A stretch of 63,998 bases of DNA, filler included, from Lenisia limosa (taxonomy: Eukaryota > Protista > Breviatea): assembly GCA_001655205.1 (NCBI GenBank). It is 7 parts of 7 records of this genome, joined end to end, with 100 filler letters (N's around TTAATTAATTAA, not from the genome) between each part and the next. Parts side by side here need not be neighbours in the genome. Positions count along the whole stretch, not along the records: positions 1 to 23,896 come from LPNZ01007120.1; 6 more parts are not named here. One strand, given 5' to 3'. Both the position numbers and the translations under genes were made by a program. The notes below the pieces were generated by a model. It had not been told where the DNA came from. It did no database searches and saw only the letters and a program-made list of their open reading frames with translations. This document shows positions 1 through 63,998 of this stretch, piece by piece (position 1 is the first letter of the stretch; the number at the start of each line of letters is the position of its first letter).

Positions 1-1242
1 TGTGGCGACTGTGATTTCTTGGTACCATGTTTATGGCTCGGAGGTGGAGGGAGAGGTTGTGTTGGAGGAATGTGAGAAGTGGTAGTCTTAACGGTTTCCT
101 AATACGTCAGAGAAAGAATGAATCTCTTCACATACTAAGCCTGTCTACAATATAATCCTTATAAAAAAACACAACCTCCACGAAAATACAACGTGTGTCG
201 AACCTTAGCTCGTTGAAGCGCATCCGCCTCCATTTGCGTCAAGTTCTGTTTCTGTTTCATCAAATGGTCTGCTTCCCGGGACACCGCCGAACGAAGCGCT
301 AATAACTCAGCACGGACCTATCAGGTCAACAGAGAAGAAGGCAAATAATCTGTCCTATAACCACTAGTGGTTGGTCATATTAGTCGCGATGCTGAACAAC
401 GGTAATACCAGAATTTAGTCCGAGCATCTCAATGGATTATCGAAACTATCAATCGAGGCTATGAGGTATCATTTCACTGTAGAAAACGATCGTTCAAACG
501 TATAAATCTGACCCACTGAGTGATTTAATTTACGCAAGTACAGTATGATAGCATGATACCCTGATGACCCACTTCTTCTTCACGTTGTCTTGCTTCCGCT
601 TCTCGCGCTTGGAGATAGGCTTCACGTTGCTGTGCAACCTCTTGCGTTATCTTCAGCTTCTCAAGAAGTTCCAACAGCTTGGCCTGGAGTGTAACAGTTA
701 TATGTGGTAAAATGAGTATATATATATTATATGTGATTATCTCCTAAAATAGTTTTGTTTGTTGTAGAAACCTTTAATGGTCACCAGTGGACTCCAAAAT
801 AACAGCAAACTATCAAAACAATTCAAGACACTAATTTCCTTAGTATAATTTATGATCCTTTGCCAGTCAGCGTCCCCCCCCCNNNNNNNNNNNNNNNNNN
901 NNNNNNNNNNNNNNNNNNNNNNNNNNNNNNNNNNNNNNNNNNNNNNNNNNNNGCCTCCAGATCTGTAGCAGCAAAGGTGTCCAAAAACTGTTCTGAAGAG
1001 ATGAATCCCTCATAATCATCTCTCAAAGAATCTATTAATCGCTTGGATGACTGCTGAGATATGGTAGAGTTAATGGAGAGTGACAACTGGGAGGGTGTTG
1101 AAGAGGGCGGGGTATTCTCTGGAGCTGTGGTGCCTACTAAACCAGATTTTACTAGAATTTGTCCATTTTCAACGGATGGGAGGAGCGGGAGAGCCTTTGA
1201 AAGTGAAGATCCATCACTCTGCAGTTCATTACTGGCACTCAT
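1..1242 (-). CDS. Hypothetical protein with EF-hand-like motif and coiled coil (multi-exon, runs off window end)
   Basis: First exon 850-1242 contains LIDSLRDDYEGFISSEQFLDTF (EF-hand-like). Downstream GT-AG exons encode LQAKLLELLEKLKITQEVAQQREAYLQAREAEARQREEE (~570-690) and VRAELLALRSAVSREADHLMKQKQNLTQMEADALQRAK (~205-320). Confidence 0.5.
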
Positions 1243-1523
1243 TCTGCCCTATTCTGATGATACATCAATAATAAAATAATGACGAGTGCAAGATGAGTGG
1301 CAAGAAAGAGTTTACTCTCTTTTATAGTATAAATATTGTTTGAGCCCCCATGTGTATAATGTATATATAAACAAGAAATTGGAATTTCAGAAAAGTTATT
1401 TTGTGTTGTAGTAGGTATATGGGGATTCTTAGAGAAAACTCCTTGGTGTAGAATAAGTTAATCAGCAAAAATGTTTAGATATCGACCTTTGTGAAGCTAT
1501 ATCTTTCTTCCTAAGCTGCTTTA

Positions 1524-3311
1524 ATGGTAGATTTTGACAAGGATGACCTTCATCCTGATAATTGGAACTATGGAGCAGTTTGTTTGGCCCTTTCAGGCTT
1601 TTACGGAATTTTGGTGTTGATCAGTTTTGTTCAACTGGTTCGAGTTAAAATCATTCTTCCCAAGTCTAAATGGGACAGTCAAAAGCTTTTTTGGTTTCTG
1701 ACGGCCCTCTCAAGTACCTGTATGTCTTGCAATAGGTCCCACTCTTTTACTTTTGTAGTGAGATTGGCTTTCTTTATTTATGTCTACAACTATGAAGCAG
1801 AAGACAGCTATTTCATACCATCATTATCTTCAACGTTATTTACGGTCTTTGATGATCTACCTGCGTTAATTTTCTTCACGACATATACCCAGCTGCTTGT
1901 TTTCTGGTAAGAATGGAAATCTTCTCATGCTTGGATATCTTGAAGACTGAATAGGGAGTGTGCTTTATTGACCTCCCTCAGAGTATTATCTGATATATGA
2001 AGCTTATATTATACGTTAATGTTGATAATATGACCCCTCAGGGCGAGTATTATTGCCAACGCTCGCTCAGGATACGAGGTGTATAGCCGGAGACTCAGAC
2101 CTTTATCTGTTATCATTAACTTGTTCGTCTACATCTCCCAAAGTTTGTTGAGGGATTTTTTTTATTATTGTTTTAATAAGAACCATATTGACTATTTAGC
2201 TATCTTGTGGGGAATGTACTACTTTGCCCCCATTCCTAACGACATAATTGAGCGGATTCTGAACCTGTTCTTTGCCGGGGTGTCTCTGTTGGCTGCCTTA
2301 GGTTTCATCGTTGTCGGCCTTACACTGTTTGTTCTGCTCATTAGGTATGGTTAGGCTTAAATTAAGAAGGCTCTTAAATCTTATTAATATGATTTGTGGA
2401 ATGCTTCTGCTAGGCCGGCTCATTTCTTCAGATATAGAATATGATTTGTAATATTTAAACTGCACTAATCTGACCTTCTTGTATGCACTAAAAACCAATA
2501 AGTTCTCTTTAGAGTGAAGCCCCAGGATCCAATATTAGCCAAGTCCCGACGATATAAGCTTATTGAGGTGCGTGAAGGTCCAACATTAGCTAACTTGGTA
2601 AAACGTTTCATTACGATTTCAGGTTGCATTAGTTACATTAGTTTGTTTCTCTGCATTTCTTGCGAGATCGGTTCTTGTTGTTTATAGTCAGGTGAGTGGT
2701 GATAATATTATTTCCATCTTACCCATGAGATTTTGACCAGTCAACGTGACGCATTTTTATGAAGTACTAACCACTCTTTTAGTTTAAAGAAAACTTGGTG
2801 ACAGAGCCTTGGTCAGTATTTGCCTACTTTTTCTGTGCTGAACTGATACCGTCGCTACTGGTCCTCTTTGTCCTTCGCAAAGTGAGTTTTTGGGCCTCTT
2901 TGGTCCTTGGAAAATGGAAAATATCAACATTTTCAATCACCGAGCCTTTGCTGACTGTGCAGTTGCCCCGGAAGAAGTCCGATCAGACCACGCTTGTGAG
3001 CCACCGGCGAAACGGCCGCGGAAGTGCGTCACGCCACACACCCCGACAGGCACGCCAACCTTACGCTGTCCCGGCTGCTAGGTTGGTGAGGCCCTTTGAT
3101 TTGAGCGGCATACATACCATGCCATATATAAACGGGGTGTCTGGAGGTAAGTTAAATGTAAACTTCTGCAAGGAACCGAAATGCGGCGGGAGGGGGTCCG
3201 CTTCTTGTTAGCCCTAACCGAAACAGGGCCTCTACACCACCGAGCCATAGTCACAGAGGATCGCCATACAGTGTTGGTCGGCCTCCCACTCCCTACGATC
3301 AAAGAGTCTAA
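1524..3311 (+). CDS. THH1/TOM1/TOM3 (tobamovirus multiplication 1-like, DUF1084) multi-pass membrane protein
   Basis: Hydrophobic exons include LISFVQLVRV..KWDSQKLFWFL, DDLPALIFFTTYTQLLVFW and FFCAELIPSLLVLFVLRKLP, which are typical of this family. There is a Ser/Pro/Arg-rich tail, and the spliced frame ends at TAA 3309-3311. Confidence 0.8.
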
Positions 3312-3537
3312 TTAGTCTGTTTCCCCGCACGCTTGAGGGCCTGGTCCCCGTGCTAATGTATTCTATTTTTTTGGTATAAGACTGGTTGAGTCACAATGTT
3401 TATGATGGTGTCATAGAAGAAAAGCTCCCCAATTTGGACTACCTGTTTAAATCTGCATAATACCGATACCATACTCAGACGATTAGTTGAGACAGGTGCT
3501 TCAGACTTTGAGGCATTGTTGACAAGAAGAAAGCAAA

Positions 3538-5344
3538 TTACACAAGAAGAACTAAAAAGTGAAACCTCAGCAAAGTAGGAGTCGAAACAGACTAAAAAGA
3601 GGCAGCAACCTACCAGCATTGATGCATCCGTCGTTCTCGGGATGGTTAGTGACCTGGGCGTACTTGCCCCAGACGACCTTGCCGCCAGTTGTCACCAAGC
3701 CCAAATCTGACACGTTGACCTCAATGACCTAATGTGTGAGAAATGCTCAGTTGAATAGATCCACTGTTTTTGTTTGAATCGTGAAGAGCATTTAAAAGAA
3801 AAACAGTCCAGTTAAAAAAGAATAAACCAGGTGGCCACAAACTCGTAAAATTAGCAGCTAATACCGCCAAACAATAAGTCAGCCGTTTAAAGTCCATCCC
3901 TCCAACAGTTCCCTTGGTGATAACGCCGAGAGTGGTGTAGAGTGGAGATGAGGGGTTCTTCTTAACGCCGATGATGTCGAGGTTGAAGGTAGCCTTGAGC
4001 TCAGGGTGGGTAACGTGAGCCTGGGGGGGGGGGGGGNNNNNNNNNNNNNNNNNNNNNNNNNNNNNNNNNNNNNNNNNNNNNNNNNNNNNNNNNNNNNNNN
4101 NNNNNNNNNNNNNNNNNNNNNNNNNNNNNNNNNNNNNNNNNNNNNNNNATTTATGAAACACAAAAAAAAAACTCAATGTCAGGGCAACTTTCTTCGATGA
4201 AGCGTCCATTCATATTAAGAAGAATTGATGAGAGGCCCAAACCACAAACCTTCTTGAAACGAAGTCCGGTGGGACGAATGAAGCGCTCGTACTTGGGTGG
4301 TTTACGGGTGAAACCGTCTCCAACGAATGTCACCTTTGTGATCATTCTCTTCCATGCCTTAGCTACAAGCATTACAGACATTCAAGTGATCAAACACAAA
4401 CAGAACCTAAAGACCACCTCTCACCCTTTCTCTTTCCAGTCTTCACCACCTTGAACATTTCATCATCAGCAATCGGGCGAACCTAAAGAAAATGAACAGG
4501 GACGTCGAGGGCTTATTACACTAGGAATCTCTGAAGGCAGACCCCCTCACTTTAGGAATGGGGACATCCCATTTTCCAGCCTTCTCCTTACGCTTTTGTT
4601 TGATAGTGTTGTTCAAAACCTTGGAGGTGAGTCATGAAACTTGCTAGGAAAGCGGAGATTAGACTTGTCCTACCTTGGCTCTTGACATGCCCTCACGGTC
4701 CATAAGATAGGCGGGCACAGCACCCTCGGGCTTTGTGTCCTTCTCCTTCACCTTACGCTGCTTCTCATCATGCATGGCAATTCTAATTCGTAACACCTCC
4801 TGCCAAACCCATACCAATATCGATATTGAGCATCAGACTAGTCATTGTAGTACATGCGACTTAATACCACCAATTACAATCACCCCATGCCTCTCCCTTA
4901 TCCCTCTACTGTTTCCAAAAAGAATACCATGTCTGAGAAGAGACAAAATGATCAGATGACTGACTGCACAAAAGAGAAGCATGCAACCTACGTTTTCTTC
5001 ATGGCGGCCTTCTCCTTGTAACGTTGCTTGTTAAACATCTTTGCCTTGAGCCCATGGAGCTAAATGGTAAGCGAGGCTTCGAAGAGGCTTGACTCGGGAG
5101 AATTTGAAACTTTTACAAACCTTCTTGGCCATCTTTGAGTTCTTCTTAACATCTCTAGCCTCCTTCTTTCTCCTGAAAAGGTAAATATCCGCATAGTCAT
5201 TGTTAGAAACGCCAGAAGTTACAAAATTACTCACTTTTTCTCTTCATAATCAAGCCTTCTTCCATTACGCTTTTGGAAAAGCTCAATATGCTCGTGTTGC
5301 GGCTAGAAAGTTAATGGGAAAAGAGGGGGAAGGAAGCAAACCAT
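3538..5344 (-). CDS. NSA2: Ribosome biogenesis protein NSA2
   Basis: ATG|intron|[22 protein letters not shown]; [29 protein letters not shown]; [38 protein letters not shown]; [41 protein letters not shown]. Confidence 0.96.
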
Positions 5345-5609
5345 TGTGAAAGTCTAGTCAAAAAATATCCTTGTAAACTGATCTACACTGTGCCTAAATA
5401 AACACAACAAATATAGGCAGCTCCTAAAAAGGTCTGAATTTTTTTTTTCTTGAGGGTGAAATAATCGAGCGAAAGTGCAATCCTTCGAAATATATAAGTT
5501 GGAGAGTGTTTTTGTCATTGTATTCAAAATTGGTGGGTATGCTTGCTAATATACACTAATATAGTATTTTTATATTGTTTTAGAACTATTTTAACTCGGT
5601 TAGGAAACA

Positions 5610-7710
5610 ATGGTTCGCAGAAGGTCCAAGAAATCCAAGTCCAGTGCTGCTTCAGGCAACGCTGAAGTACCATCACTTGAGCAGATGAATAATGAACTCG
5701 AGAGTGGAAGAGGCGTCTTTGAAGATGACTCTGCACAAGGACAGATGTGAGTTCATCTTGACCAATATTATTACCATCTTTAACATCGTTTAACTTCAAC
5801 CCAAGATCAAGCAATGTTATCTTGTTGTATATTTTTGAGTTTTTCAAAAGCTTTTTCTATCTATTTTTCTTGATATAACCCTTCAGTCCGTTCTCCGACC
5901 CCAACATGGTGACGTTTGCAGCACCCACCCCCATGACCTGCGGATGGGTCAAGTGCGACAAAACAGTACGTCTCGGCCTTGAACTGATGAATTGACTTCT
6001 TCAGGAGGACGCTTCAGCCCCCTTCAAGGAGTGTTTCTCATGCGGCACCAAGTATTGCTCCGAGGAATGCCAGGTCCGTCTTTTCTCCCTTCTTTACTTC
6101 GCGCGTCAGTTTTCCCAATCTTACAGGAGAAATGAAATTGTGGTGTCATTCAATTTAGGACCTGGATTGGCGGACCCACCACAAAGCTGCAGGTTGTGTC
6201 CAGCATTCTTACCTTTTCAAAACTACCAAGAAGGTGAGCGTTGGTTCGCAAATTGGGGTCACAGCACATTTTTTCGACCGGTAATGTAAACTCACTTGTT
6301 TTCTATGACCGGTAATTTCACAAACATGGAATGAACCGAAACCGAGCGTGTCCATCAGTGTGATTTATAAATAGTCAAAGGTGGCGTTTTTGTGTGACAG
6401 TTTTCGGGATTGTAACCTGGCTTTAACCATCATCAACAACAGTGGTTATGAACAAAAAATATACCACCAGACCAGATACCATAGGGAACTGCTTCGTTAC
6501 CCCGTATTCCACCTTACTCCCTCTGACACATTCAGGAAGAATTCCCCACCCAAATGGTGAACCCCTACAGCTGCCTCAGTAAGGCCATCAGACGTGTCAG
6601 ATTTCATTGTTTGCGGGCTGGAATTGAAGTGTCTAGGATGGGGGGGGGGGTNNNNNNNNNNNNNNNNNNNNNNNNNNNNNNNNNNNNNNNNNNNNNNNNN
6701 NNNNNNNNNNNNNNNNNNNNNNATTGTTTAGTATGTCCATTTGTTGTGGCGAACTACGACAAAGTCGGGCGTGGAGTTGTCTTCATGCGCACTAATGAGC
6801 CAATCAAAGTACGTGTTTTTCTATTATCAAGCAAACTATTAGGCTATTTATTTAAACTTTTATAACGACGATAGTATGGAATACAACCTTTCTCATTCCA
6901 CCTTTTTTACCCCTAGTCCTATTACTTCGATGCGCCAGTTGACTGTTACGGTCGCGCAATGAAAAGAGAGGTTGGAGGCTGGGCTCAATTGTCAATCCTT
7001 TCTGTCACAAGGCCTTCAAGCCTTCGTCGTTGTTTTCATGGTTTAGGTGGAATCCATGTACATCCCTGCCGATGTTTTTGAGAAGGATTTCTCAGCGATG
7101 CAAGGCCTCCCAATGTACAGCCAGGCCCTGGTTGGCACTGTCTCTTTTTGTTTATTGAACATCGTATTTATCAAATTGCTAACCACGAAAGTAAGCCAAA
7201 TAACACCATAGGAACAAGTCAAGGTTTACGACCCAAAGGAGTCGTTTGTGCTAGTCATGATTGCTCGTTGCGGCTGGGCTGTTGTTAGCAGTATCAAACT
7301 CACTCCTGAGTACCCTGTTTGTCAGGTGGGTGGAATACTGTTGAGCTGTCCGTTTTTGTCACCTTTTCGCAATTGGATGATCCTTTAGAATTTGGTACAA
7401 ACCGGCTCGGATGTGGGGCCCGAGATCCTTTTGATCATTGATGACCATGAGCATGCCACTGGAGAAGAGGATTCACACAAAGAAGGCAAGCCGATGCTTG
7501 TAGCTGCAGGCCAGGGCGCAAACGCTGAGGTATGAACTGGGTCACCTCTATCATACTTCATACTTATCATACACAAAGGAAATATTATTTTACACATGCT
7601 ATGTGGTAACATTCTAGGAGTTGAAAGCCGCTTTTGAGGCAATGAAACTCAGTCAAAAGAAGAAGGCAGAGGAAAAGAAGAAGCAAGAAGAGGCTGAGAA
7701 ATCTTCATAA
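5610..7710 (+). CDS. MYND-type zinc finger protein
   Basis: Spliced exons give MVRRRSKKSKSS..., then CGWVKCDK/EDASAPFKECFSCGTKYCSEECQ/DLDWRTHHKAAGC (MYND Cys/His pattern), and end ...KKKQEEAEKSS* at TAA 7708-7710. Confidence 0.7.
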
Positions 7711-7845
7711 GTTTTGTTTGTTGGTTTTGTTGTTGTTTTAGTGGGCTGATATATGGTACTGTTTCCTTTCAACAACAGGCTCTGATTGCACACGTACTGA
7801 AAACAAGAAACATTTAAATAAATAGACCTAATATACTACAATACC

Positions 7846-10800
7846 TTACAATCTTGATGCTAATTCCGAGTTGACATTCGACATAACTTTCATGAGTTGG
7901 CCTAGAAGGGTAAATTATATGTCTCTGTGGTTTATGATGAACTCAGAAGTCTATTCCATGATTCAAATAAAGAAAAAATATACTACTATCTTGTCTTCAC
8001 CTTGTAAATGGGCAAGGGATTTGGCATCCATGTCTTTGAAATTCATTTCAAGCAATGAATCTATTTTGGCATTATTAGAGCGCTGTTGGGGCGGGCTTGG
8101 GGCCTTGAAACCTTCTAAGGGATAAGAACGAGTTCCTTCAAGTAACAATTTGCACTATGGTAGTACAATGGGTAGAATAAGTTGCCTCACGAAAAGACCA
8201 TGCCCACTGATTGCAGGCCTTCCTTCAGGGGTGACCTTCGAATCCTTTGATGGTGACGTGTCAAAAGGTAACGTGCGGCGAGTCGGCTTCTAAGGAGGGG
8301 TCAAACTTTTGATGACACCAGGTTTTGAAACAATACAGATTAATCAGAAATCTGAGGAGGAAAGGAGATAGCCACCCACGTTTTGAGGAGAGACGTTGCC
8401 ATTTTTCCTTGCAATATCCCCCATCTTCTTCACAATGTTGTTCATCTGGTCATTGGGGATCTTAAGCGCTTTCAGCTCATTAAGCGGAAGGGATGCCAAC
8501 TGCCCAACGGTTTTCACCGACTTAGTGCTCAGCGCCTGGGGGATAGTCAATGAATACAATATGATATCATATCATTGATGTAGTTTATCAGACAACAAAA
8601 CTAACGCCACCCCTTATTAAAGATTGTGACTAAAACGAATACTAAATAGACATGCAATCACCTACCTGGAGAATACTCCTATTGAACACTGACGACATTG
8701 CTGAGAGGAGAATGCTGTTACCTGCTAGTTCGGGGAAGCACGGTCCGGATGATGACGGTGGCGATGGTGATGACTTTACTGTGCGTCGGCGATTGGGCTG
8801 AATCATGAAGGGTTGATAACAACAAAACAAAGCCAGTCGCTTCTGCACCGCAACACCGCATCCCATCACGGGGGGGGGGGAGTAAAACGAAGGAAATTTA
8901 GATGAAGAATATTGGTGTAGAGGTACTAATCACGAAGTGAATAATCTGAAACTCCAAACAAACAAAAAACAAAAATCAAGCAATAACAAACACGAGCAAC
9001 CAACGCTTAAACTAAACAAAAACCAGATGACAAAAACACAAAAACAAAAACAAGCCCGCATTAAAAAAGTGAGGGAAATGTTTTAAAAAAGCCGGAGCAG
9101 TCAGATTTTCCAAAAAATCAAGCAAAAAAAAAGTCAACCATGAAAGAAAGGACCAAACCGGGGTGGAAGTAGCAAGGAGGCTTGGGAGGGATGGAGCTAT
9201 TTTGGGGTTCATTGTGTTTCGTTTTCTATGTGAGTTAAGCAAGACACTCCCCTCAACCCCATGATGTATATATCAGGCAGAACTCTCATACCCGGGTAAG
9301 ACTCTCTCGTATGATTGTGGTGGTACATAGGGAGGCACAGGGGAACCAGGGGGTAACGTGCTACGGCCAGGAGAGCTGAGGGGTGAGAGGGATGAAGGGG
9401 ATTGGGATGTTGTAAAGCAATGTAATGTGATTGTGAACAAATGAAGTTGCTTACCATGGAATAACAGGGATTGGTACAGACTGAAAAGGTTAATTCAAAT
9501 AGAAAACAGCAGAGGTTTGGTGTTGTATTAAAATACAAACCAAGAAGCCTACCCCAACGAAGTCTATGGAATCGATCTGAGCAGCTGTTCGTAAGGCTGA
9601 ATGCAATGGCAAATTGGGACTCTGCCTGTTCTGCGTATCTAGTAGCTGCGAGAAATGAGAGTTGACTGTAACCATGGCTTTCTACAGCCAATGTCTTCAA
9701 AATACACAGATGATATACAATAGGTAATTGCAGCAGGAACTTACATTTTCTTTTGAGTTAAACACTACGGCTTTACTTGGTTGCGGGGACTCAACTGCCA
9801 TTTTTGAAACTTTGGGGGTAATTAGTTATATGTTCTTGTGCATCATTCCAATCCGATCGTTCATTTTCATAAAATGCTCTGGAGCGGATAGGATCGGTTG
9901 GGAACGATATATCGTTTTAGAGCTCTGGGCAATAAATATTAATATTATTAATATGATATAGTATACTATATGATAGATCAAATATATATTATGATATATT
10001 AATGATATCAAAATATAAATATAATGTTTCTTGAAGCAAAAAAAAGTCATATTAACAATATTAATACATATCAATAAATGATCAATATATGTATACTATA
10101 TCATATATCATATACTACAAAATAATATATATATTAATTACAATATTAATACATATCAATAAATAATTAGAATAAAAGGAGTATTAAGAAAAAAAATACC
10201 GAAGGAACTGTAGAAACAGAAAAAACAGAAAACGGAAGAACAAAAAAATCAACGAAATGAAATACATTTTTTAAAAATTGTTCTTATACAATCAGGGAAC
10301 AAAAAACAATTAAAATAATTAAAATCAAAAACATACTACTAATATATTATTCTTATCATTTGAATAGTAATATATATTAATACAATATTAATACTGATAT
10401 TAATACATATGATCATATTAATATTTAAGATGAACAAAACAATACATATTAATTAATATTAATATTACTATTGCCCGGAGCTCTCATATTTTTCATTAGA
10501 AAATATACTTTTCAATGTATAACTTGTTTTCATAAAACATCTCTGTCGTAATCAATCATTTTAATAACTATCCTGCCAATTTTGAATGACAAAATATGTA
10601 TATATATAGTATATAAAAAAGGAAATCCCCACCACAATCCGGATTGGTTGAAAATATATGTTCTGTATAGGATCGGTTCGCGGTGATACACAAAATGTTG
10701 CAGTAGAAATAATCAATTCAATTAAAAGTTAATCCCCACAAACTAGGCTCAGGAGTTGAGGGTGCTACTGCTACTTCATTGCCGGTTTTTTCAGCAGACG

Positions 10801-13800
10801 TAACCTCTTCCTTTTTTTCTTCTTCCTCTTTTACGTATTCCACCTCCTCTTTGTTGTCAACCGCTTTCTTCATTTCTTCCTTCAATTCTTCCTTTTCTTC
10901 TTTTTCTTCCTTCTTGCTATTTTGTTCGACTTCCCTGTCGTCTTCCTCTTCAGCTGTCTCCTCGTCCACCACAGTGCTCACAACTGAGTTGGTTGTACCA
11001 GCTGCTTCCGATAATAGACTGGAAGAAGGGACCAGGGACTTGTCAGATGTACTGCTGCCGGGTTTTTCGAGGGCTGTTGAAGCTTCTGTGTCGTCTTCAG
11101 CCTCCATTACATTGGGGGAGTTTTCATTAGGGGCTGAAGCTTCAGGAAACTCAATGTCAGATTCGTCGTCCGAAGGTACCGCAGAGGTAGCTTCGGTTCC
11201 ACCTTCCTTATTTGGTAAGGATTCCTTCTGTGGTGTTGTGGACGGACAGGGTAAATCACGGGCGGAATCGAATTGATCCGCTAAAGACCTCTTTGTGGGC
11301 TTACTGGGAGATCAATCAAAAAGTGCGAATATGAAAGCAAATATGCCGTATCTCACAGTATTAGCAAATGAAGGAGATAGATAAGGCAAACCCGTTGAAT
11401 AAAGCAAGGACGTCTTGAAGGTCGGATTGAGATCTGCTAAAGTCCATCGTTTGTGTGTGCTCAAGGCCTAGAGAATTAGAACTCCTGTTGCTTCGGGACC
11501 TCACCCCTACCGTTATACATGGCGGGAAGGGCTTGACGCTCTTCCTTGCTTTCGAGCTGATGAACCGTGAAAATACCGCCTTTGACTGCAGGAGATGTGA
11601 CGGATACGAACATGTCGTCTTCATTCTTCATTGCCAGACCTAAACTGTTAACCAATCCGATCCTAAGATCTGCCCACCAGGCGACACAAAAGCTGTCTTT
11701 TGCGCAGTATGAGGAGTCTTCTGCTCCTGTGGAATTTTCGGGACTTTACTGCGTGGTGAAGCGACAAGGGGCGCATCTCTTGCACGTTTGAGAGGAGTGG
11801 AGCTGATGATCTAGGGCATTAGTTAATGTCAAGGAGAACAGTAAACATACTGAGGATGATGAGGAAGATTGCTTCGAAGCGGGAACTGTAGAAGATTGGT
11901 GGACGGAAGTTGAGGATGAATGTTTTGACAGAAGTGGTTCTTCTTTTAGCCAGCCTAAGGAGGTGAGTAAGGCAGTTCTGGCTCACCACTCCAAAGTTCG
12001 TACTGTATTTATGAAATACTATAACTCGATAACAGTACAGGTCTACTTAACCATAAACATAAAAATGAACAACCTATCATATGGGTGATTATTACAAGGA
12101 AAGCAAACCAGGGAGATTCAGGAGATGACTGGCTTCGTAGTTACGCACGGCTGCCTTGAATTCCTCAGAGTAGGCAAGCTCAACGGCAGCACTTAAAGGT
12201 TAAGTGAAGGAGCACGATGATAAGTAGTAGTGTCACAGGCTACTCGCTTACAGAGCAAAAGACCCATTCCAAGCATTGACAGCGGCTTCCTTTACGTCCC
12301 CCTGTTAGGTTATATTAAATCAACTCGCAACTGATTTGGTGAAATGGGTGGAACAGTTTATATTTAAATAACGACAACATTTGCGTCCTGAAGCAACAAA
12401 AGCCCCCAACCGAAGGAGAGCTGAGAGCAAGGCAGAATAGAGCCTCATAAGCAGGGTAGTAACGATTTATTTGCATCGGCGACACCGAGAATATCACTTC
12501 ACTCCATGTTATCAATAGTTTACCTGAAACATGACACCCTCCATCAACGCTCCCTTTTGTCAAAGAAGACCCACCAGCAATAGGGCCGAAAGTCGGCACC
12601 AAAGCAAGGTCCGGTTCGGATGCAACGGAACCGGTTGATGTCAGCGGTCGCAGGAGACACCCAAAGAGACTGCTGGTGTGCTGGAGAGAGTTGGCTCCTT
12701 CCTCACCTAGGTGGAATGGCATAAGGAAGGAGCAACTGAAAAATACATTGTCCATGATTTTCTAGTCATACGTTTTATAACCTCAAAAGAGTCCCCACAC
12801 ACCAGCCATAGAATCGTACAACGCGGTCAGACCTTCGCCCGCTATCGCTACCACTCCCAAGAGTTCTGTTGTACTCACAGTCGTCATCTGGGGGGGGGGG
12901 GNNNNNNNNNNNNNNNNNNNNNNNNNNNNNNNNNNNNNNNNNNNNNNNNNNNNNNNNNNNNNNNNNNNNNNNNNNNNNNNNNNNNNNNNNNNNNNNNNNN
13001 NNNNNNNNNNNNNNNNNNNNNNNNNNNNNNNNNNNNNNNNACAATTGAATGGAAAACAGTCTCACCTCTCTGAGGGATTCATCTGTTTTATTGAGTGCAT
13101 AGTGGAGGGAACTGAGCACTTTTGGAGGATTCCATTTGTCTGAGACACTTCCCAAATACTGCAGTGTCAACAGAGAATTCATTGAAATAGCACAAGGCTC
13201 ACATAGGAGCGCCCTTTGCCGAGGTTTGAAGTGGTTACACAGGCCGTGATGAGTGAAGTTCTCAACTTTAGTGCGGCCAGGGTCTTCACTTTGGCCTAAA
13301 AAGGTAAACCAGTGGGAAGCACAGAGGCAATAGTCCCCCTCGCACGTGTCCCAAAGCCCTTGCAGTGGCACTGGTAACCGCGTTGACATCAGGGTAGACC
13401 AAATCTGTGACAGCAGATACAGAAGAGACAAGGGCTTTCCATTCTTTGACCAAGTCCTGAACGTGAGAACACTAACAATAATAATATGATATAGAAATGA
13501 GTGTAACTTGACAAAGAGTCAATTTGCCCCTCCCCCCTGACAGAATTTTCAAAGGCTTCTGGTGAGTGGTTGGAGAGCTAAATGATGATATTTCACGGAT
13601 CAAGAAAAACATCAAGAAAAAAGATGGGTTGAAGGTGATAAATACATTTCATGGAGAAATGGAAAATAATCCTGCTTTCCAATTTTTCACCAAAAGACCC
13701 AAATTCCCTCCCAATCTTTTCAGATAATTAATAACGCGCAGGACTCACCAAAACAGGTGCAACAAGGAATGTGACGAATGGCTTCAAGTCGTGGTTCTTG

Positions 13801-16800
13801 ACGGTAATCTACTTATCGTACAAGAATATCACATACCATTCCAAAAACGGCTGATTTTGTCCGCATTACTTTCGCTGAAACGATAAACGAAAGAGCAGAG
13901 TTGACAAAAAGAAGTGCATATTATCAGGTACGCTAATATAGCAACCTTACGATATGGTCAACAAGATCGAAGCCCTCAACCCACTCGCAACCGCCTTAGC
14001 AGCAATGCCCCAAAGAGAGGCCACGAAGCATGCCAACTTCTCACTTCGGTCATCGTAGATTTCAGAGAGAGTTGTCACCATGTCAACAATCTTGGAAATA
14101 AGGAGAAGTCAAAAGAAACAAACCTGGATTGCCTCCCATCCTGACATGGCTTTGGACCAACTTGCCAGAATACTGTCAATGACATGAGCATTGTAGTTTT
14201 GCTGGATGATGACGTGGAGAGAAGCGGATGCGGCAGCGGACGGGACAACTCCTTGTTCACAGAACGACCCAATGAGACTGTGGTGTCACGTTGCAAATGG
14301 TTGGAACAGGAATTATTGTTGAAAAAAGACGGATGCCCACTCTTTCTGGTTAAGTTCACTGAAATCCACCGGGGCACTAGCTGGTTGTCTCATGAGTTTT
14401 GAGGGGATGGAGTTGAGGATGATAGAGAGCATTGCAGCCGGATGTTCTGGCATAGGATGGCGAGTGGACCTGTGTGTCAATCTCATGAGAAATATATCAC
14501 ATAGAGATGAGTAATAAAACAAGGTTGTATCTGGCAACATAAACATATTAGAGGAACAGTGAAATAGTGAAAATTTAGGCTGTCCATTTGCAAAACTGTA
14601 CGATTAAATAAGAAGCTAAGTCTAATGTTGCCGCAAAAGGATACAGCATAGAGTACCGCAAACTTAGAGAACACGACCCAGAGTTTGAGGGATTCGGAGA
14701 ACAGAGTTTTGGAGGCGGAATGTGGTGAAGACTCAGAGGAATAGATAGTCGTCGCCTTAATAAATGAAAAGAGTGATGAAAAGGAGTGCCTTGGTACATT
14801 TCTTGATAAATGTTAAGGAGACTGTTAAGGTCAGGCTCTGGAAGAAGAGACGAATAAAACACACCTTGGCAACCAGACTACTGAGCATTCGGAGGCGGGC
14901 GCTCTGCATGGGTCAAAATCAAGAGCAATTCGTAGAAGTGAAAAAAGGTAATCTGTGTGAGCTCTTAGTATTCCAAAGAAAATGCAACTTTGCAACCCAC
15001 CAAGTGGACCATAATGTTTGTCTCCGGCATTTCTTTGTGCAATGTCGTCAACCACGCCGTGATCTGAAGAATTAACAAAAAAGCGAAACCGAGCGTAACC
15101 TGTGGGATTTGTCTTTAGTGTAAAACTAAAAAAGCAATTATTTTGATGTTAGAGGGCAATGTCGTTAACCGCAGCAAACCTGATGGATTTTGTTTTTCAC
15201 CCAGACAGCTGGGGCCTTGGATGGCGGTGGCACCGCAGGCATTCTCCTTGGTCGTATGGCTTGTCCAGACAGCATCGAACTATTGGTATCAGCATCACCA
15301 AACTAGCAGTGTTTCCATCAGAAGAGTAGCTTACTTTTGAGGATTATCGACAAGTGGGGGTGCAAGGACCCACGCCAACACCTCGGTAATGCATGATCTG
15401 AAAAGTTATCCAAAGGTTACCGCAACAGAAAATAATATAAATAACGTCAGTTCGCACCTGGTGTCGTCATCTAGTCCGGGGCTGGCCATTAAGGACTCAA
15501 GAGCATCAACGATAACGACGTTGAAAACGAAAACCTGCTCATTGTTGGCGTTGAACTGGAGTATTAATCAGAAGACAAATACAGACTATGTAGAGGTGAT
15601 ATGTATTTTGGTTAGGAGAAAGGATCCCTAAAAACAAAGTCTCACCTCAGTTGGCAGAAGATGAAGGGTTTTCTCCACCAAATGTGCCCAACAGATGGCA
15701 GCATTGTGAATAACACTTGGCTCGGTTTCGTTTTGAACTCTGAAAATGTCAACCCTGGACAGCACAGATCTTGTACTACGAGTTGAACCATTCCAACCTG
15801 TTCAGCGGCTTGAGCAATAGTTTCAACCTTCGGTAAGATGTTAATCCTAAGGAGTCATTCATAAGAAAAACTACCTCACTTCGGTTTCCCAAAATGACTG
15901 AATGTCTCAAAAAACAATCCATAGCAAGGATTTTTCGGACTTGAATCGCCTACCATTTGGCTGACAAGAGAAGGCGAAAACCAAAGACTGCCACGCCACC
16001 ATTGCCTCAGCTCTCACGCGAACATCTGGTGAAACGAAAAAAGACTATTGGTAAGAAAAGGTCTCAGTAGCATAGAAGTTCTTTGAATATGGTGATCCCC
16101 ATTCTCAATTAGCACATGTAGCGTTGTATATTTCAAGTCACTTCACCCACTCTTTGAACAGAGAGCATTTGGTTGAGCGTGTTACGGGAGAGATTCTCGT
16201 TGGCTGAAATCAAGATGAGGTAGCCCCACACGCGGGCTGCCACAAAGGCTGAAACATTAGCGTAAATATCACAATCAATCCAATGGATATGAAACGCTGC
16301 AGCGCCAAAACTCCGAATTTTTTGAATAAACCCCGAATTTTTTGTTCCCAACAACACACAAATAGGTTCATACTTCATGAAAACAAAAAAAAACGTTCAT
16401 AAAACATAAAATAGAAGAAGATAGAATACTGTTTTTTTCACCAAAGAGAAAAACTAGATCATTTTTTTTTGCTGATCTTGCCTTGATCTGTCAAAAAAAT
16501 ATTTTTCTTTTCTCTCGTTTCCGCGCATTTTATTTACATTTTTGAAATATATTTTCATTTTCTACTAGAAAGGTACAAGAGGTCGCTTTTAAAGATGACT
16601 TTTTTTTGGAGTTTTTATTACTTTGAGTGTTTATACACCTCCCAAAATGCAATTTGTTTTTGAAATTTTCTTCTTCCTTTCACCAAAAGAAGTGAATGAT
16701 TATGATATGGCAAGAAGAAGGATGGACGAGGTTGTGAAGTGGAGAGGAGAAGAAGAGCTAAGAATAAGGACTAAAGGATGGTTTAAAGATAAGGAGAGAA

Positions 16801-19800
16801 GAAAGGAAGCAAGAAAGATGTATGCAAAGTGGAGGAAGAAAAGACAGAATGAAGAAGTATGGAAAAGAAGGCAGGAGAAGAAGAGAGAGTATAAAGAAGA
16901 AGGAGATTTTTTTCTACTACTGTGGTGATGGAAACGACTATCGGAAGAGGAGGAGGAGGAGGAGGAAAGAAAAAGCAGCAAGCGCAAAGCTCATGAGGCA
17001 ATGAAGCGTCTTGATGTTTTTTTGTATTGTAGTTTTATATAACCCCAAAGAGGGTTTGTGTGTGGTTTCTTTGAGACTCCCCTTACATCCCCTTATGCAA
17101 ATCGGAGACTTCTGTTTCCTGGGTTGTATACACCCCCAGATTATTGATGCATTAAAGTTCAAGTTCAAAGTTCAAAGACGTTTGAAGATATAATATACGA
17201 AATAGTTATAGATATCATATACTATATATAAATCAGGAAAAGTTAAAGAAAAGGTGAAACCGTTGAGTCGTTTGGGAAGCTCAATTTTTCTCACCCTGTA
17301 AGTTGGACTGCAGTTTGTTTTCCACTCCGCTCACTGTCTAATATTGAGCATTGCTATTATAAGAAGCTCTGTATGAGAGGAAAACACCTACTGACGCTCC
17401 CTTATCAGATTCATCTATTAACAGTCAACTTTTTATTTGACCTTGTTCAGTTGCACCATGGGGAGGAATAAAGCAGTTTTGTACTTTGAGGAGAAGCTTC
17501 AAGGAATGGAGGTAAGGGATATTTGGGGAGCAAAGCCAAATATCCTGACAAACATGGAGAAAGATCGTATTCTCAAGGAGATTGCTGAGTTGATTGTTAA
17601 CCTGCCACCTGATTCAATCTATGATCAGGCTTCGTTCTGCTTGTACCCGATGGCAAGTGACACGCAATTAAAGTTCCCAAAAGCCAAATTTATGAACCAT
17701 TTAAGAGTTTGATGAAGAAGCAGGTTGATCCAAGTAACACAGACCATACGAAGTTCCATGGGAAATTAATTGGAAGACCAGACCACCTGTGTCGAAACAC
17801 GCGATCAATGCTGGTAGCAAGGCGATTCGAAGACTCCAGTCTGTATGTTGGGGGAATAGAATACGTATTTATACTCAATATTTGCTCCTAATTTTGCTCA
17901 TTTTGCCTACGCTTACTGTTTAGATGGGAGTAAAAGTTGATTCAAGAAAGGTGGCAAAGAAGATTAAGCAAAAAGATCCCAAAGGAAGAGGTTCTGTAAA
18001 CATTGCAAGGAACTGATGAAAGACCTCGCTCCTCCTTCAGAGCTTGATATCAACCGCCAAAGAGCTACCCAGGTAGAATGAGAATTGTCAAAATAATGCC
18101 TTCAACGATTATACTTGTGACTTGTTCACCTCATTCAGCCTGAAAATGTTCTGATAATGGCGCGGTTATGGAATGCTAGTCAGCGTATTTGGTCACACTG
18201 CAAGAGTGTAGCTGCCTCATCTCAGACCAAAAACCCAGATACCCTCAACAAACCTGGGAGTACAGGCCTACCATGCTGCTTTGACTATTGAACTTCTGGT
18301 TGCCGATGCTTGGAAAAAAGTTCTCCTCTGAAAAAGCATGCGAAACGGTTAGTTTCTTCTTTCACAGTTTTGATTATGTCAATAAATACGATAAAAAGCT
18401 CTCATCCCGGGGGGTGTCATATGCTGTTGAGGTAGACATCACTGAATATTCTAAAAAAGTGGTGTTGCTTTTGTTTGATGCATTTTTACATTTTAAAAAA
18501 TCAGAGCCTCAAGTCGTGACCTATCCCATCATTAAGCACACTGGTTGATATTCTTGATACCGCCACCCCAGATTACCAGTGCCCGAACTCTCATTTGAGT
18601 TTGAGCAAGCAGTTGCACAGCAAGCATCAAGAGCAGTGCGTGATTTCATCAAGGAGGAGGAGTTTGAGGTATCATCAGATTCTGTAGCATATGCCGAAGG
18701 TATTGCCGCAGCTCTTGCAGCGATTGTCCACCTCCACCCTGAAGTCGCCAGCGACATGTCGAAACTTGTCTACACTGTAGCCACTGCAAAAAGCCTTTCT
18801 CTTGCACCCTTTATTTGCAAGGGTGTTAACTTTTCTATTAACATTGGAGCGATTGTTGAGGATGTCAAGAAGCCGCTTTCTTGTGTATCTTTGGCGCCAA
18901 CTGACCGACTGGTGACCCTTGAGCCTGGACAGGTATGATGACCATGCTGGGTTGTATATTCAAATGGTGGTCGAGTTATAATCGTGAGTAGCATATTTAT
19001 ATCACCAGTCCATGAGATTACTGAATTTGTTGTAAAGACGTGTGACTTTATCCTCAATAGATTATTGCCCACCCTGACGATCTCAAGCCGAATATTGTAC
19101 GGCAGATGAAACTGTCCATGTCAAATGGGGATATAATTTGCACTGAGACTTGCTGTCGCGCTGGAGGCTTACCCAAGCTGAAGGATAACAGCCTGCGAAA
19201 GCAGAAGGCTGCTAAGGAGAGAGTTTAGAGTCTGTTTAGAGTAGGTTTGTGAGTTATGTATGAATATAATGGCCATTTTTCTTGGCAACTCTGTTTTTTT
19301 TGGAAATAAAAAAGTCATTATACACTGGGTGTTTGCAATTCGATGATATAATAAAGTTTTCCTTGAGTATTAATTAAAGCAGTTACTTAAGACAAATTTG
19401 TGTAAGAAAATAAAATTCGGAGTTTATTCAAAAAATTCCGAGTTTTGGCGCTGCAGCATATATGATCATAACAAAACTAGCTAGTAGATGCTTGCTGTTT
19501 TTATTTTAACCAAGCTTACGGTTTGAGGCTTTTAGCTCATTGAGCCTTGTGATCCAATCCTTGTCTTGAAGCCCCTCCAGTGTTATCTGTCAGTTGTGAA
19601 AAAGTGAAGCAAACTGCTCTTTAATAATTTGTTGTGATCTTGTTTTGGTATTGCTTTGTACTAGATTGATATCAAACACAAACCTGCGCAGTTTGAGGTG
19701 GCACAATGGACGACATTGACATAACTTTCCGCACAACAGCATCGGCAGTTTCTTGAATCCTAGTGGGTCAAAGGACACGTGTTTATCCATATTTCAAGGT

Positions 19801-20896
19801 TGATCCCCTTACATTTCTTTTTTTGAGAAGAGAAGATCGACAACCGAGGGTAGCCAAACATCGACATTGGCAGTAATGAGTGTTTCGGATTGGTCAAGGA
19901 AACAGGAACAGGCCTGAGCGAGGATTGGGGTGAATATCATAGATGATATATGTACACTGACCGCGATAAGGGAAAACAAAAAAAAAAGCCACAAGAACCA
20001 ATTTTTTAATTTAGCAGACTGATAATCGACCTGCCAACTCTGAGCCCCTCAAGCGTGAGAGCTACGGACATAAACGGGTTATCCAGTGCGGTCTTGAGCG
20101 TCTCAGCCACTTGGCGTGAAGTGGCATCGCTGTTGTCAGCAATCTTCTGGACTGATAGTACCCAGGCGGCGTAGGTGCATACCGACTACGTTGTTAGGGA
20201 ACATGCTATTCCTTTCATCCAATGGTTCGAACTAGGAACATGCAGCAAATGCAGTATTTATTCGTGAAAACTTATTGTGTGTTATAAAACTAGGATCGAA
20301 GAGAGGCTGAATTAGCTATTCAATTGAAAAGTGCGCGCCAAAAACAATTACATAAAAATGGGCTTGTACTGCTTTTCAATACATGGGCTCTATATCTTTG
20401 AGTATTCATTCATTTATCTTAGAACATCACTTTAAAACCGTTATGATANNNNNNNNNNNNNNNNNNNNNNNNNNNNNNNNNNNNNNNNNNNNNNNNNNNN
20501 NNNNNNNNNNNNNNNNNNNNNNNNNNNNNNNNNNNNNNNNNNNNNNNNNNNNNNNNNNNNNNNNNNNNNNNNNACAGTTTTCTTAACCGTCGCGTTAAGA
20601 CTATTCACAATAGGTGTACTGTATAAGGCAATTCCAAGGAGGTTGAGGGCAAAAGAGGCTCTACAAGAGGTAAGAAGATTAAGGCGCCCAAACAGATTCG
20701 CATTTTTCTGACTCGTGACATCTGTGATGAGCAATGTGGACAGCTCTTCTGACTTTTTTACAAAAATGGGATTAAATGAAAGCTCATCCTCCTTTGCATG
20801 AGTGATAAGAGACTCAAACAGCTTTTGCCGTGTAAAGCTATCTGTTTTCTTATCTAACACCAGCTCAATTAGTTCATCGCATGTACGATGAGCCAT
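7846..20896 (-). CDS. RIF1: Telomere-associated / replication-timing protein RIF1
   Basis: N-terminal HEAT region: FALNLLGIALYSTPIVNSL, AAWVLSVQKI, VWGYLILISANENLSRNTLNQML, VRAEAMVAWQSLVFAF. Mid motif: HQLESKEERQALPAMYN (recalled animal HQKEV..IPAMYN). C-terminal region: PCFPELAG..ALSTKSVKTVGQLASLPLNELKALKIP and DAKSLAHLQGQLMKVMSNVNSELASRL*. Confidence 0.88.
9918..10485. mobile_element. Non-autonomous TIR element (hAT-like termini) in a RIF1 intron
   Basis: Left end TAGAGCTCTGGGCAATAAATATTAATATT is the inverted repeat of right end AATATTAATATTACTATTGCCCGGAGCTCTC. The interior is AT-rich with a repeated AATATTAATACATATCAATAAAT unit. No clean TSD was found. Confidence 0.65.
16707..19228 (+). 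pseudogene. Degenerate intron-containing orphan gene inside the TIR element (antisense to RIF1)
   Basis: Coding-like segments include a basic/acidic N-terminus MARRRMDEVVKW..., AVLYFEEKLQGMEVRDIWG..., PELSFEFEQAVAQQASRAVRDFIKEEEF...LVTLEPGQ and IIAHPDDLKPNIVRQMKLSMSNGDIICTETCCRAGG...KERV*. Frameshifts occur near 16920, 17700 and 18550, and there is an in-frame TGA near 18328. Confidence 0.55.
17038..17172 (-). repeat. Dispersed repeat R3, copy 1 (inside the nested element)
   Basis: The reverse complement reads GAACTT..AATGCATCAATAATCTGGGGGT..AAACAGAA..CCGATTTG..TTGGGGTTATA, matching 36569-36700. Confidence 0.75.
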
Positions 20897-21689
20897 TACG
20901 CTACTTATTTTGCTCTTTGCAATGCAAAAAAGCCTGCACAGGATAAATAAAGTAATCAATACTAATCTCTTTTAAACGAGGGTCGGTCCGGAAGAAGATT
21001 GGAAGAAGTGGAGGCAGAGAGAGGTGACGACAGACAGACGACAGAAAGACCAGAAGGCAGAAGAAACACAAGTGGACAGTGGACTTGTTGTGGATCAAGG
21101 AAAAAGATTGGAAAGTGATACATATATCTCCTGACTGATACTGAACTGAAAATGACGATGTCTACACTGCTTGCTCTTCTTGTTATTAGGTATTTTATTG
21201 TTTATTTGGGATTTTATGGAGAACCCCCTCCCCCCCTTACTTTTTTTAGCACAGCGTTGTCGTTTGTTATGCAGAATGATGGAACCCCTTTGTTTAGTTC
21301 TCTGAAGTATGAAGGGTGTTATGTTTATTGAAATTAGTAAACAGCTAACCGTTGAAATTAGTAAGGAGTTAACCGTTCAATTTGTGCTTATATAACATTG
21401 AGGATTGTAAACTGAAGGGCCCTGAACCTGAAAAACAATAGTATTTGAAAAAGCTGCCAAGCTTTTTAGAGTGGATTTAGAAATATACTTACCTTATTTG
21501 TGGTAATTGTTTTCTCTTAACTCCGACTTCACAAAAGTCAAAAAACTAATCTTAGGCTAAAATACACCTAATTAAGTATTTTTTTTATTATTATTTTTCA
21601 ATTATTGAAGCAGCTTAGTGGCTTCCTGTTTAATTTACTGTGTTTCACATCTCGTTTTGTCCTTGTTAAAATATCATATGTCCAACAAA

Positions 21690-23400
21690 ATATATGGTAG
21701 CTCTTGAACCTGAGTGTCTAGGATTGCACAGGCCCCATCAGAACCTGAGGATGCTGTCAACTTGGTATGCAATTTGATTACAATGTATATCATACATACA
21801 TTTGCCAAACACGGAACATCTCTAGGGGCGGTTTCTCCCTTGTTTTTGATTTTCTAGTCTCATTTGGATGACCGACTTGACAACATTCAATTGGTACGCT
21901 GCTTCTTCAACCCCCTTCTGATATTGCTTTAACCTTCTCAGCCGTGTTTACAGCCCCTTTGGCCCACAATGGCTTCGGTCTCATGCCCAGCAGAGTTCTC
22001 TATCACACAAGGTAGGGGTTTAAAACAAAATTTCTCCAAACACACAGAAGCATTTGAGTTCTGACCTTCCCCAAAGGAGGCATCTGTTCAGCAGCCTGCC
22101 TGAGTGACACCAAGCCCTTCCCTTCCGTGGCGACAATTTTCTGTGATGCTTCAGGGTGGAATGGAACTGTCACTTGCCTGGGTTAGCGGATTCTTGCATT
22201 TCCTTTTCATATTGCAGATGAGGCAACAAGCTGTGAAAGTGCTGTCGCGCTTTACGGAGTAGGAGTTTACAACATCAAAAATATTGGAGAAAGTTAGTGT
22301 AGCGATGAGATCATATGATTTCGAACAAGAGAGCTTGAATATGGCGCTCACAATGTAGTTTATTGTGATGGTGACGGTTATGGGCTCTTCTTTAGCACAG
22401 AGGGGAGCTCTTCAAATGCCATTGTAGGAGGCTTCACATCATATCATATACAAACGGAAAGATGATGTCCAGTTCTGACTTTGTAGAGAAGCTACAACCC
22501 GGCTAACAAGGCTGCCTCGGCTTCCTTCACTCTTGCTGTAGGGCATAACTAAAAACGATACCTTCGTTGGATATTGATTGTTATTAACCATGTAGAACAT
22601 GGGGATTCCTACACCCGAAAACCGATCTGGTCAACTTCAATACAGCCACGTTCCGGCAGGTACCCCAGTAAGGGTAGGTGCAGTTGATGTTTGGAATACC
22701 CAGTAACTCCCCCCTCACATTGAGTAAATAATGTTTTAGATGAAGTGCTCTCGTGATAGTGGTTCTTCATGGTACAATTACGACCTTCCATCTGGTTCGA
22801 AGGACCAAAAGGGTTTTTCTTGTCATCTCTTATTATGTCTAATAACACGAATGAATGTTGCTCACATCTTGATAAGCCGCTATTCAGAAAAAAGAGTAAA
22901 ATGTAAAATACGAAATTCTGCTGACAGGATTGTTGCAGGTTTTGCGGATTATTCAGCTGGTGACAAGGACAAGGGTACTGGCATTTGGGGCACAATTGCT
23001 ATCTCCAACGTATGGGGATTGATGGGCGCCTTGTCCACTGTTCGTTGACATATTTAGGTACGCAGTCGCCATGGTAACAGTATCTGCGGACCCGCTGTGA
23101 CTAGTGTTAAGGTCTGCCACACATCCTCTCTTGTTCACTATTTAGACCTATAGTGGCATTGGAATATGCAATGGCAACCCCACAGGATGGGAGTCGGTCA
23201 AGTATGGGGGCGGTACAATTTAACACGATTAACTGTTTTTTCACACTTCCACTAAATCATATCCTAGTGGATACGGTACACCATAAGCCTTCATTGACGG
23301 TCCAGGGCCACGGCATGGTCCACAGACTCGGGTGAGTACATTGGATGCAATGGCGGAACAGCAATGTCCACGTCAGCAGGCCGCTTCATGTTCCTCATGA
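21690..23400 (-). pseudogene. Hypothetical, possibly degraded gene
   Basis: Coding-like segments include GCVADLNTSHSGSADTVTMATAYL, CAKEEPITVTITINYIVSAIFKLSCSKSYDL and KPLWAKGAVNTAEKVKAISEGVEEAAYQL. They are interrupted by in-frame stops, and no family was recognised. Confidence 0.3.
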
Positions 23401-23940
23401 AAGTCTAGCCCAATGGTCTTTTACTATTTGTATTATTCATAATTATCAAATACCAGTCTGTACCCAAAGAATCAAATCAGGAACACAATAATAAAGGATC
23501 CCCCGATTGAAAAAATTGTTCCAATATCTCACCCACATTTGCTGTCTGGTAATTTTTAAAAAAAAGTCAAAAAATATCATATACTATATCCGAAACATCA
23601 TACCATCCATTCAACCATAAACTTATTCGGTCCTTCTCTTTGTTCTTTAGAGCGTGGAAAAGCCATTAGTAGCAATCATTGCATCAGTTCCTCCAAAGAT
23701 TCCTTTAGAATAAGAGCAGCATGAGAGAGAAATGTGACAAAGCTAAGGTCCAACAGGAAAAACTCAAGAATGTTATAGTATGACTTGTTGTGAGCTGATG
23801 TCTGTTTTTAATAGCTTCGGGCAATAATAGTTATAAAATATTTATATTATTATAATGTATCAATAAAATGTCGATATCGATATGCATATCCCCGTCNNNN
23901 NNNNNNNNNNNNNNNNNNNNNNNNNNNNNNNNNNNNNNNN

Positions 23941-23952
23941 TTAATTAATTAA
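23941..23952. other. Artificial contig-join spacer TTAATTAATTAA (also at 44915, 54989, 57705, 59601, 62395)
   Basis: An identical 12-mer with stops in all six frames is embedded in N runs six times. Confidence 0.95.
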
Positions 23953-24375
23953 NNNNNNNNNNNNNNNNNNNNNNNNNNNNNNNNNNNNNNNNNNNNGCGG
24001 TGAGGTTCTTGAGATTATCAACCACACTTGCTTGCTGTGCACTTGCTCACCTGCTCTGTTTGCTTGTTTGCTTGAAAATTCCAGAAGAGAGGACATACAA
24101 CTGTACCAGTGTACTTATGTAACCCAAAAAAATAATCCACAAAACCTTTTGAAACTGCCAATAGCTTGGTGAAAGCGTTATATTATTATTAGATAGAACT
24201 GACTCAAACTTAAAGTTTATTTCTCCCTTTTTTTTTTTCAAAACAGCCAATAACGACAATGTGTAAGTCAAAACTCTTTTTCTAACTATTTCTAACATTA
24301 TTTAGCGGACGAAGATAGAGATATCCCCCAAAAGGTTTGTTTTTGAAACATCCTTATTCACTAAACCATTTTAGA

Positions 24376-26549
24376 TCAATGATTTCATCATGGGAATCAT
24401 GAAGGATAACATGGAAGAAATTAAGGAGAAGATTGGAGAGGTATGCTGTAATATTCCAATGGGCGGTCTTTTTACCCTTCTTTCTTTGCATTCACAAGTT
24501 CTCTGGACGTGTTGGATAACCCTGAGAGGAACCGCTCTCAGATCCCTTTTTGTGATTTTTGTACACTCGGATACAATTATTCACCTTCATGCTGAACAAA
24601 TCCACCCCATCGCTTTTCCATTTTTGCGTGTTTAATTCTGATACTTGAGTTATATCTTGATGGAAACAATCGCACTTTTTTCTGTGATTTTCTTGTTTTA
24701 GATCATTGGCTCCATGTGTCTTCATCCTGGTAAGTTCTGCACCTTCCGCCCTGCTATCCAAGGCATCTTGAAGCTCAGAGTGGGCTGAGTGACGGTTTCT
24801 CTTTTTAAAAAAATGACTTACTGGTGTTTATTTGTTTGGTTCCGAGTGCAGATTAAAAAAAAAAAAAAAAATTACCAATTNNNNNNNNNNNNNNNNNNNN
24901 NNNNNNNNNNNNNNNNNNNNNNNNNNNNNNNNNNNNNNNNNGAGTGACAAGTTCGGAGAGGCTTTCCAAGAGCTTACCGAAGACTTTAACATTCCCTCAG
25001 GCTTCTTTGATGCTATCAAGGTGAGATGACTTCTAATTATCCTGGGATAGCGAGATTTCCGCAGACCTTTTGTTTGATAATATTTGTGAGGTTTTATTCG
25101 TTTCTAACAAATACAGTCCATGATCAGTGAGATCGCTGAACATGTCGGTGCCGTTGGCAACGTTGTCAAGGAGCATGTTCCTGGCTTCGCTATGATGGAG
25201 GAGTGCTGTGTATGCTATGGGGGGGGGGGCTTTATATTGTTTCTTTGTTTTCTTTTTTATTAGTATTAATATGAGGGCTTCCCTACATTCCGAAAAAGAC
25301 CGGTAAAATATCGATATTTATCGAGGATTTATTGGGAAATTCGGTCTATTTTGGGACCGAAGGGAAGCCCTAATATTATTTTTTTTTGTTTTTGTACCAA
25401 TCAACGTGTTCACTCTATTACAGGAGTACATTAAGAAGTTCTGCAAGGTTTTCACTGAAGATCTTTTCGATGTTAAATGGCCCTCTTTTGACGACTTCAA
25501 AATGCCTGACCTTGATGGTTGGTTTTTTTCTTTTGGCATTAGTTTCAACCCACAAACTGCTTCAGAATTCCAATACATTTAGCTTTGTTTTTTGAATAAT
25601 ACCCTCAACTTCCAGTTGACTATTGATTAAAAAGGAAACCATTCTTTTATTTCCACAGTTCCGGATGTCATTAAGGAGTTCGGTGCCAAATTCATGAAGT
25701 TCCTGTGTAACTGTGGAGATTTCATTGTTCAAAAGTGGGGGGTGGGGTATTCTTTGGTTGAAACGTTACACTACCATGCAATAATAAGTTGGTATGCTAT
25801 TAACACGTTAGGTTCGCTGCAATTGGTATGGCCTTTTCAGCTATCTGTAAGTGGGGTACTTCTGCTTTTTGGGTGCCTTCAATGATCCACTCCCCTTTGA
25901 AATGTGACAACTATAGGCAACCCTGATGAGTTGTTCGAAGTTGGAGGCTTTTCTAAGCTTCTTGAATTTGGAGACCACGAGGATGACACCATCCAACTTG
26001 CCTCTGTCGGAGGCCTGTTCAAGATGGTGGGAAGTGTCGATATCCATTCGCATAATTCTCCTCATTAACCCCTCCTTCCTCCTGTTCAATCCCTTAGCCT
26101 TCTAACCATTTCAGGGAGCCAACCCTGACGGCAAGTACAAGGATGAGGCTTGTGATGGACTCCAGAAGCTCGTTACCTGTATGTGATTGATCAATTCATA
26201 GCGTATCTCCTGTCTTTGCTCTGCTATACTTTACACGTTATTTGTAGTGCACTTTTCGAGATCTATCTGTTTTATTTTTCTGAACCAGCGAGATGTTTTA
26301 ATAGAATTTATTCAAAGACTGACATTCCAGCTGCCAAAAACAGCGACACCAAGGCTATGGCCGGAACTGCCCTCGCCGTTCTCAAGGTAAACTAACACCT
26401 GGACTCTTTACCCCTCCCCCTCCCTTTTCAAAGTATTAATTATTCAGTTTGGCAACATGCTTGACGACATCATCCCTGACGACCTCATTCCCGATTCCAT
26501 TGAGGATGCCGTCGGAAACATTGGGGGTGCCCTCAAGAACTTCTTTTAG
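24376..26549 (+). CDS. Hypothetical helical / Armadillo-like protein (5' partial)
   Basis: A clean chain of GT-AG exons includes GNPDELFEVGGFSKLLEFGDHEDDTIQLASVGGLFKM, DEACDGLQKLVT and KAMAGTALAVLK, and ends GGALKNFF* at TAG 26547-26549. Confidence 0.55.
25275..25370. mobile_element. MITE family R1 (GGGCTTC...GAAGCCC), intronic copy
   Basis: A ~96-bp hairpin: GGGCTTCCCTACATTCCGAAAAAGACCG...CGGTCTATTTTGGGACCGAAGGGAAGCCC|TA. Confidence 0.8.
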
Positions 26550-26718
26550 TGTCTGATTAGGTTTATGTTGGAATGTATTATGTAGATAGTTTGAATCATT
26601 TCAGCCTGGATATGTTCATGGAACGAATGGAACTTAGGTTGTGGCCAAGGTGGGATTGGGCATAGACGGACATCTTAAAACAAAAACAAAAAAACTTCAC
26701 CTTAAATAACACCTATTT

Positions 26719-29613
26719 CTACTCTTGCTTTGGTTTCTAAATATGTGACAAAAAAAAAATCCCAATAATGAGAATTCCCCAGCCACCTTCCCGAATTTCT
26801 CTGCCATAATAGCATCTTTCAAATCGCGCTCAGTTGAGGGGGTTATATGCGGGTTTTCAGCAATAAACTCCGATCGCAGTTGGGCATAGACCACGTCCAA
26901 CATGAACCATGACTAGAGTATCATAGAACAGTATTAAGGAACAGATAAAAAAAAAAAAAATCTACAATGAATATGCGATTTGATGCGATGAATCCTTACC
27001 ATAAGAATGCCGAACAACAAGCACATAGCATAGAAGAAGTTGGCGTTTCCGGTCCCCACAACGACCCATTGGTGCCACACCACAGGGGAGAGAATCACAG
27101 GGAGTCCAATTACACTCAAACAGAAAAGTGAATGCCTCATATCTAGGAGTGAGATAAGAGTGGTATTATGTGATTGCTGTTCTGTTACAATTCAATACAT
27201 ATCATATATCATACATATGATATAGTACATTATATCATCATATAATACTAGTATATGAATGTATCCGAATAGAATAAACCTCATACAGGGAAATGCCAAG
27301 GGGAAAGCTGGTAACAGACTCAGGAATAGACCAACTTCTCCATAAGCCGGATATGGCTGTTTCATTAGTGACAAAACCAGGCAATCCTTATTTTGCATAA
27401 TATTACAACACGCACACCAAAACTGTTTGAAGATTCCCCACCTGTGATTTGTTGCAAAAACTATTCAAAACCTTCTTACTCCAAAAACAGAAGTATTCGC
27501 AAGAACAAAGAAGAAGAGAAGCATCGGAACGTCATGTAACCTACAGTATAACAACTATGATAAACAAGAAATAATATGATATAGAAAATTCTAGTAATAT
27601 AGCTCTATGGACTTATCGTGGTTACTGTAGTAATACGCTGCCTCCCACTCACCTTACAACGGCCGTAACGGATATAATCACAACTGTTGCAGCGAAGAAT
27701 AGAACAAACATTGTACGGTAGGACGCAAATACTTCCACTATGAGATACCACCAAAATCCCTAGACAGTAGTAAATTTACTCCTATTTCGCTTATTTACGG
27801 CTACACGATCCAAAAATAGGGAAGGAGGTAATCTGTCAAATGATAATGTTACATCCCCTCACAAGATTCGGTGTGAGATCGTCCACAACAAGATAATATC
27901 TAAAAAACGAATAGTAGGCAGAAATTATTTCCTTCGACGCCAGAAGGTACTCTCCAAGAGACAAAAATGCCACAATTGAAAACCCCTTGACCGTCGGAAT
28001 CACCATGTCTTTCCACCTAAACATGACTTGAGCGCCCAACAGTGATATACATTGTGTAGAAATAAGAATAAAAGGTGTCTGTATCTTGGAATATAGAACT
28101 CTCTGTCTGAAACCCTCCAAACTATCATATTTACAAGGTAAAAAGATGTGAAATAGTATTGGTATCCCATTTGATTCCCTAGGGTTTTAATGAATATAAT
28201 ATTTCTTGTTCAAAAAATACTGTTTTATACACCCCACCTTAATTTGTTAACTTGTTTCGATATGCAAATAAAGCATGGCAGCAGAAGAAGATAATAAGGT
28301 GACAAAAGGCCAAGTAAAAGATTGAGAGCTACACTGGTCCCGGAATTCATTCCTTTGAAGTTAATACTCTTGAAAAAGTGGGAAAAAGAACCAAAATAAA
28401 ATCAGATATACATATACATGTAGATAAACTCTCATCTCAAAAACCAAAAGGTTGAAGGTTGAAATCAACTTCAAAGGTGCAAATCAACTCAAAACCCACA
28501 CCCACCTGTAGTAGCCAAGAGGAGGGAAAATGAAATGCAGAAAGCATGGAGACAAACCAGCGACTAAAACGTTATACTATTCAGAAATATTTATTGACAT
28601 AATAGCGCTGACATATTGGAAGACGTATCAAAATTATTACTATTTCGCTGTTGGGATATAGAAAGCACAATGAACAGTCCATCTGACCATATTGGTAAAA
28701 TAGAAAACAAAAATAATAACCCAATTACCAAAGCTGTAGAGGACAAAATTGTGAGCGGGTTAAGAAAATAGAGGATCATAGTAGATTCAAACGGCCTGTC
28801 AAGGAAAATGAGGGCTAGTCCTGAGAGCTTTGGTTCGGTTGGAGGAGAAAACTCGAAACTTTGTGGTATCTGCTGAGATTAAATAATAGTTAGGGGAGGA
28901 GTGGGGTCACCCAACCATACCTCCACTGAGTCTTCAACATTTCCCGATTTAAAATCCTCAACAAACTTCTTAGACTCCTAGAGATGTGATTTGACATTTC
29001 AAGAAATTAATATCAATTTTTCTTTTCTTAAACAAACAGGTGTATTATTATTATTAAACAATGTGTTAAAGATAATACCAATAGAGCTAACATATAAAAT
29101 TGGGATACTAGCGTATGAACTACCTTGAGAGCCTTTTCTTTCGTTTGGGTTATTCTCGGAACATAAAACTCTGACCACTTCAGCACCGCCAAGGATAGAA
29201 CGAGAGCTGTTATTAGGTCCACAACGATGAAGGCAAAGTGCAGGTAGTTGGAGGGGACTGAAAACGTAAAAATGTTAATAGCTCAATCCAATCTTTTTTT
29301 GACATTTTTACAACGCTTACCTTCAACAAATGGTGATAAAAGACGCTGAAATATCGGACTTGTTCGACACAGTAGTGAAGACGAGGGGTCCACTCCTCCC
29401 GAAGACAAGAAAATACATTCACGTACTAGAGGTAAAAAAAAATCGTTTATTTAATTGAAAATCACGAAAGTCGCTCTCACCTCCGTCAAATGAAACAGCA
29501 GGATGGACGACTTCGATCCGACCGCTTGCAAAAGAGCTGAAAGCCAAACATATCACACGAATAACAACTCCAATTGCGACGATTGTGAAGACATTGCCTG
29601 ATCTTGGGGACAT
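26719..29613 (-). CDS. PIGU: GPI transamidase subunit PIG-U (GAB1/CDC91)
   Basis: Motifs MKQPYPAYGEVGLFLSLLP and LSPVVWHQWVVVGTGNANFFYAMCLLF are characteristic of PIG-U. The N-terminus has ASGRIEVVHPAVSF. Many hydrophobic exons. Confidence 0.9.
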
Positions 29614-30989
29614 GATGGGGGAGGGGGGGGGNNNNNNNNNNNNNNNNNNNNNNNNNNNNNNNNNNNNNNNNNNNNNNNNNNNNNNNNNNNNNNNNNNNNN
29701 NNNNNNNNNNNNNNNNNNNNNNNNNNNNNNNNNNNNNNNNNNNNNNNNNNNNNNNNNNNNNNNNNNNNNNNNNNNNNNNNNNNNNNNNNNNNNNNNNGGG
29801 TAGTAGCTACTACTACCCCTGTCTAAAAACGCGGGAAAAGGGGGAAAGATCAAAAGATCTCCGCCCCCTCCAACCCCCACATTCCCCGGTCCAACAGTGG
29901 GTCCAGTCCAAGTCTTTGTCCTTCAATGAAGGGCCCGGCTCGGGGAACCCCCCACACCACAGCCACACCACATAAATAGCTATATTGCACATCTTGAACC
30001 AGCACACGCAAACCTGACATCCGCACACCATAATTCACCACCAGTCCACCACACACACATACAGGTCACCCAGTCCCCAGTCGTCACCAAACTCATTCAA
30101 TCTAAAAGGCAACATAATCACACCACTCTGTGCAGGCCGCCCTTCCTCCAAACAAGACCAACCAAGATCAGATGGGTGTATGAATAAACAACACCCATGT
30201 TCTCTCTTCCATCTTCGAGATCTGTAAGCGAGATATGGGGACCACTACTATGTTATACATAACTGATGTGGATCAGCTTCATATTATTTTCACAAATCAT
30301 AGGAGGACCCTGTTCTTCAACGTGCCCATAATGTCCTCTCAAAGGTATCATTAAGCAAGCCAACCGCTGGTCTTCCGTTATATGGTTAGTGAAATTAGTT
30401 AGTATGGTTACGCCGCAAGTTGATACAATTATAATGGTGCGATTCCAGGAGCCCGTGTAACATTTTGGTGCTTAGCTGTATTTAGTATAAGGCTCATTTT
30501 GCACTTAGCAAAATCCTTTTGCTAAATACTGCATCACAAAGACTTTTATCTATCTTTTGCGTATTTAATACTATGTGATATTATAGCATATTATATAGTA
30601 TGCATATACTAAAAAAAAGTATAGTATACTATTTCATGTATGATATAAGGCTCATTTTATACTTTGCAAAATACTATTGCTATGCTTCACCCCAAAAGTC
30701 TTTTCCAAATAAAAAGCTTTAATAGGTTTTAAAACAGTGTCAAGCGTGTATTTAGCTCCAAAGCACCCAAAACTAGACTACAGCAAAGTACTGAAATGTT
30801 CCGGGCTCCATTTTTATGGTAAATCGAGAGTTTCAATTTGCTACCACACACCAAAAACCAGAGTATTGATAACTACTAATGTTCTCTTTTTGGTACCTAA
30901 TAACCTCTTTTAAATCAGTTCCAACTTACTGATATCAGCAACCCAAACTGCAAGCCTCCCCCCACCCATGTTTCCACCATCTCCCTCAT

Positions 30990-32240
30990 TAAAAGAGATA
31001 GCATCTCCGAATGATTTCGGCTCTTCATGGTGAGAGGGTTGAAAACTTATTTAATTCCTTATGATATTGTCATTTTTTATTCACTGTTCAGCTATTCATC
31101 AATTGCTCGTTTTGATGAGCTTTCTAGTGAGATTCGAAAGTCCCATCACTCTGTATGTACCCCGATAAAGTATGCGAAGATAGGTAACACTCAATTTTTG
31201 GAATATTTTCTTCCTCGTCCCACATATATTACATTCCTTACCTTATATCAGATTTATCTAAATTTTCAGACATGATTCTGATGCTAGAAATGCCCCGAAT
31301 AGAGGTGGGATTCACTGATTCAATCGAAATTCAAATATAATGTACTATTTTTATTTAATTTGGAGTCAATTGGAACAAGCTCAAATTATTTTTATATGAT
31401 ATTATATAATATGTCTATTTTCATTCATCAAGTGATTTTTTCCCTTTTTGCACTTATTCCTTTATGATCTCTTTACAGAAAACTATCAAACTCCGTCTAA
31501 AATACGTGACTTAAGCCCTCAAAAGATCCCTTATTTTAAGGTTAGTGTATTACATAATATCACCAGTAGCTATGATATATCATATCATCATCTACATCAT
31601 TTAGTATACATTTTTTCTATTTCTGACGGAGTAGAAAGAACAATATCCGAAGTATTCCTTGAATCAAATGGAACCGAGCCTTGAACCACAATGTACAAAG
31701 TATCAGACTTCACCACAACACCACATTGAATTAGTTAAATCCACAACACCAGAACGCCATTACACCAATCCAGTTAACTCCAATAAACAGATTCAAGCAG
31801 ATCGACACCATTCCTCTCATGCTGTACCAGCTAATGAACGCCCTTATCAGCGCCACGAATCCCGACTTCCTGTTTCTTTGAATGTTAGAGGGGTGGAGAT
31901 GGCACTTTTGGGACAGCATGATGTCAAAACTTCCAAATAATTTGCCTCAGGATACACACTACTGTCCAAAGTATACTCTTGACCATCGACAACACTCAGA
32001 ATACAACCGCCTGTCTCAAGATGACTTAAACAATCACTATGCAAGGTAGGCCTTAAGAATTTTAAAATTGTATAAAGCCACTTTCTTGCCTAATGCGTCA
32101 GTATAATTAATACCTCTTATTCACCTTTCAGATACTCTCTCAATCAACCCACCCGAGGGCCGCAGTTTGTAGGGCCTGATATTTCATCTAATGATACTAC
32201 CACTACCACGCCTTGCTCTGATTGATATTACCGCTGACAC
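30990..32240 (+). CDS. Hypothetical low-complexity protein (exon chain, uncertain)
   Basis: Several GT-AG-bounded open segments rich in S/P/Q/H (e.g. 31634-31940). No domain was recognised. Confidence 0.3.
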
Positions 32241-32422
32241 ATTAGTATGGCGGTGTACAGCCCATCACGATGTAAACCGTCATTTAGTCCAAGTAGGTGT
32301 TGAGAATTTCGTGTTTTTAATAATTTTATATTTTGAAATCATCTTTCAGGTGGTCAAGTTATTTAATTCATTTGCAGTTGTTTTTTATGGTATTGATACA
32401 AAACAGCATCATCATCAACAAT

Positions 32423-35400
32423 TTACAACTTCGAAGCATTGAACACCCTTGGTGACAGTTCCTTACTGACCGCTTGATTGCTCTCCAAGCTAAACCATTA
32501 GTGCCACTTGTTATTACATAATATACATTTGTATACAAGAATAAGAACGAAAAAATCTGGTCATGACACAAACCTTAATTTCGAGGCTGTGAGCCCGGCT
32601 GAGACAGCTTGGGTAAGTGGCAGCCCCCTGATAAGACCGGAAATGACGGTGCCGACCATTGAGTCACCCGCACCAGTTGCGTTTACAATTCTTCGCGGCT
32701 GTGGGGGGGGGGGGNNNNNNNNNNNNNNNNNNNNNNNNNNNNNNNNNNNNNNNNNNNNNNNNNNNNNNNNNNNNNNNNNNNNNNNNNNNNNNNGATATTT
32801 ATTTCGGTACAAATTCTCTTTGAAAGCAAACCTTCAGAGCTTTCAGTGAATTGAGCCCTTGATTTGAGGCAATAATTACGCCATCAGCTCCACAAGACAT
32901 CTACGATAATTAAACAGGTTTTTTATGTACTGAAAAAAGGAAGTATACATGATAGCAACATACAATCGCATTTTGTACACCGAATTTGAGTAAAGCTTTA
33001 GCAACCATGGTAGGACTTCCTGTGATAGTTAAATGATGATTGATTGTGTGAAACCCGGGACAATCTGTTGAGTGCAAACCGATGGGTGAGCTCGCTCCGA
33101 GATTCATTGCCATGTGTTGGGCCTCCTATTCAACAATCAGTTGGAATATCAACAATGAAAAAGGATAAAATACGTATCATCAACCTTGTACCATGAGATT
33201 GGGCTTGATGTAGTTGAACAGTGGGAGCACCCCAGATTTAGTAGCTCTCATCGCTTTATCAACAGATGTTGGCTCGAATAAAGCTGGAAATAAATTAGGG
33301 CCTGGGAACGAAAATACCCCCCCCCCCCAAAGCCTTAACCCAACTTGGAATTCCAGCTTTTTGGCNNNNNNNNNNNNNNNNNNNNNNNNNNNNNNNNNNN
33401 NNNNNNATGTACTCAATAGTGGAAGGGAGGAGGTTCCCATCAATGGCCACGAGACGTGCTTTCGAAATCACACCCCATTTCCTGTCAATCTGGAGAAATG
33501 ATATCAAGAATCTTAGGCAAAAAAAGCAACCATGGGGAATTGAAACTAACCCTTCCTACAAATTCAGGGGTAATTCTGTCGAAGATGTCCATGTCGGCAA
33601 TAGCAGTCTAAAAGGTTTAGTTTACGCGATACACCAATGTCTTCATTTAAAATATGATGCCTTACCTTCATGTCACCAAGATGGTTGAGAACAGCAGAAT
33701 AAACGGCTGTTCGTCCATCAGGAATAACTTCAATTTGACTACATCCCTGAACAAGAATAAGATCACCTTCTACTAGAAATTTGATAGAAACTCGCATCTT
33801 TTTTTGCTTTGACCTGGAAAAGCCCTCAAACCACTCCAGAACCAGCAAGGTCGTTTTTCACCTGGCTTCCATGTCCGTCAGCTCCTACCACACTAATCAG
33901 CTCGGTTGCTGTGCCAGTCCTAATAGATCCAAAATGACGCACAAAATTATGTTGGCGAGTAGATAGTTTTTCATTTCAGTATGTATCTATATGCTGTACT
34001 CACCTTGCAGCAGCAGTCGCAACATTGGCGGCAACTCCCCCGGTAGAGGCTATAACCTTTCCGATGTTGCTGTCCTGTTGTGGAGCGTAAACGTGGTGTG
34101 CTATATTTTTTTTTTGTAAATAGATATTGGTTTCTCTTCTGTTCATGGTGCTGTCTAGTTCCCACCCTACTTCCATTCTCAGAGTTTTGTTTGGTCGACC
34201 AACTATGTCAGATACCTAAATAGTTATTGATTCAAATTTCGGTTGTTGTTCAACATTCATTCAAACTATCGTATGCATTCACGGTAGATGCTTTTTAATC
34301 ACAAAACAAAACGTTACAACTTTGCGCGTACAATTCCACCAATGACAACCGCTCCTCCAGTCTTAGGCCTTGAATATGAATGAGAAAACAATGTTCTGGG
34401 GTTAGCAAAATCATATAACTTAATCCTTCAATCCCCCATACTGTGATTCAGAGTTTCTTGAAGCAATATCACGGGCAATAGCTGCACCAACCTACACAGT
34501 TATAAGGCTTATATAAAGAATTATATTGATTTGAAACATTTGAATTGGAATAAGCGAATTTAAGTCAATTTCAGAAGCCACCAACTTTAGCATTATTAAG
34601 TACGAGAGCTACATTAGCCTTAAGCGATTTTCCTTGGGTGAGTTCGTTCACTCGTTGAAGAACATATGGAGTGAGGAGCCTGAAAATCATAAGTGACTGA
34701 TCAACTGAAAAAATAATTTGATATCCACTATGAGCAAAATCACGATCAAACAGTCCCAGAAAAGCATGTTGAACGTACATATTGCATTGAAATGATGTGT
34801 ATAAAGGGGATTACAAATATTTCCTCTAACGCTAATCTGATAGTTATGTATGTAGTTACGAGGCTACTTCCAAACCTGCCAATTTGTCCCTTTTCGCGTG
34901 CTTCCCTCAGACTTTGTTGGATAGCTACACAATGAAATGTGACCCTTGTGGTGAATCATTATAATATTTGCGAGAATAAGGTATAATAATTTTTCTGTTG
35001 AATAACCGAAAAAGTCTCCGCATTGTTAATAACAATCCATTATCAACTCGCCGCTTATTATGGAAATGGGAAAGAAAACATAGATGCCGTACCAATTTCA
35101 ATGGACTCTGCGTCTCCTTCTTGGTCTTTGGGGACAGGAACAGTAACAAGCATCCCACTTCCCATTTTGACTGACTGACTAGCGATATGCGCGCGGGCAA
35201 CTTCCTGCTGTGTCAAAATACATCTCAAAATGTTCATTCCCATACAGCTTCAGTTTGGAAAAGTAAAACTATTCAAGGAATGCCAAATATGCAATCGTCA
35301 AAGAACACTTTGACCCACCATGCTAGTGTCAAGACGAACTGATGGTTTGAAGCCGGATTTACGCGTGAAGAATGCAGGAACTTCATCAGAGCCAAATCCA

Positions 35401-36443
35401 ATGACAGGAACTCCTAAAAATGTGATTTCAGTATAAAAAAAATTAAACAAAACCAAACCTTTACATTATAACGGTGTATTTATAGTATTTAAACATTATT
35501 GATATGAATAGTACTAGAATATTAGCTATTATTATCAACCTCAGTCCTACCTTGAGTTTCAAGATACTCGAGAGTTCTGTTAATGTCTAAGATAGACTTC
35601 ACACCAGCACAGATAACAGTAACAGGGGTCTGACCAAGTTCTAAAAAGGGTATTTTACAATTATTGTCTTGATTTCAAAAAAAGAGAATCCACCAACCAG
35701 TCAAATCAGCTGAAATATCATACTCAAGCGGGGCACGAGAGACTCCTCCAATTCCTCCAGTCACAAATACTCCAATTCTATCATGTCAGTCATGGCTACG
35801 ACTCTTTTGAAATAATGGCTTTTTGCAACAAATGGTTCTCACCCCATACCCTGCCATATGGGCGCAATACATCGTGGCGGCAACCGTCGTGGCTCCAACG
35901 ATACCCTTGGACAGCACAATAGCAATGTCTCTTCTGCTCACCTAAAGGGCTCAGAGAGGTCAGGTTTATCGAATGAGTTCAAGAAAGAGACTCCTGATTC
36001 TTCTTTTGGCAATATACCTCCTTCCCTCATTCCTCCCACAATATTGAAGAATACTCATTTTGAAACCCATCACAAACTCAACCTTCAAGGCCTTTCGTCC
36101 AGTCTTTGCGAGCAGCTCAAGATCGTCATCATTCAACCCGATCTGAAACGTGATAATACTAGAAATGCTGTGAATTGTTTTGAAAAACAATAAACTGAGC
36201 AAGAAAAAAAAATCCACCTCCATTTCCAACCTTGATTTTCCCATCCATCAAAGCAATAGTAGCAGGGCATGCTCCTCCTTCACGAATCGTGTTCTCCACT
36301 TGCCTTGCTGTTTCGACATTCTGTGGGTAAGGCATGCCATGTGAGATGATGGTGGATTCAAGGGCTACAATCCCTTGACCGGTCTGAAATGCGTTTTTAA
36401 CTTCATTGGAGAAAACTAATACTGAAGAAGGAGCGCCTAACAT
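32423..36443 (-). CDS. Bifunctional pseudouridine-5'-phosphate glycosidase (PsuG/IndA) - pseudouridine kinase (PsuK, PfkB family) fusion
   Basis: N-terminal PsuG: [92 protein letters not shown]-terminal PfkB signature: [19 protein letters not shown]. Ends [22 protein letters not shown]. Confidence 0.93.
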
Positions 36444-36568
36444 CTTGCGAACTTTTCCTCTTGTTCCCCAATAACTTTTTTGCACTTTTTGCGTGCTGTT
36501 TGTTGATTTATTTATTAGAATTAGTATACAGCTAGTGTATTTAATATTTATTTAAAACAGCAGACAGT

Positions 36569-36700
36569 GAACTTTTGAACTTAAATGCATCAATAATCTG
36601 GGGGTACATTCACCCTAGAAACAGAAACCGATTTGGCACTGAAGAGTCCATAACTTCACACACTTTCCTCGGGAGTTATATTGGGGTTATAAGAATAAAA
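36569..36700 (+). repeat. Dispersed repeat R3, copy 2 (intergenic)
   Basis: Colinear with the reverse complement of 17038-17172. A short partial copy lies near 56818 (CAAAAATCTGGGGGTG). Confidence 0.75.
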
Positions 36701-37149
36701 ACCTTTACATATTTAAAAAATGATCAGGCCGATCTCCAACTGGATGTTTTGATACCATTCACCATTTCTGGCCACGCCACTCATTACCATCATGTAATCA
36801 TTCAAATCCAATAATCCAATCATATTACTTTACCAACATATATATTATACTATATATCATATTACATACTAAATGTACATATAGAATACACAGATGGCAT
36901 ACGATTACTCAATCACTTTCGAAACCACTCTGATACAGAAAAACACGACAGTCTACCGGACAGCCACCCAATAAGCTGCTTCGCCCCTGAAGAAGGAGCC
37001 TGTTGTGGCCGAAGAGATGGAGTCTTCAGAGTAGTACGCTGAAGAGGAGTGCCTAAGAATATGTCAGATAACTGTACTGCAAAATGGTTTGTATATCCTT
37101 AGCTACAATAATTGCCGCAATACCCTTTTCACTATTGGACTTATGTTTA

Positions 37150-39480
37150 TGTATTTTTTTTTTGGGTTTCAGACTGTCACCTCTGAAAAATCCCCCGGCT
37201 ACCACTCCCCCTACTCAATAGTCGTGTACACTGACCCTTCTGGGACACTGGGATTACCAGACAAACAACTTCTATACAAGACACCACGATACACACAGAA
37301 CATTCTGTTTGAGCCACTATCACCACAATCGATTTGCTTCGCCATGTCAAAAGCTGGATTGTCAGTTGTTTTTCAACGTAACCAGGTGGCTATTTCGACA
37401 AAGAACAGTACAATAGCATTATCATAGATATACACTCCTTATTCCAAACCTGTATACCCCGATCCACGCTCGGTTAGAACGGACTTATCATAGTGATAAA
37501 ATCCAAATCCGTACTGTTTACGCGTGGCAGCAGGTACTGAGATGAATGCCTGGAAATAAGGGTGACTCTGTTTATGTTTCAAACACAAAACAAAACGAAG
37601 ACAAAAAAAGTCGCCTAGACCAGAGCACATCTATTAGCTACGACCAACCTGAGACAAAACACAGGATTCACCTGGCACTGGCGACGGGTTGAAGAAATTT
37701 TCTTGGTCAAAGTTATCGTGGAACTAAAGAGTTGAGTGAACATAGTTGCAAAAAGAGAACCTGTAAAATTTGATCTTGTACAACAAATGTTCATTATAGT
37801 ATTATTCTGCAAAGAAATTATTATTGATATTGTCTTCAACAACTATACCCATAATATCATGAATATAGCATATATTACAATGAGTAGGCAATATCTGACC
37901 TACCTTTATTCCATGAATATCACATCCCTCAACTGTACTGTCCCCGATGCCGAAAATCATTTCAGCAAAGTTCGTATTCAAATACCTAAAAAATAAAAAT
38001 ATATCATTAGGGATTCGCTTTGGTACGAAACTAGAAAAATTGCTCATAATTCCTCAATAAATATCGATGTTTTTTCGGACTGAAGTAAGTCCATGATAAT
38101 TGACAAATACGACCAATCATCATGTTAACGGGATAATTTACGAGTGCAGACTTACAAAATTGTCAATTATATTTTCAACACCATTTTGTAGTTCATCAAC
38201 AAACCGTGGGGGTAAACTAAAAGTCTCATCAGAAAAGGGGCCATTTGGGAGGTAAGCCTAAAAGTGTGGTAAACTACAATTTTTCAAGGTAAAATTTGTT
38301 AAATATTACATTACTAAAAAGAAAATTTCCACCTAACATCTCCATATCTATTCCAGAGGAAGTTCTCGGCCGAGGGACTGGAGATTTCCCTTCCAATCAC
38401 TGTCCACCCCCCGCCAAAGAGCGTCTGGACAGTTAACAGACTGGATGATTGGCTTCGATTGATAGTTTTATGGTGATAAAAAACAGCGAAATGGGCACAA
38501 ATAGGCATGCCACCTACCATTTCACAGTAGACTTGGACTTTGGTTCCGTCTGTTAGTTTGACCCGAGCCAGGCCTGATGGCCCTACGAACTCCTTGCAGC
38601 TCGAAACTACAATCCATAAGAATACAAGGGAACATTTGAAAATGGCTAGAAATAATGAATGATATGATATATACAATACATGAAATGATGAAAAAGAAAT
38701 ATGTGGAAATAAGACATAATAAAGGAAGCCACTGTCCAAATCTGTAAGAGGCACTGATTCATTCATTTTTCAAAAAGTGAGCGGGGGGGTGGATATGTTT
38801 TAACTTAAGAGATCCTCTGTGGGTTTTCTCATGTAAAATAATTTGTGCCAATTTGACAACAGATCAACTATCCGCCGTATTTACCCGTAATTCCCAGTAT
38901 CTATCCATTCTCCTCAGCTTACTGGAAGTGAGTTCTTCTTCAACAGCTTCCACTAAGTTATCAGATATAATATCGAAAATAAATGAATAAACGCAGCCGT
39001 TACAACCGGGGAAATGCTCATAAAACACTACAACGTGCTGATAAGAACGGATTCATACTTCTTGAAGTCAAGTTTGCCAGCAGCTCTCCAATAACACTGA
39101 GGTCACTCAGTGAATTTCCAGCTTCATCCTATTTCATGACTTTTGCAAGCATATTAACAAATCGCTCTTTTGGTTTTATCCTATTATATGACAGGTATTA
39201 TATGAATAAAAAATCATATAGCTATATTAATATCATATATATATAGCAATGAGAAATAAAAAATAAGGATGTATCTAGCCGAAGCCGTCCANNNNNNNNN
39301 NTGTGGTGGAGTAAAATCAAGAGAGAATGAAAATGTGTTGGAGTGGAAATTTGAAACAAAAAACAAAAAAACTGCCCTGTACCGGCCACAGACCTCATGG
39401 ATTGTGTTCGCGGTTGGGCTTTGAAGGGGGTGGGGGAAACAGCAGGATGGGGCGAAGAGCTCAATTGATGCATCGCCTGG
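37150..39480 (-). CDS. Fibrinogen C-terminal-domain (FReD)-like protein, 3' part possibly degenerate
   Basis: SSCKEFVGPSGLARVKLTDGTKVQVYCEM|..LFGGGWTVIGRE matches the SC..VYCDM..GGGWTVIQRR start of fibrinogen-related domains. In-frame stops occur in the 37150-37560 segment. Confidence 0.55.
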
Positions 39481-39541
39481 TGGGTGTATAAGATGTTGAA
39501 AATAAGAGGTGTGCGCGGATGAATGATATTAATGTATTGTT

Positions 39542-39637
39542 GGGCTTCACTTCGGTTCGAAAAAGACAGTAAAAATATCGATATTTATCGAAGATTTATC
39601 GAGAAATTCAGTAATTTTTCGAACCGAAGTGAAGCCC
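39542..39637. mobile_element. MITE family R1, best-preserved copy
   Basis: GGGCTTCACTTCGGTTCGAAAAA...TTTTTCGAACCGAAGTGAAGCCC is a perfect 23-bp terminal inverted repeat. Confidence 0.88.
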
Positions 39638-39897
39638 TAGGTGTATAGCCTGGGAGGAGGGAGTTGAATCTATCCCATAACCCACATCAGTCATCGGGGA
39701 TTCAATTGAGCTGGGGATGGGGGTGGTATACGACGGTATGTCCCAAGCTGGGGGGTCTATATCGCACAGGCCTGAAACTAGGAACTCTCCTTCAATGTGG
39801 CCTAAAATGTTATGCTGTCAAGCAAGTAAGCACTCAGGTAATTCCGCAATCTTGAGCTGTATTGGTTTCAAGAACCCCCCCTTAATCATATGATATA

Positions 39898-40032
39898 GCA
39901 ATGAGAAATAAAAAGGTTGTATCTAGCCGAGGACGTCCACACCATCACGCTTTAGAGATATTCAAATGCATTCACCCAATCATTTGCCTTACAACTCTGT
40001 GCACACAGCTTTCTGCGTGCCTCCCCAGCATA
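39898..40032 (-). repeat. Dispersed repeat R2 (other copies at 39246-39291, 41186-41255, 55045-55161, 56318-56400 in opposite orientation, 59680-59905)
   Basis: Shared core AAGGTTGTATCTAGCCGAAGCCGTCCACACCATCACGC...CACCCAATCATTTGCCTTACAACTCTGTGCAC. Confidence 0.85.
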
Positions 40033-40247
40033 CCTACAAGGATTAGATTCATGAATAAGGACAATAGCCCCTGCATAATAACCCAGGTAGGCCCTCCTAA
40101 ATCCGTCTTATGCCACAGATTCAGGAGATGCCAGAGAGTTAGAATTGCAGACATCAAAGGCTTTATAGAATAATAGTATCGTAAATATTGATAACGTCCT
40201 CAAAGAAGAACAGATTATAAGTGACTCAATAGTAGGACAGAGATCCC

Positions 40248-40975
40248 CTAGTCTATGAGGTTGGTGAGGTTGCTTAGGAGAAGCGCCCTCAGTTTTGTTC
40301 GATGGGGTGTCATAAATGCAAACTTAAATATGAAAATGAACGATATCGTTAACTTCTTGAGGAATGCAAGATTATATCCACTATTGTTGAGGCTCCGGAA
40401 TGAGACGAGCAGCGTTGTAGGCGAAGTGTCTCGGTTGAGAACATAATCGACCGTAACGCGTGAGTTGCCCGTTCAAGACACCTTTTACAATATGTTTCGG
40501 AATAGTGGAGGATATGTGGATATTGATAAACTGTAAAACAAAATTCCCTGCGTTTGATAGGATTCCTATAAATGTAATCTGTATACCAAGATAACCCACT
40601 TCAGTTGTGGAAGCGGATGCTTGTGATAATTGCAGTTCGGGAAGGTAGATAGGGTCAATATCATCAGATGTTGGGATAATACGTTTATGGTATGATGAGG
40701 GTCAATCAAGAGAATATCATCAATAAACCTTCTGCCACATTGCCCATATTTACCTTCTCTTTGAATCCGTTGCAAATTCTGAGCTTATACATATTTTTTT
40801 GAATAATAAAATACAGTTATAGGAGTTAATAGAACATTGTAAGAAAATAAAGAATAAGAGTCGCGTACCTTGAAGTCGGAAGCTTGTACAACGCCGTATG
40901 TATCAACTACCCTTAATAATAAGGCGAAGCAGAGAAGAGAACCGACATCATCACCGATCTCGAACCCTCTCACCC
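40248..40975 (-). mobile_element. Penelope-like retroelement reverse transcriptase remnant (frameshifted, 5' truncated)
   Basis: RT motif RRFIDDILLI (YxDD equivalent), then YLGIQI, then the PLE-type thumb STIPKHIVKGVLNGQLTRYGRLCS and, after a frameshift, LNNSGYNLAFLKK...ID* (TAG 40248-40250). Confidence 0.75.
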
Positions 40976-41089
40976 CCCCCCCTCTTCNNNNNNNNNNAAT
41001 GGGTATGATAGTTTTTTTTTTTATGATGTTCGTCGAATGCTAATGTGGAATATAAGTAGTCCTACTCCAAAGCTTCTGAACCTACTTTG

Positions 41090-42591
41090 GAAAGGGCATT
41101 TTTCTCAGCAGCGATGTTCTTCTGAAGGGTGATGTAGCTCTGCTTAGCCTGTTGAATGAGAGTTTATAGATAGCGCTAGATATCAGAAATAAAACAAGGT
41201 TGTAACCGGCTGAAGCCGTCTACACCTCACGCTTATCAGAGATATTGAATTGAGCGCAACGATGGATAAAATAGCAAAGAAATCTTGGGATTCAAAATAA
41301 TACGTAGGGATGAGATTAAAGATATGTAGCTCTGTTGGTCCTGAAAGCCTTACCGGAAAACTATCGGAATAAATCGATGGTATTTCAAGAAATTCATAAG
41401 TTTTCTGGATATATTGAAATCACACAGGTTATGCTCGTTTCGGTTTTACTTGTCTTGGGGCTTCCTACGGTCCCAGTAAAAGGCTGAATTTTGCAAAAAC
41501 AAAAATCCTCGCTAAATATCGAAAATCTGGCGGTCTTTTTTTTCGGACCGAAAAGAAGCCCTACTTGTCCTCAACCTGGTGAGTTGGCACCTTCCTTTAA
41601 AAAGAGAACGAATCGACTTATTAGAACAAAAGAATAATCCATACTGTGTTATACCCCGGCCGCCGCCGCCAACTGTGTCATATCGCTTGCTAAAGTCCTT
41701 CATAAAGGACGTGAGCGGCGCCGTAGCAGAGGAAATGGCCGTGTTCATCTCGCTCACTGCCTTGGCCATGGCGAACGTCGCGTTGCTTCCTTCAACCATC
41801 GCGTGGCCAAGTTGCCTGTCAGGTTAGGGTATTGTTATAGGTAAGGCTTCACTGAATTTCTCGATAAATGATATTTTCCCCGGTTTTTTTGGAACCGAAG
41901 TGAAGTCCTAGTCATTGGGTAAGGTCTGGGGGTGGGGCCACTATCGATTTCAATTGGAACAAATATTTAGTTTATTTGGAGAACTAAGGTTTTGTACGAC
42001 TTTAGGGTGGGGGTAGTGTAATCTATAGCATCTGAGAGGATTGTGAATTTGAGGACAAGAATATTAAGACAAATACAAGCAATATAAATATCATACATTC
42101 TATACAGTGTAGTAAGGCTGTAAATACATTCATAACAAAGAAAATTCATGAATGATTATCAAGGGATATCGATATAGAGAGGGAGTAGCGGATTTCAAGC
42201 CCAAAGCAAATGGTATAATCCAATCATGTAATATGGAAATGTGATTACAAAAAATATGACGGTATCCGTCGGAGACAGTGAGGAAGATCAGTGACAACCC
42301 CTCACGAAGAAGGATTGCCTCTGTAAGCCCATGTTTGCTCGAGTTTTGCCATGGCCTTCACCCGGGTTGTCTCCATCAGAAGCACCTCATCAATGAGCCG
42401 CGCAATATCTACTCTGATTACTTGTGCTGAGATCAAACCTTTTGTGCCGTGCTTCTCATCAGTGTGGTAGGTTTCAACAAGAACAGCTGTTTCATCCTAG
42501 AATAGCGAGTGAGAGGGACGGGAGGGGTGGAATTTACCGTAAGATGCTCGAGTAGCGACGACTCGATACCAGGAACGCCATTTGACGCCAT
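41090..42591 (-). CDS. Hypothetical helical / coiled-coil protein (5' exons; may continue into the FReD gene)
   Basis: MASNGVPGIESSLLEHLT|DETAVLVETYHTDEK...RVKAMAKLEQTWAY; SNATFAMAKAVSEMNTAISSATAPLTSFMKDF; AKQSYITLQKNIAAEKNALSK. Confidence 0.45.
41458..41561. mobile_element. MITE family R1, intronic copy
   Basis: GGGCTTCCTACGGTCC...GGACCGAAAAGAAGCCC|TA. Confidence 0.75.
41844..41908. mobile_element. MITE family R1, internally deleted copy
   Basis: AGGCTTCACTGAATTTCTCGATAAAT...GGAACCGAAGTGAAGTCC|TA. Confidence 0.65.
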
Positions 42592-42938
42592 TTTTAAAGT
42601 AAGTCCCCTTCTAGACCCTTAGACACCGAATCAAATTGTCAATTGGAAGCTAAAGGGAAGAGATACAACGAAACAATTACATTAAGCTAAGTAAGAGCCA
42701 TACACTAGTCGAATCCTTGTTAACTGTGTAGCTTAACAGTAATTTAAAGCTCAAAAGGCAGGAGTTGCCATTATTTTGATTTGAATCAAAATTGTCACGG
42801 ATGCGTAGAAAATTGTTATTCTAACCAGAATTCTGCTTTTCCTTTGACCTGGACTAAGCTCGTAGACACTTTGACACTATAACAAGATTAATCCTTTGAA
42901 ATGACTATTATTCTGAATTGAGTTTTTTTCAATTTTGA

Positions 42939-44010
42939 ATGGCTTTTGAGCCTCACGACCTCTCAATGATGACGAAATCTTCAATGGTGGATTGCCGTAG
43001 GAGACAATCCCTGGATGAGGCGCTGCTTGATGATTCTCCCCCACAATCGAGTATGACGCGACAAGCTTCGTCTCCGTGCACAATTTCGGGTAAAAGGAAA
43101 GGTAAAAGTGAAGGAGTTGCCATTTCCCCTCTGCAGGTTCGTCGTGTGTCTCACCCAGAGATATTTTCCAAGTCTCTATCGCCTCTTTCACACGAACACA
43201 TTGATACACTGGCTGAAGACGAAACGTCTGGTTCTGAAGCCTCTTCTCCTCGCCGTGAGCCTCACTCCCTCCGCTCAAGATCGCTCCCACCAGTTAAAGG
43301 GGATGGAAGTATTATTGAGGATGAAGAACATCCTATTGGAGGGCAAGATATTGTTTTTAAGAAGAAGGGAGATGTCTGGTCTAAAGTGACCGGTGTTGGG
43401 AGAATGAGTCTCTTTGACTCGCAATCCCCTCGTCATCCACAGCGAATAACGCCTGGGATGGTGCGGTCAGGCCGTATTTCCGTTCCAGTGCTTGATCTTA
43501 CTGACGTCGAAGAAGGTGACGGTGCTATCGGACCTCTTACTGGGCCTGCTAGATTCCACGTAGGGTAAATTTCCCGACTTTGTCTTTGTCAGTCTATTTC
43601 CTTTGCATTTCGCCAGGTTTCTTTTGTGGGCTCTTACCCTTTAGGTCATTGAAGAGCCCTCTGGATTGACTCCTCCGGTAAGAAGGGCGTTCTCAGCTGG
43701 GTTCTCTTCTTTTCCACTGGTTACTCGGAGCCTAGATCATTCGAGGTGTTGTTGTTTTTGGAGTTCGATTGACTATTCGGGGCTATTGTCCGGGGGTGTG
43801 TGGACACGGTTTGACTTATTTATAATTATTTTTGAATGCTGTGTCCATTGCTGCGTTGTTTTGGGAGAAGCCGCGAATGCAACCACTTACCTCTGCTTTG
43901 TTTCCTTGTTGGTAGTGTAGAAATAATAGAGGTGCCTGGCCGAAGCCATAATACGAATATGAGATATTGGATTGTTAATTCATCTCTATGGACACCATGG
44001 AGAAATTTGG
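42939..44010 (+). CDS. Hypothetical Ser/Pro/Arg-rich protein (3' partial)
   Basis: A 209-aa first exon (42939-~43560) is followed by two GT-AG exons (~43645-43745 and ~43920-44010), then assembly gaps. Confidence 0.55.
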
Positions 44011-44049
44011 GTGTATTATAAGAATTGGACTTGTAGTAGATAGTTAGTA

Positions 44050-44122
44050 GGGCTTCCCTACGTCCGAAAATGTCATCTTGACATTCTGTCTTTTTTTTTT
44101 TTTTGGGACCGTGGGGAATCCC
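44050..44122. mobile_element. MITE family R1, short copy
   Basis: TA|GGGCTTCCCTACGTCCGAAAA...TTTTGGGACCGTGGGGAATCCC|TA. Confidence 0.7.
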
Positions 44123-44970
44123 TACTATTAGCAATAGCAAGGAATNNNNNNNNNNNNNNNNNNNNNNNNNNNNNNNNNNNNNNNNNNNNNNNNNNNNNNC
44201 CCGGTGACTGCTTTAAAGACTGGGTAGTGAATTCGGTAATTTTTTACTTCGATGTACAGGAGACTTTTTTTTCTCTCGTCTTTACTACTTTTATTTTATT
44301 TTTATCTCCACACTTTATTTTTCATATCCTCATCTTGGAAAGCTATGTGCACAGAGTTATAAAGCAAATGATATTTATATACAGTTTAACCGCCGGCTCT
44401 TTATTCCTAGTTTCAGGGACTTTATCGATGATCCGAGTTTCAATAGTCTTTACTTCGCATAAATCCTGGTAAATTTCCAGTATTTTTCAAAGCCTATCGA
44501 GAGGTTCAATTGTTGATAACAGGAAAGCATTATACTAATTATAATCTGGAGATAGAGTATTTTTTTTTTTTTTTTTTATTACACAAGGAGAAAGAATAGN
44601 NNNNNNNNNNNNNNNNNNNNNNNNNNNNNNNNNNNNNNNNNNNNNNNNNNNNNNNNNNNNNNNNNNNNNNNNNNNNNNNNNNNNNNNNNNNGGATATAAA
44701 ATATCACATAAAGATACCTGTTTGATTTGTTGCTTTCAACCCTTGTGTGTTGTCAGCCAATAGAGTTGATTTTGGGCTTTTGTGTGTCATAATTTTTCCA
44801 ATTTCACCCACTTTTGTCTAGTTTTAGCGTTGGTTGCTCGTGTTTGTTATTGCTTGTTTTTTTTGTTTGTNNNNNNNNNNNNNNNNNNNNNNNNNNNNNN
44901 NNNNNNNNNNNNNNTTAATTAATTAANNNNNNNNNNNNNNNNNNNNNNNNNNNNNNNNNNNNNNNNNNNN

Positions 44971-47900
44971 TCAGGATCGTTAAAGCCATTTTGAGCAAAA
45001 CCCAAAGTAAAACGACCAGCCTCCAACCTAACTTAGCCACGTCATCGATAAGACTAACGGCCTGGTTGAAGCCTGATAGGCAGGCGATAAAGTCCTTTAG
45101 CTGTGGGGAAGGGGCAAATGATGTATGTACATACAACAAAAAGCAACACTATCACAGAAAAAAAGGAGCTCTTAAAGAAAACACCATATCGCCACTCCAC
45201 CTTCGCGTTTCCACCCTTAATGACTGCAATGAGTCGCGACAGATCGGGCAGGCCGCGCAGACCCTGGCGCAAGGTTTCAAGAAGAAGGGGTGCTATGTGA
45301 TAAGAAAACACATATGCATATATAGCGGTATAATCTGTTTCTCCTTTCCAGCCTCATTGTAAGTCTCTGAAATGTCTTCAGGACAATCGTCCAAATGGCA
45401 CCCCCCACTATCCACCAGGGAGGCCACGGCGTTTTGTCGGCTTTTGATGTCGTTGGAGCGTCCCAATGGCCTTGAAACCCTGACAAGGTCAATAGCTTAT
45501 CTGATTTCTCATTTTGACAAGGTCAATAGCTTGTCTGATTTCTCATTTTTGAGAAATGAAGTTGTCCCTTGTTGAAAAGAAAAGAGCAGCGAACAAACCA
45601 TTTTCTGAGTCTCCGACGACCGAGCGCCGTTTTGGTCCGGTCTAAGTGTGCAAAGAGGGTTCCTGGAGTGAGAGGAGTAAAATTACTACTGTAACTCAAA
45701 AGATGTGATGATAATGTAAATTATTCAAACCGCCTCATTAAAAAGACCTTGTTCTTTGATGATTCTCATTAAAGACTACCTTCAGTGGTGCCATTGTCAT
45801 TAACGAAGATCTCAAGGTTCTTCAGACACTTTCCATCCAGTACCATGAACTTGGCTGACTGGAAGGTTACATCGAATGTTATCGAGGGTTTGTTGAGTAA
45901 GTCATACTATTGGTTGGACTGAAGAAAGCTATACATTTTTAATAATATTATATGATATGATATATTACATTTCATATCATATCATATACCATATCATACT
46001 GTATGTAATATACCCATATAATATAATACATAAAAATTGCCGGTTCTTTACCCTACTTGAAAGAGATCGAGGTGGATGAAGTTGCGAAGGGAGAAGATTT
46101 GTCGGTCAATCATGAGTTCCTGGGGGATGGTATTAGAGGGTACTATATTTCGCTACTATACGAATAATATAGAGAAAAGTAGTATAGTATCTAGGAACCC
46201 CAACAAAAAAGTAAAATCGACTGAGAAATTCCCCCTCGTAACCCAAGCTTTTTATTTAGATACAACGGAGAATGGCTTGAGAAGAATCCCCGGTACTGAC
46301 GTGCTGTTTACGTTTGCAGGGGAAAAGGCACTATGAAACCAACTCACCTTCAAATAAAGCGCCATAGCCGAGATACAAGCCACAGCAACATTGTTGGGTG
46401 TTTCGTTGTTGACACTTTGAGCATCAAAAAGTGCCCTCAGCGCCGGAGGGTAGTCGCCTTCTTCAAAGTACCTACTCATGTAATCGCCGCGACAATTGAA
46501 ATAAAACAGAAGACAATATGAGAGAATCTATGTGATTTAAAGTTGACACTCTCCAATAAAATATCAGAAAGTTAATGATAACCCCCGCCAACTTTTGCTC
46601 TTGTAAAATGGAGTTGGCATTTTCCAGCAGTGGGAATTCGCTACCCTTTTTGCGGACAGTAATGAGCTAAAACCGTTATGGACTGCCTGAGTTTTCCTGT
46701 TGTTTTTTGCATCCAGACTATAATTATACTGCTGGAACTGCGGAAAATATGTACATCCCTCACTAAACTTTCTTTGACTGTCTTCCAAGTTTTTCGCTTA
46801 TCCCCACAAACTGGCGTGTTTAAGCTAGATTTGAGGAGCCTTTGGAGGTTTTCAGAGGCAAGACCAAACCTAAGGGTCAGGGCAATCAGATAATTATCAT
46901 CTGTGAATGATGCATACATAAAGTCATATGCTATCACAATCTGGTAAAACAACTTAGCTTGCAATCTAGAGAACCTTTTTGAGTTGCCCCCCCCCCCCCN
47001 NNNNNNNNNNNNNNNNNNNNNNNNNNNNNNNNNNNNNNNNNNNNNNNNNNNNNNNNNNNNNNNNNNNNNNNNNNNNNNNNNNNNNNNNNNNNNNNNNNNN
47101 NNNNNNNATTAATCCAAAATTCCCAACAAATTTTACTCGGATTAGTTCGATTTTCCGATTTTCCGACCTTGGAAAGCATAGCATCGTCATAAAAAGACCC
47201 CGCCGTAATTTCTCCGGTTGATGCATCCAACAAGCACACTCCAAACATTCGGGTTGCCTCCTCTTCCTGTGTTGTCATTCAAGGTTCATTTTGTACTGTA
47301 TCATTTTGAAAATAGTTCCTCCTCGTATACTATGTGATTTATCAGTATAGAATTATTATTTTCTCTCAACAATCTTATTTGCAGAAGAAATAACAAGGAA
47401 GGCAACTCACCTTGATAGTAAGTAAGTAGGTCGCGTCATCTGACGAAAGCATTGTCGGTGATACTAACGTTCCAATTGTCAAAACCTCCTTCAACTCTCG
47501 GTTCAGCACCTGTTGAATTAATGAGTAAAACCTTGCCCAAGTCGCTACTGTCACGAATTTTGCATATTGTATATGATATGATATACAGTGACTGGATAAG
47601 TCTTGACCATCCTTGGGAAATCACAAAGGAAATCGGTCAAGACTTATCCAGGTAACTGCATATGCATATTGTGAAACCATTGAGTTGTGCAGTAAGTCTT
47701 AAATTCTAGACATCCGCTCACTACTCGCTTCCCAGACCGCTTTTCCTGGCCAAGGGGTGTTTCTGTTTGTGCCACTTTGCCCACACGGTAGCCCTAAGCG
47801 GGTTAGCTAAGGAAAATTTGGCTTCAACTAGCAACAAACAAAACCTCGTTCTACATAGAACTTTTTCAACAAATGAAAAATGAAATAGTGTCCATTCTTC

Positions 47901-50218
47901 TGGCGTCGCCCACTTTTTGGATCAGTTTGCCAGCGTAGTGTTCGAATGTCACCTCCGGCACCCCAGCCATCCGCATGTTCACACGGTCAGCCACCTGGAA
48001 GAGATGAGATATTAAAATTGCGGGGTAGAGAGCCAATGTGAGGAGGGGGGGGGGGNNNNNNNNNNNNNNNNNNNNNNNNNNNNNNNNNNNNNNNNNNNNN
48101 NNNNNNNNNNNNNNNNNNNNNNNNNNNNNNNNNNNNNNGTAGAGCAGGTTTTCTCGGGCTCACCTTCAAGTCAAGCTCCTTGTTGCCAATATCAGCATCA
48201 TTCTCATACAGCTCGTAGAACTTACCCTGCGGTATTAAAGGAAAAGAGTTTGGTGCTATCAGTTTCCTTTCAAACGCACGACTGATTAGTTCCTAATAAA
48301 AGCGGATCCCTCACCTTTTTGAAGAAGATGACACAGTCCCAATGCTCTTTCTTGATGGTCCAATATTGGTTCTCAAACGGAGTGAATTTCTGTGGTGTTA
48401 TTTCGTGGAGGATTTCGTTAACAGAATAAAAAATCAAACCACATGGGGGGCTTACCTCCATGTAGCTTTTGGGGATGTAGAGCGTACGAGGATCATATTC
48501 CGGGTGGTCTAAGAGCATTATCGTGGTATCAAACAACAACATAATCGTGACAACGTGGTATTAAACAACAGCATGATCGTGAGAACGTGGTATCAAACAC
48601 GAGCATGATCGTGCATCAAATACTGAAACGAACATCGCAGATATATGATGTGGTATCTCTTCATCACCCCTACCCGGGCGGTTCTTCTGAGCATCGCGCA
48701 CATCGGCAAGGAACTGGTACCGCTCCTGATTCTTTGCCTCAAATTTGGCCTTTTTCTCCTGGAGGGTGTTGTGAAATTTGGTTAAGAACTAAAAATATCT
48801 ATCTTTTCGCAACAAATCATATGATATCGATAAAACACTTTATATCAGCATCAAATAGTCAGTATATTATACACATAGCCCCAAATGAACAAATACACCA
48901 AACCTCTCTCATTTCTTCAGTGTAGGTTTTCAATCTCTGTGATTGTGAAAATAAATATTCTGTCATAAAGTGGACTTCCTTTTGGTCCTAAAGAAACTAA
49001 AACACCCACACACCTGGAAGGATTGTGATTGGGCCATTTCTCCGCGAAGGTTTTCTGAATCTTCAGTCGAACATAAAGCAGCAGCAAAAAGAGGCAAAAA
49101 AAATAATAATAGGAAATGATTGACCTAAAATGGTTGTTCCAAAAACAAAGCATGACAAACCTTGAGACCCAGCAGTGAAAGACGCGAGGGCAACCTTCGG
49201 TCCTGCTCCAGGGGGTGGAGCCGAGTAATCATCCTCCTCCTCAGACTTGATTTGCAGGGATTTTGATTGACTTTGCACGAATGATGGATTGGTTGGTTTG
49301 CAGAGGAACTCAGAGGGGTCCCTGATGGGTGTGGCTGATGTTTTGGTGTTCTGGTTTTGTGTGTTTTCCGATACGGTAATACTAGGCTAATCAAAAAAGA
49401 TTGCAGAAATAAAGATGTGCTGTACAAGATAATGGCGGAAGGCATCACAAATAGCAATATGTTTAATAAAGGTTTTGTTCACTGAATTTATCATATCATT
49501 ATAACAATTCATGTTCAAGCAAATATCCAACATTTCAGGCTTGGACAGGGATCGTCTATGCTTTCCTCGGATAATAATCTCATCATCTGATGACTAAAAT
49601 GGTCAGATTTGAAGAAAAGGGAACAGCTGACATCTTAGTAGAGTTCTAGAATACTGATGCTCCGGAAAGAAATGTATATTATTTATTTTAAATTCCTACT
49701 GAGTCATCAAAAGTGAAGTTCTGTGAAGGTCCAGTTTTGATAGCCTCGGAAGGGCGTTTCTAAGGTGAAAAGAGCAGGTAAGTGAAATTGAAGTGGGAGT
49801 GAACAGGGGGGCATACGAACGGTTGATAAAGTATTAACTCCATTTCATTACTATTGTATTTGACAACAAAAGATGCTTTTCAAGGAATATGAAATTCGAA
49901 GACTCACCAATGGGGACGGTGGTGCCTCAACTACGGCTTTCTAAACATGTAACTAAAGCACCCGATCAACCAACCCTGTAAATCACATCACTTTAACAAT
50001 ATGGGGAAAATGTCACATTAGAACTTTGGTTATAATAATTAGGGACTCCATCAAAAAAAAAAAACTCAAAATACCTGTTGAGGAGGCTGAGTAGCGACGG
50101 AAGGAGAGAGGTTCTTGATTGGCAGAGGGTTGGAAGATGGGGACGGCGTGGGACGAGCCTTCTTCGGACTTGGCGTTAACCATGACATTAACGATGATTG
50201 CTTTCCCTTGGGCGGCAT
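44971..50218 (-). CDS. MSH6: DNA mismatch repair protein MSH6 (3' part including ATPase domain missing at contig end)
   Basis: N-terminal PIP-like QSSLMSWL; [11 protein letters not shown]; [25 protein letters not shown]|[14 protein letters not shown]; MRMAGVPE; [21 protein letters not shown]; [13 protein letters not shown]; [12 protein letters not shown]. Confidence 0.93.
47586..47658. mobile_element. Tc1/mariner-like MITE (CAGT termini); further copies at 57935-58010 and 58582-~58660
   Basis: TA|CAGTGACTGGATAAGTCTTGACC...GGTCAAGACTTATCCAGGTAACTG forms a hairpin. The second copy ends GGTCAAGACTATTTCGGTCACTG|TA. Confidence 0.75.
48523..48618. repeat. ~32-bp minisatellite x3 in an MSH6 intron
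   Basis: Unit CGTGGTATCAAACAACAGCATGATCGTGA(C/G)AA. Confidence 0.7.
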
Positions 50219-51027
50219 GGTGCCTGGGGGAAGGGAGTCTGTGAAGAGTGGTCAGGGAGAGCGTCTTTCCTCTGCTTGATTAGTTGTTGACAACAGGATC
50301 GTGAGCACTTGACTGGCACTTGACACCAAAAATAAAACAAAAACCAGCAAAAACCTGGCAAAAACTAACTACACATGTTTTTGGGCTGGTTTTTCGTTGG
50401 TTTTCGAAAGGTGATCTGCTGTGTTTTTTTGTTTTTTTCGCAGGGCTCTTTTCTCCTCATGTTGTTGAAGCATATTTTAAAAGAAGGTTGGACTGTGGGG
50501 TTGGTTGGTTTGGGGGGGGGGGNNNNNNNNNNNNNNNNNNNNNNNNNNNNNNNNNNNNNNNNNNNNNNNNNNNNNNNNNNNNNNNNNNNNNNNNNNNNNN
50601 NNNNNNNNNNNNNNNNNNNNNNNNNNNNNNNNNNNNNNNNNNCTGTTGTTTTGTGTCTGTTTTGATCCAAATTTTTCAAACTTTTTAATTTGAAATGATT
50701 GAATCATAGAATAAGCCAAGTGCTCTTCCCCATATTTCAATTTGATACGTTTCGATCAAAACAAGAGACAAGGGATGTGCTGTCTGTCTTATATCTATAT
50801 CAGTGCCCTATGTCTATGAACAGGATAAGCATTTTTACATTGAAATTTGTATCATTGCAAAGCAGTTGTACTATTATATATTTTTTGAGTATCAGGTAAT
50901 GTTGTGAGTCACGCATAACAGTTATTGCTTCCCTCTCTTACGCCACTGCTTGAGGGTCTGATGAAATTAAATATCTTCTTATTGTATTCTCATTCATTTG
51001 ATGTGAGACTTTTACTTTTTATGCCAG

Positions 51028-52324
51028 ACTTGCAGTCTTATCAACTTAGAGGGCAGACACCCAGTGGCGGCGCTTCTTTTGGTTCTCGTTTGCCTGGTAA
51101 CACTCGTATTGTACTTTGTTTCTTATGCTGGTGGGCTTGGCGGTTCAATTTGAACATGTTTTATTTCAATTTATATATATCATATATATTTGTGTGAGAT
51201 TATACTAAAGATGAAATATGACATAGCTATTTGGTTGAATTTTCCAAGTAATTGAATATTTCAAATCAATTCACAAAAAAAAGTACCTCCCATACATGTC
51301 TCATTTCTTAGACGAGAGCAAACATGATGGATTGTACATCTTTAAGCCTCTTCTTGTTCCACTCATTTGGATCGCCTATATCTGCTTTGCCAAGGAACAA
51401 GATCGCTTGATCTATGGCGCCATGTTCTTTGGGTGGATTGGTGGGTGTCTTTTTTCTGACTTTTCCTGTTTTTTTTGGAAACATCTAATAAAGATTTAGG
51501 TTGTAACTGTTTTTCACTTTCAATTTTATATACAGATATAATAATAGATTATCACTACTGACGCTTTAGGAGATGTTAGTCTTCTCTTCAATAAAGGAGA
51601 CTTGAAGATGCTGTTTTTGAGTATCGGAATGTTAGGCTTCCTTCTTGGTCATGTTTTCTACATTGCAACTTTCAGGTAGGTTTTTCTTTGTATGAGAACA
51701 ATGTAACCTGATTTGTTTTAAAAAAAATCTGATATTGAGCTTATTGTTGACCACCACTTTCCAGGAAGAGATTCGCTTCCATGCCCTCTGGCAAATCCCA
51801 CAAAGTGCCATTGATCCATTTTATTCTGGCATGGGCTTATGTGGGCTTTCTTATTGCTACAGCTGGAATCAACCCAGGTATGGATGATGACTGCTGTTGT
51901 GATGGTATAACTTCAGTGTTTCCTTGACACCAACAGGTCTCTGCGTCATGATTGCCATCTACGCATCGTTTTTGAGTGCAATGGCAGTTCACTCCTGGTG
52001 GTTCTACTTTTCAAGGTGTGTGGAATGAAATTATATTGGTCAAATCTTATCATATCATATCATATGGTGTTGACGACTTCGGGCACTCTATTGCCTTGAT
52101 AGCCCAGGTCCTTTGACTGCCCCTACGCATTCTTGGCCCCCATTGGTGGAGTCCTCTTTTATCTCTCCGACCTGAGTCTGAGCTATGGAATGTTTGTCGG
52201 CAGTGGTACACTGGAGGTGACTTTGGTGGTCATGATCACTTACGTGGCTGCTCAACTGTTTCTAACATCGTCGTTATCTCTCTCTCCAATTGAGTCTGAG
52301 TCGGCTGTCAGCTTAATACCCTAG
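51028..52324 (+). CDS. YhhN / TMEM86 (lysoplasmalogenase-like) membrane protein
   Basis: IFKPLLVPLIW; FFGWI|GDVSLL..LGFLLGHVFYIATF; IGGVLFYLSDLSLSYGMF..VMITYVAAQLFL match YhhN motifs (KP, GD, F-GH, SD, TY-AQ). The start codon was not pinned down. Confidence 0.85.
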
Positions 52325-52439
52325 GTTTTTAATTTCATGGTGCTGTTTTCTTATTATTATTTAATGTATACATTTTTATTCGCGATTGTGGAAGTTACAC
52401 TATAAGAACTTTGACCCTCAAAGAAAACTAAGAACTTTC

Positions 52440-53325
52440 ATCAATACAGGGTACTGAATAATAAATACGAAGCCAGGGCAGAAGATTGGCGCGATGGCTG
52501 TCTTGCACTATTATAGTTTGACCATCAGGTTTGCATCTTCCAAGGACTTCGCATCAAAATGGCCCTATTCTATCAATTCATTCATATCAGAAAACAACAA
52601 GCACCTGATGTGGGGGAAGAACAACAATAACAATTTGTTGTCACTATGATGCTAATGTGGATCACGAAAACTACCCCAGCTGGAATATTGGGATTCAGCA
52701 AGAACTATCAGCGACGCCCCGCCAACACAGTGAATGGCCTGGTCCCATAAAATGGCGATTTTTGGGAGGTTGGCCTTGACGTGTTTTGATACCGGGTGTC
52801 TCTGTTTCGTCGCTACTCTGAAGAATTACAAAAATGAAAACAACAGCTACAAAGTTAATGACATTATTCAGCCTTTTAAAAAGAGAATTTTCACACAATT
52901 GAACATTCAGTGACAGTGTTGAACGGTATTTTCTGCAGAGAAACCGGATTTAGCAACTTTTTATGACATGTTTTCCTCTGTAATCACAAATTTACGGTCA
53001 TGCACATATAGACACTCAAAGATTCAAAATCAAATTTCCCTGCAGACAAGATATATGGACACTGTACATACCTGAGCATGACAAGGAGCAACTGGAGCAC
53101 TTCCCCTCCTAGAGAGTTGAGTTATTCTGGCTTCAGAAGTAGTGATGGATTCGGCTCTATTGCCCCCCCCCCCCNNNNNNNNNNNNNNNNNNNNNNNNNN
53201 NNNNNNNNNNNNNNNNNNNNNNNNNNNNNNNNNNNNNNNNNNNNNNNNNNNNNNNTGTCTTCAAACTGCGTCATGCAAATTGTCTGGTTGCTGCGGTATG
53301 AGCAAAGAAAGTGAAGCTACCAGGT
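52440..53325 (-). CDS. Hypothetical exon fragments
   Basis: Open segments such as KHVKANLPKIAILWDQAIHCVGGASLIVLAESQYSSWG and RAESITTSEARITQLSRRGSAPVAPCHAQ|gt. No family was recognised. Confidence 0.25.
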
Positions 53326-53684
53326 AGAAGTACAACAAACAGACAAGTTTACAATAATGACAGTTCAGATACCTATTAAATAATAATAACCATAACGTAC
53401 AATGAGGAGTAGTGTAGTTAAAAACAAGTGAGCAAAGGCAGAAACCGTCCACACAGTTTTACACAAAGGAAACTGTCAAAGAGGATGTAGAAATAAAAAA
53501 GGTAGTACAAGACTATGAGGAATGGTAGAAAAAAACAGCACAAGTATCCCAAGGTGTTACTTTTGATATACGTTTTAGGACCCGCCTTCATCAGGCTGGG
53601 ACCCCACATTCTTCTTTGGGTCAAACCCCACCTATTTCACATTTGGGTCAAAGCCCCAAGCTGTTTCGGTTATCACACCTCCCA

Positions 53685-54090
53685 GATGGCTACTCTTCCC
53701 GAAATTCCGGCCATCGTTCTACCTCCGGCTCCCGCTGCCGCTGAGGTCAACCCTGCTCCCCAACAGCAGCAACAACAACACAGCCCATATTTATCGATCA
53801 GCCTAATATTTGTGATCACCCTACATTTTGGGATAAACCTGTATCTGCTCATGAAAATTCACCATTCGACTCCTCTTACGGATCGTCTGCCCAAACGTCC
53901 CTATCAGCAACCGAATTCGCCATCCGAATCTTACTGATGACCAGATACTTTGATAGGTTGAAGAGGAATAGAAGATGGTGGACCCCGAATGCATGGATGC
54001 AGTTGTGGACACCGTGCACGACTGCTACCATGCAGCTTGCCAAACTGGCCCGCAGTGGTGCGCAAGAAGCACAAATTTCTTTATAATCCA
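53685..54090 (+). pseudogene. Frameshifted intronless ORF (Pro/Ala/Gln-rich start)
   Basis: MATLPEIPAIVLPPAPAAAEVNPAPQQQQQQH is followed in another frame by PIFIDQPNICDHPTFWDKP...RRWWTPNAWMQLW. It is preceded by a short direct repeat (TTTGGGTCAAA-CCCCA). Confidence 0.25.
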
Positions 54091-55643
54091 TTTTCGTTCG
54101 GGAACATTGTTTCTTCAAAGAACAGATGAATGTGTATGTGCATTTGTTTGTTTTTTTCCACATTGTGTTTATTTAAATGAATTTGATGTTTAAAAAGGAA
54201 ATCCAGAATTCCCAATTCCTTCCGTGGGGTTTTCCACTCAATGAAGTCTAACAAATGGAGAATTTAGGTTTATGTGATTGCAAGGAATTCTCACAAAGAT
54301 CTCGGAAAGTAAAAAAGAGAAGAATGGCAGCAGTATAATACCATGTACTAAATATGAGAGTACTAAGAACAAAGATAGAGAGAGAGAACAAAAAAAGGAA
54401 GAGAATGTGAATGAATTGGCCCTCCCTCCCTCACCCATGATAGCCAATGAGTGTTTCTTCATCGTTAACCGACCTCCAACAGCTCCCTGGGGGGTGAGGG
54501 GACGTAAGATGGAATTATGAAATAAAAGAGAGCATAAATCAATTCTGTTCGCTTAACGGTTGAAAAATAAACAAACCTAGAAGGTATTGATATAAATAAA
54601 CAAACTAAGACAAGGGAAGGGGGCAGTGAAGGGGGGATTCAAAATGGGTTTTTTCATGCTCTCAAAGAGGAGTATTGTCNNNNNNNNNNNNNNNNNNNNN
54701 NNNNNNNNNNNNNNNNNNNNNNNNNNNNNNNNNNNNNNNNNNNNNNNNNNNNNNNNNNNNNNNNNNNNNNNNNNNNNNNNNNNNNNNNNNNGATCCACTC
54801 TCTCGTTAGAGTTTCTGAAACAAAGTAAGAACAAAGAGGAACACTAGTCAACGCCAGCTGTTTTGTTTTTTGGAGGAATCAGTCATCAATAGCGCTGCGC
54901 AGTAAACCATAGAAGACCACCCAAGCGCGTGTCCCTGACAAATTNNNNNNNNNNNNNNNNNNNNNNNNNNNNNNNNNNNNNNNNNNNNTTAATTAATTAA
55001 NNNNNNNNNNNNNNNNNNNNNNNNNNNNNNNNNNNNNNNNNNNNAAAATAAAAAACAAGGTTGTATCCGGCCGAAGCCGTCCACACCATCACGCTTTAAT
55101 ATTTCATCCAATCATTTGCCTTACAACTCTGTGCACTCAGTTTTCTGCTTACCTCCAGCATGCAATAGTAAAAACCCTCCCCACTTGTTGCAATAAGCCA
55201 TTAGCGGTAAACAAGTGCGTATTTTCGAATCTGAACTAGATTAGATAACCGTTTGCTAGATTGTAAGTAAATGTAAGATCATGTCAAATAATNNNNNNNN
55301 NNNNNNNNNNNNNNNNNNNNNNNNNNNNNNNNNNNNNNNNNNNNNNNNNNNNNNNNNNNNNNNNNNNNNNNNNNNNNNNNNNNNNNNNNNNNNNNNNNNN
55401 NNNNNNNNNNNNNNNNNNNNNNNNNNNNNNNNCTGGAAATCACACCTAAAGTAGTTACTTTTGACTTGTTGTTATCTGGTTGGTTGTTTTGTTACAATTG
55501 GTTATAATTACTTGAAACTATCTTGTTAGTGATGAGAATATGATAAACAAGAGAAAGATTGGTAAACTATCGCATATCGATGATTTATCGAAAAAATTCC
55601 GTCTTTTTTGGGACCATAGTGAAGCCCTATTTATCATGTATTA

Positions 55644-55734
55644 GGGCTTCACTTCGGTAAGATAAAAGACCGAATTTCTCGATAAATCCTCGAAAACTAT
55701 CGATTTCCCCGTTTTTTTTACCGAAGTGAAGCCC
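55644..55734. mobile_element. MITE family R1, second of two adjacent copies (first ends at 55627)
   Basis: TA|GGGCTTCACTTCGGTAAG...TTACCGAAGTGAAGCCC|TA. The upstream neighbour ends GGGACCATAGTGAAGCCC|TA. Confidence 0.82.
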
Positions 55735-55749
55735 TACGTATTATCAACC

Positions 55750-56146
55750 ATCCTCCTCCCAAAGAAGCAAACCTTGACTGAGCTTAGAAGGCCCAACAGA
55801 CATGGCTGTTTGGAGGATTGGAAGGGACCCCAGCTTCCTCCATAGGTCCAGAGCGGCTGGATTGTGAGGGATTTCAAAGAAAAGTGAGGAGGAGGAGGGG
55901 GGGGGGTAAAAGAGAGAAATATATTGTTTTTTTTTAAAAAAAAGGGGGGGTCTGAAACAATGAAATAAAAAGAGCAAGAAGAGGGATACTAATGAAAACA
56001 GGGGCAATTGGTCAGGGAATGAAGAATATAAGAAACAATACACCCCAAAATCGACTATTTTCGGAGAAAAAAACAACTCCAATGTCTCTAATTGCTTACT
56101 TTTTTTGAGTGCACCAGCTCCGTTCGTAGACATGATGCTGCTATGC
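55750..56146 (-). CDS. Hypothetical protein, 5' exons only
   Basis: MSTNGAGALKK|intron|TALDLWRKLGSLPILQTAMSVGPSKLSQ with in-phase GT-AG junctions. The rest is lost in MITEs and gaps. Confidence 0.35.
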
Positions 56147-57107
56147 TGATTGGAAGGGGTGTGAGTGGTGGAGCCTGCCAAACTCTAAATGTTCTTTTGT
56201 ACTCTTCTTCTTTTCTCTTTTCTTTTTCTCTTCTTCTCTCTTCTTCTCCGTTCACAGAATCTTTTTCACGATGACACCTACATCTGTGAATACCCAAGGT
56301 GAGGTGTACAGCGTTGAAAGGCAAATGATTGGGTGAATTAATACCATATTATAAGCCAATCTTCTTTTGAGCGTGATGGCGTGGACGGCTTCGGTCAGCT
56401 AATAGAATCCAAAATCTCTACCGTGTCGTAAAATTATTACACGAGTGGGTGGCTATGAGGTGCGTGGAAAAGACAATTCGCGTGAAAATGACCGAAAAAT
56501 GATATGAAGAACGGTTTCTGTTACACAGTCTGGTCGTCCAACAACTAACGAACAACAGAGAATAACCGATAATCCTCCTAGTCGGTACAAGACGAGGAGG
56601 TACAAGATGCCCACTAACTCAATACTCCAAAGCGACAATTATTGCTACACACCACCGGAGGCTTTGAAGGTGAATGAAGAAATCGGAAGGAAAAGTTCCT
56701 CTTTAAACTCGTTTTCGATTTGGTTTTACTTTTATAATTTTATTTTTTATTTATATTAGTATTGAAGTACTAACGTACTAACAGTTCAACAGTTCCAGTT
56801 CTCGACAAATCATACATATCAAAAATCTGGGGGTGAAAAGACCCAAGATCCAAATCAATGAGAGATAGCATCATGAATGCAAAATGTGAAGACGTAAACA
56901 AGTAATTGCAGGTCTTTATCAGCGCTTCTCAGAGCGCATCAGTATGATCGTTTTCTCTCCATCACAGGCTTTGTTGACAGTATATACTATTTTCATCCCC
57001 CAAGAAATCTAATAGCATATACAGCAAACGACTCTGAAACAAAACACGTTGTGAGTAAGAAGAGTTAAATATACTAAGTGAAACAAGAAAAACAAGAAAA
57101 TCCCAGC

Positions 57108-57590
57108 CTATTTACACATAACAGCCGCATTTGGAGTCAAGCCGGCGGACCTAAAAAGTCAATAGAAATGGGGATTTTTGAGGATTCAAACAGAGAAAGG
57201 TGTTCTTTTTGGGAAAAACGGTTCTAAAGATGAAATAATTTTAAAAAGATGTTCAAGTAAAACGAGGGGGGGGGGGGNNNNNNNNNNNNNNNNNNNNNNN
57301 NNNNNNNNNNNNNNNNNNNNNNNNNNNNNNNNNNNNNNNNNNNNNNNNNNNNNNNNNNNNNNNNNNNAATAGAATATCATATTATTTTTTTTTAATAAAA
57401 AAACAATAACGAAAAAGAATATAATACTATTGTATAGATATAAAAAAACAATAGAAACAAAAGAGACGAAAACTGGAGAAAAAAGAAAAATTTACCTGAG
57501 AGTCGTATTAGCGTCCTCATGAGTTGCCTTAGGGAAAGCCGAACAAATCACAAAGTCTGCCGTTACGCCATTTTTCTCCCTGTAATACTG
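57108..57590 (-). CDS. UBX-domain protein, C-terminal exons (5' partial)
   Basis: ADFVICSAFPKATHEDANTTL|RSAGLTPNAAVMCK* resembles the UBX C-terminal F...FP...TL..AGL.PNA pattern. Confidence 0.7.
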
Positions 57591-57760
57591 AGAGAAATTT
57601 CAAGAGTTACACAATGCAACATTATTTACTCCTATGTATTTATTTACTCATAACCCCCCCNNNNNNNNNNNNNNNNNNNNNNNNNNNNNNNNNNNNNNNN
57701 NNNNTTAATTAATTAANNNNNNNNNNNNNNNNNNNNNNNNNNNNNNNNNNNNNNNNNNNN

Positions 57761-57808
57761 TTCGCACTCAGGTTGGAATTCGCACTCAGGTTGGAATTCG
57801 CACTCAGG
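57761..57808. repeat. 19-bp tandem repeat at a contig end (probable transposon subterminal repeats)
   Basis: (TTCGCACTCAGGTTGGAA)-type unit x~2.5, followed by GGGGGTCGCCT|TACATACATATA. Confidence 0.6.
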
Positions 57809-57838
57809 GGGGTCGCCTTACATACATATACATGTAAT

Positions 57839-58329
57839 ATATACAGTATGTACAAATATCTCGTAAGTTTGAGTCACCTTGGTCAAAAAACGTCATATTT
57901 CTAGCCAACAGTTGAGTTATGGGAGCATATAATCAAAGTGACCAAAACGACTTGACCAATTTGCTCTGTGATTTTCCAAGGAAAATTGGTCAAGACTATT
58001 TCGGTCACTGTATATAAAATAATATAAGATCGATGTGTTGTTTTTTTTTTTGTTTTTTTACTCCTTATTTTGGGCTTCGTGATTTGTACCTTTACGCCAA
58101 CATTCTTCATCGAAATTTCCTTCGTTTTCCTTCCCACCCCTCAGATTTTGGAGCCAGCCAGTGAGGCGATAGTGACAGCAATGGACGGACAGTACCACAC
58201 CACAGTCCTCACCATGGCCTAGTTTCATTCGAAATGATAAAACGCTTTATCAATACGTTTTCTTTCAATATATATACAGTATGTACAAATATCTCGTAAG
58301 TTTGAGTCACCTTGGTCAAAAAACGTCCA
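57839..58329. repeat. ~58-bp direct repeat pair (57839-57897 and 58272-58329)
   Basis: ATATACAGTATGTACAAATATCTCGTAAGTTTGAGTCACCTTGGTCAAAAAACGTC occurs twice. Confidence 0.8.
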
Positions 58330-59030
58330 TCATCAAACGTTTTATTCAATCAAATTGATACCGTTTGCTTATAAAGGTCATGGTCCTCGCCGCCTTGGGT
58401 CCTCGCATGGTCGTTCCTTTCAAAATGGCCTTTCAATCTATTCAATATAGTATACTGTATATGATACAGTATGAATATGTACAGTTGTTCCTTCTGGGTC
58501 ACATAGTGCCTGTCATGCTGCGTTTTGAATTTTTTTTGTGCATAAGTCCTGAAACGATCAACTAAAGATATGCGCAATATACAGTAACCGGGATAAATCT
58601 TGACCGAATTGGTGTGAAATTTCCCAAAAAATAATCGATCGAGACATCCCTGTCAAACTATGTGTAAGGATTCGCGGTCAGTTTATATCATATGACACTA
58701 TTATGATAGAGTTACAACCGACTTTCAAATCCCCAACTTTGAAGCCTACTTCGTGAAATGGAAAAGAACAGCCTGATGAATGGAATACGAAAATTTGTGA
58801 GAATCTACTTTCAGCAAGATTGCACTATTTTCTCCTTTTGACAATGTTTTGTTTTACAAAAAAAATCTCTTTACAACGTTTTTGGGGATATACATCTCTC
58901 AGAATCTATACTAGCTTAAATCCAGTACCGGTATCATAGGTTTACGAGGGTATGACAAAGTTGTTTAATAGGCCTTCTGCACTCGGAACAATGCTGTTGT
59001 TGTGTTCTGGCATTGATGGCGTGATATTAC
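58060..59030 (-). CDS. Hypothetical exon fragments
   Basis: GT-AG-bounded segments such as GHGEDCGVVLSVHCCHYRLTGWLQNLRGGKENEGNFDEECWRK and YHAINARTQQQHCSECRRPIKQLCHTL. Confidence 0.3.
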
Positions 59031-59209
59031 ATGGGAATCCCAAAAAAAAAAAAAAAAAANNNNNNNNNNNNNNNNNNNNNNNNNNNNNNNNNNNNNNNNN
59101 NNNNNNNNNNNNNNNNNNNNNNNNNNGCCACGTGTTAATTTGAACACTTGAAAGAAGAACAAAATACATGCTAAAGAAACAACCCAAGAATAAAACACAC
59201 CATTGTAAG

Positions 59210-59490
59210 CTACATCGCCTGGAGTTGCTGCAAATGTCAGGAAATGAAATGACAATGGGGGGGGGGGGGNNNNNNNNNNNNNNNNNNNNNNNNATCAGAA
59301 GCTACATAAAATATGGACAATACCCCTCCCCACACACCCACACATGATATAAACAAACCGTCCAACCCCCACCTCCTCCACACGGTCAACCTCAGCCTGA
59401 ACAGCGTCAATCGCCGTCGAGACCTCATCTGCCCCGTCATAGTCCTCGGCTTCCACCAGGGCCTCAAGACTTTCCTCCATTTCCCTAGAA
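59210..59490 (-). CDS. C-terminal exons of a protein with a UVR-like helical hairpin (5' partial)
   Basis: MEESLEALVEAEDYDGADEVSTAIDAVQAEVDRVEE|QLQAM* resembles the UvrB/C motif (E..A...EDYE.A). Confidence 0.45.
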
Positions 59491-59978
59491 AATGACTAAT
59501 AAAAAGTAAACAGAAACGAGTCAACAGCATACACAATATTCCAAAAACAAATATTANNNNNNNNNNNNNNNNNNNNNNNNNNNNNNNNNNNNNNNNNNNN
59601 TTAATTAATTAANNNNNNNNNNNNNNNNNNNNNNNNNNNNNNNNNNNNNNNNNNNNACGAGGGTTGATAATAACAAATAAACAAAGCCCAGGCCAATCGC
59701 TTCTGCAGCACCGCATCCCATCACTCCATCGCGGGATCATAATATTGTTCGCAGGGAGAAATTAAAAAATAAAGTTGTATTTGGCCAAAGCTGTACACAC
59801 CATCACGCTATACGATATATTGAATTGTAGTATAACATTATTCACCCAATCATTTGCCTTAATATAACTCTGAGAACAAAGCTATCTAAGTGCCTCCCCA
59901 GCATCATCATACTAATTTATGTGGTGACCATGATATGACTATTTCAGGCCACATCATCGTTATACTGTGGCTAGCCTT

Positions 59979-60073
59979 GGGCATCCCTGCGGTACGAAAA
60001 AGACCGTTTAAATATCGATATTTATCGGGATATATTGAGACATTCGGTCTTTTTTGGAACCGTAGGGAAGCCT
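59979..60073. mobile_element. MITE family R1, intronic copy
   Basis: GGGCATCCCTGCGGTACGAAAAAGACCG...CGGTCTTTTTGGAACCGTAGGGAAGCCT. Confidence 0.78.
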
Positions 60074-60145
60074 TAGGTAAGCCTTGGTTGAAATACCAGA
60101 TTCATCTTCTCAGAATAATTGGTCAATTCAAATAGCACCCTTACT

Positions 60146-60325
60146 CAAAATAGTCTCACCCACCTTATAATATCTGTTTATCCTCAAAATAGCCTCTCAC
60201 CCACCTTATAATATCTGTTTACCCTCAAAATAGCCTCTCACCCACCTTATAATATCCGTTTATCCTCAAAATACCCTCCCACCCACCTTAGAATATCTGT
60301 TTATCCTCAAAATAGCCTCTCACCT
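60146..60325. repeat. 41-bp minisatellite x~4.5 at the start of a POC1 intron
   Basis: Unit CTCAAAATAGCCTCTCACCCACCTTATAATATCTGTTTATC. Confidence 0.9.
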
Positions 60326-61011
60326 TTATGGCCCACAAGGCGAATAGCTCGTGTTTGTTTGAAGTTCCACAGCAGGATTGTTCCATCATTTGCTGCATGG
60401 TTAATATAGAGATGTCTATCTTGACCGTTTTTTCTAGAAAATCATAGAGCAAATCGGTCAAAAAAAGACTACTTTTCCAGTCAGTGTACATATGCTATGT
60501 TTAGGAAAAAGTCGCAAATGGATAATGATGTTTTTTGTCTTGGGAGTTGTGTAATTAATAGGCGGAGTATAAGTTAGGCATAACTGTGTTATTGAATCTT
60601 GGGGTTTTGAAATATCAACGTTTTAAAAATTAAGAAAATATATTTCCATTATAATATTTTAACGTCATTTCGACAAAAGTTAAAAACCAGCCAATTAACA
60701 GTTTTACAGGCAACGGATTATGCAAAGCCAGTTAAATAATAAGACGATATAAATTCTGGAGTTAACAGTTTACAGGCAATGTCATATAAATATCCCGTTA
60801 TCTCCAAGCCCATTCTGCACTATCAACAAAACGAAGAACCCAGGAATGATCCCTCAACTGCCAACCAGAGGAAGCCAGTTGCTTCATGTTAGGGTTGAAG
60901 CAAGTGGCCGTGACAGTGTTCTTGTGTCCACGGAAACATCTTTCAAGAGTGGGGGCGTCGAGATCGGCCTAAATATGAGAAACTGTTCCCCTTAAGAAGA
61001 CAACTTACCAT
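60325..61011 (-). CDS. POC1: Centriolar WD40 protein POC1-like, 5' exons (rest lost at contig end)
   Basis: M|ADLDAPTLERCFRGHKNTVTATCFNPNMKQLASS|ANDGTILLWNFKQTRAIRLVGHK aligns with the recalled POC1 N-terminus (DPSLERHFKGH..KQLASGSMDSCLMVW..RAYRFTGHK). Confidence 0.72.
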
Positions 61012-61289
61012 GATTACGCCCTGAACTGAGTTTCTCTGATTAAATTATGTGTCAATTCGTCGAAAGAAGCTCCAACTTATAAAACCGCCACAAAAATTGT
61101 AAACTCAGCGATAGCTGTCTCAGAACTCTTTTCTATCAATGCAGGGTTTTGAAACGTGTAGCTGAAAAAGGGTCTGAAAATCTGTGCTTCTCAATAAAAG
61201 GATTTACGAATTTAGGCTGTATATAAGACTATTTTGGACTGAAAATAAATTCTTCCTGAAAATTGATAGAGTATAAATTAATGGCTAAG

Positions 61290-62110
61290 TGCGTTACCAC
61301 AAGTTCTCAACATAGATTTCCTGGTAGTAATTGATTAACTGTATTATTGGTCCCCTTTTCTCGGATTCTGGCCGTGGTAGGTCCTGAGGAATGTAACAAA
61401 GGCCTGGAAACACCAATATAGCCACAATGGCATTAGCTTCAACAGCCGATGGCAACGTTGTTCCCAATCTTCGCAATGCTATTGATCAAGGCAACATCGG
61501 AGCAGCAGTCTGTAATCTTTTCCTTCGACCCCAAGACATTACGGTGGGTCTTTAATGGGTTAAAATCGTCTTATTGCCCTAGTCCGGCGAGGGAGAGTAC
61601 CTTCGATACGCTGCCCAGAAAGGACAAGAAGAAGTTGTTCAGGTCATGTTGAAGATGGTATCCGGGGGTTAGATAACGCTATAAGGATGATGAGGGGGTT
61701 GATTAATGAGTATTAGGTCATATTTTTGAGATTTGAGCCATTGGGTTCGAAACCAGTTTCGCGAATTCCCTTCACTCTTTGTTACTCTGTTATCCCTCTA
61801 CCTCCTTGAATCGTTTTAAAAACTCGGATACTCAGATTGAACCTTCTTCATTCATCATTTCAATAAAGTTGATACTCGGATGCAATCCTCATTTTATCTT
61901 CATTTCTCGTTTCAGTAGCTCTTTTTCTGTGATTGTATTGTGATAAGATGGAGATGGGAAGACAATTTACAAAAGAGTACACTTACTCCATTGTACACCC
62001 CATGGCACATGCATGTGGTCATAGCAAACATCTTCACATTCGACCAGTCCTGGGAGCAAGTCGCACAATTTTGAAACCACTCTCTTATTCAACTGCCTGT
62101 TTTTTATTAA
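61290..62110 (-). pseudogene. Degenerate ORF with several in-frame stops
   Basis: One frame reads TEKELLKREMKIK*GLHPSINFIEMMNEEGSI*VSEFLKRFKEVEG*...HLQHDLNNFFLSFLGSVSK|THRNVLGSKEKITDCCSDV. No family was recognised. Confidence 0.3.
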
Positions 62111-62899
62111 CTGGAAACCTTATAATATTTCGTGCAACCCATTTTAATCCTCACAGTACACAAAGTTTTTTTTTTCTTTCTGGGATTCTGTGCAATTATT
62201 GAAAATCAATTATACAATTTGAGTGGCACTTTTTTTTGACAAGAAAAATATCCATTAGGTCATTCTACGAAAGCTATTTCAGACACTTGAATTTCAATTA
62301 CTAATAAATTCAAAAACATAAATGCACAAAGATTTTCATCGCCTCAGGGGNNNNNNNNNNNNNNNNNNNNNNNNNNNNNNNNNNNNNNNNNNNNTTAATT
62401 AATTAANNNNNNNNNNNNNNNNNNNNNNNNNNNNNNNNNNNNNNNNNNNNTTTGTCCCTGATTCACAGTTTTGTCCCGTGATTCATGTTTTGTCCCATCA
62501 CATATATATACATAGCAAAGAGAAACTTAGAATCCCTATTGATCAACAAATAGGCTTCAAACGGACTCTAAGTCTATGTATCCCAACTATTTTACATTGA
62601 CAAGAATATGAACCGACTTTTGAAATGAATTAAAAAACAAATCACCCCGAAGCTGAAGGGTAACCAAAGCCAAGATCATTTAACTTCAAATTTTGCGAAA
62701 TAAACACAATATCTACCTATTGTAGGCTTGTTTTTCTCAAATAGCGTGATTTCGTAAAAAAAAAAAGAGAAAAAAAAAAAAANNNNNNNNNNNNNNNNNN
62801 NNNNNNNNNNNNNNNNNNNNNNNNNNNNNNNNNNNNNNNNNNNNNNNNNNNNNNNNNNNNNNNNNNNNNNNNNNNNNNNNNNNNNNNNNNNNNNNNNNN

Positions 62900-63998
62900 N
62901 NAGTAAAAAAACCCAGAATTGTGAAAGGCCATCCCAAGAGCCTGTCTTTTCCTCCAGTAATTCAGGGGCAACATATGATTATTATACCGCCCACCCACCC
63001 TGGAAAACAAACGCAAGAGTCGCTGACCAGGCCTCTTTGCTCGGAAATTGAGTTGACGCCGCATTCCACACACTGGTATCGCGACTAGGGGGGGGGGTGA
63101 AATTGGATAATTTATGAAACAAAAAAAGCCCAAATCAACTCCTCTGGCTGACAAGGATTGATAAAAACATTTAAGAAAGGGGTAAGAGGGGATGATGAAA
63201 GCACCCCCCCCCCACATCCAGCCACTCATAAGAAGCTTCACGAGGGCAGTTACATGCTCCGGTGGATGGGTCTTCTGAGACCTAAAAAATGTAAAGCAAA
63301 GTAGAGTAATTACAGACAAAAGAAGATCAAACACCCCTCACGCCAAGACTCGCGTCACACGCGCACATATCGGCGCTGCTGGCACCCGGGACTGTGGTCT
63401 CATGTTGGCCACATGCCGTGCAGCTCTACATTAGTTACATTAGTTACATTAGTTATAAAAGAAAGTTATTAAATTGCCAGAGAAAAGCCGTAAAAGAACT
63501 AGTAACAAGAGGTCACCGTTTCCTTAGTAGTCATATTTTGGTAGGACCCTCCCCCTCACTGTTTCCTTTGTAGTCATATTTTGGTAGGACCCAGGGGCGC
63601 AGTCAGCACAGGTTTCGGTGATCAGGTCGAAGTACTGGCCTAAGGTACAGAGGCATTCTAACCGGCCGGCTGCGATGGTGAGGAGGTGTACAATGTGTAT
63701 ATGGGGAAATGAAATAATAAAATTTTGGCCAAAACTCCGTCTTAAGACCAAAAATCCAACCTAGAATTCTGATCAGGTCCTAGTGTATATGGAGGGATAT
63801 TGGGTGTACATGTGTTATATATCGGGGTGGTGACCTTAGAAGCCCTGACACGAATAATGAGCTCGTGTCAAGACATATTGCGGTCACTGTGCCAAAGTGG
63901 CTTACTTGCTCCATCACCCATTGTGCAAGTTGGCTGAGATGTGGCAACGTATGACGCCGGCTGGATGATGTGCTGATTGTGTAAGTAATGTAAGTGAT
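62900..63998 (-). CDS. Cys-rich GCC2/GCC3 (ephrin-receptor-like) repeat surface protein, partial at both ends
   Basis: ECLCTLGQYFDLITETCADCAPGSYQNMTTKET|SCTACGQHETTVPGASSADMCACDASLG|VSEDPSTGACNCPREASYEWLD|SRYQCVECGVNSISEQRGLVSDSCVCFPG. Confidence 0.75.

Follow-up and report, generated by a model that had tools for sequence, protein, structure and literature searches.

Inverted ends that each hold two direct repeats are known from Tc1/mariner elements of the IR/DR type (Tc3, Sleeping Beauty), in which the direct repeats are transposase-binding sites. These elements are 2-3 kb long, lie beside TA in AT-rich sequence of the ATAT type, begin with CAGT or TACAGT and occur with internal-deletion derivatives. 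Sola, piggyBac, Kolobok and Ginger1 are superfamilies with 4-bp target-site duplications (TSDs). Termini and TSD lengths follow conventions in hAT (YARNG, 8 bp), CACTA (CACTA, 3 bp), PIF/Harbinger (GGSC..., 3 bp) and Mutator (long arms of the GAGAAA type, 9-11 bp). Full-length elements coexist with short derivatives in autonomous/MITE pairs such as Ping/mPing, and intronic transposon insertions in antisense orientation are found in eukaryotes.

An element was analysed in a 63,998-nt stretch of DNA from Lenisia limosa (assembly GCA_001655205.1), here called the window. It is a real, ordinary intronic transposon insertion of an unclassified family. With good confidence, it is read as an old copy, now inactive, of a low-copy element of the class II type with terminal inverted repeats (TIRs), antisense in a RIF1 intron at an ATAT site.

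The host gene and its intron

The host features were as follows.
15955-16044, minus strand: host exon matching Pfam Rif1_N (PF12231; E=2.5e-4, 20.6 bits, profile positions 284-310 of 374)
16151-16248, minus strand: host exon on the downstream side of the large intron, continuing the frame of 19520-19586; an RNA contig covers 16151-16237
16249-19519, minus strand: host intron of 3,271 nt holding the element, with GTAAGC...TTTCAG ends and a frame open across the join
19520-19586, minus strand: host exon upstream of the large intron, in frame with 16151-16248

Rif1_N was the sole Pfam family matched by the 30-residue host exon, and its 20.6 bits do not reach the 23-bit cut-off for whole proteins, a single exon having been submitted. 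HEAT/importin-like features were found in the N-terminal exon of the host (Atlas). Joining 19520 to 16248 produced a single open frame over seven exons, reading ...ELKASNPFVAARVWGY.... The RIF1 identity of the host and the in-phase exon join over a 3,271-bp GT-AG intron, both claimed in the sequence-only reading, were borne out.

RIF1 exons on both sides of the element are still expressed. The RNA contig over 16151-16237 is spliced to four downstream host exons, and polyA RNA depth was 2.26 in the bin 19575-19749 on the side of the upstream exon. The parts of the intron that flank the element had zero polyA RNA depth, with covered and spliced exons on either side; none of the polyA RNA contigs bridged 16248 to 19520. 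Removal of 16296-19457 leaves 47 + 62 = 109 nt, close to the 53-107 nt of the RNA-supported introns in the same gene, as the ~109-bp residual intron proposed earlier had been said to be. The similar RNA depth of the host exons on both sides and the normal size of the element-free intron are likewise seen with other intronic antisense insertions, from which no unusual difference was noted.

Terminal repeats and target site

The element, its ends and its flanks were delimited as follows.
16296-19457, plus strand (gene strand; antisense to host): whole TIR-bounded element of 3,162 bp, delimited by its arms, contig branching and a paralogue (L003)
16296-16347, plus strand: left TIR, 52 nt, 92% complementary to the right arm
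19406-19457, minus strand: right TIR, 52 nt, 92% complementary to the left arm
16308-16324 and 16328-16344 (span 16308-16344), plus strand: left-arm sub-repeats AAACYCCGAATTTTTTG, candidate protein-binding sites
19409-19425 and 19429-19445 (span 19409-19445), minus strand: right-arm sub-repeats AAACYCCGAATTTTTTG, the same two as in the left arm
16287-16295, no strand: left flank, made up of ATAT (16287-16290) and then GAAAC (16291-16295); the ATAT expected here is displaced or mutated
19458-19461, no strand: ATAT abutting the right end, a candidate TSD (ATAT or its central TA)

The arms are separated by 3,058 nt, form the sole long inverted repeat in the examined piece and are unique in the window. 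A 36-nt terminal pattern matched the two arms only (0 expected, 100 shuffles). TIRs of ~47 bp had been proposed; the inverted repeat is significant, and its length had been slightly understated. Each arm contains two 17-nt direct sub-repeats, AAACYCCGAATTTTTTG, placed 20 nt apart, and all four matches to this pattern in the window fall within the arms (0.02 expected). The paired direct repeats, the position beside TA in ATAT-type AT-rich sequence, the size and an internal-deletion derivative are shared with Tc1/mariner elements. The family differs from them in its GCT termini, in arms of only 52-63 nt and in a gene with several introns. The termini begin GCTGCAGC, GCTAGGCA or GCTGCTCC (ends of the window element, L003 and L002 compared); hAT, CACTA, PIF/Harbinger and Mutator termini are absent, in agreement with the earlier remark that the ends do not fit the CAG/TAG, CAGT, CACTA or GGGC conventions.

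Both flanks of the window copy were compared and no exact TSD was found, as had been reported: ATAT abuts the right end and GAAAC the left, with ATAT 5 nt further out. Direct repeats of 8, 3 or 9-11 bp flanking the window element were not found either, and a literature search on TSD conventions returned no usable table. An ATAT|GCT junction was seen at four of five ends (both L003 ends, the L002 right end and the window right end), and the L003 element lies in another dispersed repeat, at the only ATAT there. Because ATAT abuts four of the five ends, the target duplication is likely to be ATAT or TA. The palindromic ATAT is compatible with a duplication of 4, 2 or 0 bp, and TA fits the same flanks as ATAT if the termini are read TGCT...AGCA. 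A 4-bp ATAT duplication, which would agree with Sola and the other 4-bp superfamilies, is one reading of the flanks. TTAA, the target of piggyBac and Kolobok, was seen at none of the five ends, four of which abut ATAT and the fifth GAAAC. The empty RIF1 intron site would read ...AATGGATAT|ATGATC....

Copies and paralogous elements

In DNA run X1 the host flanks had a depth of ~43, and there were interior bins with depths of 80-900. Extra depth was found over the arms and the interior, which is partly multi-copy. The DNA contig of the left host flank stops at 16325, 30 nt (k-1 for 31-mers) into the left arm, as expected if the sequence from 16296 onward occurs elsewhere in the genome; that of the right flank starts at 19409, the first 31-mer with the private mismatch of the right arm at 19439. 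In one DNA contig, which has SNPs of its own, 24 filler nt link 16489 to 19228; this contig is an internal-deletion derivative. That several genomic copies share the termini was read from this branching of contigs, the extra depth, the deletion derivative, L003 and the L002 end.

Further loci carry related sequence. L003 has 63-nt arms, 92% complementary (2299-2361, 4617-4679), and between them a homologous gene oriented as in the window. From the stop codon of this gene to the right arm there are 170 nt, compared with 178 nt in the window, and the L003 arms likewise contain a pair of sub-repeats (core AACTCCG) spaced at 20 nt. L002 contains one related element end. L001 is an intact exon with a coverage of 482 against 32-43 in neighbouring contigs (~12x), and a window-type paralogue, 96% identical, was found as a DNA contig of depth 281 (~6 copies). 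The collapsed contigs at ~6x and ~12x depth apparently reflect recent amplification, and the genome contains two or three diverged subfamilies. As in Ping/mPing, a full-length form coexists with a short derivative (the contig from 16489 to 19228), but copy numbers are single or low double digits, not hundreds, and superfamily-defining features are absent. All copies come from one assembly, of which run X1 may be the source sample: L004 (ENA assembly ERZ3820729) is 100% identical to the window, and L001-L003 are therefore from the same assembly. Scans of metagenomes with the exact arm sequence and the protein pattern gave no match, nor did a viral scan; Rfam and tRNA scans of the examined piece were empty.

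Since contigs branch at the termini, the interior is partly multi-copy, a deletion derivative exists and L003 is an element of the same design, the insert is a member of a mobile-element family. If the insert were instead an ordinary host gene nested in the long RIF1 intron and flanked by chance by two inverted copies of a short repeat, the missing exact TSD would be accounted for, as would the data searched, in which neither an empty allele nor an excision footprint was seen. Such an immobile arrangement is nevertheless very improbable, as the branch points coincide with the arm termini, the derivative joins two sub-terminal regions, L003 has the same design independently and the intron left after removal, 109 nt, is similar in size to its neighbours. 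Chance bracketing of a host gene, named beforehand as a refutation, was not what was found.

A 3.2-kb chimeric repeat join misplaced between the RIF1 exons is suggested by the draft state of the examined piece, a scaffold with N gaps, and by interior repeats at which contigs break. Against such an artefact, the window and NODE_156 of ERZ3820729 are identical at every base of a 5,143-nt stretch that covers the element from end to end, although both may derive from the same reads. Logan contigs, which may share these reads, cross both host/element junctions (15200-16325 and 19409-20440), and single-copy interior contigs have the depth of the flanks. An assembly error is accordingly given hardly any credence.

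The gene of the element and its protein

The coding features of the window copy were as follows.
16688-17162, plus strand: purine-rich segment with a charged ORF rich in Lys, Arg and Glu (ATG 16707, stop 16926-16928); DNA depth 146-400
17458-17842, plus strand: upstream coding remnant of the element gene, decayed, with frames switching 0/2/1
17924-18072, plus strand: exon broken by a 1-nt deletion after 18010, where the ~6-copy paralogue has an extra A
18139-18347, plus strand: another remnant of coding sequence, decayed: the frame switches and is interrupted by TGA at 18282
18579-18932, plus strand: conserved exon, helical part of the C-terminal module; identity 44% to P0002, 36-39% to P0007 and 40% to P0003
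19061-19228, plus strand: last exon, acceptor at 19060, stop TAG 19226-19228, basic C-terminal tail

Identity to P0007 was 36% by multiple alignment and 39% by search. The last exon is 52% and 47% identical to those of L003 and L002 by BLASTP (48% and 39% by multiple alignment). With the extra A behind 18010 one open frame of 50 codons is obtained, whereas the window copy meets stop codons. An intact spliced ORF was sought for the window copy and rejected, its frames failing to join, which fits a pseudogene. The copy in the window is a frameshifted, dead and defective member of the family. A multi-exon gene antisense to the host inside the TIRs had been claimed; it is present on the plus strand, in a frameshifted and not an intact state.

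Further copies of the segment 16688-17162 exist elsewhere; one of them, ~96% identical, gave rise to an abundant polyA RNA contig (contig 10) that matches the segment. This separately transcribed locus differs in its upstream sequence. The segment may be a 5' exon or UTR of the element, or else a captured or nested repeat.

A dN/dS of ~0.10 was obtained between L001 and L003 over the C-terminal module (~170 residues), which is under purifying selection. A search of 1.84 billion protein cluster representatives returned four family members, all from the same assembly and one of them (P0001) the window's own ORF; no relative from outside the assembly was among these representatives. Three long matches of this search (P0004-P0006) were rejected as low-complexity proteins. 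Word-based searches with P0002, L003 exon 1 and P0001 returned only the queries themselves, PDB sequence searches gave no match and Atlas feature searches on the element exons gave no lead. The AF2 model of the P0002 main exon was poor (pLDDT 50, 6-row alignment).

When every internal ORF and every paralogue exon was scanned against Pfam, in exon-sized pieces only, the sole lead was DDE_3 (E=0.18; 12 bits, cut-off 28.6), confined to L003 2885-3127. Unlike in Tc1/mariner elements, no DDE/DDD domain (Pfam DDE_1, DDE_3, Transposase_1) was above cut-off on element or paralogue exons; hAT, CACTA, PIF/Harbinger and Mutator domains were also absent from the exons. Sola transposases are much larger DDD proteins, and searches of Pfam and the 1.84 billion representatives gave no similarity beyond the family itself. 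A pogo/DDE_1-like motif (VLDGARVH ... PAFTSHFMQVGD), suspected in L003, was rejected: the spliced 69-residue peptide, which spanned the putative second and third acidic residues, had no Pfam match, and members of the window subfamily lack the motif; nor is the putative D..H motif of the DDE_3 region conserved there. No paper was found for the motif in the literature. Family alignments showed no invariant acidic triad in the conserved C-terminal module. The unclassified DNA transposon family considered in the sequence-only reading is upheld.

These results bear on a Pack-type explanation, in which a non-autonomous TIR family is mobilised in trans by an unseen transposase and the inner gene is captured or hitch-hiking. 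Consistent with such a cargo carrier, the conserved module shows neither a catalytic domain nor an invariant acidic residue, the N-terminal halves of window-type and L003-type genes have no significant similarity, and 16688-17162, shared with a separately transcribed locus that differs upstream, could be a captured fragment. However, both complete elements share gene orientation and distance to the right arm, the arms and the protein have diverged together, selection between subfamilies is strongly purifying, and no arm-free copy that could be a host parent was among the 1.84 billion representatives. The conserved gene was found in this assembly alone and there lies between arms wherever both flanks are visible. 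Cargo carriage is possible but doubtful. A cargo-carrying non-autonomous element had been suggested earlier; the gene inside belongs to the family and co-evolves with it, and is no obvious capture from the host.

Proposed history and implications

According to the preferred reading, that of an old, inactivated TIR element, the element would have inserted antisense into an AT-rich ATAT site in the intron of the RIF1 homologue. The family protein would bind the two 17-nt sub-repeats of each arm, an IR/DR-like arrangement as in Tc1-type ends, and the element would then be excised and pasted into TA or ATAT targets; we infer this cut-and-paste mobility, as we do the TSD and the parts played by the sub-repeats and the protein. 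Relatives that are still intact in this genome carry their own intron-containing gene. Purifying selection and divergence in step with the arms indicate that transposition probably depends on the C-terminal module, whether acting as a transposase or as a cofactor that binds the terminal repeats. In the window copy the reading frame is lost and the arms have drifted to 92% identity; the copy would now be a passive passenger removed with the intron.

RIF1 is an essential replication-timing and telomere gene, and the element accounts for a RIF1 intron ~30 times longer than its neighbours. For annotation, the plus-strand 'gene' in the window should be treated as a dead transposon gene and not as a host gene. 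It is unlikely that the family is autonomous, with its ~300-480-residue, intron-containing orphan protein acting as a new type of transposase, or as an essential terminal-repeat-binding partner, unrelated to DDE/DDD, tyrosine-recombinase and HUH enzymes; if true, this would be a new superfamily with GCT termini and ATAT/TA targets. For transposon biology, the locus adds an unclassified inverted-repeat family, with a protein that is under selection and lacks detectable relatives. If that protein is the mobilising enzyme, it would represent a new transposase type; if it is not, the family would offer a clear example of an accessory gene, specific to the element, that co-evolves with the terminal repeats.

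Element boundaries, mobility and paralogues

A repeat search yielded one outstanding inverted repeat with arms at 16296-16347 and 19406-19457 (52 nt, 92% complementary, 3,058 nt apart); weak AT-rich pairs aside, no other long inverted repeat was found in the 23.9-kb piece. The arm positions therefore define an element of 3,162 bp at 16296-19457. A 36-nt terminal pattern, with at most one mismatch allowed, occurred in both arms only and in none of 100 shuffles. The sub-repeat AAACYCCGAATTTTTTG is present twice per arm in direct orientation, at a spacing of 20 nt, and all four of its matches in the window (0.02 expected) lie within the arms, which mismatch at 4 of 52 positions. Re-reading of the sequence agreed with the region as described in the sequence-only reading.

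The insert is mobile DNA, as had been proposed, on four lines of evidence: contig branch points, a multi-copy interior, an apparent deletion derivative and a second element on contig L003. Logan contigs of DNA run X1 were used, in which the host flank had a depth of about 43. The left flank contig ends at 16325, 30 nt (k-1 for 31-mers) inside the arm, a stop that would be predicted were the stretch running inward from 16296 also present at another site beside a different flank. On the right, the flank contig begins at 19409, the first 31-mer holding that arm's private mismatch at 19439. Interior bins had depths of 80-900, and 43 of 81 aligned contigs were less than 99% identical to the window, so paralogous fragments exist. 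One contig, carrying SNPs and indels of its own, links 16489 to 19228 via 24 filler nucleotides, and another of similar depth has a 38-nt deletion near 19285-19324; together, the two look like a short internal-deletion derivative keeping both sub-terminal regions.

With the 119-aa ORF at 18579-18935 as query, only four family members were found among 1.84 billion cluster representatives, all on contigs of ENA assembly ERZ3820729. One (P0001) is the window's own ORF and three are paralogues, on contigs L001, L002 and L003. Three long matches from the same search were low-complexity proteins and were discarded. L004, the ERZ3820729 contig of the window locus, matches the window at 100% identity across 5,143 and 1,593 nt, and a further dispersed repeat is common to L002, L003 and the window. 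The paralogues therefore belong to one genome, and a second organism as their source was ruled out.

Arms at 2299-2361 and 4617-4679 of L003 (63 nt, 92% complementary) flank a homologous gene, oriented relative to the arms as in the window; its stop codon and the right arm are 170 nt apart, compared with 178 nt in the window. The L003 arms also hold two sub-repeats 20 nt apart (core AACTCCG), and arms of both elements start with GCT. A third right-end type is present on L002. ATAT was followed by GCT at four of five element ends, and the L003 element sits at the sole ATAT of a dispersed repeat with consensus ...GAAGAATATTGG.... Because ATAT is a palindrome, the data fit a duplication of 4 bp (ATAT), one of 2 bp (TA) or no duplication. 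On its left the window element is flanked by GAAAC, and ATAT lies 5 nt farther outward, explained by either a pair of substitutions or 5 nt of filler.

The element gene

Significant similarity of the window copy to L001, L002 and L003 was confined to the last ~170 residues. Exon 18579-18932 was 44%, 39% and 32% identical, and the last exon (19061-19225) 47-52%; resemblance in upstream parts was weak and uncertain. Comparison of L001 with L003 over the C-terminal module gave dN 0.13, dS 1.3 and dN/dS 0.10; purifying selection has acted on the ~170-residue module. L001 holds an intact 235-codon exon at a coverage of 482 (32-43 for the other contigs), which suggests about 12 near-identical copies of this type. 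Besides this exon, the 770-nt contig has just the adjoining intron ends, about 50 nt and 16 nt; the copies either begin to diverge within their introns or have a homogenised exon.

A contig of depth 281 over 17912-18095 (about 6 copies, 96% identical) has an additional A behind 18010, with which exon 17924-18072 is a single open frame; the window copy meets stops. The window copy also has several frame switches between 17458 and 18347 and in-frame TGA codons at 18282, 18546 and 18555. Because of these lesions and the arm mismatches, the window element was judged to be old and dead, in a family whose other members include intact, apparently recently amplified ones. The internal multi-exon gene proposed on the strand opposite RIF1 is present, with its reading frame broken in the window copy. 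In public gene call P0001 (L004 3001-3831) TGA is translated as Trp (…HTGWYSWYRH…), meaning that this contig was annotated with a non-standard code; host exons and element genes fit the standard code.

Segment 16688-17162 is purine-rich, with a charged ORF from 16707, and occurs in a few more genomic copies. An abundant polyA contig of depth 56 also corresponds to it, from a copy about 96% identical that departs from the window over its upstream 319 nt. The segment's ATG is about 360 nt away from the left arm, compared with about 340 nt in L003, a resemblance by which the segment could be the 5' exon of the element; a captured or nested repeat is the alternative. This polyA contig is about ten times more abundant than those of host RIF1 (depth 6).

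No Pfam match was found on any exon of the element or its paralogues, the only lead being DDE_3 (E = 0.18) on one L003 exon. The spliced L003 peptide over the putative second and third catalytic acids had no Pfam match either, and the DDE-like motif, absent from the window subfamily, was rejected. Alignment of family members revealed no invariant acidic triad in the conserved module. Exon-sized queries had no match in PDB sequences, Atlas features or word-based protein searches, metagenome and viral scans found nothing, and the AF2 model had a pLDDT of 50. Since the references for protein searches were exon-sized, the spliced protein may have a divergent catalytic fold. The conserved protein is an orphan, and the family could be placed in no known superfamily by the tests applied.

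Other features

A second dispersed repeat family (about 250 nt, copies 72-89% identical) has a run of 11-13 G and then GTAAAACGAAGGAAATTT. The L003 element was inserted within one copy.

Copies of the G-run repeat and a further gene
Window 8793-9052: G-run repeat
L002 1303-1497: G-run repeat
L003 1-83, 1938-2061, 2181-2291, 5575-5751 and 6601-6871: G-run repeats
Window 1524-3211, plus strand: three-exon gene, Pfam THH1/TOM1/TOM3, collinear (E = 1.7e-14, 9.9e-8, 4.5e-3)

The window N run at 20449-20573 corresponds to L004 5144-5238, 95 nt of real sequence with a long poly-C tract, and poly-G/C also borders the N runs at 883-952, 4037-4148, 6652-6722 and 12902-13040. These N runs probably stand for homopolymer tracts, which may be part of the G-run family. 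A very AT-rich island at 9935-10430 (GC 18% in 10001-10500) contains several 40-nt direct repeats (TATTAACAATATTAATACATATCAATAAATGATCAATATA) and weak inverted repeats.

The host RIF1 gene and its intron

In polyA RNA contigs (run X2), minus-strand splicing removes five introns just downstream (15398-15457, 15556-15645, 15740-15797, 15847-15953 and 16045-16150). One more, 19760-19812, is spliced upstream; every one is GT..AG, with a length of 53-107 nt. In the proposed large intron (16249-19519), the first bases are GTAAGC and the last TTTCAG. Seven exons spliced accordingly form one open frame of 190 codons, reading ...ELKASNPFVAARVWGY... across it. The 30-aa exon at 15955-16044 (minus) matched Pfam Rif1_N alone (E = 2.5e-4, profile positions 284-310 of 374); HEAT/importin-like features were seen in the first large exon. 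The open frame, the Rif1_N match and these features support the earlier assignment of the gene as RIF1.

RNA depth was similar, about 2-4, on either side of the large intron and zero in its non-element flanks. The exons had been proposed to join across a 3,271-bp GT-AG intron; borders and frame held. No polyA RNA contig spanned 16248 to 19520, which makes the join an inference. With the element removed, the intron would measure 47 + 62 = 109 nt, near the RNA-supported 53-107 nt of this gene.

The well-delimited transposon insertion, antisense in a RIF1 intron, is real, and the defective window copy is probably harmless to the host. There is nothing unusual about the insertion as such, and the family holds moderate interest.
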